64,000 bases of DNA, taken from sequence record OP795442, one strand, 5' to 3'. Position numbers and translations under genes: made by a program. The notes under the pieces were generated by a model. It searched no databases. It saw only the letters and a list, made by a program, of their open reading frames with translations, and was not told the DNA's origin. The stretch comes from Escherichia phage A7_1. Of this stretch, positions 1 through 64,000 are shown in pieces (the stretch's first letter is position 1; each line of letters starts with the position of its first letter).

Positions 1-1488
1 ATGTCTGCTACATTCGCACCAGCGAGTCGAAAGCAACAAATGGTTCTCGAATCTGACGCACAAATAATGGTTATCGGTGGTGCAGCGGGATCAGGTAAGT
101 CCTACCTGCTCCAGTTGATGCCTTTGTTGATTGTAAACGACCCTAGAACAGCGTGTATCATGTTCCGTCGTACCGTCCCTCAGATTCGTGGACAAGGTGG
201 TTTGTTCGACAAAGCTAAGGATATTTACAACCAACTGCCTCCGGTAGTTAAGCCTAAGTTTAAAGAAAATGAAATGACTGCGACATTCCCTAACGGTGCA
301 ACCGTTAAGTGGCAGTCTATGCAACACGTAAGCGATAAATTTGATATTCAGGGGTTGGAGTTTACATTTATCGGTGTTGACGAAGGAACACAGTTTGAAT
401 GGGAACAATTGGAATATATGATGTCCCGTTTGCGTTCAAACTCGAAATACCCTTCTCGCATGGTAATAAGTTGTAACCCCGATCCTGATCATTATCTTCG
501 TAAGATGGTTGACTGGTATCTCGATAAGGATGGATATCCTAATCCTGAAAAAGACGGTGTTATTCGTTATTTCGTCCGTGTGGATGACCAATACATGTGG
601 GGAGACTCAGTAGAGGAGTTGAAGAAACGTTATGGTAAGAAATGTAAGCCCGTATCGTTCACATTCATATCTTCCACTATTTATGACAACCCGCCAATGC
701 TTATCAACAACCCCGAATACCTTGCTCAGTTGGAAGGTCTTAACGAGGTTGACCGTGCACGACTTCTTCATGGTAACTGGGATGCTCGTCCGCAGGGTGC
801 AAACTATTTTAAACGTTCTTTCCTCAAAAATGTAGATCATCTCCCGCTTAATTGCGACAAGGTTAGATCTTACGATAAAGCAGGTACAGAGCGTTCCACA
901 GGTAACAAAACACCTGACTTCACGGCAGGTATAGGTGTAGCGCGAGATCAGGATGGGTTCTACTACCTGTTCGGTGATTATTGTGATGAATTCGTTGATA
1001 CTGGCGATTGGTCCACTGGACAAGCCGGACGCTTCTGCAAAAAAGCAGGTGAGCGTGACAAGATTATTCTTAAACAGGCAATACATGACGGAGATGACGT
1101 TAGGATCATCTTCCCTGTTGACCCTGGTCAAGCAGGTCTATCCGAATTTACTACATCTTCTCGTGAGTTATTAAGTAAAGGGTTCATGGTTGAGAAAGAT
1201 CCAACACCAGGTAACAAGAAGAAGCTTGTACGCTTCTCTCCGTTTGCTAACTTAGCACAGAACGGATTTGTACGGATTGTTGAGAAATCTTTTCCTATGG
1301 ACACATTAGAAGCTTTATTGAAGGAACTTGAATCTTTCGACGGTGAGAGGTCAACTGGATCACGTAAGGACGACTGGGTGGATGCCATCTCTTCGGGTAT
1401 TAACTATCTGGAGAAAACAGAAATTGTCCGTGCTGTTCCAATACCACGACCTCACGCCCCTACGATGTATTCCAGGTATAGACGATAA
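1..1488 (+). CDS. terminase large subunit
   Basis: 495 aa; Walker A-like GGAAGSGKS near N-terminus; first gene of the structural module, followed by portal. ORF starts at window edge so the 5' end may be incomplete. Confidence 0.85.
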   Translation: MSATFAPASRKQQMVLESDAQIMVIGGAAGSGKSYLLQLMPLLIVNDPRTACIMFRRTVPQIRGQGGLFDKAKDIYNQLPPVVKPKFKENEMTATFPNGATVKWQSMQHVSDKFDIQGLEFTFIGVDEGTQFEWEQLEYMMSRLRSNSKYPSRMVISCNPDPDHYLRKMVDWYLDKDGYPNPEKDGVIRYFVRVDDQYMWGDSVEELKKRYGKKCKPVSFTFISSTIYDNPPMLINNPEYLAQLEGLNEVDRARLLHGNWDARPQGANYFKRSFLKNVDHLPLNCDKVRSYDKAGTERSTGNKTPDFTAGIGVARDQDGFYYLFGDYCDEFVDTGDWSTGQAGRFCKKAGERDKIILKQAIHDGDDVRIIFPVDPGQAGLSEFTTSSRELLSKGFMVEKDPTPGNKKKLVRFSPFANLAQNGFVRIVEKSFPMDTLEALLKELESFDGERSTGSRKDDWVDAISSGINYLEKTEIVRAVPIPRPHAPTMYSRYRR

Positions 1489-1503
1489 CTGAGGGGAATT
1501 ATT

Positions 1504-3036
1504 TTGAAGAAGAAGAATAAAGGTCGCAACACACAGGTTCGTAAAGCGACGAGCGAAGAATTAAACGTTGCTCGTTTACGAATGAGTGAGCAAGGTACTT
1601 TTGCTTTAGCTAAGGTTCAGGTGGAAACTGAACGTATGAAAGCTGAAGAAATTAAATGGCCTCAATTGATCGGTACGGTTGAAGCTATGAAACAAGATGC
1701 TACGGTAGCGACTGGTCTTGATATGCTTTACACTTTCGTAGAGAAAGCATTCAAGGACTTCAAAGTAATCCCTGGCAAATCTAAAGAGTCTCAAGACGCA
1801 GCAGAGTTCATTACCTTCTGCCTTCGTAACATGGAAGGTCAAACCCTGCGTCAATTTGCCCGTGACGCTGCCACATTTAACGAATACGGCATCTCTGTAG
1901 TTGAGAAGGTATATACTCAGATCCAGACTGGTGAATATGCAGGACGATTTAAGATTAAAAACCTTGCATTCCGTCCACAGGCTTCTCTGAGTCGTAAAAA
2001 CCCTCTCGTGTACAGCGATGATGGTTCTCGTGTTGTAGGTGTTAAGCAATCCCTTGATTCTTTCAAGAACTACACTGCCAGTCCTCTTGGCGCTTCTATT
2101 AGTGGCCTTATCGGCTCTCGTAAAGGCAATGACGTTGTAATCCCAGCAAACAAGCTGATGATCATGACTACTGGTGGTTCTTCTTCTCAAGCACTCGGCG
2201 TTTCCCCGTTGGTTGCTTGTTACCGACCTTGGCGTGAAAAGGTTCTTATTGAGAACCTCGAAGTTGTTGGTGCTACGAAAGACATGGGCGGCGTTATCGA
2301 ACTGAAGATTCCTTCTGCCATCCTTAACAAAGCTGCCATCGATCCTTCCAGCTACGAAGCAGAAATGGTTCAGGGTTTGATGATGGATGCTGCAAACGCC
2401 CACTCCGGTGAGCAATCTTTCTTTATGCTACCATCTGACGTTAAAGACAACTCACCTTTGTACTCAATGTCTCTGAAAGGCATTGATGGTATGGGTAAAC
2501 AGTACAGCACTCGCGACCTGATCAGTGATCGTAAGAAATCAATTCTTGATCGTTTAGGTGCAGGATTCTTGAACGTAGGTAATGATGCCTCTGGTTCATA
2601 CAACCTGTCGGAATCAAAACAAACTATCCATACTCAATTTGTACAACGTGTTAATGAAATTATCGCTGAAGCACTGAATGAAAACCTGCTCCCTCAGCTT
2701 CTGGCTCTGAACGGTATTCGTCTGGCAGAAAAAGAAATGCCATTCGTTAAATTCGGTCAGATCGTTGATACAGACATGGAAGGTTTCTCTAAAGCGGTTC
2801 AGCGTATGGGTGCTGTCGGCTACTTGCCTAAGACACCGGAAGTTATTAATCGCATTCTTGATGTTCTTGGAATCGATTATCAAGTTGGTGAAGATATTTC
2901 GCAAGAAGAACTTATGCTTCTCCTTGGAGATAATACCAGTCGTTCTGGCGATGGCTTTGCACAGGGGACTTCTGGAAACGGGACTGCAAAGATTAGCGGA
3001 ACAAGAGATAATTCAGTTTCTAATTTAGAAAATTGA
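1504..3036 (+). CDS. portal protein
   Basis: 510 aa ORF directly downstream of terminase with GAGGGG RBS; size and position typical of portal. TTG start at 1504, so exact start uncertain. Confidence 0.7.
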   Translation: MKKKNKGRNTQVRKATSEELNVARLRMSEQGTFALAKVQVETERMKAEEIKWPQLIGTVEAMKQDATVATGLDMLYTFVEKAFKDFKVIPGKSKESQDAAEFITFCLRNMEGQTLRQFARDAATFNEYGISVVEKVYTQIQTGEYAGRFKIKNLAFRPQASLSRKNPLVYSDDGSRVVGVKQSLDSFKNYTASPLGASISGLIGSRKGNDVVIPANKLMIMTTGGSSSQALGVSPLVACYRPWREKVLIENLEVVGATKDMGGVIELKIPSAILNKAAIDPSSYEAEMVQGLMMDAANAHSGEQSFFMLPSDVKDNSPLYSMSLKGIDGMGKQYSTRDLISDRKKSILDRLGAGFLNVGNDASGSYNLSESKQTIHTQFVQRVNEIIAEALNENLLPQLLALNGIRLAEKEMPFVKFGQIVDTDMEGFSKAVQRMGAVGYLPKTPEVINRILDVLGIDYQVGEDISQEELMLLLGDNTSRSGDGFAQGTSGNGTAKISGTRDNSVSNLEN

Positions 3037-3057
3037 TCTTTGATTTAAATCAGACTC

Positions 3058-3675
3058 TTGCAAAACGAATCGTTCAGTGTTAAAATAAATATCACGGGAG
3101 CAATGATGGAAAACATTACTATCTCCGACCTTCCTTCACAAACCTATCTGTCCCGAATCCAAAAGGGACGGGCTGTGAAAAAGGCCAATGAGCTACTTAA
3201 ACAGGGCTTCAATAAAGAGGCTTCTATTTCTGGAGCCATTGGCTCCGTTCTTGTCCAAAAAGCTGCACAGAAAGAAGAGATGATTTCTTACGAGATCATT
3301 TACGAACCTGATACGCCGGATGCTCATGGACAATGGATGAGCAAAGAGACACTAGTTAAAGCACAACAAGATTTCAAGAAAGCTCAAGAAATCGGTGCGG
3401 TAACTGAGAACTTGTACCACTTGGTTGATACCGAAGCATTCAAGATCGTAGATCATTGGATTCAGCCAGAAATTGATGTAACTGTCACACAAACAGGAGA
3501 AATCATAAAAGCAGGATCATGGGTAGCAAAGGTTCAATATTCACCTGAAGCATGGGAGTTAAAGAAAGCTGGCATCGTCGGTGGATTATCTCTTCAGTGC
3601 GGTGGTATGTTGAATGAGGAAACAAATGAGCTATCCGATCTTGATTTCAGTATCGAATTGGAAGAGGAAGAATAA
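3058..3675 (+). CDS. head morphogenesis protein (possible prohead protease)
   Basis: ORF between portal and scaffold, the protease slot in lambda-like head gene order. No catalytic motif recognised. Start ambiguous (TTG 3058 or ATG 3103/3106 after GGGAG). Confidence 0.45.
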   Translation: MQNESFSVKINITGAMMENITISDLPSQTYLSRIQKGRAVKKANELLKQGFNKEASISGAIGSVLVQKAAQKEEMISYEIIYEPDTPDAHGQWMSKETLVKAQQDFKKAQEIGAVTENLYHLVDTEAFKIVDHWIQPEIDVTVTQTGEIIKAGSWVAKVQYSPEAWELKKAGIVGGLSLQCGGMLNEETNELSDLDFSIELEEEE

Positions 3676-4769
3676 TGATTAAGACCCTTATAGAGAAAGG
3701 TCGCCAGATTAAATCTCGCGGAATTGCTCTAACTCACCGAGATCAAGGCTACAGTGCGAATAACCGCCACGTAAGCCTCCTCACTAAATCTGACATTGAC
3801 CCTAGCAAACTTACGGTTGATGTTATCAAAGCCCTTGAGCAAGTTCAAGTAACTATCAGTATGGAAGAGTTTTTACGTCGCTTCTTCCACATGTATTGTG
3901 ATGATGCTGAGTTACTTACTAAGCTGCTGGGCTTCACAACTACCTTCGAAGACGAATATGCTGATAAAGATCCTGAAGACTTGGATTCTTATACGGCTGA
4001 TTACATCCGTCGTCATCAAGAATATCTCGATGAGAAGCTTGAAACAATCACTATCATCAAGAAAGCAAAAGAAGGTGCTGACCTTTCTCTCGTTGAACGC
4101 TTCGAGTTAATTAAGACTCGCAAGCAGTTTGAAGACGGATGTAAAGAATTGGGCCTTGACTTTGGTGACAATTCAGAATTACGCAAACCAGAAACTGGTG
4201 AAGTAGTTAAATCAGCTACTAAGCCTGAACCTGTAAGCTCCGCTGGAGCGACCACAACCATCAAGGAGACTCCTGTGGAAAAAGAAGTAGATGTAACCAA
4301 GTCCCAACAATTCATTGATCTGATGAAAGCTAATGAAGCGTTGATGGCTCAGGTTGAAGGTATGAAAGAAACCTTCACCGCTGCTCAAGAAATCGTTAAA
4401 GCTCAGGCTGTTGCAAAACGTGAAGTTGCCTTGAACAAAGCTGCAAGTTTTGGTTTTGTTGCTGATGACCAACGTGAAGCTGTTGCTGACCTGATCGAAG
4501 ACCCAGCTAAAGCATCTGTTGTTGCTGTGCTGGAAAAAGCTGCTGCTGCTCTTAAAGAGAAAGACGAAGCTCTCGTCGCTAAAGATGCAGAAATCGAAGA
4601 GATCAAAAAATCCTTCGCTGACGGCAAAGAAGTAGGTGCTGATGGTCAACTGACTGAAGTTGCTAAAGGCTCTGAAGACGCTCAGGCTCGTTTGAACCGA
4701 GTAATCGCAGAACGTGCAGCAGAGATCGCTAAGGCTGCTAACGGCAATGCTGAATTTATTAACGCCTAA
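3675..4769 (+). CDS. scaffolding protein
   Basis: 364 aa, Ala/Glu/Lys-rich with helical low-complexity C-terminal half; start overlaps upstream stop (ATGA); lies just upstream of capsid genes. Confidence 0.6.
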   Translation: MIKTLIEKGRQIKSRGIALTHRDQGYSANNRHVSLLTKSDIDPSKLTVDVIKALEQVQVTISMEEFLRRFFHMYCDDAELLTKLLGFTTTFEDEYADKDPEDLDSYTADYIRRHQEYLDEKLETITIIKKAKEGADLSLVERFELIKTRKQFEDGCKELGLDFGDNSELRKPETGEVVKSATKPEPVSSAGATTTIKETPVEKEVDVTKSQQFIDLMKANEALMAQVEGMKETFTAAQEIVKAQAVAKREVALNKAASFGFVADDQREAVADLIEDPAKASVVAVLEKAAAALKEKDEALVAKDAEIEEIKKSFADGKEVGADGQLTEVAKGSEDAQARLNRVIAERAAEIAKAANGNAEFINA

Positions 4770-4789
4770 TTATTGAGGAAACGAATAGA

Positions 4790-5221
4790 ATGGCTAAAGC
4801 ACATGTTGTAACTCTCGAAGGTAACTACTCTGATATCGTACTGGGCCGTGTTGTTGCATTTGGTGACACTGGTTGGAACTTTGAAGAAGTAGAAATGGAT
4901 TATACTGCTGATCTGGTCGCAGGTCTGCTGGTTAAAGCTGATGGTACTCCGGCTGCTGTTGCAGACGCTGCTGACGTTTACGGTGTTCTGGTTGACCGTA
5001 AAGTTCTGCCTGGTGTTACCAAGCATGACGGCGCTACCCCGATGGCTGGTGAGAAGCTTCCTATGACTATCGCTGTTCGTGGTCTGACCCTGAACGCAAC
5101 CAAACTGGTCTACGCTGATGGTACTGTAATTGACGCTGCTGGTAAACTGGCTCTGTCTAAAGCTGGAAACCAAGTGACTGACCGTGTAGTAGCTACCGAA
5201 TTCCTGGGCGCTGTCCTGTAA
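4790..5221 (+). CDS. putative head decoration / capsid-associated protein
   Basis: 143 aa ORF immediately upstream of the major capsid gene (position of lambda gpD); highly biased codon usage suggests high expression. Confidence 0.45.
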   Translation: MAKAHVVTLEGNYSDIVLGRVVAFGDTGWNFEEVEMDYTADLVAGLLVKADGTPAAVADAADVYGVLVDRKVLPGVTKHDGATPMAGEKLPMTIAVRGLTLNATKLVYADGTVIDAAGKLALSKAGNQVTDRVVATEFLGAVL

Positions 5222-5244
5222 CTTTTTCGAAGGAGAATATTTAA

Positions 5245-6240
5245 ATGCATAATGGTGATTTTCAAATCCTGGATTACACTGGCCTGATCTCTACTCTGCC
5301 GCGTGTTGATACCCTGCTTCAAAGCATGAACCTGTTCACTGAGAACTTTGGTCGTACCACTATCGCTAAAATCGAACGTCGTGATGACGGTGCTGGTCAG
5401 ATCAATGCTGTACAGCGTGGTAGCGTTCGTCAGCACCTGGGTAATGATCGTAAAAAGATCGTCAACCTGAATATCCCGTTCTTCCCTCTGGACCGTTCCA
5501 TTGACCGTGCTGATATCCAGAACTTCCGTGAATTCGGTACTGAAAATGCTCCGGCAACTGTTGAAGCTGAAGTAGCTCGTCACCTGGCTCGTATCCGTCG
5601 TAGTCATGCGGTTCTGAAATCCAAGGCAATGTACGCTGCTCTGAAAGGTACTTCCTGGTCGCCAAATGATCCGGTTTGTGATTACGACTACTACGATGTT
5701 TGGGGTGTAACCCAGCAGACTGCTGATGTTGACTTCACCTCTCTGGCTGTTGACCCGATTGAAGTGCTGGAAGCTGAAGCTCGTGCACATATCATCGATT
5801 ACGCAGGTGATCAAGGCGACAACTACGAGATCGTTGTTATGGCATCCCGTCAGTGGTTCTCTGCTCTGATTTCTCACCCGCAGGTAACTGGTGCATACTC
5901 TCAGTATCCGTCTACTCAGGAAATCCTGCGTCGTCGTCTGGGCGGTAATGCTAATAACCGTATCTTCGAACACAAGAACATCCTGTTCATCGAAGACATT
6001 TCCGGTAACATCCCTGCTGGTGAAGCATACATCTTCCCTCGTGGTATCGATCGTATGTTCGAAATCTATTACGCGCCGAGCGACACTCTGGAAGGTGCTA
6101 ACCAAGTAGCTCAGGAACTGTATGTATTCTTCAAAGAATCTCAGTACCTGCGTGAAGCGAAGATCGAATCTGAAACTTCCTTCCTGACTGTTAACAACCG
6201 TCCTGAACTGGTAGTTAAGTCTGTTGGTAAGTTTGAGTAA
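5245..6240 (+). CDS. major capsid protein (lambda E-like)
   Basis: 331 aa, strong RBS (AAGGAGA), strongly optimised codons, followed by a strong terminator; position after scaffold and decoration genes. Confidence 0.75.
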   Translation: MHNGDFQILDYTGLISTLPRVDTLLQSMNLFTENFGRTTIAKIERRDDGAGQINAVQRGSVRQHLGNDRKKIVNLNIPFFPLDRSIDRADIQNFREFGTENAPATVEAEVARHLARIRRSHAVLKSKAMYAALKGTSWSPNDPVCDYDYYDVWGVTQQTADVDFTSLAVDPIEVLEAEARAHIIDYAGDQGDNYEIVVMASRQWFSALISHPQVTGAYSQYPSTQEILRRRLGGNANNRIFEHKNILFIEDISGNIPAGEAYIFPRGIDRMFEIYYAPSDTLEGANQVAQELYVFFKESQYLREAKIESETSFLTVNNRPELVVKSVGKFE

Positions 6241-6256
6241 TCTTAATAACTAATTA

Positions 6257-6286
6257 AAGGTCACCTTCGGGTGGCCTTTTTTATTA
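6257..6286 (+). terminator. rho-independent terminator after capsid gene
   Basis: Hairpin AGGTCACC-TTCG-GGTGGCCT (one G-U pair) followed by TTTTTTATT. Confidence 0.75.
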
Positions 6287-6364
6287 TGCCTGTACAATTT
6301 AACCAAAATAGTGTACCATTATAAGATAGGCTATTAATCTAATCAATGACGAAGGAGTTATTTA

Positions 6365-6949
6365 ATGTCTAAGCAAACTCACTTGGAAGTCTTTAAGAGT
6401 GAATATCACATGCTCAAGTTCTTTGGTGAATATCTTGAAAAACTTGATGTAAACACCTCTGCACGTTTAGGTGCATTCCTTTATAGTTACGACGGTAAAC
6501 TGGTTCTTGCTCGTGGACTTTACGATTTCCTAACCCAAATGGAAAAGATGACCGCTCTCGGCATCGATACTATGGCTTCTGCACAAAAAGGTACAAGTTT
6601 CTTAGTGTTTTTCAAAGAAAAACCTAAAGACCCTTTAAAATTTCGATTAGATGTTAAGAAAATCGAGGCTGTTAAAGAAGCTATCGTTGCTGACACCCCG
6701 TCTAAGGTAATGGAAGAGTCTGTTCTTGTCAATACCAAAGTTGAAGAAGTAGAAGTAAAGGCAGAATCATCTGACCGTACTGAAGAAGAAAAAGCACAGA
6801 TCTTGACTAAAGCTGAAGAACTGCGTGATGACAGCAAAAAGGCTGCATCTAAGGCTGCATTGGAAGCTTTCGCTGTGGAATATGGTATTTCACTGAGCAA
6901 AGGCAAAACCTTTGATGGGATGCTTGAAGATTTAGCTGCTGCACTATAA
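6365..6949 (+). CDS. hypothetical acidic protein (head region)
   Basis: 194 aa ORF with AAGGAG RBS after the capsid terminator; Glu/Lys-rich C-terminal half. Confidence 0.6.
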   Translation: MSKQTHLEVFKSEYHMLKFFGEYLEKLDVNTSARLGAFLYSYDGKLVLARGLYDFLTQMEKMTALGIDTMASAQKGTSFLVFFKEKPKDPLKFRLDVKKIEAVKEAIVADTPSKVMEESVLVNTKVEEVEVKAESSDRTEEEKAQILTKAEELRDDSKKAASKAALEAFAVEYGISLSKGKTFDGMLEDLAAAL

Positions 6950-7002
6950 TCCCACCTCATGCCCCTGTTCAGGGGCTTAAAATCCCTAGGAGAATTTTAT
7001 AA

Positions 7003-10000
7003 ATGGCTGAATATAATGATAAGGTCGTGGAAGCATTCGTTACTGCCCCAGATCCTGTCGTAACTACCACTGGTGGTGGAGTTATTTTTGACGGTATTGA
7101 AACAGAAGATACTGTATCAACCCTGCTGATTGGTGATGGTACTGCATCCTCCCCTTTACAAGCGCAAGTCAAACTTTCTCGCCGTGCTGGTAACGCCCTG
7201 ACTATCGTTCAATCCGATACCGAGCAAGGCTTGTTTGCTACTGCCGGAGATGCTAAAGTTTCAGCTTCTCAAGTGAACATTGCAAAATACGTAACTGCGG
7301 AAGAAGCTGCTGCACAAGGCGATGCAGGTCTGGAAGGTATTTTGGTAGAGCCTGTCCATGCGACCACCACCGCAGTTGGCGATGCCTTGGAAATTACCGC
7401 AGATCCTTTGACGGCTAAAAAATCCCGCATTTCCCTGAAAGTTTCCCCTTCCGCAACCAACGCGTTATCTGTAGAGTCAGATGGATTGGCAGTTAAAGTC
7501 TCTCCTGCCGTTGACAACAGCCTGCAAGTCCGTGAAGGTGCACTTTACGTAGCTCCTGTTGGTGCTGATATTTCTCAAGACCCAGGTAACAAACTGGAAC
7601 AGCGTTCAGATGGACTGTTCGTAGAAACCATCAAAGGCGACAAAGGTGATCAGGGCGAGCAAGGACCAGAAGGTCCTCAAGGCCCAGCAGGGGAAGCTGG
7701 ACCTGCTGGACCACAGGGTGAAAAAGGCGACAAAGGCGATCAAGGTGAAGTCGGCCCTGCTGGCGCAACTGGCCCTGCTGGCCTGACTGGTGCAACTGGT
7801 CCTCGTGGTATAGAAGGACCTCGTGGCCCTGCTGGTATTGGTATTAATATCCTAGACACCCTTGCATCTGAAGACCAATTACCTTCTGTTGTTGATCTTT
7901 CGAATGGGGATACCTATGTAATAGGACAGAGTTTCTTTACCGTTATCACTGAAGGTGGTATCAAACAATGGAGAAACGTAGGTAACTTCGCTGGACCTGA
8001 AGGTCTTTCTGCATTTGAAGTTGCTGAAACCGCAGGCTTTGTTGGAACAGTTGATGACTGGTTGGCTACCCTTCGTGGTGCTGATGGAATCGGTCTGCAA
8101 TTACTCGGTTCTTTCCAACGAATTGAAGACCTTCCGGCAGAAGAGAACAACCCAGGCGATGCCTACATCATCCAAGAAAAGATGTATGTTTGGACTGGTG
8201 ATACAGATGGCTGGCAACCTGTAGGACAGATCGGTCCTGAAGGTCGTTCTGCTTATCAGGTCTGGCTGGCTAACGGGAACGTAGGTTCTCAGCGTGAATT
8301 CCTTGAATCACTGAAAGGTGAGAAAGGTGATACTGGCGATCAGGGTCCTCAGGGTATCCCAGGTGCAGATGGTAAAAATGCTAACGCCATTAATATCTTA
8401 GGTTCCGTTGCAGATCAGGCGAGTTTGCCAGAAGGTGCAGATGCAGGTGATGCTTACCTGATCGGTACTAACGTATTCGTTTCTGATGGTGCTGGCAACT
8501 GGCAAGACTTGGGATCTTTCCAAGGTCCGCAAGGTCCTACTGGTGCTAAAGGCGACAAGGGGGACAAAGGGGATAAAGGGGACAAAGGCGATAAAGGTGA
8601 TGACAACTATGCCATCGCAGTTGCTAACGGTTTCCAAGGATCAGTAAATGAATACCTTGCATCTATCAAGGGTGAGAAAGGTGACGTTGGTGCAACTGGC
8701 CCTCGTGGATTAGCTGGTCCACAAGGTGAACAAGGTCCTGTTGGTGCGGGTCTGAATATCCTTGGCTCAGTAGCTTCCGAAGACCAATTGCCTCAGACTG
8801 GTATTAGTGAAGGTGATGCTTATCTGATTGAAGCTGATCTTTATATCTTTACTGGCGGTCAGTGGACTAACGTTGGTAACATCAAAGGTCCCCAAGGGGA
8901 TGTAGGACCACAAGGTCCACAAGGTCCTATTGGTCTGACTGGGGCACAAGGACCGCAGGGTGCAACAGGGGCACAAGGTCCTGCTGGTCCCCAAGGTGAG
9001 ACTGGTCCACAAGGTGGTATTGGTCCACAGGGCGAGACTGGCGAGAAAGGTGACAAGGGCGATAAGGGTGATAAGGGTGATACTGGAATTGGTATCGTTG
9101 CTCGTGGTATTGTTGCAACTCAAGAAGCACTTCCTGCCGATGCCACCACTGGTGACTTCTACGTTGTAGAGTCTGAAGGTAATGGTTATGCTTGGGACGG
9201 CACTGCATGGGTACTGACTGGTCTTACTCGTGGACCTCAGGGTCTGAAGGGCGACAAAGGCGACACTGGTGAGAAAGGAGACAAAGGAGACAAAGGCGAC
9301 GCAGGTGATGCACTGAAGCTGAAAGGTTTGGTTGCAACCTCCGCTGAACTTCCTTCTACTGCTGAATTAGGTGACTTCTACGTAGCTGAAGACACTGGGA
9401 TCGGTTACGCTTGGGATGGCGTGGAATTCGTTTCTGCCGGAACCGTTAGAGGACCGCAAGGTGAAGTAGGGCCTCAGGGTGAAATTGGTCCTCAAGGACC
9501 GCAAGGCGAGAAGGGAGATGCTGGCGACCAAGGACCTCAAGGATTGGTCGGTGAAACAGGTGCAAAAGGTGATAAAGGGGATAAGGGTGACGTTGGCTCT
9601 GGTCTGATTCCGAGAGGAACTTTACCGTCTCAAGCAGACCTTCCTCAAACTGGTGAAGTTGGTGACTTCTACGTAGCTAACGATACTGGTATTGGATATG
9701 CTTTTGACGGAACTACATTCGTAGAAGCTGGCGTTGCCCGTGGTCCACAGGGTGAACAAGGACCTCAGGGTGAACAGGGACCTCAAGGTCTTAAAGGGGA
9801 TACTGGTGAAACAGGTGCTCAGGGACCTCAAGGTGCTCAAGGTGAGAAAGGTGATACCGGAGAACGTGGAGAGGTAGGTCCGCAAGGTGATCAGGGTCCG
9901 CAAGGTGAGCAAGGTCCTCAGGGTGATATCGGACCAGGTGTAGAGATCATTGGACGATTTGATACCTCTGATGAATTACCTTCCACGGGTACTTTGGGTC

Positions 10001-10803
10001 AAGGTTACCTTATCCAAGGCGACTTCTGGGGTTGGACTGGTGCAGCATACGAGAACTTGGGTCGTATTCAAGGTCCGGTTGGACCAGTAGGTCCTACGGG
10101 TGACCAAGGACCACAAGGCCCTGTCGGTAACAAAGGCGATAAAGGCGACCAAGGGACCCTTTGGGTAGTTTTTGCTCGTGCACCAATGGTGAGCGATGGT
10201 CGTGTTAACGACCTGTACCTCAACTCTTCCACTCTGGAATATTACCGTAAAACTTCCGCAACGAACTGGGCACTGCTCGGATTCTTAGGTGGTGGTAACG
10301 TGTATGACGCACCAGGGGACGGAAAGCTGTATGTCCGTACTGATGGTGGTTGGGTTGAATTACCTACCGCAGAAGTTCTGGAAGCACCTCGTGATGGTAA
10401 CCAATACGTCCGTAAAGACGGCGCTTGGACAACTGTTACAGTTCCTGTAACGGAAGCACCACTTGAAGGTGGATTCTACGTCCGTGAAAATGGTGCGTGG
10501 GTTAAACTGGATCAGTACGATTTACGTGTTGTTGCTTCAACTGGTGCAATTGATGCAAGCTCTGGTAATGCTTGGACTTTAGATGGTACAACCAACAAGT
10601 CCTTGACTATCACCGGATTGCCAGCAGGAAGGGCTAAAACCATAGTTTTACGATTCACTGGTAACGGTGGTCAGATTAACTGGGATAGCCAGATCGCTTG
10701 GTCTAACGGAACAGCACCTACTCTCGGGGCTACTCGCACTATCCTAACCTTGTTCTGGGATGGTGAGTTCCTGACGGGTACTCAAGCAATGACTATAGGT
10801 TAA
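7003..10803 (+). CDS. collagen-like repeat fiber protein
   Basis: 1266 aa with many Gly-X-Y runs (GPQGPQG, KGDKGD) alternating with about 8 copies of a module 'LP..G..GD.Y...W.G..W' and SAY...WL-SLKGEKGD motifs; C-terminal non-collagen domain. Confidence 0.85.
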   Translation: MAEYNDKVVEAFVTAPDPVVTTTGGGVIFDGIETEDTVSTLLIGDGTASSPLQAQVKLSRRAGNALTIVQSDTEQGLFATAGDAKVSASQVNIAKYVTAEEAAAQGDAGLEGILVEPVHATTTAVGDALEITADPLTAKKSRISLKVSPSATNALSVESDGLAVKVSPAVDNSLQVREGALYVAPVGADISQDPGNKLEQRSDGLFVETIKGDKGDQGEQGPEGPQGPAGEAGPAGPQGEKGDKGDQGEVGPAGATGPAGLTGATGPRGIEGPRGPAGIGINILDTLASEDQLPSVVDLSNGDTYVIGQSFFTVITEGGIKQWRNVGNFAGPEGLSAFEVAETAGFVGTVDDWLATLRGADGIGLQLLGSFQRIEDLPAEENNPGDAYIIQEKMYVWTGDTDGWQPVGQIGPEGRSAYQVWLANGNVGSQREFLESLKGEKGDTGDQGPQGIPGADGKNANAINILGSVADQASLPEGADAGDAYLIGTNVFVSDGAGNWQDLGSFQGPQGPTGAKGDKGDKGDKGDKGDKGDDNYAIAVANGFQGSVNEYLASIKGEKGDVGATGPRGLAGPQGEQGPVGAGLNILGSVASEDQLPQTGISEGDAYLIEADLYIFTGGQWTNVGNIKGPQGDVGPQGPQGPIGLTGAQGPQGATGAQGPAGPQGETGPQGGIGPQGETGEKGDKGDKGDKGDTGIGIVARGIVATQEALPADATTGDFYVVESEGNGYAWDGTAWVLTGLTRGPQGLKGDKGDTGEKGDKGDKGDAGDALKLKGLVATSAELPSTAELGDFYVAEDTGIGYAWDGVEFVSAGTVRGPQGEVGPQGEIGPQGPQGEKGDAGDQGPQGLVGETGAKGDKGDKGDVGSGLIPRGTLPSQADLPQTGEVGDFYVANDTGIGYAFDGTTFVEAGVARGPQGEQGPQGEQGPQGLKGDTGETGAQGPQGAQGEKGDTGERGEVGPQGDQGPQGEQGPQGDIGPGVEIIGRFDTSDELPSTGTLGQGYLIQGDFWGWTGAAYENLGRIQGPVGPVGPTGDQGPQGPVGNKGDKGDQGTLWVVFARAPMVSDGRVNDLYLNSSTLEYYRKTSATNWALLGFLGGGNVYDAPGDGKLYVRTDGGWVELPTAEVLEAPRDGNQYVRKDGAWTTVTVPVTEAPLEGGFYVRENGAWVKLDQYDLRVVASTGAIDASSGNAWTLDGTTNKSLTITGLPAGRAKTIVLRFTGNGGQINWDSQIAWSNGTAPTLGATRTILTLFWDGEFLTGTQAMTIG
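8548..8601 (+). repeat. tandem 9-bp repeat encoding (KGD)6
   Basis: aaa-ggN-gaY repeated six times in frame inside the collagen-like gene; similar shorter arrays at 7725-7745, 9043-9081 and 9250-9300. Confidence 0.8.
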
Positions 10804-10812
10804 TTTTTAAAT

Positions 10813-10834
10813 GGGGGCTTAGGCCCCCTCTTTC
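10813..10834 (+). terminator. rho-independent terminator
   Basis: GGGGGC-TTAG-GCCCCC hairpin followed by TCTTTC; directly after the stop of the 1266 aa gene. Confidence 0.55.
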
Positions 10835-10848
10835 AGAAAGGAGTTAAT

Positions 10849-11484
10849 ATGGTGATCGATAAGATTTATGGCTGGACCCCCATGATCCGCATGTCTGACA
10901 TGCGTTATCCGGTATACCTGGCCGACTACCGTGCTGAATATCCTAACGTATCTATTGGTAGCTTTGTTTACGCTGTCGGTATGGCTGAAGTTGGATATCA
11001 TGCGGTTTATGATGTACCGATGCCGCAAGGTGATGTTGTTACGGAAGGACTTCCAGAATTACGAGAAGACGGTTTCTGGTACAGAACTTGGAACGTTAGA
11101 GATTTCACCGAGCAAGAGATTGCCGATAATCTTATCCGTGAAAAAGAGCAACGCATCAATGAAGCTCGAATGGTTCTAGATAATGAAAGATCTGAGGGTG
11201 TTTTTGTATCCGGTAAAAGATATCAATCCGACGCTCAAGCTTTTACTTATTACAGTTCTATCTCTGCTGTTGCTAAAGATTCACCTGAAGGTGTTTTTCA
11301 CTTAGTGACCTCTGACAATCAGGTGGAGGAATTTTTTGGTGATGACGTTATTGTCCACATCAAAGAAATTCAAAAAGTAAATGCAAAAATTTACGATGAG
11401 TTTGCTAAAATTGTAAAAGTTATCCGCGAAGCAAAATCCCCTGAAGAAATCCCTCAAGTTCCTCCCTCGTTCCAAAATATCTAA
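10849..11484 (+). CDS. hypothetical protein (between collagen-like genes)
   Basis: 211 aa ORF with AAAGGAG RBS; possibly a fiber assembly factor by position only. Confidence 0.55.
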   Translation: MVIDKIYGWTPMIRMSDMRYPVYLADYRAEYPNVSIGSFVYAVGMAEVGYHAVYDVPMPQGDVVTEGLPELREDGFWYRTWNVRDFTEQEIADNLIREKEQRINEARMVLDNERSEGVFVSGKRYQSDAQAFTYYSSISAVAKDSPEGVFHLVTSDNQVEEFFGDDVIVHIKEIQKVNAKIYDEFAKIVKVIREAKSPEEIPQVPPSFQNI

Positions 11485-11516
11485 TTAATCTCCTAACGTA
11501 ACAGAAGGATGTAAAA

Positions 11517-13100
11517 ATGAGTACACTTGCTCGTGGTATTGCAGGAGAACAAAGAGGCGTATTTTATGGATATGCTCTTTACGATCTGGAACAAAAAAGA
11601 AAGATAGCCTTTAAAGATTTAACTAAGGGTGACTCAGGGGCAAAGGGCGATAAGGGTGATCCTGGTCCAGAAGGTCCACAAGGTGATAAAGGAGATACCG
11701 GAGAGCAAGGCCCTGTAGGACCTCAAGGTCCTGCTGGTGCAACAGGGCCACAAGGTGTGTCTGGTGAAAGAGGACCTCAAGGTCCCGAAGGTCCTGTAGG
11801 ACCTCAAGGTCCAATTGGTCCCGAAGGCCCAGTAGGGCCAATTGGCCCCCAAGGTCCAGAAGGTCCTAAAGGAGAGCAAGGTGACCAAGGCCCTTCTGGA
11901 TCTCAAGGCCCTCAAGGATTAAAAGGGGATACAGGGCCACAAGGACCTCAAGGTCCCGTTGGACCCAGAGGAGAGACAGGTGCAACAGGACCTGTTGGAC
12001 CTAAAGGGGACACAGGCCCAACAGGTCCAAAAGGAGAAACGGGTGAACAGGGACCCATTGGTCCGCAAGGACCTAAGGGTGATACAGGGCCTGTGGGTCC
12101 TGCAAGCTTAACCTTCAGAGGTTTCTATGAACCTCTTGAAGAATACAACGAAAAGGATACAGTAGCTTATAATGGTTCTACTTATTTTGCGTTAAGAACC
12201 AGTACAGGAGCAACACCGGATATTTCTCCCGATGACTGGGCATTACTTGCAGCTGAAGGTGCAGTTGGACCACAAGGACCTATGGGACCAGAGGGTCCGC
12301 AAGGTATCGCTGGTGCTCAAGGTCAGGAAGGCCCTGTAGGACCGCAAGGTGAACAGGGTCCGGTTGGACCTGTTGGCCCACAAGGCCCACAAGGTCCTGC
12401 GGGTCAGGAAGGAATAGAAGGCCCTCAGGGACCTCAAGGAGAAGAAGGCCCTATGGGACCTCAGGGACCACAAGGGATTGTAGGACCAACAGGTCCACAA
12501 GGCCCTCAAGGCCCCAAAGGGGACACTGGTGCAGTTGGACCACAAGGTCCTCAAGGCCAACAAGGTCTTGATGGTCCACAAGGCCCTGCTGGTCCGCAAG
12601 GCGAAAGAGGTGTTACTGGACTAACCGGACCCCAAGGTCCCAAGGGTGATATCGGCCCTGTGGGTCCGGCTGGCCCTCAAGGTAAGGATGGTAATTCTTA
12701 CACTATCTACAACTGGGGCAACATATCAACGGGCTATGGTGAGATGGTAATACCTGGTGTTACTAACACAGTATTCAGAGTGAGACGAGTAGGAACCACA
12801 TTAGAATACAGTGTACTTAGTAAAGGTGGTGCGAATAGATACCTTGACTTCCATACCATAATTCCAGCCCCCTCTACAGGGGGCGCTGTAATTATCCAAT
12901 CAGGAAATACAACATTGACATCCTCCAGCTCTTTAAATGTTGTTACATCTGCACCTCCTGGTCTTGGTTTTCGACCAATATTCATCTCTTTAAAAGAGTG
13001 GGGAGATAGGGCAATAGTAACCATAGAGGTTTTCCACACAGGTAGAAGTGGAGATGCCAGTTACCCAATACATGTTCGTATGCTAACGACGAAGTATTGA
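11517..13100 (+). CDS. collagen-like protein (second fiber protein)
   Basis: 527 aa; about 300 residues of uninterrupted Gly-X-Y (GPQGP, GPVGP) in two blocks plus a C-terminal globular domain of about 140 aa. Confidence 0.8.
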
Positions 13101-13104
13101 CATG

Positions 13105-13134
13105 AAAGCCACCTTCGGGTGGCTTTATTTTTAT
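13105..13134 (+). terminator. rho-independent terminator
   Basis: AAAGCCACC-TTCG-GGTGGCTTT hairpin followed by ATTTTTAT. Confidence 0.75.
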
Positions 13135-13157
13135 ACAAATGACTTTCTTTTAATTTT

Positions 13158-13712
13158 GTGATAACATGTTTTAATACACTGGAGGAATATATGACTGATG
13201 AAGAAGTAGTACAACTTGTCCGTAACTTTTTAGGCGGTCTTACTGAAGATGAAATGCCTGATAGCATGATTCTGTTTTTCTATAATAAATGGAAGGTCTG
13301 TTATGATTTAGAAAACAGACCTGATCAATTCTCCATTATTCTTTATAACACCGTATTAGATTGTGTCCGCTGGCTTCTGGTTCAAAGCGTTTCAAGTGGT
13401 GCTTCTGGCATCCGTGAAAGATTTGAGAAGGTAGGTGATGAGACGATATCTGTTAAGTATGGAGATAGCTCAGGTAATTGGCAAAATTTCTTGGATTACC
13501 TGCTTGAACATCCCGAATATATAGATCCTTGTTTAAAAGAGGCAAACGGGAATGGTTCAGGTCTTGTCATCATTGGCGGCGTAAGAAGAAATGAAGTTAA
13601 CCGTGTTCGTAGAAACCCAAATTCTCATAACGGTTTCATGGAGCAAGGTATCTATCCCGCACCAGGTACAAGATCCAGTGTAAGAAAGCGTAATCCGTGG
13701 ATGGTTAAGTAA
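13158..13712 (+). CDS. hypothetical protein (head completion / connector region)
   Basis: ORF after terminator; the more likely start is ATG 13191 after GGAGG (MTDEEVVQ...). Confidence 0.55.
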   Translation: MITCFNTLEEYMTDEEVVQLVRNFLGGLTEDEMPDSMILFFYNKWKVCYDLENRPDQFSIILYNTVLDCVRWLLVQSVSSGASGIRERFEKVGDETISVKYGDSSGNWQNFLDYLLEHPEYIDPCLKEANGNGSGLVIIGGVRRNEVNRVRRNPNSHNGFMEQGIYPAPGTRSSVRKRNPWMVK

Positions 13713-13775
13713 AGCTTTGAGTTTGTTGCTTTTGCTCATCTATTGTGGTAAAATAACTTTCATGGAGAAATAACC

Positions 13776-14237
13776 GTGAAGAAAACATCGACAATTGATT
13801 TTTCTGTCATGGATCGCTATTTCGACCAACTCTCAGATTTAGAAACAAAAGAGATTGAGGTGGGCTTCTTTGATGAGGCTCATTACTCTGGTCTAAATAT
13901 GGCGACTCTCGCAGCGATTCACGAACTAGGATGGAACAATCTTCCTGAACGTAACTTCATGCTTTCCACATCGATCCATTATCGAGGTGGACTTATCAAG
14001 AACCTCAAAAAACTCAATGATGATTTACTGAAAGGTAAGCCATATGACCCTGTGCTTAAGAAAATAGGTAAAGACTACGCTGACAGCATTCGTTTTACGA
14101 TTGACCAAGGTACGTTCTCTAATAACCGAGTGTCTACAGCATGGGCGAGCTATAAAGGGTTCAGTGATGCAATGATCCATTACGGCGATCTTTCAGATTC
14201 AGCGAAGTTTAAGATTGTCCCTCTTACGAAAGACTAA
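13776..14237 (+). CDS. hypothetical protein (neck / tail completion region)
   Basis: 153 aa, GTG start after GGAGA RBS; position between head and tail genes. Confidence 0.5.
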   Translation: MKKTSTIDFSVMDRYFDQLSDLETKEIEVGFFDEAHYSGLNMATLAAIHELGWNNLPERNFMLSTSIHYRGGLIKNLKKLNDDLLKGKPYDPVLKKIGKDYADSIRFTIDQGTFSNNRVSTAWASYKGFSDAMIHYGDLSDSAKFKIVPLTKD

Positions 14238-14246
14238 GGAGGCATC

Positions 14247-14687
14247 ATGTCTCGTGGCTATTTATTGTTAAGCCGTCGCAATCAGCTTATTCCTCGTATC
14301 GAGGTTGAAGGTCGCAGACGCGCTTATAAAAAGGTTGATCTGGATGACCCGTTTGATAACGGTGGTCTGGAGATTGAATATACACCATTCACGGCTGTTG
14401 AATGTGTCATTCAACCAATCAGAGGCAAAGCGCTTCGTGACCAGAACAACCAACTGACTACTGCTGGTGAGGAAGATTATGATTCCTACACTGTGTATTC
14501 AGAAACTGTATTGTATCGTGCACAAGAAGGAACGGATAAACTTTCTGATCAATTGTGGCTTCCCAATTCTGTTGGTGAGAATAGTTGGTTTACAGTAATG
14601 AAAGCTGACCGTTACCCAAGTGCAGGCAACATGAGATATCGTTACTATCTGATCGCTGTACCTGTTGGAACAGAGGGTGGATTATAA
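14247..14687 (+). CDS. hypothetical protein (neck / tail completion region)
   Basis: 146 aa, AGGAGG RBS; stop overlaps the next start. Confidence 0.55.
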   Translation: MSRGYLLLSRRNQLIPRIEVEGRRRAYKKVDLDDPFDNGGLEIEYTPFTAVECVIQPIRGKALRDQNNQLTTAGEEDYDSYTVYSETVLYRAQEGTDKLSDQLWLPNSVGENSWFTVMKADRYPSAGNMRYRYYLIAVPVGTEGGL

Positions 14688-15346
14688 TGGATCAATTGCC
14701 TAATGAGTTTACAAACTCCGACGAGATTATGGGCAATCTCACAAGGGTTATCGGTCGTCTCTTGAAAGACGTAACCACTTATAAGGTGGTTGAAGCTGGT
14801 GAAACAATCCCTAAAGTTGAGGGACCATTCATCCTCGTAGACCTCTCAGATTTAAGCCCTCTCGATTGGGAAACAAATCAGATTGTTGAGAATGGTATTA
14901 CACACACTGTTCACAACTACACTGCAACATACACACTCACCGCATATCGTGGAAAACCTCACTGGGCATTGACTCGTTTTCATCAGGCATTGAGCCTTGC
15001 ATGGATAAGAGATAAATACTTCCCTGTCGGATCACCTTATGCTTACTCGTCCACTTCTTCTATTGCAAGATTAAGAATTCCTCTTAATGAGCAATATTAT
15101 GAAAACAGGGCAAGGGTACTGATTACCTTTAACGTTACGTTCGTTGAAAGTGACTTTGGTCAGTTTGAAAATATCGAGAGCATCATTATCGACACCAGTG
15201 TTTCAGATCCTTCTGGAAACAAGATCGAAAATGAAGCCATTGTAGATATCAACGTCAAACCAGGTGGTGATGGTCCTAGTATCCCGCCAGAACCGGAGAT
15301 TCCTTTCACTTACATCGATACTATCGTTACTGTAAACGAGAAGTAA
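14687..15346 (+). CDS. hypothetical protein (tail completion region)
   Basis: 219 aa; ATGA overlap with the upstream gene. Confidence 0.55.
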   Translation: MDQLPNEFTNSDEIMGNLTRVIGRLLKDVTTYKVVEAGETIPKVEGPFILVDLSDLSPLDWETNQIVENGITHTVHNYTATYTLTAYRGKPHWALTRFHQALSLAWIRDKYFPVGSPYAYSSTSSIARLRIPLNEQYYENRARVLITFNVTFVESDFGQFENIESIIIDTSVSDPSGNKIENEAIVDINVKPGGDGPSIPPEPEIPFTYIDTIVTVNEK

Positions 15347-15458
15347 ATCCGGTTATTGATAGGCACACGCTTATCAGTGACAAATGAGGGGCTTTTAGCC
15401 CCTAATCAATTGGCACTTCCGGTGCTAGTCAATAATCGTCTAGAAGCAGAGGATAAAC

Positions 15459-16874
15459 ATGGCTTATGAAGATAAGGTAGTTGACGTCGAGGTAACGCTT
15501 GGCACTCAACCTATTGATACCGTAGGGTTTGAAACCCCAATGTTCTTAGCAGTACACAATAATTTCCCTGAACGTCTCCGTCTGTACGGATCTGTGGAAA
15601 GTCTGGTTGGTGATGGATTTGCAGTTGGGTCCGCAGCATATCAATTCGCATCCAATGCATTTGGTGGGTCTTTTGCCCCACAACTGGTAGCAATTGGTCG
15701 TATGTCCATGTCTGGTTCTCGAATCGACTTCACAGGCACTACCAATACCGAGCGTGTTGTGGTAAACATTACTATCAATAAGGTGGTAAAGGCAATAACT
15801 ATCACGATCAACCCTGGAAACACCCCTGGTCAGATCGCAACTGCTCTTGCAGAAGGTATTAACAATGATGTAGATTTGGCTGGTCGCGTTACTGCAACTG
15901 TTGAAGGCAGTACAGTCGTAGTTGTGCAATCCGCAGAGATTATCAGTGTAGGTAAAGGCGAAGGTAGCTACAAGATTGTAAACACCTCTGTTGAAACTGT
16001 TGCAACTGTTCTTCCGCAGGTACTTGCTGAAAACCACAACTGGTACTTCCTGTCTCACGAACAACGTTCTGATGCAGATATCGTTGCAGCGGCTGAATTT
16101 GCACAAGCTAATTACAAACTGCACGTATATAACTCCAGTGACAGCGATGCTCTGGCAGCAGCTAACCAAAGCGCTTCTGTGTTTGACACTCTGAAAGCTC
16201 TGGGTTACAACTCTTTAGGGACTTACGACAAAGAAGCGGATGTAGAATTCACCGAAGGTTCTGTTATCGGCGCAATGGCTGCTAACGATCCTTCTTACGG
16301 TGACTCTATTCACCTGAAGACAATGCCTGGCATGAAGCCTTCTACGATTTCCGAAACTCAGCGTAGCAACGCTTGGGGACGTAACGCAAACATCTATCGT
16401 GCAATGTACGGCACTAACAGCTACATCGAAGGGCGTACCTCCAGCGGTCAGTATGTTGACGTTATTCGTTTCTCCCATTGGCTGAAATTCCGCATGGAAG
16501 AATCTGTATTCGGATACATGAAGCGTCGTTCTGATCAAGGCCAGTCCATGAAGATGAGTGATGAAGACCTTCCGGTTCTGCGATCTATCCTGTTTAATAA
16601 CCCAATCAACATCGGTATTCGTAATGGTGGCATTCTGACTGGTTATGACACAGTGAACCGTGTTAGCTATGATCCGATTATCACCATTCCTCGCCGTGCT
16701 GAAATCCCAAGTAATGACTTAGCTAACCGTATTCTGCGTGATGTTAAAGTTGAAGTGGTTTACAACAACTCCCTGCACTACGTTAAAATTCGCGCTGCTG
16801 TTGTTCTGGATCGTCCGCAAAACACGACCCAAAGCACTCAGACTCCTTTCACTAACTCTACTGTAGGGGTGTAA
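15459..16874 (+). CDS. putative tail sheath protein
   Basis: 471 aa ORF immediately upstream of a 160 aa tube-sized gene, chaperone pair and tape measure (myovirus order); biased codon usage. Confidence 0.6.
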   Translation: MAYEDKVVDVEVTLGTQPIDTVGFETPMFLAVHNNFPERLRLYGSVESLVGDGFAVGSAAYQFASNAFGGSFAPQLVAIGRMSMSGSRIDFTGTTNTERVVVNITINKVVKAITITINPGNTPGQIATALAEGINNDVDLAGRVTATVEGSTVVVVQSAEIISVGKGEGSYKIVNTSVETVATVLPQVLAENHNWYFLSHEQRSDADIVAAAEFAQANYKLHVYNSSDSDALAAANQSASVFDTLKALGYNSLGTYDKEADVEFTEGSVIGAMAANDPSYGDSIHLKTMPGMKPSTISETQRSNAWGRNANIYRAMYGTNSYIEGRTSSGQYVDVIRFSHWLKFRMEESVFGYMKRRSDQGQSMKMSDEDLPVLRSILFNNPINIGIRNGGILTGYDTVNRVSYDPIITIPRRAEIPSNDLANRILRDVKVEVVYNNSLHYVKIRAAVVLDRPQNTTQSTQTPFTNSTVGV

Positions 16875-16877
16875 TAG

Positions 16878-17360
16878 ATGGCACTGAATCCTAAGTTAAT
16901 TAGTCTCCAGGCATACGACCCAGCGAAGGTTCTGATCTTCATCGGCGGTCAACGTGTTTCTGGATTTGCCGCTGATACGAAAGTTGTTGTTTCTCGTAAC
17001 AACGATAACATTACCCCGCTGTCTGGTGTTGATGGTGAAGTAAGTTCGGCTATCGTTCGCGACAACTCTGGTGTAGTAACTATCTCCTTGCAGAATACTT
17101 CTGTATGGAACGGTTATCTTTCCCAATGGCAGTTGCAAGCCCGTCTGACCGGACTTGTTTACTTCCCAATCCAGATTGAAGGTTCTCAGGGTCTGTCCTT
17201 GAACACCTTTGGTTGGATTCAACGTCAACCAGACCTGACCTATGGATCTGAAGTAGGGCAGATGGACTGGGAAATCGGCGTTGTCGATGCACAACTGAGT
17301 GCTGACCAGATTCAGGGTGTTGCTGCCGGAATCGGTGGAATCCTCGGTCTGGATCAATAA
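16878..17360 (+). CDS. putative tail tube protein
   Basis: 160 aa ORF between the sheath-sized gene and the chaperone pair. Confidence 0.55.
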   Translation: MALNPKLISLQAYDPAKVLIFIGGQRVSGFAADTKVVVSRNNDNITPLSGVDGEVSSAIVRDNSGVVTISLQNTSVWNGYLSQWQLQARLTGLVYFPIQIEGSQGLSLNTFGWIQRQPDLTYGSEVGQMDWEIGVVDAQLSADQIQGVAAGIGGILGLDQ

Positions 17361-17440
17361 TTACGTGAGCCTCAAGGATGAGGCCCTTCTCACGCAATGG
17401 ATGATATTCATATTAACAAAGTGGACACAGGAGTGTAAAC

Positions 17441-17911
17441 GTGCAAGGTTTTAAATTTAAAAAGACCACAGAGATTACTCTTTGCGGCGGTAAGCGATTC
17501 ACAATCTATCATTGGTCACCTACTCAAGTTATCCGTAATATGCCTAAGATTGGTAAACTGGTAGCTGTTCCTTTGGGCACGATGGCAGGTTCTGCTATTT
17601 CCGGTGGACAAGATTTTCAAGACGCTGTACCAACAGCAATTCTCTACATCTTAGATCGCATAGATGAAGGTGGTCTGGAAATTATTAATCTTCTGTTGGA
17701 AGGTGTAGAAGTAGACAACATGGGTGGCCCTATTGATATAGACGAAGTGTTCGATGGTCACGTAGAAGATTTGTTTAAACTGCTGGCAGAAATTATACAG
17801 GTGAACTACGGCTGTTTTTTCGGCAAGAGCGGTTTCGGGACAATCGAAAATCTCCTTCAGAAGTTCGGTCTGGTTCGCAAGGTGGACCAACTGGATCAGA
17901 CGGAAGCCTGA
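17441..17911 (+). CDS. tail assembly chaperone (G-like, frame 0 product)
   Basis: 156 aa ORF directly upstream of the tape measure gene; contains slippery heptamer T-TTT-TTC near its 3' end. Confidence 0.6.
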   Translation: MQGFKFKKTTEITLCGGKRFTIYHWSPTQVIRNMPKIGKLVAVPLGTMAGSAISGGQDFQDAVPTAILYILDRIDEGGLEIINLLLEGVEVDNMGGPIDIDEVFDGHVEDLFKLLAEIIQVNYGCFFGKSGFGTIENLLQKFGLVRKVDQLDQTEA

Positions 17912-18177
17912 GGCCGCTGAGTACGGTGGAAAGGGCCTTGGAGTATTGTAGGAAAAACTCCAGTCTGAAATGGTATGACTATCTTTATTTCCGTGTCATG
18001 GAGAAATTCAAGGGAGTTAATGAACTTTCTATTGAAAGTGGGGACATGGAAGACCTTCTTAAGAAAAATGAATATATAGATATTCAAGAATATTTGGAAG
18101 GTGTTCAAGAGAAAGAGAAGGAATACGAACGCCAGCGAATGGAACAACAAGAGGCCCAGTTAAAACGGAGAAAGTAA
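17441..18177 (+). CDS. tail assembly chaperone frameshift fusion (GT-like), predicted
   Basis: Frame 0 up to 17820 joined by -1 slip to the frame of ORF 17926-18177; about 245 aa. Conserved G/GT arrangement upstream of tape measure genes. Confidence 0.45.
17815..17821 (+). other. putative -1 programmed frameshift slippery site (TTTTTTC)
   Basis: X-XXY-YYZ heptamer in the chaperone frame (codons TTT-TTC = FF); the -1 frame stays open from 17821 to the stop at 18177. Confidence 0.5.
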
Positions 18178-18185
18178 ATAAATAG

Positions 18186-18220
18186 GGCTGGAGTCGAAAG
18201 ACTCTGGCCTTTATTTTTAT
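18186..18220 (+). terminator. rho-independent terminator (attenuator before tape measure)
   Basis: GGCTGGAGTC-GAAA-GACTCTGGCC hairpin (two G-U pairs) followed by TTTATTTTTATT. Confidence 0.55.
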
Positions 18221-18234
18221 TATGAGGAGTCAAA

Positions 18235-20658
18235 ATGGCTGTTGAAGTAATTGCAACAACAAAGAACCGTGTCATATTTGAAACTGACAAAGGTTCCTAT
18301 CGAAAAGCTCGTGAAGAGATTCGAAAACTCTCTAACGAATGGAAAAAGGCTTCAACAGAGGCTACTGCTGCCGGAAAGAATTCTCCTGCTGAGGCTTATA
18401 AACAATCTGCCCGTGAAATGCGATTAGTCAGTAAACGTTTGGAAGAAACTCGCAAACGTGAAGAGAAGAAAGCGACAGATTATCGTATTGCTCTGGCAAA
18501 GAAAGAAGCCAAGGCAAAGGAAGCGATCCAAAAGGTTTCTGCTGCAAAAATACGACAACAGGTTAAAAGCCTGACGGCTGCATCCCCTGGTTCTGCTGAG
18601 ATGAGAAAGTTCTATCAGGAACAGGAGAAAGCTGCCCGTGCTGCTGCAAGATCTGCAAACCGTACAGCGACACCTTTACCGCCTTTCAACATCCAACGTG
18701 TGGAAGCTGCAAATCAATTATTATCTCGCGGTAACAGAGAGCCAGGGTCAGGTATTGTTGGAGATCCTAATAGCCGATTCAACCCTGATTTAATTGCTGC
18801 ACAAAACAGAGCGATGCAACGTAGTTCTCGTATCAAAGAGAGAATGCAGAAGCAACAAACTCAAGAACAGGAACGTGAACGTGTCCGCGCTGCTCGTGCT
18901 GCTGCCCGTATTGATGATGTTACAGCACAACAACGTATTCGTCTATCCTCTCGATATGGTCGTGGTTATGCAGGTGCTTTGGGTCGTGATTCAGAGGGTC
19001 GTGGGATTGAAGATCTTAATAGACAATTCCGTGCGGGTACATTATCATCTGGACAATATCGACAAAGTGTTCAGGCACTCGAAAGACAATTTCGCGCCGC
19101 ACAATCAAGTGCTGGGTCTTTCTCTTCTACGTTGAGAGATATTCGTTCTAACTTGGTAAGTGCTACGGCTGCATATGGTGTTTTCTCCGCAGGTGCATCA
19201 ATCACTCGTCAAGGTCAATTCTTCGAAGGTATTAATGCAACCTCCTTGCTGATCTCTGATTCAGCAGAAGAGGCTGGTCAGCGTGTTAAGTTTGTTCGTG
19301 ACGAAGCATACCGTTTAGGTTTGGATCTGAAAACTGCATCGCAGGGATTTACCCAGTTAGCGATCTCTGCTGATGGTGTTATTAGTAAATCTCAAACAGA
19401 CGAATTATTTAGTGCATTTTCTGAATATTCCACCGCACTTCAGGTCGATCCCGTAAGATATCAGCGTGGCATTACAGCAATTCAACAGATCCTTGGTAAA
19501 GGTCAAGTAATGGCTGAAGAACTAAAGGGTCAGTTGGCTGAAGCAATTCCTGGTTCTTTACAGGTATTCTTGAAAGCAACTCAAGAAGCATTCGGCGACA
19601 CCTCTATCGACATTGCAAAATTGTTGAAGTTGATGGAAGATGGTGAATTGAAAGCCTCCAAGATCATACCCCTGGTTGGAAAATACTATGCAGAAGCTGC
19701 TAATAAGGGTGGCGCACTGGATAAAGCTTTAGAAAGTAACCGTGTTGCTTACCAGCGTTTAACTCAGACTTTTGCAGAGTTTCAAAACAGAATATTCCAA
19801 GGTGGCTTTGGTGAACAACTGACAAGAGTTTTCAATAACTTAGCTACAATCCTATCAAGCAATGGTAACGTTGCAAGCACCATCGGTAGATTCTTCGGTA
19901 ACGTAATTGAAGGATTTACAGACATGGTTCTTGAAATACATGATAACCTTGTCCTTTTGGATCGTGTGGTGTCTTATTACTTCAAGAAAATAGGTGTTGA
20001 AGGTGATACTCTTCGTCAAGTGTTTGATTGGGGTTCTTATCTCCTTGGTATCGGATTGTTCCTCGGCGGTCTAACTAAAGTGTTTAATATCCTAGCTAAG
20101 ATTGCAGGATTAAAAGGTGCACTTAAGGAGATTCGTGGAACCCTTGGTGGAGATTTAGCTACGGGTGGAAAAACCACAACTGGTGCAAACACTACAGCCT
20201 CTGGTGGCGCAACTACCCCAGGTAAGACAAGTGTAGCTGGAAGATTCAGTCAACTTGGTAAGCTTGGTAAGCTTTTTGGCCTTGGTACGCTTTATTCAGC
20301 AGGGTCAGAAATCAATGACCGCTTTATCCAAAGTGGAGAGAGCCGATTGGCTGGAGCAGGGCTTGACGCAACAGCTTTCCAGCAGCAATATGGTGTAACT
20401 CCACAACCTGTCGGGTTAACTGATGTGTTCAGAGAGTTGTTTGGTGGCTCTCGTGACATAACTGTAGATCCTAACACTATCTCGACTCCATCTGGTATTC
20501 GCCCTAGCGGATTTCCTCTGGAAACTCCAGCAGCACCACCTGAAGGTAAGATCACCGTTGAGATCAAGAGTGGAGAGATTCGTCAATATATCCGTGCAAT
20601 TGTGGATGAAGAGAACGGATTCAATATCAACCTGCTCACTCAGGGTGGTAACCAATAA
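18235..20658 (+). CDS. tail tape measure protein
   Basis: 807 aa, Ala/Arg/Gln-rich helical N-terminal region and Gly-rich hydrophobic segment; directly downstream of the frameshifted chaperone pair. Confidence 0.8.
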   Translation: MAVEVIATTKNRVIFETDKGSYRKAREEIRKLSNEWKKASTEATAAGKNSPAEAYKQSAREMRLVSKRLEETRKREEKKATDYRIALAKKEAKAKEAIQKVSAAKIRQQVKSLTAASPGSAEMRKFYQEQEKAARAAARSANRTATPLPPFNIQRVEAANQLLSRGNREPGSGIVGDPNSRFNPDLIAAQNRAMQRSSRIKERMQKQQTQEQERERVRAARAAARIDDVTAQQRIRLSSRYGRGYAGALGRDSEGRGIEDLNRQFRAGTLSSGQYRQSVQALERQFRAAQSSAGSFSSTLRDIRSNLVSATAAYGVFSAGASITRQGQFFEGINATSLLISDSAEEAGQRVKFVRDEAYRLGLDLKTASQGFTQLAISADGVISKSQTDELFSAFSEYSTALQVDPVRYQRGITAIQQILGKGQVMAEELKGQLAEAIPGSLQVFLKATQEAFGDTSIDIAKLLKLMEDGELKASKIIPLVGKYYAEAANKGGALDKALESNRVAYQRLTQTFAEFQNRIFQGGFGEQLTRVFNNLATILSSNGNVASTIGRFFGNVIEGFTDMVLEIHDNLVLLDRVVSYYFKKIGVEGDTLRQVFDWGSYLLGIGLFLGGLTKVFNILAKIAGLKGALKEIRGTLGGDLATGGKTTTGANTTASGGATTPGKTSVAGRFSQLGKLGKLFGLGTLYSAGSEINDRFIQSGESRLAGAGLDATAFQQQYGVTPQPVGLTDVFRELFGGSRDITVDPNTISTPSGIRPSGFPLETPAAPPEGKITVEIKSGEIRQYIRAIVDEENGFNINLLTQGGNQ

Positions 20659-20664
20659 TTACAG

Positions 20665-20690
20665 GGGGCTTCGGCCCCCTTTTTTATTGT
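20665..20690 (+). terminator. rho-independent terminator
   Basis: GGGGGC-TTCG-GCCCCC followed by TTTTTTATT. Confidence 0.75.
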
Positions 20691-20726
20691 ACTTATTCGT
20701 GTTAAAATACTGAAAGGAGGAAACTT

Positions 20727-21602
20727 ATGGCTACTGATTTAAAACCTAGCACTTACAAAATGGGTACGTATTCACCTGAGCAGATTGCTGCTATCGACAA
20801 GGCGTATCAGCAAGGTCAAGCTGAAGAGGCCCGTCAAAAACAGACGGCTCAGAATACCAAGTTGCGTGAAGATGTTCAATACACACTCTTCGCTTCTGGT
20901 ATAAATACAGGTAGAGCACCACTTCTTTACGACAAGAACCAAACAGACGATATTGCTATCCTGTTTGACGTTGTTACTACCCACACCTACACAAAGGATT
21001 ATAACAAAACCAGTTATGCTGTAGAATCAAAAGCTAAAGCATCTGATCATGTTGTAACTCAAGATGGTAAATTTAGTTTTTCGGCAGTCATCACTGACTC
21101 TCCTTTAATTATAAACGAGAGAAACTATATTGATTTCGATACAGACAAAAATAACCCGTTACAATCCAAGCGTCCAGCAAAAGCTGTAGAGATCCTTAAG
21201 CAAATTGGTGATGGTCATCAACTTGTTACCTTGGTAACAGAAGATGATATCCTGACGAACTATGTGATCACAAACTTCTCTGTTACTCGTGACAATGGTC
21301 AGGGAGGTAGCATTGCTGTTAGTTTGACCCTTGAAGAGTTCCGTTTCCGTGATATTTCTAAAACAGTTTTAGCAAGAACTACTGCTGATCCTAAGAAAGC
21401 TAAGAATGTAAACTCTGGCACTAAACAGACCGCAGAGAATGGTTCTGTTAGCGACAACGCTCAAGGTAAGCGTAAAACACCGTATCTCGGAAAGAATGCT
21501 GCTGCAAAAGAGCGAATCGAAAACGCACTTACAGGAACGACAGATTTCTCTGGAGAGGCAGGTAAGAAATATGAATTTGATCCAGCATCTTTGAAGAGGT
21601 AA
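20727..21602 (+). CDS. tail / baseplate protein (hypothetical)
   Basis: 291 aa, AAAGGAGG RBS, first gene after the tape measure terminator. Confidence 0.6.
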   Translation: MATDLKPSTYKMGTYSPEQIAAIDKAYQQGQAEEARQKQTAQNTKLREDVQYTLFASGINTGRAPLLYDKNQTDDIAILFDVVTTHTYTKDYNKTSYAVESKAKASDHVVTQDGKFSFSAVITDSPLIINERNYIDFDTDKNNPLQSKRPAKAVEILKQIGDGHQLVTLVTEDDILTNYVITNFSVTRDNGQGGSIAVSLTLEEFRFRDISKTVLARTTADPKKAKNVNSGTKQTAENGSVSDNAQGKRKTPYLGKNAAAKERIENALTGTTDFSGEAGKKYEFDPASLKR

Positions 21603-21604
21603 TA

Positions 21605-21973
21605 ATGATTGATCTTAACAAGAAATATGTGAGAACATTCGATTTTGAATTGACTGGATACCCTGACGAAACATTCCGTGTGGTCCTCGACTCCGTAACT
21701 TACGAGGTTCGTTTTACATGGAATGAAAGGGATGAGTCTTGGTTATTCTCTTTAGGTGATATCGGTGTTTCTCCTACGATAACTACCAAATTGACTTGCT
21801 ATAGTGATATTATCGGACCTTATCGTTATTTGGATAATGTTCCCGATGGTAACCTGTATTTATTCCCATTGCGAGATATTGCTACTCGTGTGGGTCGTTA
21901 TAATGTTGGACCTCTTTCTGGTGTCCAGATGATTTATGCATCCAGAGAGGAAGATGTGGAGGCGATCAATTAA
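21605..21973 (+). CDS. tail / baseplate protein (hypothetical)
   Basis: 122 aa; start 3 nt after the upstream stop. Confidence 0.55.
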   Translation: MIDLNKKYVRTFDFELTGYPDETFRVVLDSVTYEVRFTWNERDESWLFSLGDIGVSPTITTKLTCYSDIIGPYRYLDNVPDGNLYLFPLRDIATRVGRYNVGPLSGVQMIYASREEDVEAIN

Positions 21974-22929
21974 TGAAGGCATTGGAAAGGACATATACTT
22001 TAGTTATCGGAAGACCTGTTTATATTGGTGAAAAGCCTGTCAACATTGAGCGCTACGCCAGTAACAGTAACCAAGGTGAAGCATATGAGATCAAGGATCT
22101 TCATATTACCTTTCAGTTAAAGAAAGACAACTCAAAGGAACCTAACAAGGGATACGTAAGTGTATTTAACCTTTCCGATGACGTTGTTAACTACCTCAGT
22201 ATAAACCAAAGGGAATCTCTCGCTGTCCTTTTAAAAGCGGGATACAATGGTGACGAAAAACTTATCTTTTCTGGAACAATCGAGTTTGTAGAGGATACTT
22301 TCTCAGAGGAAACACGAGAGACTAAGTTTATTTTTGGTGATGGAACGCTAAACTTGACTACCGCCACAACCTCACGATCTTACAGAAAGGGAACGCCTGT
22401 GAATCAGGTTCTTAATGACCTTATCTCTGATCTTAAGCTACCCAAAGGGCGTGTTGTTCCTTTTAGTGCTGACACATTGCAGAGTTCTATGGCATTTACT
22501 GGGAATGCGGCACAGAACTTAGAAAACCTTGCAAAAAATACCGGATCTACCTTTTCCATACAGGATGGTGCTGTTTATTGGACAAAAGAAGGTTCTCGGT
22601 TTGCAAATGTTATGTTTGAGATCTCCGAAGAAGGCGGGATGGTTGGCACACCAACATTAAAGCAACCAAACATCTCGAAGAAGAAAAAGAAGAAAGATAC
22701 AAAAGAGACTTCAAATAAGAAGGAGAAGAATGTAAAAGAGGACGTTGGTTTAACAGTAACTACACTCCTTAATGGTGCGATCCTTCCTGAGTCTACAGTA
22801 TACCTAAACACTCGCTACATTAAAGGTTTTTACAAAGTCATTGAGTTGACACACAGGGGCGGTTACGAAACAGGCGACTGGGTAACCGAATTAGGTCTTG
22901 CAGAAACACGAGGGGAGTTGATAAGATAA
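21973..22929 (+). CDS. tail / baseplate protein (hypothetical)
   Basis: 318 aa with internal poly-Lys tract (KKKKKKDTKETSNKKEK); start overlaps upstream stop. Confidence 0.55.
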   Translation: MKALERTYTLVIGRPVYIGEKPVNIERYASNSNQGEAYEIKDLHITFQLKKDNSKEPNKGYVSVFNLSDDVVNYLSINQRESLAVLLKAGYNGDEKLIFSGTIEFVEDTFSEETRETKFIFGDGTLNLTTATTSRSYRKGTPVNQVLNDLISDLKLPKGRVVPFSADTLQSSMAFTGNAAQNLENLAKNTGSTFSIQDGAVYWTKEGSRFANVMFEISEEGGMVGTPTLKQPNISKKKKKKDTKETSNKKEKNVKEDVGLTVTTLLNGAILPESTVYLNTRYIKGFYKVIELTHRGGYETGDWVTELGLAETRGELIR

Positions 22930-22932
22930 CTT

Positions 22933-23625
22933 ATGGCTTACGTAGATCGTTATGATGCAGCACTATCTGTCTTTGTCGGAAGATATCTGCGAAACAACGT
23001 GCATACTAACATCCGAGGAACAGTGGTTGGCGTTAATTACGCCATTCCATCTGTTGATGTTAAACCTATGGCACAAACTGAATTTGAGAACGGAACAGTA
23101 GAAGCTTATCCGGTTATTTACGATGTTCCGATTAACTTCCCTTCCGGTGCAGGTGGAAAGGCAAGATTATCTATGCCTATAAAAGTCGGAGATCTAGTAG
23201 GTGTTGCTTTTTCAGAAAGAAATGAAAGCGACTTCAAGGATGTGAATACCCATCAATTGTTCCCTGGTTGGGCTGTGACACAGATATTTACCGAAGGTAA
23301 TGGAAAGGCTGCTCATCCAGATAACGTTGTTCTTGAGAACGACAAAGGAGTTATGACATTGATGCCTGATGGTACGATGACGTTTCAGAATCCCGCTGCA
23401 AATCTAAAGATTGAGCAAAGTGGCAAGATGACATTTTCGAATGGCCCTGCCAACATAGAAGTAATGGAATCTGGAATGGTAAGGGTGAATGGTTGCACCA
23501 TAACAACCTCCGGTAACGTGATCACAGCTTCCGGTGTTGATCTGGAAGATTTTTATGCCGACTACCTCAACCATAGACATAGTGGCGTTGAAAGAGGTGG
23601 TGATATAAGCGGGGTTAAAGTATAA
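22933..23625 (+). CDS. putative baseplate spike / hub protein (gpV-like position)
   Basis: 230 aa ORF upstream of the gp25/W-like and J-like genes. Confidence 0.45.
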   Translation: MAYVDRYDAALSVFVGRYLRNNVHTNIRGTVVGVNYAIPSVDVKPMAQTEFENGTVEAYPVIYDVPINFPSGAGGKARLSMPIKVGDLVGVAFSERNESDFKDVNTHQLFPGWAVTQIFTEGNGKAAHPDNVVLENDKGVMTLMPDGTMTFQNPAANLKIEQSGKMTFSNGPANIEVMESGMVRVNGCTITTSGNVITASGVDLEDFYADYLNHRHSGVERGGDISGVKV

Positions 23626-24149
23626 TGGCTACAGTATTTAAAGACTTCCTTCTAGATCCCTTAACAGGGGATCTTGATTTCTCGACTAGAACTTTGCAGG
23701 TTGTCACCTCTAACCAGATGAGTTTACGTCAGAGGCTTTATCTTCGCTTCGGGATCTGGCAGGGTACTTGGTATTTCGACGAAACAATAGGATTCCCCTA
23801 TGGGATGTTTATTGCTAAGAAACTATCAAAAACTGTTCTTGATAACAGGATAAAGCAAGAAGTTCGTCAAGAACCTGATGTTATTGCGATAAAAGATTTC
23901 AATTCTTCTGTGGAGATTTACAGCCGTAGTTATAAATGCTTCTTTACGGTTGTAACGTCAGAGGGTGAAGAGATTAACTTCGCATTCTTAGGTGATGATA
24001 CTTATGAGTATCCAACACCGCCGGAAGGTAACGTTGAACTGTGTGGTGACGAAGGTTCTTTAATTGAGTTCAAGAACAAACTTTACTACCTGATTAACTT
24101 TAGATTACCGAAATATGGTGACTCTACTTGGGTCAACACCTGGAAATAA
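23625..24149 (+). CDS. putative baseplate wedge protein (gp25/W-like)
   Basis: 174 aa; N-terminal segment (LRQRLYLRFG...W) resembles the gp25/GPW family; start overlaps upstream stop; terminator follows. Confidence 0.45.
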   Translation: MATVFKDFLLDPLTGDLDFSTRTLQVVTSNQMSLRQRLYLRFGIWQGTWYFDETIGFPYGMFIAKKLSKTVLDNRIKQEVRQEPDVIAIKDFNSSVEIYSRSYKCFFTVVTSEGEEINFAFLGDDTYEYPTPPEGNVELCGDEGSLIEFKNKLYYLINFRLPKYGDSTWVNTWK

Positions 24150-24155
24150 CCTCAA

Positions 24156-24183
24156 GGGAGCCTCGTGCTCCCTTTTCTTTTAA
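24156..24183 (+). terminator. rho-independent terminator
   Basis: GGGAGC-CTCGT-GCTCCC followed by TTTTCTTTT. Confidence 0.7.
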
Positions 24184-24240
24184 TTCTCTGGATATTATGA
24201 TAAAATACGCTTATCGTCTAATTTTGGAGCAGGAGGAACA

Positions 24241-25725
24241 ATGGCGTCCAATTACGGTCTAACGGGTAGTGGATTTAACCTCCCGCCGATGGAAGACTTG
24301 ATTCAGGAAACGAAGAAAACTTTCAAGAATGAATTTGGTGAAGATTTCAATACCGAAAGTAACTCAGTTGCTGACAAACTCATTTCTATCTTTAACGAAC
24401 GTGAATATCAACTCTGGTTGTTGATGGGTTCTGTTTATTACGCACAGACAATGCAAGGTGCAGAAGGTATTTACCTTGACGACCTTTTATCTAAGCGTGG
24501 TATTTATCGTAACGGGAAGACTCGAAGCACAGGTCAGGTTCAGTTGACCATTGATTCCACTATCCCTTACAACATGATTTACTCTGCCTCTGCATACACC
24601 ATCGACAACGATTATCGTCTCTCTAACGATGTTCAGGTTGCAGGAAACATTTTTGCTCAGGTCATCCGTGGTTCGGATCTTTCTGTCGGGAGTTACAGAT
24701 TACAGATCCAGAACATCAATGATCAATCGATCAAGACCATGACATATCAATTGACAGCCACCACTGGTGCGCCTGTTATCGCATTCTTCTCTGCAATTAA
24801 AGATTTCATTGTGGAGAACACTATCCTGTCCAACCGTGATAAAATCATTATTGATTCCGTAGCCAACTCTATCCACATTGGGTATGATAGTAACAAGAAC
24901 CTTATCGGCTTGTCAAGCAGAATCGATTTCCGTACTCAACCATTGGCAGGTACTAGAACTATCACAATGGATGTTAGAGCTACGGAGCCTGGTTTAACAT
25001 CTCGTGATGCTTTCAGTGTTCGTGGAATAAGTCCGGTTCCGGCGGGTTTCCTTGACTTGACGAACCTGATTGCATTCACTCCAGGGTCAGACGTAGAATC
25101 AGATAATGAATACCGTCTCCGTGCAATTGATGCAGTTAACACAGGAAAGGCCACTCGTGCAGCGATCCTTTCTGCACTGTTGAACAAAGTTGAGGGTATA
25201 GAAAAGGTAAGGATCTTTGCAAACAATACCGACAAGACTAACTCTGTTGGTGTACCTCCTTACTCCTTCATGCCTGTTGTTTACGGTGGTAACACTGCTG
25301 AAATCAGTCAGGTACTTTACGACACTATCGCTGGTTCCAACAATACGTCAGGGAGTACTTTCTACAACATCACCACTGAAGATGACCAAGTAGAAACAAT
25401 CTGGCACACGAAGGCCCAAGCTCGTAACCTGAGTATGAGAATCAGCTATCGTGGAAGACCTCTTTCTGTTGTCGAAGAAACAACTATCTCAAATAGCTTG
25501 ATTACTGCGATAAATGGGACTATTATAGCCGGAACTCTGTACAACGTTCAGTTGGTAGGTACAGTTATCAGTTCAACGGCATCATCTCGTTTCACTCAAG
25601 TTTTTGTTGAGATTAAGAACGTAGAAGAACCTGAGTCTTCCTATGTTGGAACAGATGTATCTGCCGATGTTACTGAAGTATTCGCCCTGTCCGCAGAGAA
25701 TATTGAATTCCGTCAGATAGTTTAA
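24241..25725 (+). CDS. putative baseplate J-like protein
   Basis: 494 aa ORF (GGAGCAGGAGG RBS) in the baseplate cluster, followed by a 213 aa ORF and tail fiber genes (P2/Mu-like J-I-H-G order). Confidence 0.5.
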   Translation: MASNYGLTGSGFNLPPMEDLIQETKKTFKNEFGEDFNTESNSVADKLISIFNEREYQLWLLMGSVYYAQTMQGAEGIYLDDLLSKRGIYRNGKTRSTGQVQLTIDSTIPYNMIYSASAYTIDNDYRLSNDVQVAGNIFAQVIRGSDLSVGSYRLQIQNINDQSIKTMTYQLTATTGAPVIAFFSAIKDFIVENTILSNRDKIIIDSVANSIHIGYDSNKNLIGLSSRIDFRTQPLAGTRTITMDVRATEPGLTSRDAFSVRGISPVPAGFLDLTNLIAFTPGSDVESDNEYRLRAIDAVNTGKATRAAILSALLNKVEGIEKVRIFANNTDKTNSVGVPPYSFMPVVYGGNTAEISQVLYDTIAGSNNTSGSTFYNITTEDDQVETIWHTKAQARNLSMRISYRGRPLSVVEETTISNSLITAINGTIIAGTLYNVQLVGTVISSTASSRFTQVFVEIKNVEEPESSYVGTDVSADVTEVFALSAENIEFRQIV

Positions 25726-25734
25726 GGAGAAAGA

Positions 25735-26376
25735 ATGGCAGAGGTTACAGAAAAGAAGGATGTTAACCACATACATCCTCTGCCTGATTTCGTCAAAGGG
25801 GGTATTGATTATTTACCCCCTGAGATCTTTGAGAATAAAGATAATATCCAAAAGGTCCTTGAGATCTTCTTGAAACGTCTTGAACTCATAGATCAGAAAG
25901 CTGTTGAACTGGCAGAGATGAGAACGATCATCAATGCAGAGGGCGACACTCTCGACGAAATAGGCAGACAAAACGGTATCTTCCGTAACGGATTGAATGA
26001 TCCTGAGTACAGGGCTGTTATTATAATCCTTACAGGTATTGGATCTAAAAGTGGAACAAGATCTGAAATTATATCCACATTGAAGCAATTATTCGGTGAA
26101 GAGGGTGTGACTACCTATAAGGGTAGAAACTACCGTATGGATATTAACATCTTCAATACCTGTGTGGAAGTTGAGCTTATTCTTGACCAAATACTTGATA
26201 TGCTCCCTCTGGTGACTCACTTGCGAGTTGTGGAGAATCAGGGATACCCGTTTGGATTTGAGGGTGACGAACAAGCATTTGGGTGGGCATCCGTCTACGA
26301 CACTGATCGTACTGGCGCGGGTGGACTTGCAACTTTAGTTTATGTATCTGACGACGAAGACCCTTGGGGCTTTTAA
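25735..26376 (+). CDS. putative baseplate / tail fiber attachment protein
   Basis: 213 aa ORF between the J-like gene and the tail fiber gene. Confidence 0.45.
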   Translation: MAEVTEKKDVNHIHPLPDFVKGGIDYLPPEIFENKDNIQKVLEIFLKRLELIDQKAVELAEMRTIINAEGDTLDEIGRQNGIFRNGLNDPEYRAVIIILTGIGSKSGTRSEIISTLKQLFGEEGVTTYKGRNYRMDINIFNTCVEVELILDQILDMLPLVTHLRVVENQGYPFGFEGDEQAFGWASVYDTDRTGAGGLATLVYVSDDEDPWGF

Positions 26377-26388
26377 TGGGAGAATTTA

Positions 26389-28023
26389 ATGGCTAGACCA
26401 ACAACACCGATTGTTGTCTTTGCGGCACAAGATGTTAACCTTCCTGGTACTGGAAGACCTAACAAATCAAAACCGATTGATGACCTTTTAGCAAAGGGCT
26501 ATGACAAAGGGCAAAAACCAGCGGCAGAAGAATTCAACTATATTCTTCACCAGTCTGGTGCTTGGCTTAATTGGATCGTAGAAGAGAAGTTTCCAGAGGT
26601 TGAAGAAGAATACAAGCGACTGATTCAGGAACTCGAAACACGAGTAAACAATCAACTGGAAGTTATTCGTGAAGATGTTGCGAACGTAAGACAATCTGTT
26701 GCAACCTTAAGAACTTATGTAGAGCAGACTGTTGCAGATCTTCGTCGTGAGATCACTGCGGTTGATCAGCGTGTTACTCGTTTGTCTCAAGACTTGGATA
26801 ATGCTGTTTCCAGATTGAACGCACGTATTGATGAACTTGAACCCCGTTTAGTCCCTATTGGTGCAATATTGACTTGGGCTGGTCAGGTCCCTCCTGCGGG
26901 ATTCTTAGAGTGTAATGGTCAGGTATTTAGTACATCACAGAACCCGAAACTATATGAGGTTCTGGGAAGAAACGTGGTGCCTGATTATCGTGGACTCTTC
27001 CTTCGTGGGTGGGCACATGGTTCTGGTGCTTATGATCCAGATTCTGGTCGTGGGTTAGGTTCTATACAAGGGGATGCAATTAGAAACATTACCGGAAACA
27101 TGGGTTGGGAAAGTATCCGTACTGACCACGGATATCGCCAATCTGGTGCGCTTTATACTCAAGTTAACTCTTATGCTGGACCAGACCATGACGGTGGAAA
27201 CCCTGCTGGCGACATTAAGTTCGATGCAAGCCGAGTAGTTCCTACCGCACCGGAAAACAGACCTAAGAACGTCGCGGTAATGTATATTATCAAGACTGAC
27301 CAAGCTCAAGGGACAGGGAGTTTATCTCCTACTGCGCTTGTTACGACACCAGATAGCATTACTAACCGTGTTGGATTTACTCGTGGAATTTCTGCACAGG
27401 TACTTCCTGCCAACTTAGCAAGTCAATACCCTGTAACTTGGACCTCTCAAAATGGTAACGTTGCAACGGTAGATAGTGCGGGTAACGTAAGACTGACTGG
27501 CCCAGGTGAGACAAACATTATAGCTTCTATCGCTACTGGAATCTCGGCTCAAATTAAGATAGTTTCGTACACAGCCCTGAGTGCCGTTTCTATTGGGACA
27601 ATACCGAGTATACAGGTGAACAGATCTGAACTGATCCCTGTGAATAAAACACCTGCGAACTCTAACGAACCACTTGAATATTCTAGTAGTAATTCTAACG
27701 TAGCTGTCGTGACTCAAAGCGGGTATGTTTCTGGTGTTGCTCCAGGTACTGCTGTTATTACTGTTCGTGGATCTATTACAGGTATCCAAGCAACGAGACA
27801 AGTTACAGTTATTCCAGCCGTAATTGTTCAAACTATCGAAGATGTTCGTTTAGGTATTGAGCAACAAACCACTATGAATGGTGATAACTATACCACCCCT
27901 GTTCGTGCTCCGGCAGGATGTGTTATTACTGGTGTTGTTTCAGCGGGACTTGGATTAAACCAAGGTTATTACAAGCCAATCCAGAAGCGTATGTCTGGCG
28001 TATGGGTAACGGTAGAGGGCTAA
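26389..28023 (+). CDS. tail fiber protein (tail-collar domain plus Ig-like repeats)
   Basis: 544 aa; N-terminal coiled coil; motif AILTWAGQVPPAGFLECNGQ...YRGLFLRGW typical of phage tail-collar fiber domains; C-terminal Ig-like beta repeats. Confidence 0.7.
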   Translation: MARPTTPIVVFAAQDVNLPGTGRPNKSKPIDDLLAKGYDKGQKPAAEEFNYILHQSGAWLNWIVEEKFPEVEEEYKRLIQELETRVNNQLEVIREDVANVRQSVATLRTYVEQTVADLRREITAVDQRVTRLSQDLDNAVSRLNARIDELEPRLVPIGAILTWAGQVPPAGFLECNGQVFSTSQNPKLYEVLGRNVVPDYRGLFLRGWAHGSGAYDPDSGRGLGSIQGDAIRNITGNMGWESIRTDHGYRQSGALYTQVNSYAGPDHDGGNPAGDIKFDASRVVPTAPENRPKNVAVMYIIKTDQAQGTGSLSPTALVTTPDSITNRVGFTRGISAQVLPANLASQYPVTWTSQNGNVATVDSAGNVRLTGPGETNIIASIATGISAQIKIVSYTALSAVSIGTIPSIQVNRSELIPVNKTPANSNEPLEYSSSNSNVAVVTQSGYVSGVAPGTAVITVRGSITGIQATRQVTVIPAVIVQTIEDVRLGIEQQTTMNGDNYTTPVRAPAGCVITGVVSAGLGLNQGYYKPIQKRMSGVWVTVEG

Positions 28024-28025
28024 TT

Positions 28026-28538
28026 ATGAGAATGAATAACTTCAAGCTTTATACACCGGAAGTTAAAGCTTTTGGAGAGGGTGTTCAGTATTTTCAGGAC
28101 GATAAAGGTCGTGATTTCTACGACTCTCGTGAACTGTTCAAAAAGAAATATGTTGTTTTCTTTGATGAACATAGCATTGTCCGTGGCTGGGCAAAGAGTG
28201 AAGAGGTTACCCGTCTTCACCCAGGTGGTTTGTCTGTTGTGGACCTTAATACACTCCCCAAAGATTTTTCTTTGCAAGGTGGTGTTTGGTCATTCAACGG
28301 TAAACAGGTAGTTAAGGCAGATTATGACCCTGCTTTTAGCACCGCTGCAAGAAAGGCTGGCATTCTGCAAGTGATCGGTTCTGTTATCGTCCCGCTTCAG
28401 GATGCTGTTGAATTGGGAGATGCTACAGACGATGAGCTTGAGAGATATAACGATCTTCGCAAGATGAGAGTTAAAGTCATGCGTATCCCTGATAGCACCT
28501 CCCCTGGTGATATCGACTGGTCAGAGTTCACCTTTTAA
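28026..28538 (+). CDS. tail fiber assembly chaperone
   Basis: ATG at 28026 right after the fiber stop; 170 aa starting MRMNNFKLYTPEV, resembling Tfa-type chaperones. The longer track ORF from 27918 is an overlapping extension. Confidence 0.6.
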   Translation: MRMNNFKLYTPEVKAFGEGVQYFQDDKGRDFYDSRELFKKKYVVFFDEHSIVRGWAKSEEVTRLHPGGLSVVDLNTLPKDFSLQGGVWSFNGKQVVKADYDPAFSTAARKAGILQVIGSVIVPLQDAVELGDATDDELERYNDLRKMRVKVMRIPDSTSPGDIDWSEFTF

Positions 28539-28577
28539 CCTTAGATAAGTCGGGCTTCGGCCCGACTATGGAGACTT

Positions 28578-28910
28578 ATGATTGTTGATATAATGGCAGT
28601 TCTGAAAGCACTTTGGGGTCTTTTAACATTCATTTTGCTGGGTGCACTAAAGATCTTTTACACCGACTTTAAAAAATTAGAGTCACGTCAAAGTGAGCTT
28701 GAAAAAGATGTTCTTCGTTTGAAGGAATCTGCGGTTACTAAGGATAGTATCGATGCCATTCTTGACCGTAAGATAAAGCATATCACTGATACGATTCAAG
28801 ATATCAGGACCGATATCACAGATATGCGAAAGGAAGCGAAAGAAGAAAACCACGCTCTACAGAAAGATATTCGAGAGTTACTAAACAAAATTATTGAGAA
28901 CCGCAAATGA
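28578..28910 (+). CDS. membrane-anchored coiled-coil protein
   Basis: 110 aa; N-terminal hydrophobic helix then charged coiled coil; ATGA overlap with the next gene. Confidence 0.5.
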   Translation: MIVDIMAVLKALWGLLTFILLGALKIFYTDFKKLESRQSELEKDVLRLKESAVTKDSIDAILDRKIKHITDTIQDIRTDITDMRKEAKEENHALQKDIRELLNKIIENRK

Positions 28911-29365
28911 TTACAGCCATAATATATGGCATTTGTTTCGTAATCCTTGCTACTCGAAAAGAGAGTGGAACAAAGATAATGGCTGGGCTTTGCCTAGCCT
29001 ATCTCGTATTGGAGAACCTGATCCTTTGGTTCTTCTCTACGCAACAATATTTCGACATCACTCTTTATTTTAATGTTCTCTGGACATTGGATTCGATACT
29101 GCTTTTCACTATGGGTTGTACAGTGAAAGGATTACGACAAAAACTTATCGTATGCCTAAGTATTCCGTTCATGCTTATTCAAGTGTTTGCAATCCAATAT
29201 CCAGAATTGTTCCCCTTATGGGTTTACGAATTCGCTCTTAGAGACGCTCACAAATATTTCATAGAAACCTTTGTGTTCGTTTATTCTTGGAAGGATAATA
29301 CCGTACCGGAATGGATAAGAACAGCAGTAGTGATATTTCTAGTGCTCATTGCCCACATGGTATGA
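28907..29365 (+). CDS. polytopic membrane protein
   Basis: 152 aa with at least 4 hydrophobic segments. Confidence 0.5.
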   Translation: MITAIIYGICFVILATRKESGTKIMAGLCLAYLVLENLILWFFSTQQYFDITLYFNVLWTLDSILLFTMGCTVKGLRQKLIVCLSIPFMLIQVFAIQYPELFPLWVYEFALRDAHKYFIETFVFVYSWKDNTVPEWIRTAVVIFLVLIAHMV

Positions 29366-29387
29366 ACATTGATAATGAAGGTGATCT

Positions 29388-29648
29388 ATGTTAAAATTTC
29401 TCAAAGACCTAGTGACCTCTGCGGTGGAACCAGATAAAGCTTCTCATACGAAGTTTTGGTCTAACGTAGGTATGGCTGCTATGACTGCCGTCTTTCTCTG
29501 GTATGGATTCAACAATACATTGCCTGAATGGTACGTATGGCTTTATGCCCCTACGGTAGTGGCCCCACACCTGTTGAGTGACCTCATCAACCTCCGTTGG
29601 GGATTATCTTTGAAAAAAGATAAAGACCCTTCCGACGAAAACAAGTAA
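29388..29648 (+). CDS. small membrane protein (two hydrophobic segments)
   Basis: 86 aa; hydrophobic segments MAAMTAVFLWYGF and WYVWLYAPTVVAPHLL; charged C-terminus. Confidence 0.5.
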   Translation: MLKFLKDLVTSAVEPDKASHTKFWSNVGMAAMTAVFLWYGFNNTLPEWYVWLYAPTVVAPHLLSDLINLRWGLSLKKDKDPSDENK

Positions 29649-29660
29649 GAGGAGAAAACT

Positions 29661-32600
29661 GTGTCGTCTAATACTGATATATTGGCACTGGTAAGCACTG
29701 AAGCAGACCTCGCTGTTGATCAGATCATCGAAGACTCTCGAAGACTTCATTTGATCGTCAACGGAACTGCAACAGAACAAGCTGTTACAGAAGATGGTAG
29801 CTTAATTCCTAGTGTACGTAAAGCGATAATTGATAACTTTTATTTTAAAACTCCACCGTTACCGTGGAGAAATGGAAGTTCAGTTATTGAATTCAATCAG
29901 TTGTATGCCTTTACTGATGTAAATGGCAACGTAACTTGGTGGTATGCCCCAGGTGCAACCAGCAGTACCCCTGTCGTTATGCGAGATAGTCCAATCAACG
30001 ACGGGAAGTTTAGACCTTTCTTCGATAAAGGTAACATTCAAGAAACTTACGCCCCTATCCTTTCCCCTGTCTTCCGTGGAAACCCTACCGTACCCCTTGC
30101 TGCTGAAGGCGATAGCTCATTTACTATCGCGAACACCGCTTGGGTTAGCCGAGAAATAGAAAAAGTACGTGGTGAGGTTCTTGAAGAATCCAGAGGTGAA
30201 TTCCAAAACATTATCGTTGCAGATGATGCGAGTCTGAAAGATCTCTATGTAAGTGGAGAAACCATCTTTACTGGTGATAGGATCGCTGCTCTTGATGCCG
30301 AGTTATCTTTAAAAAGATTACGAATGACAGGTACAGGCGCAGAAATCGCATTTGAACAAAATGGTGTTCCACCCCAAGCAGGATTAACAAAAAGAACAAA
30401 TATCAAACCTTTCCAAGTCACCACTGGGGTTGTTGATACAGATAATATAACTGCGAGAGAGATCAAGGTTGGAAATACCTCTGTTTCCACGAATTCCCTC
30501 GATGTTGATGGATTCATGCAAGGTGACTATCTTCACTTACAGGGTAATGCCAACAACGCAGAAGACCGCCCACAACTGATCGTTGACGGTGTTGCGGAAA
30601 TAAATACTCTTCGTGTGACGAACACCATTGAAGGATTGAAGGCTGACGTTGAAGGTCTGGATATTAATCCTAACAGTATTGTGGTTGAAAGAACTGCGGA
30701 GATCAAGGGAAATACAACCCTTGGTGCAGATCTTTCCGTTTCTGGCAATACCGTATTGAAAGATGTACGCATCGATGGTACTCTTACTGGCGCGGGAATC
30801 GGCGTTGATGGTAAAGATATCTCTCCTCGTAACGTGAGTGCAACATCCGTAACAGTTGCAGAGAATTTAAATATCACAGGTCCAACTAATGCTTCCGGCG
30901 ATGTTACAGTAAACAACCTCACTGTTAACGGGACACTTAGAGCAGATATCGATTTTGGAACAAGTGCTGTTGAATTTCAAGATTTAACTGTAACCAATAG
31001 AGCTACGATTAAAGATCTTGAGATCACGGGCAACGTTACAGGTTTTACTCCCTCTGTTGATGGAGAAGCAATATCCCCTTCATCTGTGACAACGACAGGG
31101 AACATTGATGTTGGAAACAATCTACGTGTCCGTGGCGATCTTAGCCTAGATGGTGAATTGAGCCTTCCAAGCTTAGATACTGGAGATATCTCCGCTGCTG
31201 AAATTGACGCTGCAAGTCTTTCGGTTAGTGGTGACATTACCGCAGGGACAACCTCGACTACAACGGTTAATAATCTTGTGGTAACAGGAACCACTACAGG
31301 AATCACTGTAACGGGCAATGTTGATGGACAAGACATTCTCCCATCGTCGGTAGAAACAACGTCTGTAGAAGCTTCTGAGAGCGTTACAACGGCAAACCTG
31401 ACAGCCACTGGAGAAACTCAGGTAAATAACCTGACAATCACGGGAACTGTAACAGGTTTTGAAGTAGACCTCACTGGGCGGGACATTCAGGTTAATACCC
31501 TGACGGTTACTCGTGGATCAACTTTTGACGAGGTTACTGCTAATAACATAACCAACAATCAAAAGATTACTACGGTAGATCTTCAGGTAACTGGAAACCT
31601 GACAAATGCCAATGGTGAGCAATTCTTTGCAAACGTCACTGGTCAAGACATTCTTCCAAATAGTGTGCAGTCTGCAACGTCTGTGAGAACTAAAACGCTA
31701 CGTGTCGAAGAGACTAGCCTCTTGGAAGGTGCTGTTACCTTAAATGATGGTTTGACTATCACCGCTGGTAATATCACATCTGTTCAAGGTCAAGCAAGCT
31801 TCAATGACGTACAGGTATTTGGATCTCTTCTGGACGCGAATGGTAATGCCTTAGGGACAGCGGAAAGCATAAACGGTAAAGATATCTCTCCCCGTAGCGT
31901 AACCGCTCAAGTTGAGATTCAGACTACTGCAATTGTTGCTACAGGTCAAGCTGAAGTTGGTTCTTTGATTTCAACTGGACAAGTAACGGCAGGAAGCTTA
32001 GAGGTTTCAGGGATAGGCAACATTGATCAAGTCATCACCGATGATATCCGTGCTGGTAAAGTGACTTCCGGTAACACTGTTATCACTCGCACTGTCGGGT
32101 CTAATGACCCCGCTCTTGAAGTTCGTGGACCAGGTGAGATTCAGGGCGACCTTAATGTAACCGGAACTGTAACTGGTAACATCGATCTTAGCTCTCAGGA
32201 CGTTAACGTTGCTTCTATGACCTCAACGGGAACAGTAAATGCCCTTTCCATTGAGTCTCGTACATCGGTAACTGGATTATCTGGTACATTCGGTGAAGAT
32301 TATGAAGGTGCACCTACATACGGGATAACTTCTCTTTCCGGCGCAAACATCAACAAGAACCTTCGAGTTGGTGGAAACCTGACTGTTGTTGGTAACATCT
32401 CTGGCAATATCGACTTGTCTGGAAAGGCGATCGAGCCTGCATCTTTGTCTACCACGACAGCTACGTTAACGACGGCGAACATAACAGACCTGACTGTAAC
32501 TGGTCAGTTTAATATCCCGACTGTACCGTTAAATGTTCAATCCCTTAGTTCTGAAAACGCTATTTCCGCAAGCAAGTTCAGCACCACACCAAAAGAAGTA

Positions 32601-32894
32601 AGCACCACCTCTTCTTCTTATATCCCAGACGGCTCAACGAGCATATATAACGTAAACGTTATAAATGATGTTGAAGTGAAAGCGCCGATTGGCCTGTTGA
32701 GTTCAGGAAAAGGTGAGTCAGTATTCCTCTTCTTTGAACAGGATGGTACTGGTGGACATGCGGTAACATTCGGATCGGAGTTTGTTGTGCACGGTACTGA
32801 AACCATCAACACAGATGCAAACACTGTATCGGTAGTTAACATGGTTTATCGTGGCAAAGGCCCATTGATTGACGTATTCATCACTCGTCGCTAA
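29661..32894 (+). CDS. large tail fiber / tailspike protein with internal repeats
   Basis: 1077 aa, GTG start after AGAGGAG; about 8 repeats containing 'G.DI.P.SV', Thr/Asn/Val-rich as in beta-helical fibers; terminator follows. Confidence 0.7.
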   Translation: MSSNTDILALVSTEADLAVDQIIEDSRRLHLIVNGTATEQAVTEDGSLIPSVRKAIIDNFYFKTPPLPWRNGSSVIEFNQLYAFTDVNGNVTWWYAPGATSSTPVVMRDSPINDGKFRPFFDKGNIQETYAPILSPVFRGNPTVPLAAEGDSSFTIANTAWVSREIEKVRGEVLEESRGEFQNIIVADDASLKDLYVSGETIFTGDRIAALDAELSLKRLRMTGTGAEIAFEQNGVPPQAGLTKRTNIKPFQVTTGVVDTDNITAREIKVGNTSVSTNSLDVDGFMQGDYLHLQGNANNAEDRPQLIVDGVAEINTLRVTNTIEGLKADVEGLDINPNSIVVERTAEIKGNTTLGADLSVSGNTVLKDVRIDGTLTGAGIGVDGKDISPRNVSATSVTVAENLNITGPTNASGDVTVNNLTVNGTLRADIDFGTSAVEFQDLTVTNRATIKDLEITGNVTGFTPSVDGEAISPSSVTTTGNIDVGNNLRVRGDLSLDGELSLPSLDTGDISAAEIDAASLSVSGDITAGTTSTTTVNNLVVTGTTTGITVTGNVDGQDILPSSVETTSVEASESVTTANLTATGETQVNNLTITGTVTGFEVDLTGRDIQVNTLTVTRGSTFDEVTANNITNNQKITTVDLQVTGNLTNANGEQFFANVTGQDILPNSVQSATSVRTKTLRVEETSLLEGAVTLNDGLTITAGNITSVQGQASFNDVQVFGSLLDANGNALGTAESINGKDISPRSVTAQVEIQTTAIVATGQAEVGSLISTGQVTAGSLEVSGIGNIDQVITDDIRAGKVTSGNTVITRTVGSNDPALEVRGPGEIQGDLNVTGTVTGNIDLSSQDVNVASMTSTGTVNALSIESRTSVTGLSGTFGEDYEGAPTYGITSLSGANINKNLRVGGNLTVVGNISGNIDLSGKAIEPASLSTTTATLTTANITDLTVTGQFNIPTVPLNVQSLSSENAISASKFSTTPKEVSTTSSSYIPDGSTSIYNVNVINDVEVKAPIGLLSSGKGESVFLFFEQDGTGGHAVTFGSEFVVHGTETINTDANTVSVVNMVYRGKGPLIDVFITRR

Positions 32895-32896
32895 TA

Positions 32897-32923
32897 GAGG
32901 CCCTTCGGGGCCTTTTCTTTTTA
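32897..32923 (+). terminator. rho-independent terminator
   Basis: AGGCCC-TTCG-GGGCCT followed by TTTCTTTTT. Confidence 0.7.
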
Positions 32924-32933
32924 GGAGGACAAC

Positions 32934-34169
32934 ATGATCCCTTTTCCAATTATTAATTTCGGTGGCGGTGTTCCACTACCTGTAGGCGTTACAATCAAGT
33001 ATGCAGTAAGTACCAGCACCGGAAATATTTTTATTCTGCTTACCAATGGGCATCTATATGTAACCGGATCTAATTATCTAAACGGGCTTGGTAAAACAGG
33101 GACCACAAATAATGCAACTTCGGGATGGTCACTTACTAACACAGGTGTTGAAGAAGTTTATGAGGTAGGAACAGAAAGTACACTGTACGGCGGTGTGTGG
33201 GTTAAGAAAAATAATAACCACTATGAATATATCTCTGCTGTAGTCTTTCCCGCTGTTGACACAACTCTCCAAAACAGTTGGAACGTCTTGCCTGAATCCG
33301 CATACATCGTTGGTGGTGTAAATATCTTATCTTCAGCAATACAAATAGCCAGATCATACGCGATCCAACCCGACGGCACTGTTTACAGACTGCTTCCAGA
33401 GGGGCCGCAAGTAGCTTGGCCTGAAAAAACAAAATACCTGTATTTTGCAAACTATAATGCTATTCGTGTCGAGGTGGATGGGACTTTAAAATACCGAGGC
33501 GACAATGGTGTAGATCAAGTGGCAGGCACTTCTGCCGGAACAACATTATCAACTTGGACAACCATCGGGGATTCTTCTGTAAGGTATATTAGGGCAAAAT
33601 GTGCTCGTGGTCAAGTGGCTAACACGAGTGGCGGTTCAGGTGCTCAATCTATTGTACTTGTTGTTGCACAGAGGGAAGATGGGTCATGGGATGCAGTTGG
33701 ATCGGCAGCAAGAGCAGGGATAAACTCAACCAACGTCCTCGGTCCTAATTTAGCACCTATGACAAGCATACCTGCGGGGGTTGAAGTTTATGTCACCAAC
33801 CAGATCAGCTATACAAACGCAAGTGTGAGCACAAGGGCAGCACTGCAAGTATTCATCTCTGACAGGGTTAATGGCATCTATCAATCAACGGGTGGACAAG
33901 GGGGATACACCTATTCTTTATTTAGGAATCTTCCTATAACCACCAACGCAACATCTTTCGAGAACATATCCGAAGATATTATAAACGATGGCGGTATCCT
34001 CAACATGACAGGTTCATTATCCGACACTTTCAAAGTGATTGTTAGTGGTAATGGTAATCTTTACTGGACAGGGAGAGGTTACACAGGGGCTATGTACCCT
34101 GCTGACTTTACGGCCTCTAATACGATAGCTCAGAAGTTTAACTTGGAAGGTATAGTTATTCCAGCATAA
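32934..34169 (+). CDS. hypothetical tail fiber-associated protein (last late gene)
   Basis: 411 aa, AGGAGG RBS, Gly/Thr/Asn-rich; last plus-strand gene before the convergent terminator. Confidence 0.55.
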   Translation: MIPFPIINFGGGVPLPVGVTIKYAVSTSTGNIFILLTNGHLYVTGSNYLNGLGKTGTTNNATSGWSLTNTGVEEVYEVGTESTLYGGVWVKKNNNHYEYISAVVFPAVDTTLQNSWNVLPESAYIVGGVNILSSAIQIARSYAIQPDGTVYRLLPEGPQVAWPEKTKYLYFANYNAIRVEVDGTLKYRGDNGVDQVAGTSAGTTLSTWTTIGDSSVRYIRAKCARGQVANTSGGSGAQSIVLVVAQREDGSWDAVGSAARAGINSTNVLGPNLAPMTSIPAGVEVYVTNQISYTNASVSTRAALQVFISDRVNGIYQSTGGQGGYTYSLFRNLPITTNATSFENISEDIINDGGILNMTGSLSDTFKVIVSGNGNLYWTGRGYTGAMYPADFTASNTIAQKFNLEGIVIPA

Positions 34170-34170
34170 A

Positions 34171-34206
34171 GAAAAGGCGCTCAAATGAGCGCCTTTATTT
34201 TTATCT
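34171..34206. terminator. bidirectional terminator between convergent modules
   Basis: AAAGGCGCTC-AAAT-GAGCGCCTTT hairpin flanked by an A-tract upstream and ATTTTTAT downstream; sits between plus-strand stop 34169 and minus-strand stop 34218. Confidence 0.75.
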
Positions 34207-34217
34207 AAATTTTACGA

Positions 34218-35393
34218 TCAAAACGGAATATCGTCGTCAAAATCCATATCATCTACAGACATATTTACATGTCCTTCAATATCAGGGGTAGGTGAATCTT
34301 CTGCTGACGGAGTTAACTGCGGTTCCGGCTCAGGTTTCTTTTCCTCTTGCTTAGGAGTTGAAGCACCGTTACGGATCTTATCTTCCAATTGACAGATGAA
34401 TCGGAAATTCTCTTCAGTCTTAGCAATAAAGGTTTCGATATTGTCACGACCCCAACGGGCAGAAAGAATGCCACACTGGCCTAAACGAGCACCGAAAGAG
34501 TAATCATCCATAGATTTAAACTCTTCACGCAGTTTTGCTTTGATCGAATCCATCGCTGCAAGAACTTGTTCTACGATCACACCCTGATTTGCAATAGTTT
34601 CATCAGGGAACATTGCATCGGTAATAGACAGTGCATTACCTAAACGAATAGGTAGATCATCTTTACCTTTACCTGAACGTGATCCTGTTCCAGTACTTGC
34701 ACCTTTTGGACCGTAAGCTTTAAAGCCTGTAACCGTACCATCATCTGAACGAACACCTGCAATACGACCACCTTCTGTAATCTGACCCGCCTGTTCATCA
34801 GTGAGGTTTACAGTAACTTCTGTGCCGTCTTCCAGCTTAACAACTACCTTATTGCCTTCAATAGATGTGATATCACCATAAATCTTCTTAGCTGCACCAC
34901 CAGACGGCTTTTGCTGCTGTTGGGAACCACTTGATTGCTGCTGTTTCTGACGAGGCTCACGAGCACCGGATGCGTCAGTAATTTTGATACGTGCTTTCTT
35001 ACCTTCTGTAGAAGAACCTTGACTACCATCTTCTTTGGTATAGGTCTTGATAACAACAGGTAAACGAATTTTCATACCCTCTTTAAGATCAGTGTAACCA
35101 CCTTCAGGATTTTTAATCTGGAACTGATTCTCATACTTCAGGTTTTTAACTTCACCCTCACCAAAAGAAATCCATGCTTGATCTTCACCTTCTTTAAGAA
35201 GAACCGCATAGCGGTGGGTATTGTTAATGCTTTTCTGCTGACCAGTATTCTTGTCTTTGAAGGTAGTCACTCGTGGGCTACCATCTTCATTAATACGTTT
35301 GATCATGATACGTTCAATCGTACCTGCTGCAATGTTTACTGTGGTATCGGAAACAGCATCGTATACAGCATTGATAACTTTAACTTCAGACAT
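34218..35393 (-). CDS. single-stranded DNA-binding protein (SSB-like, acidic C-terminal tail)
   Basis: 391 aa; Gly/Ser/Gln-rich linker; C-terminus ...DDMDFDDDIPF matches the bacterial SSB tail motif (DDDIPF). Confidence 0.6.
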   Translation of the reverse strand: MSEVKVINAVYDAVSDTTVNIAAGTIERIMIKRINEDGSPRVTTFKDKNTGQQKSINNTHRYAVLLKEGEDQAWISFGEGEVKNLKYENQFQIKNPEGGYTDLKEGMKIRLPVVIKTYTKEDGSQGSSTEGKKARIKITDASGAREPRQKQQQSSGSQQQQKPSGGAAKKIYGDITSIEGNKVVVKLEDGTEVTVNLTDEQAGQITEGGRIAGVRSDDGTVTGFKAYGPKGASTGTGSRSGKGKDDLPIRLGNALSITDAMFPDETIANQGVIVEQVLAAMDSIKAKLREEFKSMDDYSFGARLGQCGILSARWGRDNIETFIAKTEENFRFICQLEDKIRNGASTPKQEEKKPEPEPQLTPSAEDSPTPDIEGHVNMSVDDMDFDDDIPF

Positions 35394-35476
35394 TTAAATC
35401 TCCTTTAACTATTGAACACACCACTTAAGGCCGAGAAACTATATTACAACTAACTTATTTGAATTGCAAATAACTT

Positions 35477-35857
35477 TTAGAGATAAACTCGCTTAACTTT
35501 TTCATGAACATTATCAAACAAAGTGTTGATCATCTGCAAGTCTTTAATAAGTTCTTCCGTAAATTGTTCTTCTTTGTGAGCAAACACACGAGAACGGTCA
35601 ATGTTTACGGGATCTGCACTTTGGTCACCAGACAGGTCGAAAATGTCGATACCAATACGAGCACGACCTTTTTCAATCTTATTCTCATCATCAATACCAT
35701 AAACACTCATGATTTGCATTTCACGATCTTCTTCACTGTTTGTGTAAATGATCGTCGTATTCAAATTCTTAACACCATCGTAAATGTGAATGTTACGTGT
35801 CGCAGAGATAGGAATCCAATCAGCAACCAAATAATCTTTACCGTCGAAAATACTCAT
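35477..35857 (-). CDS. hypothetical protein
   Basis: 126 aa ORF in the minus-strand operon; no motif recognised. Confidence 0.5.
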   Translation of the reverse strand: MSIFDGKDYLVADWIPISATRNIHIYDGVKNLNTTIIYTNSEEDREMQIMSVYGIDDENKIEKGRARIGIDIFDLSGDQSADPVNIDRSRVFAHKEEQFTEELIKDLQMINTLFDNVHEKVKRVYL

Positions 35858-35911
35858 CTTCTTTCCTCTTTTGTTTAAGTGGGGCCATTATGCCCCACAC
35901 TTAACTTTCTG

Positions 35912-36499
35912 TCAAGGACGTTTCGGTGGACTAACGACACCTTTTTTAGATAAAGGTAATTCGTCTGCATCTTTTCCACGAAGAGATTCTAGCCACTCAT
36001 CTAAAGACAGGGGTACTTTACCATCACCTTTGGACCATACAGATAAGCAATACAGATCGTATGCAGATGGACCTCGATCACCTTTGTCACCATTCAACCC
36101 TTTTAAACTATCCAGCCAATCCTTCTCATTTAGTGGGATAGCGCCAGGATCTTCTTTACGAAGAACTCTCAGGTATGTTTCATAAGCAGACTCTCCACGG
36201 GGACCAATTGGACCAGGTAAACCTTGCGGTCCCTTTGCATACTCAAGACACTTAGAATCTAAATATGCAGACTTTGAACCATCATTAACCACTGAAACTT
36301 TATACAATGACCAAGCCAACAGAACTATCCAACAAGCAAACAATGCAAGCGGGTAAGGGATCATTGAAGTAAAGAATGACAGGGCTAAAATTACAACCTT
36401 GTTCTTGTGATCACGACGGAAAGCGATGATCACAGGGGCTAACCAGATAGCAAAGATAACCCACGCAGATAAGATAAACAACCAACTAATGTATTCCAT
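35912..36499 (-). CDS. membrane protein with collagen / fiber-like SAY...WL-SLKG modules
   Basis: 195 aa; two N-terminal hydrophobic helices; two copies of G(P/E)SAY...WL(D/E)SL(K/R)G plus short Gly-X-Y stretches, the same module as in the 7003-10803 fiber protein. Confidence 0.6.
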   Translation of the reverse strand: MEYISWLFILSAWVIFAIWLAPVIIAFRRDHKNKVVILALSFFTSMIPYPLALFACWIVLLAWSLYKVSVVNDGSKSAYLDSKCLEYAKGPQGLPGPIGPRGESAYETYLRVLRKEDPGAIPLNEKDWLDSLKGLNGDKGDRGPSAYDLYCLSVWSKGDGKVPLSLDEWLESLRGKDADELPLSKKGVVSPPKRP

Positions 36500-36687
36500 T
36501 AAGCCTCCTCAGTATCGTCTTTAAAGTAATCTAACATCCAACTCTCTACAGGTTTCGCATAGTAACCTGTTCGCCCTTTCTTTTGGAACTCCATAACAAT
36601 TTCATTTGCAATACTTTTTGTGATTGCGATCCCGATTAGTGCTCCACCAGGACCCATTACTGCGTGTGAACTAAAAACATTACTCAT
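36499..36687 (-). CDS. hypothetical small protein
   Basis: 62 aa; stop overlaps the start of the downstream gene. Confidence 0.4.
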   Translation of the reverse strand: MSNVFSSHAVMGPGGALIGIAITKSIANEIVMEFQKKGRTGYYAKPVESWMLDYFKDDTEEA

Positions 36688-36751
36688 ATTTAACCCCCTT
36701 TATTCTCTCCGCAACCGACAAGAAGAAGTATACATAAAATGATTAACCTCT

Positions 36752-36904
36752 TCAATAGCTACCTCCAAAATATTTTGTAGCCTCTACTGCAAATATTGTC
36801 CCAAGTATGAACCATGTCGCACTTAGCACGTTGAAAGGTAAAAACCTCGATCCTGCAAGAGAAACCATAATAAAAAATGTTACAAAAATCTCTGGAGAAA
36901 TCAT
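36752..36904 (-). CDS. small membrane protein (50 aa, not in ORF track)
   Basis: ATG overlaps the upstream stop (ATGA); translation MISPEIFVTFFIMVSLAGSRFLPFNVLSATWFILGTIFAVEATKYFGGSY is strongly hydrophobic. Confidence 0.3.
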   Translation of the reverse strand: MISPEIFVTFFIMVSLAGSRFLPFNVLSATWFILGTIFAVEATKYFGGSY

Positions 36905-37305
36905 CATTGTTTGATAGCCCCTTTGGCAATCATCTCGTCAAGTTCATCTTCCGCACGACACATGATTTGGTAGATAGTTTCTGGATTGTTTAAGAATTCT
37001 GTGTACTTCTTGATACGACAAACTAAACGTGCACGAACTTTACGCTCACGGGCCACATGATTAAAGTAATGTCCCTTTTGTCTGTAGACCCAAGCATAAT
37101 ATACAGTTTTTGCTCTCTGGCGATCAGAACCTAAACGTTCAGCTAATTCCGTGTACGGGTCATTGTTGGTTGGACCAAACAAAAATATTTCTGCAAAACT
37201 TTCCTTCATGATACGAGCTTCTTCATCCGTAACTCGCGGACATTCTTCAGAACCGTAACGTGGGGTTTTAGTGGCATTTGGCTTCTTAGGGTATACTTTA
37301 CGCAT
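36904..37305 (-). CDS. hypothetical basic protein
   Basis: 133 aa with GAGGAG RBS; Arg/Lys-rich, possible nucleic-acid binding. Confidence 0.5.
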   Translation of the reverse strand: MRKVYPKKPNATKTPRYGSEECPRVTDEEARIMKESFAEIFLFGPTNNDPYTELAERLGSDRQRAKTVYYAWVYRQKGHYFNHVARERKVRARLVCRIKKYTEFLNNPETIYQIMCRAEDELDEMIAKGAIKQ

Positions 37306-37372
37306 TTCATCACTCCTCTAATTAAAACTCTTACTCCCGATGTGAGGAGCCTTTCGGCCCCTCCCTTAAATA

Positions 37373-37981
37373 TCAATCACAACTGCTTGAAGAACTGCTA
37401 CTGCTACTATCCGAAGAATAACTATCGTAAGATGATGAGCTATCATACGAACTTGATCGACTTGAAGAACAGTAAGAACTTGAACTACTTGTACGATCTT
37501 CACTGGATGACATTACGGCAGCATACGTTGCCACACCACCTAAAGCTGCCACCTGAGGATCAACCTGGCTAGTTCCATATCCGTTTGGAGAGTCGCTCAT
37601 TTTACGTGGCGCTGCCCGACGTGCCTGATCAATATATTGTCGCTTTGCCTTCGGTGGTAATTTCTTACCTTGAGCATAAGACGGCAGTTCAACACCCTTC
37701 AGTTGTTCATCCAAAGGTTTCGGCGGCGTAGCCTGTGATTTTGGTCGTTCAACAGAGATATCAACAACCTTCATCGTCTTATCTTTGATGTTTAACCCAA
37801 CCAATACCTCATTTTCTTTTAATGGTTCTTCCAGATCGCGTGTTTCAACTGGACCGAATTTAACGCTTTCAGTTTCCTGACGCTGTTCGGCCTGCTTTGC
37901 AATATACTTGTCGATCGCCGCAGTTTCTACTTCCAGCGGAATAAACAGTGATTTTACCCAAGCAACAAACTTCTTGATCAT
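37373..37981 (-). CDS. hypothetical protein with Ser-rich C-terminal tail
   Basis: 202 aa; last about 50 residues are almost entirely Ser with Tyr/Asp/Cys (...SSSSSYCSSSRSSSYDSSSSYDSYSSDSSSSSSSSSCD). Confidence 0.5.
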   Translation of the reverse strand: MIKKFVAWVKSLFIPLEVETAAIDKYIAKQAEQRQETESVKFGPVETRDLEEPLKENEVLVGLNIKDKTMKVVDISVERPKSQATPPKPLDEQLKGVELPSYAQGKKLPPKAKRQYIDQARRAAPRKMSDSPNGYGTSQVDPQVAALGGVATYAAVMSSSEDRTSSSSSYCSSSRSSSYDSSSSYDSYSSDSSSSSSSSSCD

Positions 37982-38202
37982 ACTCTTTCTCCTTTTTCAT
38001 CAATAACAATCAGTGGCTCAATAACTAAAAGACGTTGCTTCATAAGACTTTTTATAGTCTCATCAATGTCAGACAGAAGAATATCTTTTTGACCTTCTAT
38101 CCAATTGAGTGCTGCCTTTTCTGAAACAAATGCAATACCTTCTTGACCAATATCCCATTCACAGAATACTTTATACACCATCATCTTCTCCCTTGTCAAC
38201 AT
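37978..38202 (-). CDS. hypothetical small protein
   Basis: 74 aa; start uncertain (internal Met residues at 7/8 would reduce overlap with the upstream gene). Confidence 0.4.
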   Translation of the reverse strand: MLTREKMMVYKVFCEWDIGQEGIAFVSEKAALNWIEGQKDILLSDIDETIKSLMKQRLLVIEPLIVIDEKGERV

Positions 38203-38488
38203 TATTCGGGTTAAGTTTCTTTTCTGCGGCCTTCAAAATAATATCCAGCTTTTCAATTTCCTTATGTAAAGGCTCAGATAATAACTTCTCACCAAAAAGC
38301 CAGAATTTCTTCATGCCTTTCTTAACGCACTTTCCCATAAAGCCCGCGAGGTCTTCTAGTCGCCAAGCAATAAAACTAAATATTGCAGCTAAAAGGTGAA
38401 TCAAGGCCAGCAGTAAACGATGCGGGTTTAGTACAGCAAGGCACAGGATCATAAAGATTATTTTAGTAAAACCCCAAATAATTTTCAT
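38171..38488 (-). CDS. small membrane protein
   Basis: 105 aa with two hydrophobic helices. Confidence 0.45.
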   Translation of the reverse strand: MKIIWGFTKIIFMILCLAVLNPHRLLLALIHLLAAIFSFIAWRLEDLAGFMGKCVKKGMKKFWLFGEKLLSEPLHKEIEKLDIILKAAEKKLNPNNVDKGEDDGV

Positions 38489-38871
38489 TCGTAATTGATC
38501 TCCACTTTAACAATTTTACCAGTTTTATCATTGAATACTTCAATATCGTAGTATTCAATAACACCTTCATCATCAAAAGAACTTTTTTGTTTGCAAGGTG
38601 ATACCCAAAAACCGTGGATTACTGCCTCCTCCAGTCCGTCGGTATGTGATACAACACTCAATGTCGGGTAAGGAACCATAATAGGTTTTACCTCACCACA
38701 ACCACACGTACAGCAAAATACTTCATCTTCTTCCAGTTGGTACAGTCGCTTTTCTGGAACAAAAGTCAGATGCGCCAAAGGATATTTAGAAACGATGGCA
38801 TTAATATAAGGCTTTCCTGCCAAGCTGTCAATAAAATCATTAAATTCTTTTCTATTTTTTGATAATCTCAT
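38485..38871 (-). CDS. hypothetical Cys-cluster protein
   Basis: 128 aa containing CCTCGCG and a later Cys/His, possible metal-binding; ATGA overlaps on both sides. Confidence 0.5.
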   Translation of the reverse strand: MRLSKNRKEFNDFIDSLAGKPYINAIVSKYPLAHLTFVPEKRLYQLEEDEVFCCTCGCGEVKPIMVPYPTLSVVSHTDGLEEAVIHGFWVSPCKQKSSFDDEGVIEYYDIEVFNDKTGKIVKVEINYE

Positions 38872-39104
38872 CGAGTACCTCCAAAAATATTTAAAGCTTT
38901 AGAATAATCAATGTGACCTGGAACAGTGTGGGCCTCTTGTACAAGGCATTGCCGACAAATACGTGACACAACTGTTGTCTTGATCTCTTCTGTATCGTAG
39001 AAGCGAGACATTACCTTTGTAACTTGATTACATTGAGTAATAACAAAATCGTGTTTACAACTTGGTTTGTTTTCTTCAGTTTCTTTCTTTTTAAAAGGCC
39101 ACAT
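38868..39104 (-). CDS. hypothetical zinc-ribbon-like protein
   Basis: 78 aa with two Cys pairs (C..H...C and CRQC). Confidence 0.45.
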   Translation of the reverse strand: MWPFKKKETEENKPSCKHDFVITQCNQVTKVMSRFYDTEEIKTTVVSRICRQCLVQEAHTVPGHIDYSKALNIFGGTR

Positions 39105-39112
39105 GGTGACTC

Positions 39113-39295
39113 CTATTCTTCAACTATTTCGTATTCATCTTTCAAGAGCATAAATTGATAGCCCTTGCCCTTATTCGCAATAATAGTACCAGACGCGCTT
39201 TCTTTTGTCACGAAAAGAATTGAATCTTTTTGGACACCGTAATACTTAAGTTGCTCAAGCAGTTTGGTCTTTGATTCTAAGATTTTGACTTTCAT
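39113..39295 (-). CDS. hypothetical small protein
   Basis: 60 aa ORF in the coupled operon. Confidence 0.35.
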   Translation of the reverse strand: MKVKILESKTKLLEQLKYYGVQKDSILFVTKESASGTIIANKGKGYQFMLLKDEYEIVEE

Positions 39296-39552
39296 CAGAT
39301 ATCAATTACTACGATTTCAAGCATTGAATTTTCAACAGCTTCCTTAAGCTCATCGTATACAATAATAGACCAATCATTGTTAAGATTACCTTTGATCAGT
39401 TTGGCTATCTGTTCTAACGAGGTCACAAAAGGTGTGTCACTCTCGTTATTGGAAAGACTTAACTTTGTATGGATAAAGCCATCATCGTCGGCAGTCTGCC
39501 AAAATGAAACAAATTCACCACTGACTTTATGTTTTGCTGAGTAAAATTTCAT
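39295..39552 (-). CDS. hypothetical protein
   Basis: 85 aa; stop adjacent to the next start. Confidence 0.45.
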   Translation of the reverse strand: MKFYSAKHKVSGEFVSFWQTADDDGFIHTKLSLSNNESDTPFVTSLEQIAKLIKGNLNNDWSIIVYDELKEAVENSMLEIVVIDI

Positions 39553-39573
39553 TTAATTATCCTCTCTGCCAGT

Positions 39574-39840
39574 TTATAACTTTTCTTTACCTAAAGTAAG
39601 ACTAATTTCGAAAGTTTTTGTTATAACTTTGTCGTCTTTGTCGAAGAAATCGAATTGGACATAACTCTCGGTCGAACTGACAACCAGACCTACAGAGACA
39701 GTCCCTTCTGGTACGAGAGCCTTATATTCTTCTTTTAGCACAACGTCGTAAAAATACAACGCTCCACAATAAACTTCATCCCAACCATCAAAAGATTCGA
39801 TGAAAGCTTTTTCAATACCAACTAAAGTATTTTCTGACAT
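39574..39840 (-). CDS. hypothetical protein
   Basis: 88 aa ORF; no motif recognised. Confidence 0.45.
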   Translation of the reverse strand: MSENTLVGIEKAFIESFDGWDEVYCGALYFYDVVLKEEYKALVPEGTVSVGLVVSSTESYVQFDFFDKDDKVITKTFEISLTLGKEKL

Positions 39841-39863
39841 TATATTATCCTCTTCGTTTCAAG

Positions 39864-40130
39864 TTAGATATAGTCTACACCAGCTTGTTCCAACAAGTCA
39901 AGTCTCAATTTAAGTTCTTTTTCACGATAATCGGAAACAAGTTTATCCTTTTTCTTTTCTTCTTCCTCAAACTGTTCGAGAGGAAGAATACGAATAATGT
40001 GTTCTGCCTTCATGTAGGACGTTGAACCAATAAGCTGAACATTACCATTTGGTAACAATCGGCCCTTGATCACCCGATAACGAGGGAACAAGTCATATTT
40101 AACAATCGCGGTAACTGCTAGATTACTCAT
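39864..40130 (-). CDS. hypothetical protein
   Basis: 88 aa; Glu/Lys-rich helical C-terminus. Confidence 0.45.
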   Translation of the reverse strand: MSNLAVTAIVKYDLFPRYRVIKGRLLPNGNVQLIGSTSYMKAEHIIRILPLEQFEEEEKKKDKLVSDYREKELKLRLDLLEQAGVDYI

Positions 40131-40500
40131 GTGTATTCTCCATATCGCGAATTCGATCTTCTACCCAACCACGACGATAAATGTTGAGGTAAGATTTACC
40201 TTTTGAACCATGATGGGCATATTCGTCAAAATCAAAATCGAAAGGTGTCTCGGTGTTAAGACCTGCATCAAAGAATTGATTCTTCATTTCGAATTGCACT
40301 TTCATATCTGGATCATTTTTACCTAAAAATGAGGACAAATTAAAACAAAGGCCAGCACCTCGGTAAAAAGCCCCATCTTTTGGTGCACCGATATCTAACC
40401 ATTTTTTATATTCTCGGTAGAAATTCAGAAGTTGCGGACTGCTTTTCATTTTGTTCTCCTCATTTGTTTTGATAGGACTACTATAACATAGTCCTATCAA
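40123..40500 (-). CDS. hypothetical protein (paralog of 50204-50500)
   Basis: Shares WLD.GAP...GLC and FxDAGLN.EFPFD motifs with ORF 50204-50500. Likely true start is ATG 40449 after AGGAGAA (MKSSPQ...); a palindrome lies at 40471-40498. Confidence 0.5.
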   Translation of the reverse strand: MIGLCYSSPIKTNEENKMKSSPQLLNFYREYKKWLDIGAPKDGAFYRGAGLCFNLSSFLGKNDPDMKVQFEMKNQFFDAGLNTETPFDFDFDEYAHHGSKGKSYLNIYRRGWVEDRIRDMENTHE

Positions 40501-40582
40501 CTTGTATACTATTTAATTAAAGATTTTATGAATACTTGGTAGGACCCTTCTTTAAATACTCATCTGGATAATAAAAATCATC

Positions 40583-40960
40583 CTATACTCCAAATGTGGA
40601 TTTGATTTCAGCAATAACCTCATGCACATTGTTTTCGTTTACTTCAAATGTGTAGGACGTTGGTTTAAGGAACGTCTGAGGTGAAACATTAACAAAGAAT
40701 TCAAATTCATCATCAAAAATTTCAAAGTATTTTCCCGGTGTTGATTCTTGACTTTTGAAAACAGTACCATCTTCCATAGTAACAGAAGAAACAGATTTTT
40801 CACCAAGGGTGTATGTTTTTAACTCATCAACAACGAAACTAGGACCGTGACGACGTAGTATTTCAACCATAGTTCGGTTGGCCCCGCAAATACCTGTCCG
40901 CTTAATAAATAACTCTTCACACCGAGGATTGAGAATATAAGTTTTTCCTACTTGCATCAT
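40583..40960 (-). CDS. tandem paralog family member 3
   Basis: 125 aa; shares MxxGKTYxLN, HGPxFVV, EDGxxG and C-terminal IKSTFxx with the two adjacent ORFs. Confidence 0.55.
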   Translation of the reverse strand: MMQVGKTYILNPRCEELFIKRTGICGANRTMVEILRRHGPSFVVDELKTYTLGEKSVSSVTMEDGTVFKSQESTPGKYFEIFDDEFEFFVNVSPQTFLKPTSYTFEVNENNVHEVIAEIKSTFGV

Positions 40961-40970
40961 AACAACCCCC

Positions 40971-41330
40971 TTAGGATAAGTTAAATGTGGATTTGATCAG
41001 GTCGATAGTTTCTTGTGCGTTTTGCTCAGATACTGACACCTGGATAATTTTAAGATCACTGACCTCTTCGAAGTATTTGAACTCAGATTCACGAAGTTCA
41101 AAGTACATTGCCCCACAGCCCACACTGAATGAATCACACCCTACAGCACCATCTTCTGTTGTGATGTTATTAACATACTCATCACCTTCGATCATACTCA
41201 TGTTATTAACAATAAATCGCGGCCCGTGCTCATCCAGAAAAGAAACAATCTCGTGATTGTAACTTGGGTCAGCCTTAATAAATTCTTCCACGAATTTTGG
41301 ATTAAGTTTATAAGTTTTACCTACTTCCAT
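40971..41330 (-). CDS. tandem paralog family member 2
   Basis: 119 aa; same conserved blocks as 40583-40960 and 41342-41716. Confidence 0.55.
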   Translation of the reverse strand: MEVGKTYKLNPKFVEEFIKADPSYNHEIVSFLDEHGPRFIVNNMSMIEGDEYVNNITTEDGAVGCDSFSVGCGAMYFELRESEFKYFEEVSDLKIIQVSVSEQNAQETIDLIKSTFNLS

Positions 41331-41341
41331 CTTTGTTCTCC

Positions 41342-41716
41342 TTACGCCAGGTTAAAGGTAGCTTTAATCAAATCTAAAGTTTCTTGTGCATTACTACGAG
41401 AGACGGCAACCTGAATAATAACAGGGTCTTCATCTTCCCCGACTTCTTTGAAGAAGGGAAATTCACTCTCTGCAAGTTCAAAGTATACACACTTGTTACC
41501 TTCGCAGTCGTGAAAAACGTCACTACCTAAAGTACCATCTTCAAATATGACATTGTTAACATATGCAACATTATCATAGAAGTGGGTGGTGTTGACAACA
41601 AATTTAGGACCGTGCTTATAAATAAGGTCAACCAATTCTTGATTGTAGCTAGGGTCCATATTGATAAAAGCTTTTTCTAAGTCTTTATTAAGAATGTAAG
41701 TTTTTCCGATTTCCAT
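41342..41716 (-). CDS. tandem paralog family member 1
   Basis: 124 aa; same conserved blocks (MEIGKTYILN...HGPKFVV...EDGTLG...LIKATFNLA). Confidence 0.55.
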   Translation of the reverse strand: MEIGKTYILNKDLEKAFINMDPSYNQELVDLIYKHGPKFVVNTTHFYDNVAYVNNVIFEDGTLGSDVFHDCEGNKCVYFELAESEFPFFKEVGEDEDPVIIQVAVSRSNAQETLDLIKATFNLA

Positions 41717-41736
41717 CTTTGCTCTCCTCTTATTTG

Positions 41737-41913
41737 TTGATGAATTGGCTAAGGATTTCGATAAGATCTTTAGCTTGTTTCTTGTCGAGAATCACGCTGT
41801 CTCCTGCATGGCAGATTTCAATAACATCCTCTTCTGCATGATATTCAACTTCCTTTGCATGAAAATCTTCAGTTTCTTTAATCACTTTTACAATGCGCTG
41901 TGTCATCTTGTTT
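41737..41913 (-). CDS. small hypothetical protein (58 aa, not in ORF track)
   Basis: Minus-strand ORF MTQRIVKVIKETEDFHAKEVEYHAEEDVIEICHAGDSVILDKKQAKDLIEILSQFINK with upstream GGGAGAG; fills an otherwise empty gap. Confidence 0.3.
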
Positions 41914-42016
41914 CTCTCCCTTTCTCTCTTTCATCGTTTAGTTTCGATAAGGTGATAGTACATCAACTAACCAATTATTATTTAGCAATTAGTGCTAAAC
42001 GCCATAATCAATCTTA

Positions 42017-42259
42017 TTAATTTTCATTTAATACCCTTAGTGCTCTCTTTTCACAAATATCCCTGAGCCTGATTACCTCTCCTATTAGATAGGAAATAGC
42101 CTTAGCTTGTACTGGTTCATCGTAATCCCCAACCGTCCCAAACACTTCATCGAGAGATAGGAAGAACTCTGAAGAGTAAATACTGTTTTGATCTTCTATA
42201 GCACGGTCTGCATTAAATTTAATATCTTCCAGGGCGCTATTACTGATATTCATAGTCAA
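42017..42259 (-). CDS. hypothetical protein
   Basis: 80 aa; start overlaps the upstream stop (ATGA). Confidence 0.45.
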   Translation of the reverse strand: MTMNISNSALEDIKFNADRAIEDQNSIYSSEFFLSLDEVFGTVGDYDEPVQAKAISYLIGEVIRLRDICEKRALRVLNEN

Positions 42260-42681
42260 ACTCCATAATCTATCTTAACAAGCTTCCCTTTGTAGTATCC
42301 AAAGTTTTTAGGAAATGCGTCGTACTCGAAGAAATCTCGGTCAAGGGTTCTATCTTTATCGTTATCAATCTCATCATAAAGTTTTTGTAGATCAGCTGTA
42401 AATAATTCCTTATTCTCTACTGATTTAGCCTTGTGCATCACAACCATAAGTCCGAATCTGTTTGAGTAAGCTATTGGGCATAGATGCGGGTTATTATACC
42501 CTTTCCACTGACCCTCTGTCATATTGCTGAGCATTCCCTGAACAAACGCCTTCCATGAATTAAATCTTGGGAACTTAATCGCATACTTGTTTGTGATTAT
42601 GACAATTCTCGTCCCACCACTCCTGTTTATCTGCATCTTAATATCTCCAGACCTCGTTACTTGTTTCGATGAGGGCATCAT
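42256..42681 (-). CDS. hypothetical protein with weak kinase-like motifs
   Basis: 141 aa; contains KYAIKFP (reminiscent of a kinase VAIK beta3 lysine) and C-terminal KIDYG (DFG-like). Too short for a full kinase; call is tentative. Confidence 0.45.
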   Translation of the reverse strand: MMPSSKQVTRSGDIKMQINRSGGTRIVIITNKYAIKFPRFNSWKAFVQGMLSNMTEGQWKGYNNPHLCPIAYSNRFGLMVVMHKAKSVENKELFTADLQKLYDEIDNDKDRTLDRDFFEYDAFPKNFGYYKGKLVKIDYGV

Positions 42682-42718
42682 ACCAGAATGAATCTGTGTG
42701 TCAACACTTTTTATTCAG

Positions 42719-42748
42719 ATAATAAAAAACCACCCCGAAGGGTGGTTT
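42719..42748 (-). terminator. rho-independent terminator (minus strand)
   Basis: Minus strand reads AACCACC-CTTCGG-GGTGGTT followed by TTTTTTATT; just downstream of the stop at 42752. Confidence 0.7.
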
Positions 42749-42751
42749 AAA

Positions 42752-43276
42752 TTAATTGCACAGGATGGTCTTTATAGCTGCATCAACTTCTGGACCTTCC
42801 TTACCGATAAAAGAAGCAAGACCCTTAAGTTTACAGGCTTCATACACTGCCCTAGCTTCTTCTTTTGTCCTGTATCTCCCAATATGTTTTTTGTTGATCT
42901 TGACCCTCCATTTCTGGCGATCTTCTTCCCAAGATATGCCTTTTCTTTTTGTCCAGTAACGATTAAGGTCACCGGAGATAAACAGGCAGGTTTCTGGTGA
43001 ATATACCTTACCGCCTTTTAAATCTTTATCAAGGCACTTCCCCTTCCAATCCTTTGTTTGCATCCACGCTTTGAAATTGCTAAACCTGAGCCACTCTTCA
43101 CAGACGGTAGTCCCCTCATAAGAGGGGTCCCTTGACAAAGCGCCCTGATCGTAACAACGTTGAAGCATACTCATCCATCGCATGTAGAATGGGCACATCT
43201 TTTCGTCTGGCCTAACATTGTAACCTGCGTCGTTTATACCCTTTCCGTAAACCATAAAAAACTCCTTATAAATCAA
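42752..43276 (-). CDS. AP2-domain DNA-binding protein (homing endonuclease-associated family)
   Basis: 174 aa; C-terminal KGISWEEDRQKWRVKINKKHIGRYRTKEEARAVYE fits the AP2 pattern (G.SW....KW...I....IG.Y....A..AY); directly downstream of the DNA polymerase. Confidence 0.5.
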   Translation of the reverse strand: MIYKEFFMVYGKGINDAGYNVRPDEKMCPFYMRWMSMLQRCYDQGALSRDPSYEGTTVCEEWLRFSNFKAWMQTKDWKGKCLDKDLKGGKVYSPETCLFISGDLNRYWTKRKGISWEEDRQKWRVKINKKHIGRYRTKEEARAVYEACKLKGLASFIGKEGPEVDAAIKTILCN

Positions 43277-43282
43277 TAACTA

Positions 43283-45937
43283 CTAATGGCACGCCCCCCA
43301 GTTCATCCCTGTGAGGTATTCTCCAGTTATCATCACTGGTGATTTCATCATCTTAGCTGCTTGTTCGACACAACGAACAACCATCTCTCCTACAGGGCAG
43401 TATGTAATAGTGAAGATACCATTTTCATCAGGATCACACTTAAACTTCCCTTCTTTCACACAATGACCATCTAAGACCATCTTCTTAGCCAAGCAAGCTT
43501 CTACAAATTTTTTCGCGTCAGCTTCGTTGTCAAAGGTCCAGGTCTTCTTGAACTTGTGTGGCACTTCAAGCTGGTATTCATCATGATAGTAAATGATACG
43601 GCGAACACCTTCATCATACCAACCTTTCTTAACCAACTGCCAGTGCAGGAGGATACCTACCAAGTCAAACAGTGCAGCACCACCATTCTGCTGATAAGCA
43701 TTAAGCAATGAGTGTTTGGAACGAGTGTAGATCTTACGTCCATCAAGACCGTAGATGAATCGCTTACCGTTAGCTTCCCAAAACTTCTCTAGTGCTTCTT
43801 TACGACCTTTCAAGCCGATGTTGCTATCCCAGAATGCGTCGATTACTGCCTGGGCCTTCTCAAGAGTGATCCCCAGCATTGATGCAATCTTCGCTGCCTG
43901 TGCCCCGTACATAATTCCGTATGTCACACCTTTACCTTCACCACGAGAAACCTTCTTCCCTGCCGCTTTGGTATACGCTTCTGCGTTTCGGGAGTGAGCA
44001 TCTCCAGATTCCATGATACGAAGATAAGCGCCACCATCGAAATCATACGCGCCCCATGCCGCGATCATACCTTCCAAGTTTGAACCGTCGATACCTACCT
44101 GATATTTACCCTCGGAGGCTCTAAACAGTTCACGCATCTCTTTACCGAGAAGAACTTTCTCATCCGGCTTAGGTACGTTTGCTACGATCGTATGCTTACG
44201 ACGACCTGTGTTAGTTATTCCACTATAACGGGCCGGAAGTTTACCGTCAACCCGTAGACGTGGATGGTTAAGCCATCCGGTATCAACCTTCTCTTCTTTC
44301 AGTGGGTCAAGAACAGATCGTCGGTTACGTAAAGACAGCCATTTAACAATCTGTTTAGCCATTTCACCATCTACTCGCTCAAGGTTAGGGCAAAGACCCT
44401 GCTGATCCTTAAGTTGTGGAGATGTTGGTAATGCACGGGCTTTCTTCCTGAAGAACTTATACATCTTCTCTTTATCTTGCCACTGCTTACCACTGATACC
44501 TAAACTTTTCAGAATCAGATCGCGATATTCAGTCTGGTCAAGATCATCAATATATTGACGAACAATGATATCGACTTCGTTATCGGGACGTTGTTTCTTA
44601 AACTGGTCCTTCGTCGCATCTTTAGTTCGCCACAATGTTGGGACCCAACCAGCATCACGAATAAGGAATTTTTTAACGTCATCCTGATTACCAATACGCA
44701 TCGGGATCATAATGTCCGGCATCTTTTGTTCTTTGATATCCATCAAAGCACGAGCCATATCTTCCGGCGGCAAAGGAACAAGCCCTTGCTGCTTAACGTT
44801 TTGTGCACGGATAAAATCACCCATTTTGGATTCATCTTCTACACCGTGTTCAACACAATACTTGATCGCGGCGGCAGTAAGAGATCCGTCAGCCTTAAAC
44901 GGCTTACTTGGTGCACCTTTAAACTCTAATGCTTCCCAATTGATATTATAACCTAACTTCTCTAACCATTTCCAACCTGTACCGGAAAGAGATCCATCAC
45001 CCTTGAAAGGCTTAGATGGGAATGTCGGTTGTGCTGATTTCGACATTTCTTTCTTCGGTAACTTAGGTTCAACCTCTAACTCAATGTCTGTCATCATCTT
45101 ATCGATACGATCACGGAGCTTGAGTGCTTTTTCTTCATCAAATGAAACACCCTGAATCTCTTGCTCAATCATCAGGTAGTCGGTCAGCATACCTCGACGC
45201 AGGGCATTCTTCCAGTTGATCATTTTAAACTTCTTCTGATCTTTGTCTGTTTCATCCTTAAACATGAAGCGTTTATCATCTGGCATGGATTCACAAGAGA
45301 TCTCTTTCATCAGAGCATCCCACACCATTTCGTTGATAATTACGTCTTCAATAATACGATCGCAATATTTCCAAAGTGGAAGGCCACGCCAATCTTCAAT
45401 CGCCACTTTCTGGTTGGCTACTCGCATACCCCAAGCTTCAAGCCCGTGAGGGCCTACAGGCTTCATTTTACCTGTGACTGGGTTCTTTACCATCTCGGGA
45501 CAACCACGAGGCAGAGGGCGATCTGGATACAATGTACGGGACATTGAAAGTGTATCGAAGATGTTTACTTGTTTACCATTAATCGTACCCATGCAACCAG
45601 GGTCTGCAAACATATCGTAAGTTGTTCCAAGCATCTTCTTAAACAACTGGAGGTCGTAGCCGAAGATGTTGTGGATAGCAATTGCTTTAGGCTCTGTGAC
45701 AAACCACTCGTTTAATTCCTCAATGGTCCGAATCTTAAAGTTTTTACCTTTAGATTGGATAAATTTAACAGCTTGATCGTAACCTTCCCGCTGGGGATCA
45801 AGAAAGATGTTCCAGTTATCTTTTTTATACTCTTTAAACAAGACGCAGTGAATCAGATCAACCTCTGTCAATAGACCATTCGCTTCCGCATCTCCAATAA
45901 ATAAGCCTTTCATTTTTTCTCCTTCTTCAAGCTCCAA
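43283..45937 (-). CDS. DNA polymerase, family A (T7 gp5 / Pol I-like) with 3'-5' exonuclease
   Basis: 884 aa; exo I motif FIGDAEANG (D.E) at N-terminus; motif B RGEGKGVTYGIMYGAQAAK and motif C YYHDEYQ. Confidence 0.9.
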   Translation of the reverse strand: MELEEGEKMKGLFIGDAEANGLLTEVDLIHCVLFKEYKKDNWNIFLDPQREGYDQAVKFIQSKGKNFKIRTIEELNEWFVTEPKAIAIHNIFGYDLQLFKKMLGTTYDMFADPGCMGTINGKQVNIFDTLSMSRTLYPDRPLPRGCPEMVKNPVTGKMKPVGPHGLEAWGMRVANQKVAIEDWRGLPLWKYCDRIIEDVIINEMVWDALMKEISCESMPDDKRFMFKDETDKDQKKFKMINWKNALRRGMLTDYLMIEQEIQGVSFDEEKALKLRDRIDKMMTDIELEVEPKLPKKEMSKSAQPTFPSKPFKGDGSLSGTGWKWLEKLGYNINWEALEFKGAPSKPFKADGSLTAAAIKYCVEHGVEDESKMGDFIRAQNVKQQGLVPLPPEDMARALMDIKEQKMPDIMIPMRIGNQDDVKKFLIRDAGWVPTLWRTKDATKDQFKKQRPDNEVDIIVRQYIDDLDQTEYRDLILKSLGISGKQWQDKEKMYKFFRKKARALPTSPQLKDQQGLCPNLERVDGEMAKQIVKWLSLRNRRSVLDPLKEEKVDTGWLNHPRLRVDGKLPARYSGITNTGRRKHTIVANVPKPDEKVLLGKEMRELFRASEGKYQVGIDGSNLEGMIAAWGAYDFDGGAYLRIMESGDAHSRNAEAYTKAAGKKVSRGEGKGVTYGIMYGAQAAKIASMLGITLEKAQAVIDAFWDSNIGLKGRKEALEKFWEANGKRFIYGLDGRKIYTRSKHSLLNAYQQNGGAALFDLVGILLHWQLVKKGWYDEGVRRIIYYHDEYQLEVPHKFKKTWTFDNEADAKKFVEACLAKKMVLDGHCVKEGKFKCDPDENGIFTITYCPVGEMVVRCVEQAAKMMKSPVMITGEYLTGMNWGACH

Positions 45938-46078
45938 CTAGACTAAAACAAAGCCCAGCCGGAGGTATGACCCTTCGGCTAGGTTATCAAAAGTGTCGGT
46001 ATCCTTCATCAATAAAATAAAGCATCACTAACAGGGCGAATACCCCACATAAGAAGATCAAGCCCAATAAGGTGGGCA

Positions 46079-46354
46079 TCAGTCTTCTATTACCTCAAAT
46101 TCACCACTAAAAGCTACGATAGTTTCACCGTAGCCCATGTTCAATCGGGCAGTTGTAGGTTTGCCATTCCTAGATAGATAGTACACCCTCGCTTCGTAAA
46201 TGTCACCAACTTTTACACCGTAAGCCTGTAGGTCTTTGTTATTGATATCTTTATTTTCAGCATTGATTATTCGAACACTGCTGATCTCTGAGTATACAGA
46301 ATTATCTTTCATCAGTATTTTTCCTCTGGACGGAAAACTCCACGGCAAGCCCAC
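46079..46354 (-). CDS. hypothetical protein
   Basis: 91 aa ORF; overlaps the upstream gene by about 40 nt, so the start may be at an internal Met. Confidence 0.4.
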   Translation of the reverse strand: MGLPWSFPSRGKILMKDNSVYSEISSVRIINAENKDINNKDLQAYGVKVGDIYEARVYYLSRNGKPTTARLNMGYGETIVAFSGEFEVIED

Positions 46355-46596
46355 ATACTTGCTTCTTTGAGGCGATCTTTAGCCTTAGATAAGCAATCAG
46401 ATGCAAAAAGCACGGAATCTAGATCCCCTTCGGGAATCGAAGAGTCATTAGCCAGTCGATTATATTCCTCAATAATCTCGTCTTCTAATGCTTTTAAAAT
46501 AAGACCTAAACGAATTTCAGCATCTTTAATGGCATTCACCTTACCGATTTTTTCATCGGTGTGTGGTTTGTAGCCCTTAATGTCATCAATAGCCAT
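46312..46596 (-). CDS. hypothetical protein
   Basis: 94 aa helical ORF; ATGA overlap with the upstream gene. Confidence 0.45.
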   Translation of the reverse strand: MAIDDIKGYKPHTDEKIGKVNAIKDAEIRLGLILKALEDEIIEEYNRLANDSSIPEGDLDSVLFASDCLSKAKDRLKEASMWACRGVFRPEEKY

Positions 46597-47090
46597 TACC
46601 AGTCCTCCTCTGTTTGTTCATACTCTGAAGGGGTGATGAAGTAATTCTGACCCCGCTTGCACTGGTTGAAAGTCCCAACATACCAAGTACCGATATCCAT
46701 GTTGATGAAAGTTTCTTCTTGAACAAAGATCAGATCAGCAAGATTATTGTCTGATCGTTGGGTCGCTAACAAAATATGCTCAAAATCTGCCAACGTCATG
46801 TTATAAGAGAAACCATCTTCGTCCTCCATAACCGCAACAACAGAACTGCGCCCCTGAGTGAATTGACGAAACTGTAAACGTAAATGACGATGCTCATGTT
46901 CATTCGTCTTTACCTTTTTCCGATTTTCAAAGTATTCTTCGGAATAATACGGATGCTTTAACTTTAGCTTTTCAATCTCTTCTAAAGAAAGAGCGTCCTT
47001 GTCCCAACCAGTGAACCATTTACCGTTATGATCAAATACCGCAGGGTATTTACGCTTACTTAAATCTTTAAACATCATAATCCTCCCCAT
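46596..47090 (-). CDS. hypothetical protein
   Basis: 164 aa; His-rich segment (EHEHRH). Confidence 0.5.
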   Translation of the reverse strand: MGRIMMFKDLSKRKYPAVFDHNGKWFTGWDKDALSLEEIEKLKLKHPYYSEEYFENRKKVKTNEHEHRHLRLQFRQFTQGRSSVVAVMEDEDGFSYNMTLADFEHILLATQRSDNNLADLIFVQEETFINMDIGTWYVGTFNQCKRGQNYFITPSEYEQTEEDW

Positions 47091-47400
47091 AAATATCTTG
47101 AATTTTTGAACTTAGGTATTCAGGATCGCTACCATCATACCAGACTTCTACGAAAACCTTTTGGGAACCTTTAACGATCTTTGCACCGACTCTTTCAATA
47201 CCTTTAAAGAAAGATTGCAAGATGTAATCATCTAACACGTTTACTCCATAAGCATCGTGGAGGGATTTTTCATTGTGAACATACACAACCATCTTACCAT
47301 CATAGGTGATTTGGATATGGGGATCATCTTCCCAAGTAATAGCCGGAGAATCCGGCTCAAGCTTTGCAATAACACCAATAGTCAATCGGTTGTCACTCAC
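47068..47400 (-). CDS. hypothetical protein
   Basis: 110 aa; start overlaps the stop of the GHKL-like gene (ATGA). Confidence 0.5.
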   Translation of the reverse strand: MSDNRLTIGVIAKLEPDSPAITWEDDPHIQITYDGKMVVYVHNEKSLHDAYGVNVLDDYILQSFFKGIERVGAKIVKGSQKVFVEVWYDGSDPEYLSSKIQDIYGEDYDV

Positions 47401-48614
47401 TCTTTACCCCCTGCGATGCGTAACATTTTGATAGTTTTCTCCAGTTCTTTACGAGGTTTAGCAACTAAACGACGTTCGTGTCGCTTCAGGAAGCCTTCTA
47501 AGAACTCTAGCGGTTTAAAGGATAACACTTCCTGTACTGATTCGTCAACAGCATACTCTTTCTGGACCATACGATAAACCGGATTTTTTACAGTTACAGG
47601 AGTATAACCCTTCGTGATCGCCATCTGAGTAACAACACGTTTCTTACCGTCGGTCCACGAATCGTCAATAGGGAAAGAATCTTTTCCGTATTTTTCAGCG
47701 AACAACTTAACTGCTGTCTTTGTCAGGTCGTCCTGATCTTCTTGTGACCGACTTTGACCCCAATAATAGCCACCAGAGGTCTTAGCACGACGTTCTGAGA
47801 ACAAAGCAAGGTCATCGTACTGCTCAAGAGCTAAACGCGCCAGAAGCTCGATATCGTCGCTTTCTGACAGTAGTCGGTTTGCTTCATACTTAACCTCAAA
47901 AGTATTTGCACTATCACGATCACGGTCAAGAGTAAAGGCTTCCGGCTTAAAATCATAATCGAATTTAAAATTACCTGGAACACGAGTAACGAACAGTCCA
48001 TTTACAAACAGGTTGCAGTCGCCACCTGTGATAGAGCCATCCTCTTCTTCATTTTGGTATTCGTCCGCAGCATTGTATAGCTTAGTATAAGCTTTACCGC
48101 GGTCATTCTGAATAACGACTGTACGTTCAGTAGTTGGTGCATAGTTATCCATAATTTCCGACATAGCGTACTGAGGGATGTTTTCAATGATAACGGTCAC
48201 AGTATTTGAATCACGACCCGATAAGGCGTTTTCATGGATATCCACCGCCAAAATGTTCTGTTCGTATGTGGTATCGTAAACCATATTTGGAATCCAAAGA
48301 TCATTACCATTTTCGATAACGATATCTGCGCCTTCACGAACAAGCACCAGAAGACCCACTTTCAGACCTTCACCAAACTTACCGATCTTACTGTCATCAT
48401 CACGTTTGGTTGAAACACCCATCAAAAGGCCGGAAACAGGAACAACACCGCCACGAGAGATGATTGTGATCTTACCTTGATTACTATCATCATTCCCAAA
48501 ATAAATATTGAAATCTTCTGTATCGATAGCATTTTGCATGAGTTCACGAGCACCTTGCCACCATGACCAGTGGCTGACGTAATTTTCAGTGATGCTCAAT
48601 TTAATCTGTTTCAT
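47397..48614 (-). CDS. GHKL-family (Hsp90 / MutL / MORC-like) ATPase-domain protein
   Basis: 405 aa; N-box-like ELMQNAIDT (consensus EL..NA.DA) followed by Gly-rich boxes (RGG; GKFGEGLKVG), the Bergerat ATP-binding fold; C-terminal 200 aa unassigned. Confidence 0.6.
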   Translation of the reverse strand: MKQIKLSITENYVSHWSWWQGARELMQNAIDTEDFNIYFGNDDSNQGKITIISRGGVVPVSGLLMGVSTKRDDDSKIGKFGEGLKVGLLVLVREGADIVIENGNDLWIPNMVYDTTYEQNILAVDIHENALSGRDSNTVTVIIENIPQYAMSEIMDNYAPTTERTVVIQNDRGKAYTKLYNAADEYQNEEEDGSITGGDCNLFVNGLFVTRVPGNFKFDYDFKPEAFTLDRDRDSANTFEVKYEANRLLSESDDIELLARLALEQYDDLALFSERRAKTSGGYYWGQSRSQEDQDDLTKTAVKLFAEKYGKDSFPIDDSWTDGKKRVVTQMAITKGYTPVTVKNPVYRMVQKEYAVDESVQEVLSFKPLEFLEGFLKRHERRLVAKPRKELEKTIKMLRIAGGKE

Positions 48615-48626
48615 TTATTTGTCCTC

Positions 48627-49343
48627 TTATTTGTTGTATTGATAAATTGCTTCAGCTAAGCCCCGTGGGGTTAGTGACCGGATCATCTTAGTTCTTGCTG
48701 ACTTACCTCCTAACTTATTCTGCTGATCTGACCAACCAGGTGCAACAGGAACCGGAGAGGTTTTTGGAATTATAAACCCATTTCCTGTCCAAAGTCCAGT
48801 CTTTTTCGGATAAGCATCCCTTGGTTTAATGTATTGAGGAAAATAAGGGTTAACATCATTTACCGGAAGGTAACCGCCATATTCCCAAGGGTTAAAATAT
48901 ACAGTAGGTTTTCGCCATTGTCCAGCTAAAACACTTACTGGGTTTTCAATCATATACGGACAATCGAAAACAAATTCAGCAAGCCAAGCTGCAATCTTCG
49001 CAGTTCTTACCGCCTTGACCTGGAAGAAAGGATCTTTTGCTTTCTTCGATGCAAAGTGACGAGAACCACTAACAGCCATATCGGTACATGGAGGATAGGC
49101 AAGGATCAGGTCCGGCGCAGGCAATCCTAAGTTCTCTACATTCTCCATCCATTCAATATCGATAAAGGCGTTAACGTAAGTGATGTTGGGATGAATTTCC
49201 TTTACGCCTTCATAATCCCCGTGATCAGCATCGTCATAGTTGAAGCAGTAGCATTTGTGCCCTGCCTTCGCCCAGGGAAGAACATCAATCCCTGAACCAG
49301 AAAAGAGACTCCAGATAATCTTTTTATTCATCGTAGCATCCAA
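48627..49343 (-). CDS. C5-methyltransferase-like protein (minimal catalytic core, no obvious target-recognition domain)
   Basis: 238 aa; motif I LFSGSG (F.G.G), motif IV PPCTDMAVSG (catalytic Pro-Cys), motif VI IENP (ENV-like), QWR after it; order matches the C5-MTase catalytic domain. Confidence 0.55.
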   Translation of the reverse strand: MDATMNKKIIWSLFSGSGIDVLPWAKAGHKCYCFNYDDADHGDYEGVKEIHPNITYVNAFIDIEWMENVENLGLPAPDLILAYPPCTDMAVSGSRHFASKKAKDPFFQVKAVRTAKIAAWLAEFVFDCPYMIENPVSVLAGQWRKPTVYFNPWEYGGYLPVNDVNPYFPQYIKPRDAYPKKTGLWTGNGFIIPKTSPVPVAPGWSDQQNKLGGKSARTKMIRSLTPRGLAEAIYQYNK

Positions 49344-49636
49344 ATAGTGGTTAATTTACAAATACACCAGAAAATCCCGATCAGTGTAGCCAGAGTAATA
49401 ACACAAGTCAATACTATAGGTAAGAATATCGTCATAATCACTGCAAAAACTGAAATACCTATGCTTGCAATAAGATCCGGCACGAAATAGTGAAATGGAT
49501 CTCTTGCCTTTTTAATGTTGTCCCATGTTATTACTACGGAGCTAAGGACGAGCCAGAATAAAAAGTACAAAATGCAAGGAAATAAAGTCATGTGTGACTT
49601 AACCATATCAAACCACATGTTGTAGAATTCAATCAT
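49328..49636 (-). CDS. small membrane protein
   Basis: 102 aa, three hydrophobic segments. Confidence 0.45.
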   Translation of the reverse strand: MIEFYNMWFDMVKSHMTLFPCILYFLFWLVLSSVVITWDNIKKARDPFHYFVPDLIASIGISVFAVIMTIFLPIVLTCVITLATLIGIFWCICKLTTIWMLR

Positions 49637-49956
49637 TCAGTTTTCCTCGGTACAGATGCAATAACAGCCTTTTCGACGAGACATACAATAAATCTCCCAA
49701 TCCCTGCCAAAAGGAGAGCAAAGACTGTAAAAGGCAACCCATAAATAAGAACCAAAATCATCAATCCAAAACAAGCGGAAAACAGGACTTCTGTGCCTAG
49801 CCACATTTTGGAGTAATTGATATAATTATGCCGCAATTTTAAAAACAGTCCAGCAATAGAGCCTACAGAAAATATACCAATCAACCAAGGTGCAGTTACA
49901 AATGAACGACTGAACCCTTCCCAAAAAACAAAAACATTAATGATTGCTTCGATCAT
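49633..49956 (-). CDS. small membrane protein
   Basis: 107 aa, hydrophobic throughout; ATGA overlaps on both sides. Confidence 0.45.
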   Translation of the reverse strand: MIEAIINVFVFWEGFSRSFVTAPWLIGIFSVGSIAGLFLKLRHNYINYSKMWLGTEVLFSACFGLMILVLIYGLPFTVFALLLAGIGRFIVCLVEKAVIASVPRKTE

Positions 49957-50207
49957 AAACCATACCTCGCTTCATATAAGAATTCATCAAGATCTTTACT
50001 GTCGTCGGAACCTTCTACTGTCAACGGCATCAGGTGTTCTTTGAAATAATAGCAAAGATTGCCGGAACTCGTTTCCACTAAACATGTGGTTTTGCAAACC
50101 ATCTTAACTTTCACCGATAGTCCCGCATCTTCATGGCTGTGGACCATTGCAAGACAACCATCATAAAGCTTATCCTCGTAAGGTAAGCAAGGATCTGGAT
50201 TTTTCAT
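49953..50207 (-). CDS. hypothetical Cys-containing protein
   Basis: 84 aa with several Cys residues. Confidence 0.45.
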   Translation of the reverse strand: MKNPDPCLPYEDKLYDGCLAMVHSHEDAGLSVKVKMVCKTTCLVETSSGNLCYYFKEHLMPLTVEGSDDSKDLDEFLYEARYGL

Positions 50208-50500
50208 CGTGAACTTTCCTCCTCCGCATGTTTACGCACCCATTCTACACGGGACGCGTTCAGGTGTTTGTTATCGTCGTAGTGATACGCTTTCCAACCT
50301 TCGTCGAAAGGGAACTCCCAGTTCAGTCCGGCATCGGTAAACTGTTGCTGCATCTCTTTGAGTAACTTATAGTCACACTCTGAAAACTCTTCCAGTGCGT
50401 TACACAGACCGCAGGTCCGATCAAACGTCTCGGAGTGTGGTGCACCAGCGTCAAGCCACTCAGCATAGGCTTTATAGAATGCTTTAAGTTGCTCGCTCAT
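50204..50500 (-). CDS. hypothetical protein (paralog of 40123-40500)
   Basis: 98 aa; shares WLDAGAP...CGLCNAL...FTDAGLNWEFPFDEG with ORF 40123-40500. Confidence 0.5.
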   Translation of the reverse strand: MSEQLKAFYKAYAEWLDAGAPHSETFDRTCGLCNALEEFSECDYKLLKEMQQQFTDAGLNWEFPFDEGWKAYHYDDNKHLNASRVEWVRKHAEEESSR

Positions 50501-50896
50501 TTATTTATCCTCTGCATATGCAATCTTAGTCATGTAGTCAATACAATCATATTGAACATTGTGGCTATTAAAAACAGCCTTGTCTTTGTAAATAACTTGC
50601 CAATAATCAATGCTTTCAATTTCGGAAAGGTATGCAACACACTCCCCTTTTGGATTAATAAGTTCAACTCGATCAGTTTCTCGTAATTTCCAACCAGTAG
50701 GTAACTGAACAGCTTGTTCCTTAAAAATCACAATATCGTCACGGTGACCAGTTGCCCTTTTAAATGCCCGCAGTAATTCTTTGTATTCACGATATTTCAC
50801 ATAAAGGCCGTCCTCTGATTTTTCCATACGGGCTTCATTGATATTGCAATTACCATCCATATCTCCAACCAGGTCGTAACGATATACAGGTTTCAT
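50501..50896 (-). CDS. hypothetical protein
   Basis: 131 aa ORF immediately following the upstream stop. Confidence 0.5.
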   Translation of the reverse strand: MKPVYRYDLVGDMDGNCNINEARMEKSEDGLYVKYREYKELLRAFKRATGHRDDIVIFKEQAVQLPTGWKLRETDRVELINPKGECVAYLSEIESIDYWQVIYKDKAVFNSHNVQYDCIDYMTKIAYAEDK

Positions 50897-51105
50897 TTTT
50901 TAACTTTCTCCTTTTTCTCAGGTTTTACATCGCAAACTTTTTGTTGATAACTGATCGGTGTTACATAGCGCCACGTCTTTTTAAGGTTCTCAACGAGGAT
51001 TCGCATTTGTTCCTCATCAGCACCCCAGCCTGCGGTATGTGCTATTTCATCAACACTCATCTGGCATTTAACGTACCATCTTGTAATTGTCTTCGATTGT
51101 ATCAT
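50893..51105 (-). CDS. hypothetical small protein
   Basis: 70 aa; Lys-rich C-terminus. Confidence 0.4.
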   Translation of the reverse strand: MIQSKTITRWYVKCQMSVDEIAHTAGWGADEEQMRILVENLKKTWRYVTPISYQQKVCDVKPEKKEKVKK

Positions 51106-51132
51106 TATCGTTTCCTTAAGGTCAAGAGATTT

Positions 51133-51429
51133 TTATTTAATACCTAATTCTTTTGCACTGTAAATATCATTACCTTCATAGCCTTTGTAGTAGATCAGGA
51201 TATCTTTGACAATCTCTCCCGTCGGTCCGCTCCGGCGAGTACGTGGTCGCTGTGCATTGACCAAATAAACTTCACCACGAGTATTTATTTTTGTTGTACG
51301 ATGGCCTTCGACAAAGGTCAAAGTTGTATATGCAGGAACCTTAACAAGAACTTCTACCTGGTCACCAGCAGTATTCTGTTGTTCATTTGCCATATCGTCT
51401 TTAACAACAGTCGTCATAAGTTTGGTCAT
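51133..51429 (-). CDS. hypothetical protein
   Basis: 98 aa ORF; no motif recognised. Confidence 0.45.
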   Translation of the reverse strand: MTKLMTTVVKDDMANEQQNTAGDQVEVLVKVPAYTTLTFVEGHRTTKINTRGEVYLVNAQRPRTRRSGPTGEIVKDILIYYKGYEGNDIYSAKELGIK

Positions 51430-51431
51430 TT

Positions 51432-51695
51432 TTATTCTCCTTTGTTCAATGTGGATACGAATTCGATATAAGATTCTGCATTTCGTTTATGATAAATCTG
51501 AGGATAGCTGTCGGTTACTTTGCCGTATTTGATGTATCGCTCAAGCATACCGACAACACCACCAATGGAATGCACAACAACGCCTTCTTCACCGACAAAG
51601 GTAACCACTTCTACGAATGGACTGTTATCATAAGAACGATTTACAATCAGATCGCCGACTTCAAATTCGATTTTATCATTTTGTGAGTAGTGCAT
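51432..51695 (-). CDS. hypothetical protein
   Basis: 87 aa, first gene downstream of the terminator at 51754-51782. Confidence 0.45.
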   Translation of the reverse strand: MHYSQNDKIEFEVGDLIVNRSYDNSPFVEVVTFVGEEGVVVHSIGGVVGMLERYIKYGKVTDSYPQIYHKRNAESYIEFVSTLNKGE

Positions 51696-51753
51696 TTGTT
51701 TCTCCTTTCTGTTTGGTATGGGAGAAGTATAGGGGAGTTTAGGAGGGGTGTCA

Positions 51754-51782
51754 ATAGAAAAACCGCCCGAAGGCGGTTTATT
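51754..51782 (-). terminator. rho-independent terminator after primase-helicase (minus strand)
   Basis: Minus strand reads AAACCGCC-TTCG-GGCGGTTT followed by TTCTATT; downstream of the stop at 51793. Confidence 0.65.
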
Positions 51783-51792
51783 TTGAAAAATA

Positions 51793-52902
51793 TCAGAAAG
51801 GTGCTTCGTCGTCGAAATCTACATCTTCAACTTCCGGTACATCAGGAATGTCACCTGCGGATTCAACGATACTCTGTTGTTCCCACGTAGGTTCCTCTGA
51901 AGGTTGGTCCATTTCTTCCATAACCTTCTTGATCTCTTCCTCTTGCTCACGTAGGAAGTTATCATCCGGCTCAGGAATATCTTCCTCTTTAATATCTGAA
52001 CGAGTGAGATCACTGTTTTGTTCAGACAAAGGTTGAATCTCTGCGGCCTTAGGTTTGAAATCTGGAGAACGATGATCATCTTCTGGATGAGCGGCATACC
52101 ACTCACGAAGAGTTTCATAAGGACTCTCTAGGAAGCCCTCTGGCGGTTCCAGATAATCACCTGTATCAATGTCATAGAACACAGGGAATTTACCAGCACG
52201 ACCGTGTTTACGGTCATCCAGGATAACAAAGTAAGAAGTGTTACGTTGTTTCATCGGAAGCTCTGGATCTTTGTTACGTTCAATACCCCACATATAGTAA
52301 GTGTTTCGCATCATTGCACGGCTACCAGCAAACTGCGCCGACTGGACTTGACCACCAAATTCATGAGGCTTACCAGATTCAGGCTTGTTAAGGTGACAGA
52401 AGCAATAATAAGTAAAGCCAAGCTCTTTTGCCAGTTTGGAGATCTCATCCGAGAATCGTTCCAGTTCCTGGTTAGCTTCAGAAGCACTCATACCTTGCAC
52501 AAGACGAGTGATCGGGTCAATAAAGATATCTTCACAACCTTCTACGATCACTGCGTGACGGATAGCACCTTTCAGTTCATCCCATACTGCACGACCATAG
52601 TTGTTATAATAGATAACACTATCACCAACTTCATCAGTAGCTTTGATCAGTTCTTCTTGCTTAAAGTAGCCACGTTGACCTTCAAATACTTCATTACCCC
52701 AAATGTCACGGAAAGTTCCATCTTCTTGAGGAATCATTACCTTTTCTGCGTTAACAAAGTCTTTATGATAACGCTTACCTGCGATCTTCTTACAAGTGAT
52801 CTCGTTCTCTTCTTCAAACTTAAACACCGCAGCTTTTGACTTCTCAATACCCGTGATGTGTTCAACCATTTGGTTAAGAAGTTCAGACTTGCCCATTTTC
52901 AC
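51793..52902 (-). CDS. primase-helicase, 3' exon (gp4 / DnaB-like helicase domain; proposed exon starts near 52899)
   Basis: Begins (V)KMGKSELL, the second half of a Walker A; CHLNKPESGKPHEFGG resembles T7 gp4 CHLKNPDKGKAHEEG; acidic tail ...VDFDDEAPF. The annotated GTG start is probably intron sequence. Confidence 0.75.
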   Translation of the reverse strand: MKMGKSELLNQMVEHITGIEKSKAAVFKFEEENEITCKKIAGKRYHKDFVNAEKVMIPQEDGTFRDIWGNEVFEGQRGYFKQEELIKATDEVGDSVIYYNNYGRAVWDELKGAIRHAVIVEGCEDIFIDPITRLVQGMSASEANQELERFSDEISKLAKELGFTYYCFCHLNKPESGKPHEFGGQVQSAQFAGSRAMMRNTYYMWGIERNKDPELPMKQRNTSYFVILDDRKHGRAGKFPVFYDIDTGDYLEPPEGFLESPYETLREWYAAHPEDDHRSPDFKPKAAEIQPLSEQNSDLTRSDIKEEDIPEPDDNFLREQEEEIKKVMEEMDQPSEEPTWEQQSIVESAGDIPDVPEVEDVDFDDEAPF

Positions 52903-53652
52903 CGTTATGTTCGACAGGGTTCGCTACTCCCTGCCCGTTCTCTTACGAACTGCTACATGTCCCCATGCAGACCAGACTATATCTTCAACCTGTTTCCAGG
53001 TGCTATGCACTTCGGACCGCTTGGTCCTACTCTACTCGATTCAAGAGTCTAGCTCTTGTCTTTCGATAGTCGTTGCTCCTTCCTCTCAACCGCTTTGTAA
53101 TTTGTCTTACGGTATCTCTGTGTATCCCAAAATGCTCTGCAATTTCTTTTTGTTGAAGCGTGGTATTAATAACCATTTCGTAAACCTGCTTCTCAAAATC
53201 ATCAGCATATCTATTTGGATTTCTTCTACCGTTGGCCCAACCATGATCGACATTTTCTTTCGTGGTTGTCCATTCCAAATTAACATCGTTGTTGTTTTGC
53301 CTGTCGCTATCTTTATGATTAACAACAGGAAGGTTATGAGGGTTATCAACGTAGTGTTCAGCCACCAATTGGTGAATAAATCTACGTGTAACCTTACCAT
53401 CTTTACTTAACGAAACTCTAAGATACCCTGAACTATTGGTATCCGGTTTGAGTTTTTTAAGCTTCCGGTAAACATCTCCCCTTCGGGTAATGATGTAATT
53501 TTCAAAACCTTTTATTCTTTTCATTTCCCCCTCCTTGCAATAAACAAAGAGGTTGAGAGGCTTGGATCAGGATTACGTGTTCTACGCTTCCCCTGAGTTC
53601 ACATAGTATTTAGTCGAGGCATCTCTGCCAAGGCTGGCTAGACTTAATGTTT
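52900..53652 (-). mobile_element. putative self-splicing (group I-type) intron carrying an HNH homing endonuclease gene
   Basis: Insert between ...GAG (exon ends in U) and KMGKS (preceded by G). Candidate P1: exon GCUGGU pairs with intron GCCAGC 15 nt in. Intron has GACTAAAT and AAGATATAGTC elements. Boundaries approximate. Confidence 0.5.
53027..53524 (-). CDS. HNH homing endonuclease (intron-encoded)
   Basis: 165 aa; N-terminal GFENYIITRRGDVY (NUMOD4-like), HNH core HQLVAEHYV...NHKD...NLEWTTTKEN, C-terminal helix-turn-helix-like segment; own RBS AAGGAGGGGG. Confidence 0.8.
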   Translation of the reverse strand: MKRIKGFENYIITRRGDVYRKLKKLKPDTNSSGYLRVSLSKDGKVTRRFIHQLVAEHYVDNPHNLPVVNHKDSDRQNNNDVNLEWTTTKENVDHGWANGRRNPNRYADDFEKQVYEMVINTTLQQKEIAEHFGIHRDTVRQITKRLRGRSNDYRKTRARLLNRVE

Positions 53653-54588
53653 ACCAGCACCGATGAAGTAACCTTCACCTGGACGACGACCCAAGGTAAG
53701 CTTGGTCATGGTGGGCCAAGGGAACTTCTTGCCGAGTTTAGGGATCTCATGTGCCTTTTCGCGGAACTGTGAATAAGTCGAGAAACCATCCGGCACATAT
53801 TCCTTTGGCTTCATTGCAGCCCAAAACAACTGATCAGAAAGTCCTTTGTTATACATGTCGCAAGGGTCCATATCTTCTGGAATGTCCACGACCTTCATTT
53901 GTGGAATTACAGAGTATACCGCTGCAACTGCATCTTTACCTTTCATGATCCCTTTGGCCTTCTCTGCTTCTGTCGCACGGTCAGCATCGAAAGCTACGAT
54001 AATCTCTTCAAACTTACTCAGAAGCTTATAGTTATTCTTCTGTGATAAGTTTTGCACGGCATTGGATGTACCGTTAGAGATAGATACAACTGTGAAGTTT
54101 GGTTTACGAGTGGAACCATCCTTCGGTTTGTACTTCTCTGTCAATACCTGCCACAAGATTGCAGCATCGTATTCACCTTCAGTGATAAAGATCATACGTT
54201 TGGAAGACTTGTTTGCACCTTCCAGACCAAACATATCACAGGCTACAGATTGGAAACCGATAGTTGTAAAGTGCCCTTTCTGTTGCTTAGGGATCGTAAG
54301 ATCACGCTTTTTAAAACCTACAACCTTACCTTCCAATGTGTACGGAAAATAATGTGCTTCTGGAGTCATACCGTCTTTAGCTGACAACTTGGTACGAATA
54401 CCAAATCGTTTAGCTGTCTTTTCGTCGATACCACGCTCAGGGATACTTTTACACGGGTAAGTCAATACATCTTCAACTGTTTCTTCCACACGAGACACAC
54501 CACCACCATAATTACGTGCTACTGAAGCTTTAGGATTTTTATGTCCGAACTTATAACCGCCAAACAAACTTTCGCCAATAGTGCTCAT
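53644..54588 (-). CDS. primase-helicase, 5' exon (TOPRIM primase domain; proposed exon ends near 53653)
   Basis: TOPRIM motifs IFITEGEYDA and VAFDADRAT; C-terminus LTLGRRPGEGYFIGAG parallels the segment preceding the T7 gp4 Walker A; ORF stops 3 codons later (KH*) inside the insert. Confidence 0.75.
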   Translation of the reverse strand: MSTIGESLFGGYKFGHKNPKASVARNYGGGVSRVEETVEDVLTYPCKSIPERGIDEKTAKRFGIRTKLSAKDGMTPEAHYFPYTLEGKVVGFKKRDLTIPKQQKGHFTTIGFQSVACDMFGLEGANKSSKRMIFITEGEYDAAILWQVLTEKYKPKDGSTRKPNFTVVSISNGTSNAVQNLSQKNNYKLLSKFEEIIVAFDADRATEAEKAKGIMKGKDAVAAVYSVIPQMKVVDIPEDMDPCDMYNKGLSDQLFWAAMKPKEYVPDGFSTYSQFREKAHEIPKLGKKFPWPTMTKLTLGRRPGEGYFIGAGKH

Positions 54589-54746
54589 TACTGCTCCTTG
54601 ATCATCGTCGCCAAATAAATAGTGTTACCGTTTGAATTAATACCTGTTGTTACAGAACCCATCAATTTATAACCGTAATCGTAATATTCTACAATACGCC
54701 TTTCAAGAGATAGTGTATTTGTATAAGTCAGGATCTTAACGTCCAT
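54588..54746 (-). CDS. small hypothetical protein (52 aa, not in ORF track)
   Basis: ATG overlaps the upstream stop and its TAA overlaps the primase ATG (TAATG); carries AAGGAG for the primase within its 3' end. Confidence 0.3.
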   Translation of the reverse strand: MDVKILTYTNTLSLERRIVEYYDYGYKLMGSVTTGINSNGNTIYLATMIKEQ

Positions 54747-55021
54747 CAAAAACCTCCAGTTTCTTCATTAAATGCCTGACTTACTTGTGCATCACGGACA
54801 CGTTCTTCAATACAACGATACACCACTTCATAAGGGATATCAAGAGCAATTTCTTCACCATCTTCATAAACAGTGATTGAAAAAATATCTAAGTAATCTT
54901 CGGCATCCCAATCTGATTCTGCATCTGGAATACCCTTGTACATAATAACCTCGGCCTCAACTACTACCTCTTTACCGATCGCTTTATGAAAATGTGTGAA
55001 TTCGAAGTTTACTGTACGCAT
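54746..55021 (-). CDS. hypothetical acidic protein
   Basis: 91 aa ORF; Asp/Glu-rich. Confidence 0.45.
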   Translation of the reverse strand: MRTVNFEFTHFHKAIGKEVVVEAEVIMYKGIPDAESDWDAEDYLDIFSITVYEDGEEIALDIPYEVVYRCIEERVRDAQVSQAFNEETGGF

Positions 55022-55057
55022 TTTATTTTCTCCTGATAATTTATATTTATTTACTGC

Positions 55058-55249
55058 TTACTTTTTGGAAATGATATGTTCTTCACGAACTTGAAGCTTA
55101 GTGCCATCTGTCATCTCGACAAGGTAGGCATTGCAAAGAATGTATTCTTGCAGCATCAAGATCTTACCATCACCTTTCTTACCGTACTTTTCGCCAACTT
55201 GATCGAAGCTCACATCATCATTGATTGCATATTTGAACACATTATTCAT
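55058..55249 (-). CDS. hypothetical small protein
   Basis: 63 aa; start overlaps the upstream stop. Confidence 0.4.
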   Translation of the reverse strand: MNNVFKYAINDDVSFDQVGEKYGKKGDGKILMLQEYILCNAYLVEMTDGTKLQVREEHIISKK

Positions 55250-55677
55250 GCGTATTCAACCTCACTGATCATTTCAAAGCCGTCATTTTGGATTAATGTT
55301 TTAACAAAGCCAATATTACCTTCTTCTATGTTTCGATGCAACCACATATAACCTTCAGCACAGTAAACATTAACACCGTAGCCTAGTTTAGCTGCCCGTT
55401 CAAAATCACCGCTTTCTTTCTTAACCAAACAACGAACCGTCTTTTTCATTAGTCTTTCCCCCTTATGATCAGGAACAACGTGTTTATTGATTACTTTAAC
55501 AATACGTTCCCGTAATTGTTGTGTATGCCCATATTTTGAAAAAGTCCCCATGATCTCACCAATATGCTTACTGAATAGGTGAGGTGGGATTTTTAACTTT
55601 CCGAGTTGATCCATATCATTCCTCAATAATCTCAAGTTTACCGTTGATAGTGTACAACGTAGTTGCTTTATCTTCAA
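55246..55677 (-). CDS. hypothetical protein
   Basis: 143 aa; basic helical N-terminal half, possible DNA-binding regulator (weak). Confidence 0.5.
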   Translation of the reverse strand: MKIKQLRCTLSTVNLRLLRNDMDQLGKLKIPPHLFSKHIGEIMGTFSKYGHTQQLRERIVKVINKHVVPDHKGERLMKKTVRCLVKKESGDFERAAKLGYGVNVYCAEGYMWLHRNIEEGNIGFVKTLIQNDGFEMISEVEYA

Positions 55678-55840
55678 TGGCTTTTAAAGCCTGAATGACA
55701 GAATCATAAAACTGTTCAGATTCCTTAACTTCTTGTTTGCACTTCTGGATATGATCAGCACTAATGTCGCGAAGACTCAGCAGTTGTGCACGGTTCAGTA
55801 CAGATAGGTCTACAGAAAAATCATCAACTTTAAAACTCAT
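55616..55840 (-). CDS. hypothetical small protein
   Basis: 74 aa; AAGGAG RBS after the terminator at 55886-55916. Confidence 0.45.
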   Translation of the reverse strand: MSFKVDDFSVDLSVLNRAQLLSLRDISADHIQKCKQEVKESEQFYDSVIQALKAIEDKATTLYTINGKLEIIEE

Positions 55841-55885
55841 CTCTAATCTCCTTGTTTGTGTTCAGTTACTTTATCATTTTAAGAT

Positions 55886-55916
55886 AAAGATGCAACAAGT
55901 TTATTGCATCTTTTTG
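55886..55916 (-). terminator. rho-independent terminator after helicase gene (minus strand)
   Basis: GATGCAA / TTGCATC 7-bp inverted repeat with T-rich flank on the minus strand (and TTTTTG on plus); located just past the stop at 55923. Confidence 0.5.
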
Positions 55917-55922
55917 AATTAT

Positions 55923-57281
55923 TTATTGATCCTTGAAGATACTGGGGAACTTCTCGTGATAGAAGTTTACAACATCTTGGTCAACAATGATATCTTTTAC
56001 TCGTAAGCGTTTCAAAAGGCGAAGACCTTCTACACTCGTGGCACGGGAGAGCATAACATATGCTTGACCAGGTGTGAAAGTACCAAAGCCGAGATCGATG
56101 TTTACCTTACCTAAAGTTAAACCTTGTGCCTTGTGACCAGTGATCGCATAGCCCAACTTGAATGGGTATTGAATGTATTCACCAATAGATTTATCAACAA
56201 GAACAGTCTTTTCAACCATCTTCTTGATCATCTTTTTAGTCCCGTCCGGCATATCAACCTCTTCCTCTTCAAGCATCATCTTTTTCTCAGGTACTTGAGC
56301 AACGTTGTTCCATGTTGCAGGACCAATTGGGACCATCTTGCCATCGATATCTACAACAACAAAGGTTTTTGCGATACGACGCACAATACCGACTGTACCA
56401 TTGACATAATCAGGAACTTTCTTCTTCTGATCATTGTCGTTAACAACGATCATTACTTTAAGACCTTCTTTGAGAAAGAGCTTTTCGTTAACTGGACGTT
56501 CAACAAACTCACCAGTAATACGAGCATTAAATTCATGCTGTTCAGCATTAATCTTTGCGTATTCTTTGTTGTTGATCTCTTCTGCCAGCTTGTTCGTGGT
56601 AGTTAAAGTTACTGCTCCATCAAGTGGACGACCAAAGCAACGCTGATTAAAGAAGTTAACAGCATCGGGGATGTTCTTCCCGATACGGATATTATTAAGG
56701 TGTTCTGCAAACACAGGATCACTTTGACGATGCACTTTGGGAAGATAGGCATAGGTCAAATTCAAGGATTCCCAACTTTCACAACCAAAAGGAATTTCCT
56801 TGCCATGTAGCTCACGGAACAGGGGAACTTCTTCTTTCTTAAGAACAGGCTTGATCTGGAAACCATCGCCAAACATGATGATCTGGAGTCCACCAAAAGG
56901 CTTATCGGATTTACGATGATGGCGAAGTTTCATATCGATTTCCTTCAGTTTGTCACTTCGAGTCATACCGATCTCATCAAACACGATACCATCCAGTGCA
57001 TCAGATGCCATAAGCATAGCTGCCTTTTTAGATTTTGCCTTATAATCCTCGGAAGTTGTGACACCAAAGGTTAAACCAAACGCCTTGTGAGCCGTAACAC
57101 CACGGATGTTTAATGATGCTACACCTGTAGGACCAACAAACAGAAAACTATCGGCAAAGAAGTCACGCAATGCAGCGATCATCATACTTTTACCACTACC
57201 ACCAGGTCCGGTGATAAAAACGTTTTCACCATTCATGATTGCCTGCATCGCTGCTTCGTTACCGATCACTGTCTTAGTCAT
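55923..57281 (-). CDS. SF1 DNA helicase (Dda / RecD-like)
   Basis: 452 aa; Walker A ITGPGGSGKS near N-terminus, Walker B region IVFDEIGM, C-terminal GQAYVMLSRAT motif typical of Dda/RecD/PIF1-type helicases. Confidence 0.85.
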   Translation of the reverse strand: MTKTVIGNEAAMQAIMNGENVFITGPGGSGKSMMIAALRDFFADSFLFVGPTGVASLNIRGVTAHKAFGLTFGVTTSEDYKAKSKKAAMLMASDALDGIVFDEIGMTRSDKLKEIDMKLRHHRKSDKPFGGLQIIMFGDGFQIKPVLKKEEVPLFRELHGKEIPFGCESWESLNLTYAYLPKVHRQSDPVFAEHLNNIRIGKNIPDAVNFFNQRCFGRPLDGAVTLTTTNKLAEEINNKEYAKINAEQHEFNARITGEFVERPVNEKLFLKEGLKVMIVVNDNDQKKKVPDYVNGTVGIVRRIAKTFVVVDIDGKMVPIGPATWNNVAQVPEKKMMLEEEEVDMPDGTKKMIKKMVEKTVLVDKSIGEYIQYPFKLGYAITGHKAQGLTLGKVNIDLGFGTFTPGQAYVMLSRATSVEGLRLLKRLRVKDIIVDQDVVNFYHEKFPSIFKDQ

Positions 57282-57492
57282 TATTTAGTTCCTCATATTC
57301 ATATGGGTAGAGTAGATATCCTTTGTTGTCTTTTAGTGCTACGGCTATAACACTCTCAAGGTAAAAATCATCATCATAGTGAATTTCTTCAATTACAAGA
57401 ATATCACCTTTCTTTGGATGGTCATCGCGATCACTGAAATCATTTAGTAGCTTTATTTTTACGTTTTTCATATAACATCTCCGCTGCCACAA
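57274..57492 (-). CDS. hypothetical small acidic protein
   Basis: 72 aa; overlaps the helicase start by 8 nt. Confidence 0.4.
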   Translation of the reverse strand: MWQRRCYMKNVKIKLLNDFSDRDDHPKKGDILVIEEIHYDDDFYLESVIAVALKDNKGYLLYPYEYEELNND

Positions 57493-57652
57493 GGGTTAAG
57501 ATCATTGCCATATACATTACAATAGAGGTCACACTGATTTGAATGAATAGTTCATCAGTAACATGATTGAAGTAAACATTCTTTACATATCGAACCCCTA
57601 TAAGCCAAAATGCCATCACCACAGCAAATGTTAGTATCATACGTTTTATCAT
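57440..57652 (-). CDS. putative holin (two hydrophobic segments)
   Basis: 70 aa with two hydrophobic helices and Lys-rich C-terminus; start overlaps the endolysin stop (ATGA). Confidence 0.45.
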   Translation of the reverse strand: MIKRMILTFAVVMAFWLIGVRYVKNVYFNHVTDELFIQISVTSIVMYMAMILTLVAAEMLYEKRKNKATK

Positions 57653-58164
57653 TTCTTCTTCTCCTCTTTGTCTTTATAAAAGATGTGATTTTCTATGGTT
57701 ACTGTTCTTTTTAGAAGTTTACGCCAAACGGGTTTAACCTTCTTCGTATGATAATACAGAGATCCATATGTCGGGTCAAACCTTTTGTACAAAATCTCGT
57801 TATTTTTTAGCTTATGTACGAATTTTGATATACTAAGAGCACCCTCCCAAGAATCTTTATCTGTTATATTATAGGAAGATTTGGTTAGTGTCCACGAGAA
57901 CTGAGAGGCTTGATACACAACACCCTTCATAGTGGTTGGGAACTTATCATGCTTCATACGATTCATAGTTACGAATGCAACAGCCATTTGACCATTGACC
58001 GTTTCTCCTCTCGCTTCCATATAAACATTGCAAGCTAAGGCATTAATAGAGTTATCCTTTTTAGTGCATTTGTGGATAACTTTCTGTGCTCTCTCTTTGG
58101 CATAAGTAACGCCTGGTGCCAGAGACAGAGTACAAATAAAACTATATAATACTAATTTCTTCAT
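57649..58164 (-). CDS. endolysin, SleB-type cell wall hydrolase with N-terminal signal peptide
   Basis: 171 aa; N-terminal MKKLVLYSFICTLSLAPGVTYA resembles a Sec signal; NVYMEARGE and QFSW motifs characteristic of the SleB / cell-wall hydrolase family. Confidence 0.65.
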   Translation of the reverse strand: MKKLVLYSFICTLSLAPGVTYAKERAQKVIHKCTKKDNSINALACNVYMEARGETVNGQMAVAFVTMNRMKHDKFPTTMKGVVYQASQFSWTLTKSSYNITDKDSWEGALSISKFVHKLKNNEILYKRFDPTYGSLYYHTKKVKPVWRKLLKRTVTIENHIFYKDKEEKKK

Positions 58165-58210
58165 TTTCCCTCCAATTGAGGACCCAGCTTATCACTGGGT
58201 CGCTCTCTTG

Positions 58211-58597
58211 TCAACTACCTTCTGTATGCTTTTTAATTTGGTCAGCGATCCCTTTCCATAGGCCGTTAAGGAAAGGGTTGCTTGTGATTACCTCGCCTAA
58301 CCAGGGGCCGTACAGGCGATATACGTAGTCATCTGTGATCGCATAGATACTTCCATCCCGTACAGCCAGTCCACGCACAAGAGATGTTGTTACACGACGG
58401 CCTGCGAATCCAGTTTTTTGATATTCCACTTCTGTATTCTCAATATAACCGACCAAATTCACAAGGTTTTTTGTCCCATCAATTGTAAAACCACACTTAT
58501 TTTCAAGATCTTCTGAAATAGTGCTGATCCCTTCTAGTGAGAAGTTGCCACCGAACTTTAGGCCATACTTAGCTGCAAGTTTATCGTGCGCTGTCAT
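58211..58597 (-). CDS. hypothetical protein
   Basis: 128 aa ORF; no motif recognised. Confidence 0.5.
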   Translation of the reverse strand: MTAHDKLAAKYGLKFGGNFSLEGISTISEDLENKCGFTIDGTKNLVNLVGYIENTEVEYQKTGFAGRRVTTSLVRGLAVRDGSIYAITDDYVYRLYGPWLGEVITSNPFLNGLWKGIADQIKKHTEGS

Positions 58598-58788
58598 TTT
58601 ACACTTTCCTTGATCAGTTGCTCAAAAGTTTCAACATCCTGAGTGATATGTGCTGTACTTCCATCACGGAAGACAACAACGGTAGTTTCTTCACCAAAAT
58701 GATTACCTTCACGAAAGAGAAGAATCTCTTCTACACGTAGAGCAACTTTAAGACCACCCTCACCTGTCAAATTTGCTTTTACGAACAT
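58594..58788 (-). CDS. hypothetical small protein
   Basis: 64 aa; ATGA overlap with the upstream gene. Confidence 0.4.
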   Translation of the reverse strand: MFVKANLTGEGGLKVALRVEEILLFREGNHFGEETTVVVFRDGSTAHITQDVETFEQLIKESVK

Positions 58789-58979
58789 TATAAACCTCCC
58801 ATGCTACGAAGAATAACATCTTTCATACGAATAAGAATTTCATTCTTATCCACCTCAGGAAAAATTTCAACCAGTTTAATAAGTAAACTTCTTCCACTTT
58901 TATACTCACCCGATCTTGCAAGGTGTAGAACAGTTCTTGCAAACTCTAACTCGTCTAAAGGTACTTTTCCTTCAACCAT
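58788..58979 (-). CDS. hypothetical small protein
   Basis: 63 aa; stop adjacent to the next start. Confidence 0.4.
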   Translation of the reverse strand: MVEGKVPLDELEFARTVLHLARSGEYKSGRSLLIKLVEIFPEVDKNEILIRMKDVILRSMGGL

Positions 58980-59233
58980 TCCGCAGCCTCCTTCAAGTTG
59001 TCAAACACTTTATAAGCAACACCTGTATATTCTGAATCCCAATCGTCACTTGGGTCATAATCCTCGTTAATCTCTTCTACATCAACATGATACTTATTTT
59101 CGTAGTCCTTTTCAACAAGAATACGAAGATCATGATAAACAGATGCTTCAACTTGGTCTGCTATTTTATCAAAGTAATCTCGATCTGTCATCTTTATACC
59201 CCACAACGTTGGAGAAAAGCTTCGCAAATGCAC
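58955..59233 (-). CDS. hypothetical acidic protein
   Basis: 92 aa; Asp/Glu-rich. Confidence 0.4.
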   Translation of the reverse strand: MHLRSFSPTLWGIKMTDRDYFDKIADQVEASVYHDLRILVEKDYENKYHVDVEEINEDYDPSDDWDSEYTGVAYKVFDNLKEAAEWLKEKYL

Positions 59234-59445
59234 AAAAAATCTTCTTTTTCTACATTCTTGATATCCATACCGATCTCTTTAAAAAGTTTAGGAAGATCAA
59301 GAGCCTTCGCGTCCTTTTCTAACTTGAAATAGCCGTTCTTATCATACGGAATTTTTTGGAGGAATAGAACATCTGGATTATCAGAGCCTTTTGTTTTTGT
59401 TGCTAGATAATCATAAATATCTTCACGAGGTACTGGCTTCTTCAT
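59194..59445 (-). CDS. hypothetical protein
   Basis: 83 aa ORF; no motif recognised. Confidence 0.4.
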   Translation of the reverse strand: MKKPVPREDIYDYLATKTKGSDNPDVLFLQKIPYDKNGYFKLEKDAKALDLPKLFKEIGMDIKNVEKEDFLCICEAFLQRCGV

Positions 59446-59446
59446 A

Positions 59447-59890
59447 TTATTCTCCTGTCAAATTTAATTTGTCACCTTTTCGCATCTCAAGGAAGGCTTT
59501 GAGATCTCCAAACTTAGTTTCCGTAAACGCAGAACCTGCCGGAGCTTTGTTATAATCCCATGTTTCCTTTGCTTCGTCAATATCTCCCACACGAGATTCA
59601 ATTTTCTTTCTGAATTCGTAAACGGAATACTTTGAACGAATAACTTTCGGCGGTACGTAACGCATAATGCCTGCGTCGCTTGATCTCTTTGATAATGAAA
59701 CCTTTTGTTGATGCATTTTAACACATCTTAAAACGTACTCCTCGAATTCCTTTTTAAAAGCCAGGTGAATCAAGGATTCTGGTGCAGAGAAGTGAACCTT
59801 GCGATAAGACCCATCATCATCCATAAGGTAACACACTTCTGGTTTTCCTGCAAAAACTTCAACATCAAAACTTTCAATCTGGAACTTCAT
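59447..59890 (-). CDS. hypothetical protein
   Basis: 147 aa ORF; no motif recognised. Confidence 0.5.
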   Translation of the reverse strand: MKFQIESFDVEVFAGKPEVCYLMDDDGSYRKVHFSAPESLIHLAFKKEFEEYVLRCVKMHQQKVSLSKRSSDAGIMRYVPPKVIRSKYSVYEFRKKIESRVGDIDEAKETWDYNKAPAGSAFTETKFGDLKAFLEMRKGDKLNLTGE

Positions 59891-59934
59891 AAAGTAAAAC
59901 CCCCATCGGTTAGGATAGGGGTATATTACATTGG

Positions 59935-60129
59935 TTACTCTACAGAGTCAACCGTTTCAACAAAGATAATATCACCATATTTCAGCTTACGGCGGTTGTC
60001 ACCTTTGTGGGTGTGGTCCACAGGGTTAAATGATCCAATATCATTGGAATGTTTCCAGCCAGATTTAACAGAAAACTGCTTAACAACAGCAGCAAAATCT
60101 TCCGGCTTTAACTCAATCATATGCTCCAT
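59935..60129 (-). CDS. hypothetical small protein
   Basis: 64 aa ORF with upstream GGAG. Confidence 0.4.
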   Translation of the reverse strand: MEHMIELKPEDFAAVVKQFSVKSGWKHSNDIGSFNPVDHTHKGDNRRKLKYGDIIFVETVDSVE

Positions 60130-60216
60130 TACATACTCCTTTCATAAGAAATTTCTCTATAGGGGCTTCATAGAGTAAAACCCCTATTGATTAAGATAGA
60201 ACCTATTATCAGTTAT

Positions 60217-60606
60217 TTACTCGTCAACAACTTTCCAACTCCAAAGATAACCATCTTTAGGCATAGTGGAACCTTTAACAAATATCATTTCGTCATAAAG
60301 ATCATCTTCGTTCGGCAAATCTTCTAAAAGTTTAAACTCAACATTGTTATACTCATTATAGATGATTTGTGCACGGAGTTTCTTGCCTACCTTAATGGAG
60401 TTAGTTTCTGATCGAACACATTCAATAATGTATCCCTTTTCATAAGAAATTTCTTCACGAGATACCTTATAGACCTTGACCAACGCAGGAAATTCCTTTT
60501 GTATTTTCAAAGCTGTATGCTGCGCTTCTTGTTCACTATCATAACCCTTGAAGAATTTAAAAACTTCACCTTCCCACTTGATCCAGACTTCATATTCTTT
60601 TTCCAT
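60217..60606 (-). CDS. hypothetical protein
   Basis: 129 aa ORF; no motif recognised. Confidence 0.5.
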   Translation of the reverse strand: MEKEYEVWIKWEGEVFKFFKGYDSEQEAQHTALKIQKEFPALVKVYKVSREEISYEKGYIIECVRSETNSIKVGKKLRAQIIYNEYNNVEFKLLEDLPNEDDLYDEMIFVKGSTMPKDGYLWSWKVVDE

Positions 60607-60616
60607 GTATCACCTC

Positions 60617-60934
60617 TTAAGAAATAAGTTGGATTTTTGGACCTTTTTCTTTTTCTGCTTGACGCAGGCGTTCACGAACGTACAGTTCGATATCAGTTGG
60701 TCGCCACAATTCAACTATAACCACATCGAAACGGTTTTCGTGAGCACCAGGTTGTTTATTCATGTAGCTTGCCATCAGGTCTGCACTTTCTTGATCAGCA
60801 AATACAGCTTTTGCTACGATTGGCTTACCATCTTCAGTTTGTCCCATACTCATGCTCGGAATGTTGTGACCTGCATCATTATCACGAATAGCAAACACAA
60901 GAGTAGTTTCAGCATTTTTCAGAAAGTCAGTCAT
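60617..60934 (-). CDS. hypothetical protein
   Basis: 105 aa ORF; no motif recognised. Confidence 0.5.
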   Translation of the reverse strand: MTDFLKNAETTLVFAIRDNDAGHNIPSMSMGQTEDGKPIVAKAVFADQESADLMASYMNKQPGAHENRFDVVIVELWRPTDIELYVRERLRQAEKEKGPKIQLIS

Positions 60935-61154
60935 TAATAATCTCCACGTCAGAATTGATATCAGTTTTATAAAACAGTCCCAGAGTTTCTGCGACCCCTA
61001 TCTCTATGAAAACAGCATCCTCATACACAACTGCATCAGAGGTTGCGTATACTTTATTATAAATTGGCTGGCCTGTAAAGTCACAATCAACAATATATTT
61101 AAACTTTTGGCCTTTCTTTACATCACGGGCCTTGATCAGCTTAACATTAATCAT
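60927..61154 (-). CDS. hypothetical small protein
   Basis: 75 aa; overlaps neighbours by 8 nt on each side. Confidence 0.4.
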   Translation of the reverse strand: MINVKLIKARDVKKGQKFKYIVDCDFTGQPIYNKVYATSDAVVYEDAVFIEIGVAETLGLFYKTDINSDVEIIND

Positions 61155-61842
61155 CGGTACTCCCTATTTGTAATGGTACAATACCTAAAGCTTCCAAACC
61201 TGCCTCCACGACCTTACGATTTACAGAAGCCTCAAACTCTGCTTGTGCTTTCGCCTTAACAACCTCGGAGTTTTCCTTAAACACGTTAATCGCATGTTGA
61301 GTGATATCCGGCAGCTTTGAATGAACACGAGTGATCTTATTCTTAAGTTCAGTCAATTCTTTCTTTGTTGCCTTACCTTTCTCAATAAGTTGCTGGACTT
61401 CAATTACGGCTTCCAGATGGTCCTTTAAAAGATCTTTTAAGTCTTTATCCACGTTCAAGCCGATCATGTCAGAACTGTTTTGTTGTCCCTCAATGCCAGG
61501 AACATATCCATCGCCCTTGATATATCTTAATGTGATTGGTACGCCTTGTCCACTATGGGATGCCACTAACTCTGCCCATTGGTAAGATGTTAATTCAATC
61601 TCAATGACACGAGAGTTTCGTGACGTATAATAAGACGGCAAACCATAAGAGATCTCCTGGTATGCGGTATCAATACGTAAACAAACACGTTGATTATGGG
61701 TCGTGTCTGATCCGAACATTTCCACATTCCCACCAGTTGGGTGAGTGATTGATGCCAACCCATAAGCTGGGTGTGTCTGGATTACACGCTCAAATACTCC
61801 AGCTTCAGATAATTTTACTTCGGGCTTCATTACGTTTCTCAT
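61147..61842 (-). CDS. hypothetical protein with C-terminal coiled coil
   Basis: 231 aa; charged heptad-like C-terminal 90 residues. Confidence 0.55.
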   Translation of the reverse strand: MRNVMKPEVKLSEAGVFERVIQTHPAYGLASITHPTGGNVEMFGSDTTHNQRVCLRIDTAYQEISYGLPSYYTSRNSRVIEIELTSYQWAELVASHSGQGVPITLRYIKGDGYVPGIEGQQNSSDMIGLNVDKDLKDLLKDHLEAVIEVQQLIEKGKATKKELTELKNKITRVHSKLPDITQHAINVFKENSEVVKAKAQAEFEASVNRKVVEAGLEALGIVPLQIGSTDD

Positions 61843-61850
61843 AAAATCCC

Positions 61851-62051
61851 CTATTTTATTTTTACAATGTATTTAGAAGTTCTTCGGATTCTTTGGGTCC
61901 TTGTCCAAGTTGGGTCAACATACTCTATTCCTGCCATACCCTTACTCGGGATGATTCTGGTGATAATCCCCTTAAATATAGTTTTACGATCGTCATAAGT
62001 AAAAGCTACTTTGTCACCAACTTTCATCTCTATACCCATTAAATCTTTCAA
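61851..62051 (-). CDS. hypothetical small protein
   Basis: 66 aa ORF; no motif recognised. Confidence 0.4.
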   Translation of the reverse strand: MKDLMGIEMKVGDKVAFTYDDRKTIFKGIITRIIPSKGMAGIEYVDPTWTRTQRIRRTSKYIVKIK

Positions 62052-62055
62052 ATCA

Positions 62056-62280
62056 TCAACCCCGTCTTTCTTTCAGTTCCTGTAAGAACAACTCATCAGC
62101 AAGATTATTTAAACTATTTGCCAGATTTCGGGCTTGTTCACGAGTAACACGAATACCAACAGAATCACAACCCTCACGATCGCAGTAGTCAATTCCGATC
62201 AGGATTTTACCTTTTTCAGTTGAGGGTGTAATATTAATTTCTGCCTGATAATCTACGCCAATATCCTGGAATGTCATCAT
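62056..62280 (-). CDS. hypothetical small protein
   Basis: 74 aa; start ATGATG overlaps the stop of an upstream small ORF. Confidence 0.4.
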   Translation of the reverse strand: MMTFQDIGVDYQAEINITPSTEKGKILIGIDYCDREGCDSVGIRVTREQARNLANSLNNLADELFLQELKERRG

Positions 62281-62435
62281 TTTGTGTATACCTCTTGTAT
62301 TTCTGCGATTAATGTTTCAGAGGAACTGGCAATTTCTGCTCGGACTTCCTCTGCTTTTTCTTTATCTTCAAATAGGGTCGGATGAATTTGAGCATCCTCA
62401 CCACAATGAAGACACAGTATAGCATAATACTTCAT
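62277..62435 (-). CDS. small hypothetical CxxC protein (about 52 aa, not in ORF track)
   Basis: ORF MKYYAILCLHCGEDAQIHPTLFEDKEKAEEVRAEIASSSETLIAEIQEVYTK fills the apparent gap; ATGA overlap upstream, TGATG overlap downstream. Confidence 0.3.
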   Translation of the reverse strand: MKYYAILCLHCGEDAQIHPTLFEDKEKAEEVRAEIASSSETLIAEIQEVYTK

Positions 62436-62797
62436 CACTTATTACCTTTTTCTTCTTCATGCGGCTTAACAATAATCTCTTCAATAATCTCAGGATCAAT
62501 GTTTTTAGTATACATAAAAGTATAAAGCGCCGTTTTCAAAGCGGCACGTTTACCATAGTAATGATCTGCGATGCCATTCTGTTTTGATAGTTTATGAATC
62601 TCCACTATTTTGCTTTCAACTTCTTCGTTGGAGATCTCTATATACTCGACTGCTGACATGCGTTCAATAAATATTGCATTAAGACCGTATAACTTGGCAT
62701 CTCGCTCCACGTATTCTTTGAATCGCTGCCACTCTACCTCATCTTTGATAAGGTCTGCAATTTTAAAGATTACTGGGTGCTTACGTGATTTGGTCAT
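62435..62797 (-). CDS. hypothetical protein
   Basis: 120 aa; Glu/Lys-rich. Confidence 0.5.
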   Translation of the reverse strand: MTKSRKHPVIFKIADLIKDEVEWQRFKEYVERDAKLYGLNAIFIERMSAVEYIEISNEEVESKIVEIHKLSKQNGIADHYYGKRAALKTALYTFMYTKNIDPEIIEEIIVKPHEEEKGNK

Positions 62798-62853
62798 TTA
62801 TTCTCTCCTCGTTTGTTTTGATAGGGTCATATTACACGACCCTTGATATGTTG

Positions 62854-63111
62854 TCAACTAAAAATTAAAGAAACAACGTGGTAAATTACTTGGGGAAAGA
62901 TAACTACGAAGTACAGATCAACAAATCCAGAGATAAAGTGATAAGCCTTCAGTTTTGTACGTTTACCTTTGTAAAAATCAGAGATGATTTTGAAATATTT
63001 ATAAAGATTCCTTAAAAGTGCAAAACCGATCAACCCCAATCCACTAAGAACCACAACAAAAAGTGAAAACTGGACGTCCGCACTAAAAACACCAACAATA
63101 AGATCTAACAT
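62854..63111 (-). CDS. small membrane protein
   Basis: 85 aa with two long hydrophobic segments. Confidence 0.45.
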   Translation of the reverse strand: MLDLIVGVFSADVQFSLFVVVLSGLGLIGFALLRNLYKYFKIISDFYKGKRTKLKAYHFISGFVDLYFVVIFPQVIYHVVSLIFS

Positions 63112-63392
63112 TAAATTTCCTCCAAATCAGCTTCTACGACATAGATACCTGGTAAAACTCTATAAGCCCAGGTGTTAAAAGTACAAGAATACATAATTCC
63201 TTTTACCTTGTAAGTTTTATTTGCAAACTGGCTTACAGGGTCAGTGACTTTAACTACGGTGTCACTTGCAAACTTAGGCATACCGTGCTTTGAAATTGCT
63301 TCACGATCAACTTTGTAAACATCCCTCCCAAAGAACTTTTCTAGTGGACAAAGATTATTCTCAAAATCAGTACCCATAGTCAACATCTCCAT
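63111..63392 (-). CDS. hypothetical protein
   Basis: 93 aa; ATGA overlap with the downstream gene. Confidence 0.45.
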   Translation of the reverse strand: MEMLTMGTDFENNLCPLEKFFGRDVYKVDREAISKHGMPKFASDTVVKVTDPVSQFANKTYKVKGIMYSCTFNTWAYRVLPGIYVVEADLEEI

Positions 63393-63633
63393 TAATTACC
63401 GAGGTGCTTTTGTTTGTCTTACCATTTGAAGTCTTGATATGAGTATCTGCATGAGGACAATACACCACATTCAGACTCATATCTCCTGGGTTAGCTTTGA
63501 GACGATAAATCTTACAACCTGCCTCTTTCATTTCTTGCGGTAAAATGTAATTAGTAGTCTTATCGACAACGCCCTTTTGATCACAACCGGAAATGAAACA
63601 TACCATAAAAATCGCAGCAATAATCTTTTTCAT
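63367..63633 (-). CDS. putative lipoprotein
   Basis: 88 aa; N-terminal MKKIIAAIFMVCFISGCDQ has a signal peptide and lipobox-like ISGC. Confidence 0.5.
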   Translation of the reverse strand: MKKIIAAIFMVCFISGCDQKGVVDKTTNYILPQEMKEAGCKIYRLKANPGDMSLNVVYCPHADTHIKTSNGKTNKSTSVINGDVDYGY

Positions 63634-63980
63634 TTTACCTCCATCATAAATACTTTAACTTTTCGTACCTCTAATCTTACTTTATTAGAGCCTTGAAGTC
63701 TATTTCTTTTTTCAATTGCGTCATTAATGTCGCCATAGAAGTAGTGATCCTTACCTATTGTTGGTATTCCATTGCCGCCTTGCATAGCCAGTGTATACAT
63801 TTCTTTTCCACCTTGCAACCCTTTTGATACTTTTTCTTCAAAATATTTATTGAATTGGGTTGGTGAAGTGTCAATTTCTACATCATCTTCCCATCCCATA
63901 ACTTTATCCCAAAAACGGTCAATCTTGTCAAGAACTTTGTTACTAATCTTTTTAATCTTCTTCAACATAATCTTCCCCAT
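63630..63980 (-). CDS. hypothetical protein
   Basis: 116 aa basic ORF; ATGA overlap with the lipoprotein gene. Confidence 0.45.
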   Translation of the reverse strand: MGKIMLKKIKKISNKVLDKIDRFWDKVMGWEDDVEIDTSPTQFNKYFEEKVSKGLQGGKEMYTLAMQGGNGIPTIGKDHYFYGDINDAIEKRNRLQGSNKVRLEVRKVKVFMMEVK

Positions 63981-64000
63981 TATTTATTTGGATACCGAAA

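Follow-up and report, generated by a model that had tools for sequence, protein, structure and literature searches.

Mobile group I introns with their own endonuclease genes are a well-known kind of selfish phage element. In the T4 td intron, which is of the phage IA2 type, the ORF for the endonuclease I-TevI is looped out of P6, its RBS is hidden in a hairpin, and homing takes place with co-conversion of flanking exon sequence (PMC2988022). The intron of phage Pf-WMP3 has a core with both P7.1 and P7.2, carries an HNH ORF of ~160 aa that extends from the P6a loop through P6, P7, P7.1, and P7.2, and interrupts the DNA polymerase gene, which is essential for replication, at a highly conserved motif; its splicing and nicking have been established experimentally. 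The enzyme I-HmuI, encoded within the DNA polymerase intron of Bacillus phage SPO1, consists of an N-terminal DNA-binding region, an HNH motif, and a C-terminal helix-turn-helix (HTH). Among the Vequintavirinae, the nrdA intron of Pectobacterium phage CB7/phiTE, which encodes the HNH protein CB7_202, splices in vivo according to RT-PCR (PMC7344957).

Here, we describe a locus at positions 51,793 to 54,588 of the window, by which we mean the whole 64,000-nt stretch of Escherichia phage A7_1 DNA (OP795442) that was analyzed; all of its features lie on the minus strand. On sequence grounds, a mobile phage IA2-type group I intron with an HNH endonuclease gene very probably interrupts a primase-helicase gene within the sequence for Walker A. 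The arrangement resembles that of Pf-WMP3 in its core, in the size and course of the ORF, and in the kind of site that was invaded. However, the A7_1 host sequence is the Walker A motif of a primase-helicase gene, the A7_1 intron has a P2, which Pf-WMP3 lacks, and its splicing and the activity of its endonuclease are predicted from sequence. The A7_1 endonuclease and I-HmuI are both intron encoded, are homologous in the N-terminal region and HNH motif, and both have a C-terminal HTH, but the match is distant and restricted to residues 2 to 106, and the target gene and host are different. Like td, the A7_1 element has an endonuclease ORF looped out of the P6 domain, a hairpin over the endonuclease RBS, and presumably homing with co-conversion, yet its enzyme is of the HNH rather than the GIY-YIG family, and no internal late promoter/operator was identified in the A7_1 intron. 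The CB7 nrdA intron has the same layout and is 84% identical over ~90 aligned nt in the 3′ part of the ribozyme, but it interrupts a ribonucleotide reductase gene and its endonuclease is only ~38% identical to that of A7_1.

The interrupted gene is predicted to encode a T7 gp4-type primase-helicase of a Septuagintavirus-like (Vequintavirinae) coliphage. Three minus-strand ORFs were found where the original prediction had placed them, at 53644-54588, 53027-53524, and 51793-52902. The upstream ORF (314 aa) ends in ...GEGYFIGAGKH* and gave weak Toprim matches in a protein family search, and the downstream ORF (369 aa) begins with GTG-AAA-ATG, read as (V)KMGKS, and matched DnaB_C. That prediction had proposed a comparison with intron-less homologues, and in A73, LTH01, PcCB7V, CR3, and DU_PP_I we found a single continuous gene rather than naturally separate ORFs. 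Breaks of BLAST matches at exon boundaries in Certrevirus were also considered as a sign of an insert, and this was rejected; the primase-helicase genes checked there are continuous.

The intron-less homologues fix the ends of the insert to a single base. The alignment with A73 breaks at 53654/53653 on the upstream side and at 52903/52902 on the downstream side, defining a 750-nt intron (52903..53652), which also gives a sub-threshold hit to the Rfam group I model RF00028. It starts with AAACAUU and ends with ...AACAUAACG/GUG, with the omega-G at 52903. Exon 1 (53653..54588) comprises 312 codons of the primase/TOPRIM half up to ...YFIGAG, and exon 2 (51793..52902, stop codon included) holds the helicase half and starts GUG AAA AUG GGC AAG UCU (V K M G K S). 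The insertion point thus separates the G312 codon from the V313 codon within the Walker A loop (GAG/VKMGKS). At these A73-defined boundaries, the 5′ exon ends in U (53653) and the intron in G, as the original prediction had it and as group I splice sites require. Its proposed join of GAG to KMGKS, giving a P-loop GAGKMGKS, proved one residue short: all five uninterrupted homologues have GAGVKMGKS, and the 3′ splice site lies not at 52900/52899 but 3 nt upstream, at 52903/52902, so that the valine is kept.

Removal of the intron in silico yielded a 2046-nt frame of 681 aa drawn from both ORFs and restored the host frame exactly relative to A73. The spliced product aligned without gaps to the uninterrupted A73 primase-helicase (98.8% identity) and was 83-86% identical to the products of the uninterrupted PcCB7V, CR3, and DU_PP_I genes. 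With the T7 gp4 structures (PDB 5IKN and 6N7I), one alignment over residues 51-529 crossed the junction (E about 1e-20). The restored Walker A motif, AGVKMGKS, matches the pattern [AG]x4GK[ST], and the product unites, as in T7 gp4, a TOPRIM primase and a DnaB/RecA-type Walker A helicase in one polypeptide. The A73 protein reads ...GEGYFIGAGVKMGKSELL... across the insertion site, where the nucleotide sequence is GGGGCTGGGGTCAAGATGGGTAAGAGT in intron-less A73 and GGTGCTGGTGTGAAAATGGGCAAGTCT in the intron-deleted window. The predicted ligated-exon junction is ...GGUGCUGGU/GUGAAAAUG..., or, in a second written form, ...GGTGCTGGT/GTGAAAATGGGC....

At the 5′ splice site, the exon end GCUGGU (53658-53653) pairs with the guide GCCAGC (53638-53633) to form a 6-bp P1 (53633..53658) with a 14-nt loop and a U.G pair at the junction. 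The guide corresponds to intron nt 15 to 20 (n = 53653 - window coordinate), and the pairing is the one originally predicted. By itself it is within chance expectation, since shuffling the first 40 intron nt gave at least 6 bp in 8.6% of cases. Checked one sequence at a time, the relatives whose 5′ splice site had been mapped all (12/12) had a U at -1 and a 4- to 8-bp P1 of their own. Inspection by eye for a P10, in which the first bases of exon 2 would pair with the sequence 5′ of the guide, revealed no convincing pairing adjoining the junction, only a displaced 4-bp CAUU/AAUG match.

The insert exceeds the endonuclease ORF by 252 nt, and these bases make up a complete group I core with a P3/P7 pseudoknot, a P4-P6 domain, P8, and J8/7; in a hand-drawn P2-P9.2 structure, 79/79 pairs are standard in the window. 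P2 is a GGCA-GAGA-UGCC hairpin with a GNRA loop (53618..53629), and all four of its pairs covary. The P3 5′ strand CUAUGUG (53606-53600), J3/4 (AAC), P4, and P5 occupy 53567..53606, with double changes in 6/7 P3 pairs and 100% pairing in P4. The 5′ strands of P6 and P6a (CC, AAG, CCUCUCAACC; 53551..53565) find their partners, supported by covariation, in the 3′ strands GGUUGAGAGG, AA, and GG at 53078..53091, and the 498-nt endonuclease ORF was placed in the P6a loop. The R element CAACGACUA (53067..53075), invariant in 13/13 relatives, comprises J6/7 and the P7 5′ strand GACUA (53071-53067), which lies within the 3′ end of the ORF. P7.1 (53066-53036) and P7.2 (53027-53014; covarying) stand between P7 and P3′ (53014..53066), a mark of subgroup IA. 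They are followed by the P3 3′ strand UGCAUAG (53009-53003; covariance model [CM] alignment and covariation), P8 (ACCUG-GAAA-CAGGU, 53001-52988; CM alignment), and the S element UGAAGAUAUAGUC (52987-52975; CM alignment and covariation), which consists of J8/7 and the P7 3′ strand. P7 is GACUA/UAGUC, and P7 and J8/7 are invariant among the relatives. Covariation also supports P9 (52970-52953, GGGA loop), P9.1 (52950-52937), and P9.2 (52935-52913), which together span 52913..52970. Subgroup IA2 is characterized by two hairpins, P7.1 and P7.2, which lie between P7 and P3′ and are joined by G-U-A (PMC3428280). The linker in the window, GUAGAGUA, contains GUA, and it is exactly GUA in Roth32 and JSF38; the P1-P9.2 layout with P7.1 and P7.2 is therefore that of subgroup IA2.

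Two sequences had originally been likened to group I core elements. The S-like motif AAGATATAGTC (52985-52975) stood, as it lies in J8/7 and the P7 3′ strand. The R-like sequence GACTAAAT (53615-53608), also written GACUAAAU, was rejected as an R/P7 element: the CM alignment treats it as an insertion between P1/P2 and P3, that is, as J2/3, and together with covariation assigns the P7 5′ strand to 53071-53067. The apparent crowding of P1 to P6 arose because this J2/3 sequence had been mistaken for R; with the ORF in the P6a loop, the true spacing is normal.

A group I CM scan, likewise proposed at the outset, gave 24.9 bits for RF00028 in the window (E 6e-4 locally over 1.2 kb, 0.034 over 64 kb), below the Rfam gathering threshold of 50 bits because the 498-nt ORF occupies P6a. 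Phage W70 carries, at the identical position, a natural version of the intron that lacks the ORF, and this allele exceeded the threshold with 70.4 bits (E 5e-17). Outside its ORF, the A5-4 intron shows 100% identity to that of W70, and the window differs from A5-4 at two positions. Across the 64-kb window, nothing reached the Rfam gathering thresholds, a permissive scan returned only this intron and a chance-level match to MicX, and no second intron and no tRNA were found. In an alignment of 13 relatives, RNAalifold independently recovered P2, P3, P4, P5, P6, P6a, P7.2, P9, and P9.2. For the full structure, 88.2% of cells were paired, compared with 33-42% in slid controls; 47 pairs showed double changes, and 0/500 shuffles reached the observed values. 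Pairing was low (50-58%) in P1, P8, and P7.1 because the MAFFT alignment is unreliable there, and acceptance of G.U pairs made the cross-pairing matrix noisy. Inside the lineage itself, a comparison of the window with UPEC06 shows compensatory helix substitutions in P5 (two), P7.2 (one), and P9.2 (one). With all core helices intact, these changes argue for selection on the RNA fold. Together with the gapless splice and the intron-less homologues, the W70 score and the covariation support the original proposal that a group I intron splits the primase-helicase gene within Walker A, and the features as a whole go well beyond what chance would give.

The endonuclease gene (53027..53524; 165 aa) encodes an I-HmuI-like N-terminal region, an intact HNH motif, and a C-terminal HTH. 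The protein aligned with I-HmuI (PDB 1U3E) over residues 2-106 (E 1.4e-14), including the NHKD...NN...N motif, and matched PHROG 59 (E 4e-43). Its Pfam HNH_3 score of 21.4 bits is slightly under the cut-off of 24.8, an HTH was also matched, and the originally proposed NUMOD4 (PF07463), on residues 2-40, stayed below threshold (15.9 bits, cut-off 23.4; E 0.016). The protein is an I-HmuI homologue and is predicted to be a homing endonuclease of the HNH type. Its last ~21 codons double as the P6a/P6 3′ strands, J6/7, the P7 5′ strand, and P7.1, and its UAG stop codon overlaps the first base of P7.2. As originally noted, the gene has its own RBS, a Shine-Dalgarno sequence AGGAGG 6 nt ahead of the AUG (53524). 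This sequence is enclosed by a local hairpin, CCUCUUUGU/GCAAGGAGG (53530..53552; -15.7 kcal/mol, z -2.2), with an equivalent in 8/8 related introns that bear an endonuclease gene. A search for an internal promoter of the endonuclease gene gave no more than a weak sigma-70-like match (9/12) at 53631-53603.

We propose that, in the pre-mRNA, the exon end and the guide would form P1, and that the ribozyme core (P3-P8, with P7) would bind guanosine, cleave after U 53653, and then ligate exon 1 to the GUG beyond the omega-G. The outcome would be a single mRNA for a 681-aa, ~77-kDa primase-helicase. In the DNA, the exon 1 frame runs for two intron codons and then meets a stop (AAA CAU UAA), so translation of an unspliced transcript would end there, and a separately made helicase half would begin too late to include the strand and initial residues of the P-loop. 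The RBS-burying hairpin probably limits translation of the endonuclease on the pre-mRNA, and low translation may in turn keep ribosomes from disturbing the folding of the ribozyme. By analogy with I-HmuI, I-BasI, and I-PfoP3I, the endonuclease would nick or cut intron-less alleles near the insertion site, and recombinational repair would then copy the intron in. In the 17 nt on either side of the junction, 8-9 synonymous changes separate intron-less from intron-containing alleles, compared with a background of 4.4%, a clustering that fits either co-conversion or immunity of the cleavage site.

A decayed intron that no longer splices would leave the gene permanently split, with primase and helicase halves that remain separate or reassemble. 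Precedents for loss of splicing exist in the NrdA of Aeh1, split by mobE, and in the CB7_245 interruption (PMC7344957). Exon 2 offers possible start codons (GUG and AUG), the GenBank records of relatives list the halves as separate genes, and splicing in A7_1 is something that we infer. We nevertheless consider a permanent split improbable. The core helices are all intact and the changes relative to UPEC06 compensatory, the U at -1 and the omega-G are both kept, W70 has retained the ribozyme despite loss of the endonuclease gene, and a free helicase fragment would begin at VKMGKS, lacking GAG and the strand before it.

The Vequintavirinae are rich in free-standing HNH genes (PMC7344957), and one of them could have come to lie between two naturally separate genes, with group I-like motifs present by chance; the sub-threshold Rfam score of the window would agree with this. 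Such an origin has a negligible probability and is already contradicted by the continuous gene in the five homologues, by the complete core outside the ORF, and by the score of the W70 allele and the strong covariation. We found no point in favor of an assembly or sequencing artifact or of an intein-like in-frame element, and both are contradicted to the same degree: A5-4, UPEC06, and W70, which were sequenced independently, all carry this insert at the identical position, and the insert is out of frame, runs into a stop after two codons, and has no intein motifs. A spliced, mobile group I intron remains our preferred reading.

Related introns in other phages occupy at least two further positions in the same 12-nt stretch that encodes the P-loop. 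The metagenomic relative L009 has an orthologous primase-helicase (66-77% aa identity) with an intron inserted 12 nt downstream (KMG/KS versus GAG/VKM). The L009 ribozyme shares 92% identity with that in the window between P3 and P7; the two endonucleases are 73% identical, and the P1-P2 segment of L009 is unrelated. A third position, GAGTGV/GKT, is used in Klebsiella podophages. It is conceivable, at slightly less than an even chance, that one intron-endonuclease lineage moved between neighboring P-loop positions by swapping only its 5′ guide module (P1-P2). If so, homing would have a hotspot with several sites in the Walker A codons of phage primase-helicases, the endonuclease target would be uncoupled from the intron insertion point, and a new guide sequence would suffice for retargeting.

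The intron is unannotated in A7_1 and related genomes. In the GenBank records of A5-4, UPEC06, and W70, the pieces appear as separate "hypothetical protein," "HNH endonuclease," and "primase/helicase" genes, and the genus description reads the differences as distinct helicase repertoires and leaves introns unmentioned (PMC11370258). Once the intron is recognized, the pieces become a single essential replication protein of 681 aa, and gene counts as well as orthologue tables are corrected. This is a further example of a homing intron lodged in those codons of an essential gene that are the most conserved and the least mutable. Intron endonucleases can affect competition among co-infecting phages (PMC11620839). 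Close relatives of A7_1 form a natural series, comprising an intron with an endonuclease gene, an intron without one, and no intron, that could serve studies of intron gain, endonuclease loss, and co-conversion in Septuagintavirus phages, which have been proposed for therapy.

The primase-helicase locus consists of the three minus-strand ORFs of the original prediction, and all the short motifs quoted there were present at the expected places in the window. The upstream ORF (53644-54588, minus; 314 aa, ending in GEGYFIGAGKH and a stop codon) gave weak Toprim matches in Pfam, the middle ORF (53027-53524, minus; 165 aa) matched HNH_3 and helix-turn-helix families, and the downstream ORF (51793-52902, minus; 369 aa, first codons GTG AAA ATG GGC AAG TCT) matched DnaB_C. 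The start codon of the primase-helicase gene shares bases with the stop codon of an upstream 53-aa ORF (TAATG; 54588-54591, minus), which suggests that the two are translationally coupled. The helicase stop codon is directly followed by a hairpin resembling an intrinsic terminator, AAACCGCC-TTCG-GGCGGTTT, with a T run (51760-51779, minus); a sigma-70-like promoter match (11/12, TTGACA-17-TATACT; 51726-51754, minus) lies 3' of this hairpin and before the next gene.

Megablast against phage genomes grouped the window with the Vequintavirinae Escherichia phages A5-4 (97%), UPEC06 (93%), W70, A73, and LTH01, which have been published as Septuagintavirus (PMC11370258). In A73 and LTH01 the primase-helicase is encoded by a single uninterrupted 2046-nt gene, and a BLAST comparison with A73 revealed a clean break at which the window carries a 750-nt insert. 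Together with group I rules, the comparison with A73, whose protein reads ...GEGYFIGAGVKMGKSELL... across the insertion point, fixed the 5' splice site after U 53653 (GGU/AAACAUU, minus), the 3' splice site after G 52903 (...AACAUAACG/GUGAAAAUG, minus), and the intron at 53652..52903 (minus; 750 nt). The exon join proposed originally had left out a valine; by comparison with intron-less A73, the true Walker A motif is A-G-V-K-M-G-K-S. When joined in silico, the exons form 2046 nt encoding 681 aa with zero internal stops. This product is 98.8% identical to that of A73 without gaps and 83 to 86% identical to those of uninterrupted Certrevirus genes (PcCB7V, CR3, and DU_PP_I). A single alignment spanning residues 51-529 matches it to the T7 gp4 structures 5IKN, 6N7I, and 1Q57 (E about 1e-20), placing the exon junction in the SGSGMGKS motif of T7 gp4.

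The Rfam group I intron covariance model (RF00028, threshold 50 bits) gave only a weak hit on the window (24.9 bits), with the alignment confined to the 3' part. The same intron occurs at the same site in W70 as a 283-nt copy lacking the endonuclease ORF, and this allele scored 70.4 bits (E 5e-17). In its ribozyme parts, A5-4 matches W70 at 100% identity, and the window departs from A5-4 at two positions. Elsewhere in the window, a match to the MicX sRNA at 6243-6338 (plus; 24.3 bits against a threshold of 75, E 0.32) is most likely due to chance.

From the covariance-model alignment and the sequence we drew a structure in which all pairs are standard in the window (intron nt n is 53653 minus the window coordinate). 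Exon GCUGGU pairs with nt 15-20 as P1, followed by P2 (nt 24-35, GAGA loop), P3 (nt 47-53 with 644-650), P4 (nt 57-62 with 81-86), P5 (nt 66-69 with 75-78), P6 (nt 88-89 with 574-575), P6a (nt 93-102 with 562-571), and P7 (nt 582-586 with 674-678). P7.1 (nt 587-617), P7.2 (nt 626-639), P8 (nt 652-665, GAAA loop), J8/7 (UGAAGAUA), P9 (nt 683-700, GGGA loop), P9.1 (nt 703-716), P9.2 (nt 718-740), and omega-G (nt 750) complete the structure. Since P7.1 and P7.2 are located between P7 and P3', the intron belongs to subgroup IA2 by a published criterion (PMC3428280). The R-like element recognized originally, GACUAAAU (nt 38-45), is located in J2/3 and is not the R element; the true one, CAACGACUA, occupies nt 578-586 (53075-53067) among the final codons of the endonuclease ORF, which answers the architectural question left open by the original prediction. 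This ORF (AUG at nt 129, UAG at nt 624-626) is looped out of P6a, and its 3' end also serves as the 3' strands of P6a and P6, J6/7, P7, and P7.1. The ORF of the Pf-WMP3 intron is placed in the same way (PMC3428280).

To examine covariation, we collected relatives from the megablast tail (Klebsiella phage Roth32, Vibrio phage JSF38, coliphage kvi, and Pectobacterium phage CB7) and from an IMG/VR scan with a 28-mer spanning P7 3' to P9 (loci L008-L017), and aligned 13 introns, either ORF-less or ORF-trimmed. Independently of the drawn structure, RNAalifold recovered P2, P3, P4, P5, P6, P6a, P7.2, P9, and P9.2, with double changes in 37 of 50 pairs. For the full drawn structure, with P7 as a pseudoknot, 88.2% of cells were paired, compared with 33 to 42% for slid partners; both partners had changed in 47 of 79 pairs, and the observed values were not reached in any of 500 shuffles. 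P7 was invariant, and P1 and P8 appeared to pair poorly solely because of MAFFT misalignment. When P1 was checked individually, each of the 12 introns whose 5' splice site was mapped had U at -1 and its own 4- to 8-bp P1 within nt 8-20. Because a 6-bp P1 by itself arose in 8.6% of shuffles, we regard this pairing as supportive rather than decisive. Within the same lineage, helix differences between the window and UPEC06 are compensatory (C67-G77 to U-A, G68-C76 to C-G, A628-U637 to G-C, and G722-C736 to A-U), which argues that the fold is still under selection.

We consider it very probable that the insert is a group I intron that functions and splices. Of the relatives with splicing evidence, the closest is the CB7 nrdA intron (HNH CB7_202); it is 84% identical to the 3' part of the insert over the roughly 90 nt aligned and splices in infected cells, as established by RT-PCR and sequencing (PMC7344957). 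The same study notes a failure to splice at one other HNH interruption of CB7 (PMC7344957), and for this reason we retain a non-splicing insert as a reading of low probability.

The 165-aa protein aligned with I-HmuI, the closest solved enzyme (PDB 1U3E; E 1.4e-14, residues 2-106), including the HNH residues, and with PHROG 59 "HNH endonuclease" (E 4e-43), and Pfam placed a helix-turn-helix at its C terminus. The NUMOD4 match stayed below threshold. Identity is 100% in A5-4, 85% in UPEC06, and 73% in metagenomic locus L009; beyond these, the endonuclease is rare among isolated phages. Its Shine-Dalgarno sequence, AGGAGG, provides the 3' side of a hairpin of 9 bp (53552-53530, minus; -15.7 kcal/mol, z -2.2). 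In each of the eight related endonuclease-bearing introns folded, an equivalent hairpin of differing sequence buries this element ahead of the endonuclease AUG. Such hairpins are documented for I-TevI, I-TevII, I-TevIII, and mobE (PMC2988022); by analogy, the one in the window resembles I-TevI translational control and may function likewise.

Three intron states occur among these phages: with the endonuclease gene (window, A5-4, and UPEC06), without it (W70), and no intron (A73 and LTH01). The intron-less alleles differ from the window by 8 to 9 synonymous changes within 17 nt of the junction on each side (about 53636-53670 and 52886-52902), including U to G at -1 and a serine switch from TCT to AGT, against a gene-wide rate of 4.4%; intron-containing alleles show none or one. 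Either co-conversion of the exon flanks of a donor or target-site variants that escape cleavage would produce such a pattern, as would both together, and we read it as a sign of mobility. In W70, the helicase half of the primase-helicase gene also holds a second insert of 847 nt, whose HNH gene is a different one (W70 locus L003, 2413-3259; RF00028 25 bits, same core motifs), and the corresponding window site (52305/52306, minus; ATG ATG CGA/AAC ACT) is empty.

The element is a classic example of a phage IA2 intron encoding an HNH homing endonuclease, and the Pf-WMP3/I-PfoP3I intron is the closest described architecture. None of the related GenBank records annotates an intron; in those of the closest relatives (OP744025, MW250786, and OP778610), each exon half is listed as a gene of its own. 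Introns do not appear in the genus description, which interprets the fragments as distinct helicase repertoires, or helicase gene content (PMC11370258).

Similar cores were found in 641 phage records, so the intron family is common. At least two further sites within the Walker A codons harbor related introns in other phage primase-helicases (loci L009, L014, L015, L017, L004, L010, and L012). In L009, an orthologue with 66 to 77% amino acid identity, and in the more distant L014, L015, and L017, the intron follows AUGGGU (KMG/KS, residues 316/317). This site lies 12 nt downstream of the one used in the window, where the equivalent position is 52890/52891, after AUGGGC of exon 2. The intron of Klebsiella phage Roth32 and L010 lies within the valine codon of GAGTGV/GKT, and that of L012 in GGAG-S/GKS of an unidentified gene. 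Phage DNA polymerase genes provide a precedent for intron sites lying close together in a conserved motif, at sites 674 and 676 (PMC3428280). Relative to the window, the L009 ribozyme is 92% identical from P3 to P7 and the endonuclease 73% identical, whereas the P1-P2 segment is unrelated (34% identity), which suggests that one intron-endonuclease lineage may have shifted its insertion point by replacing the guide module (P1-P2) alone.
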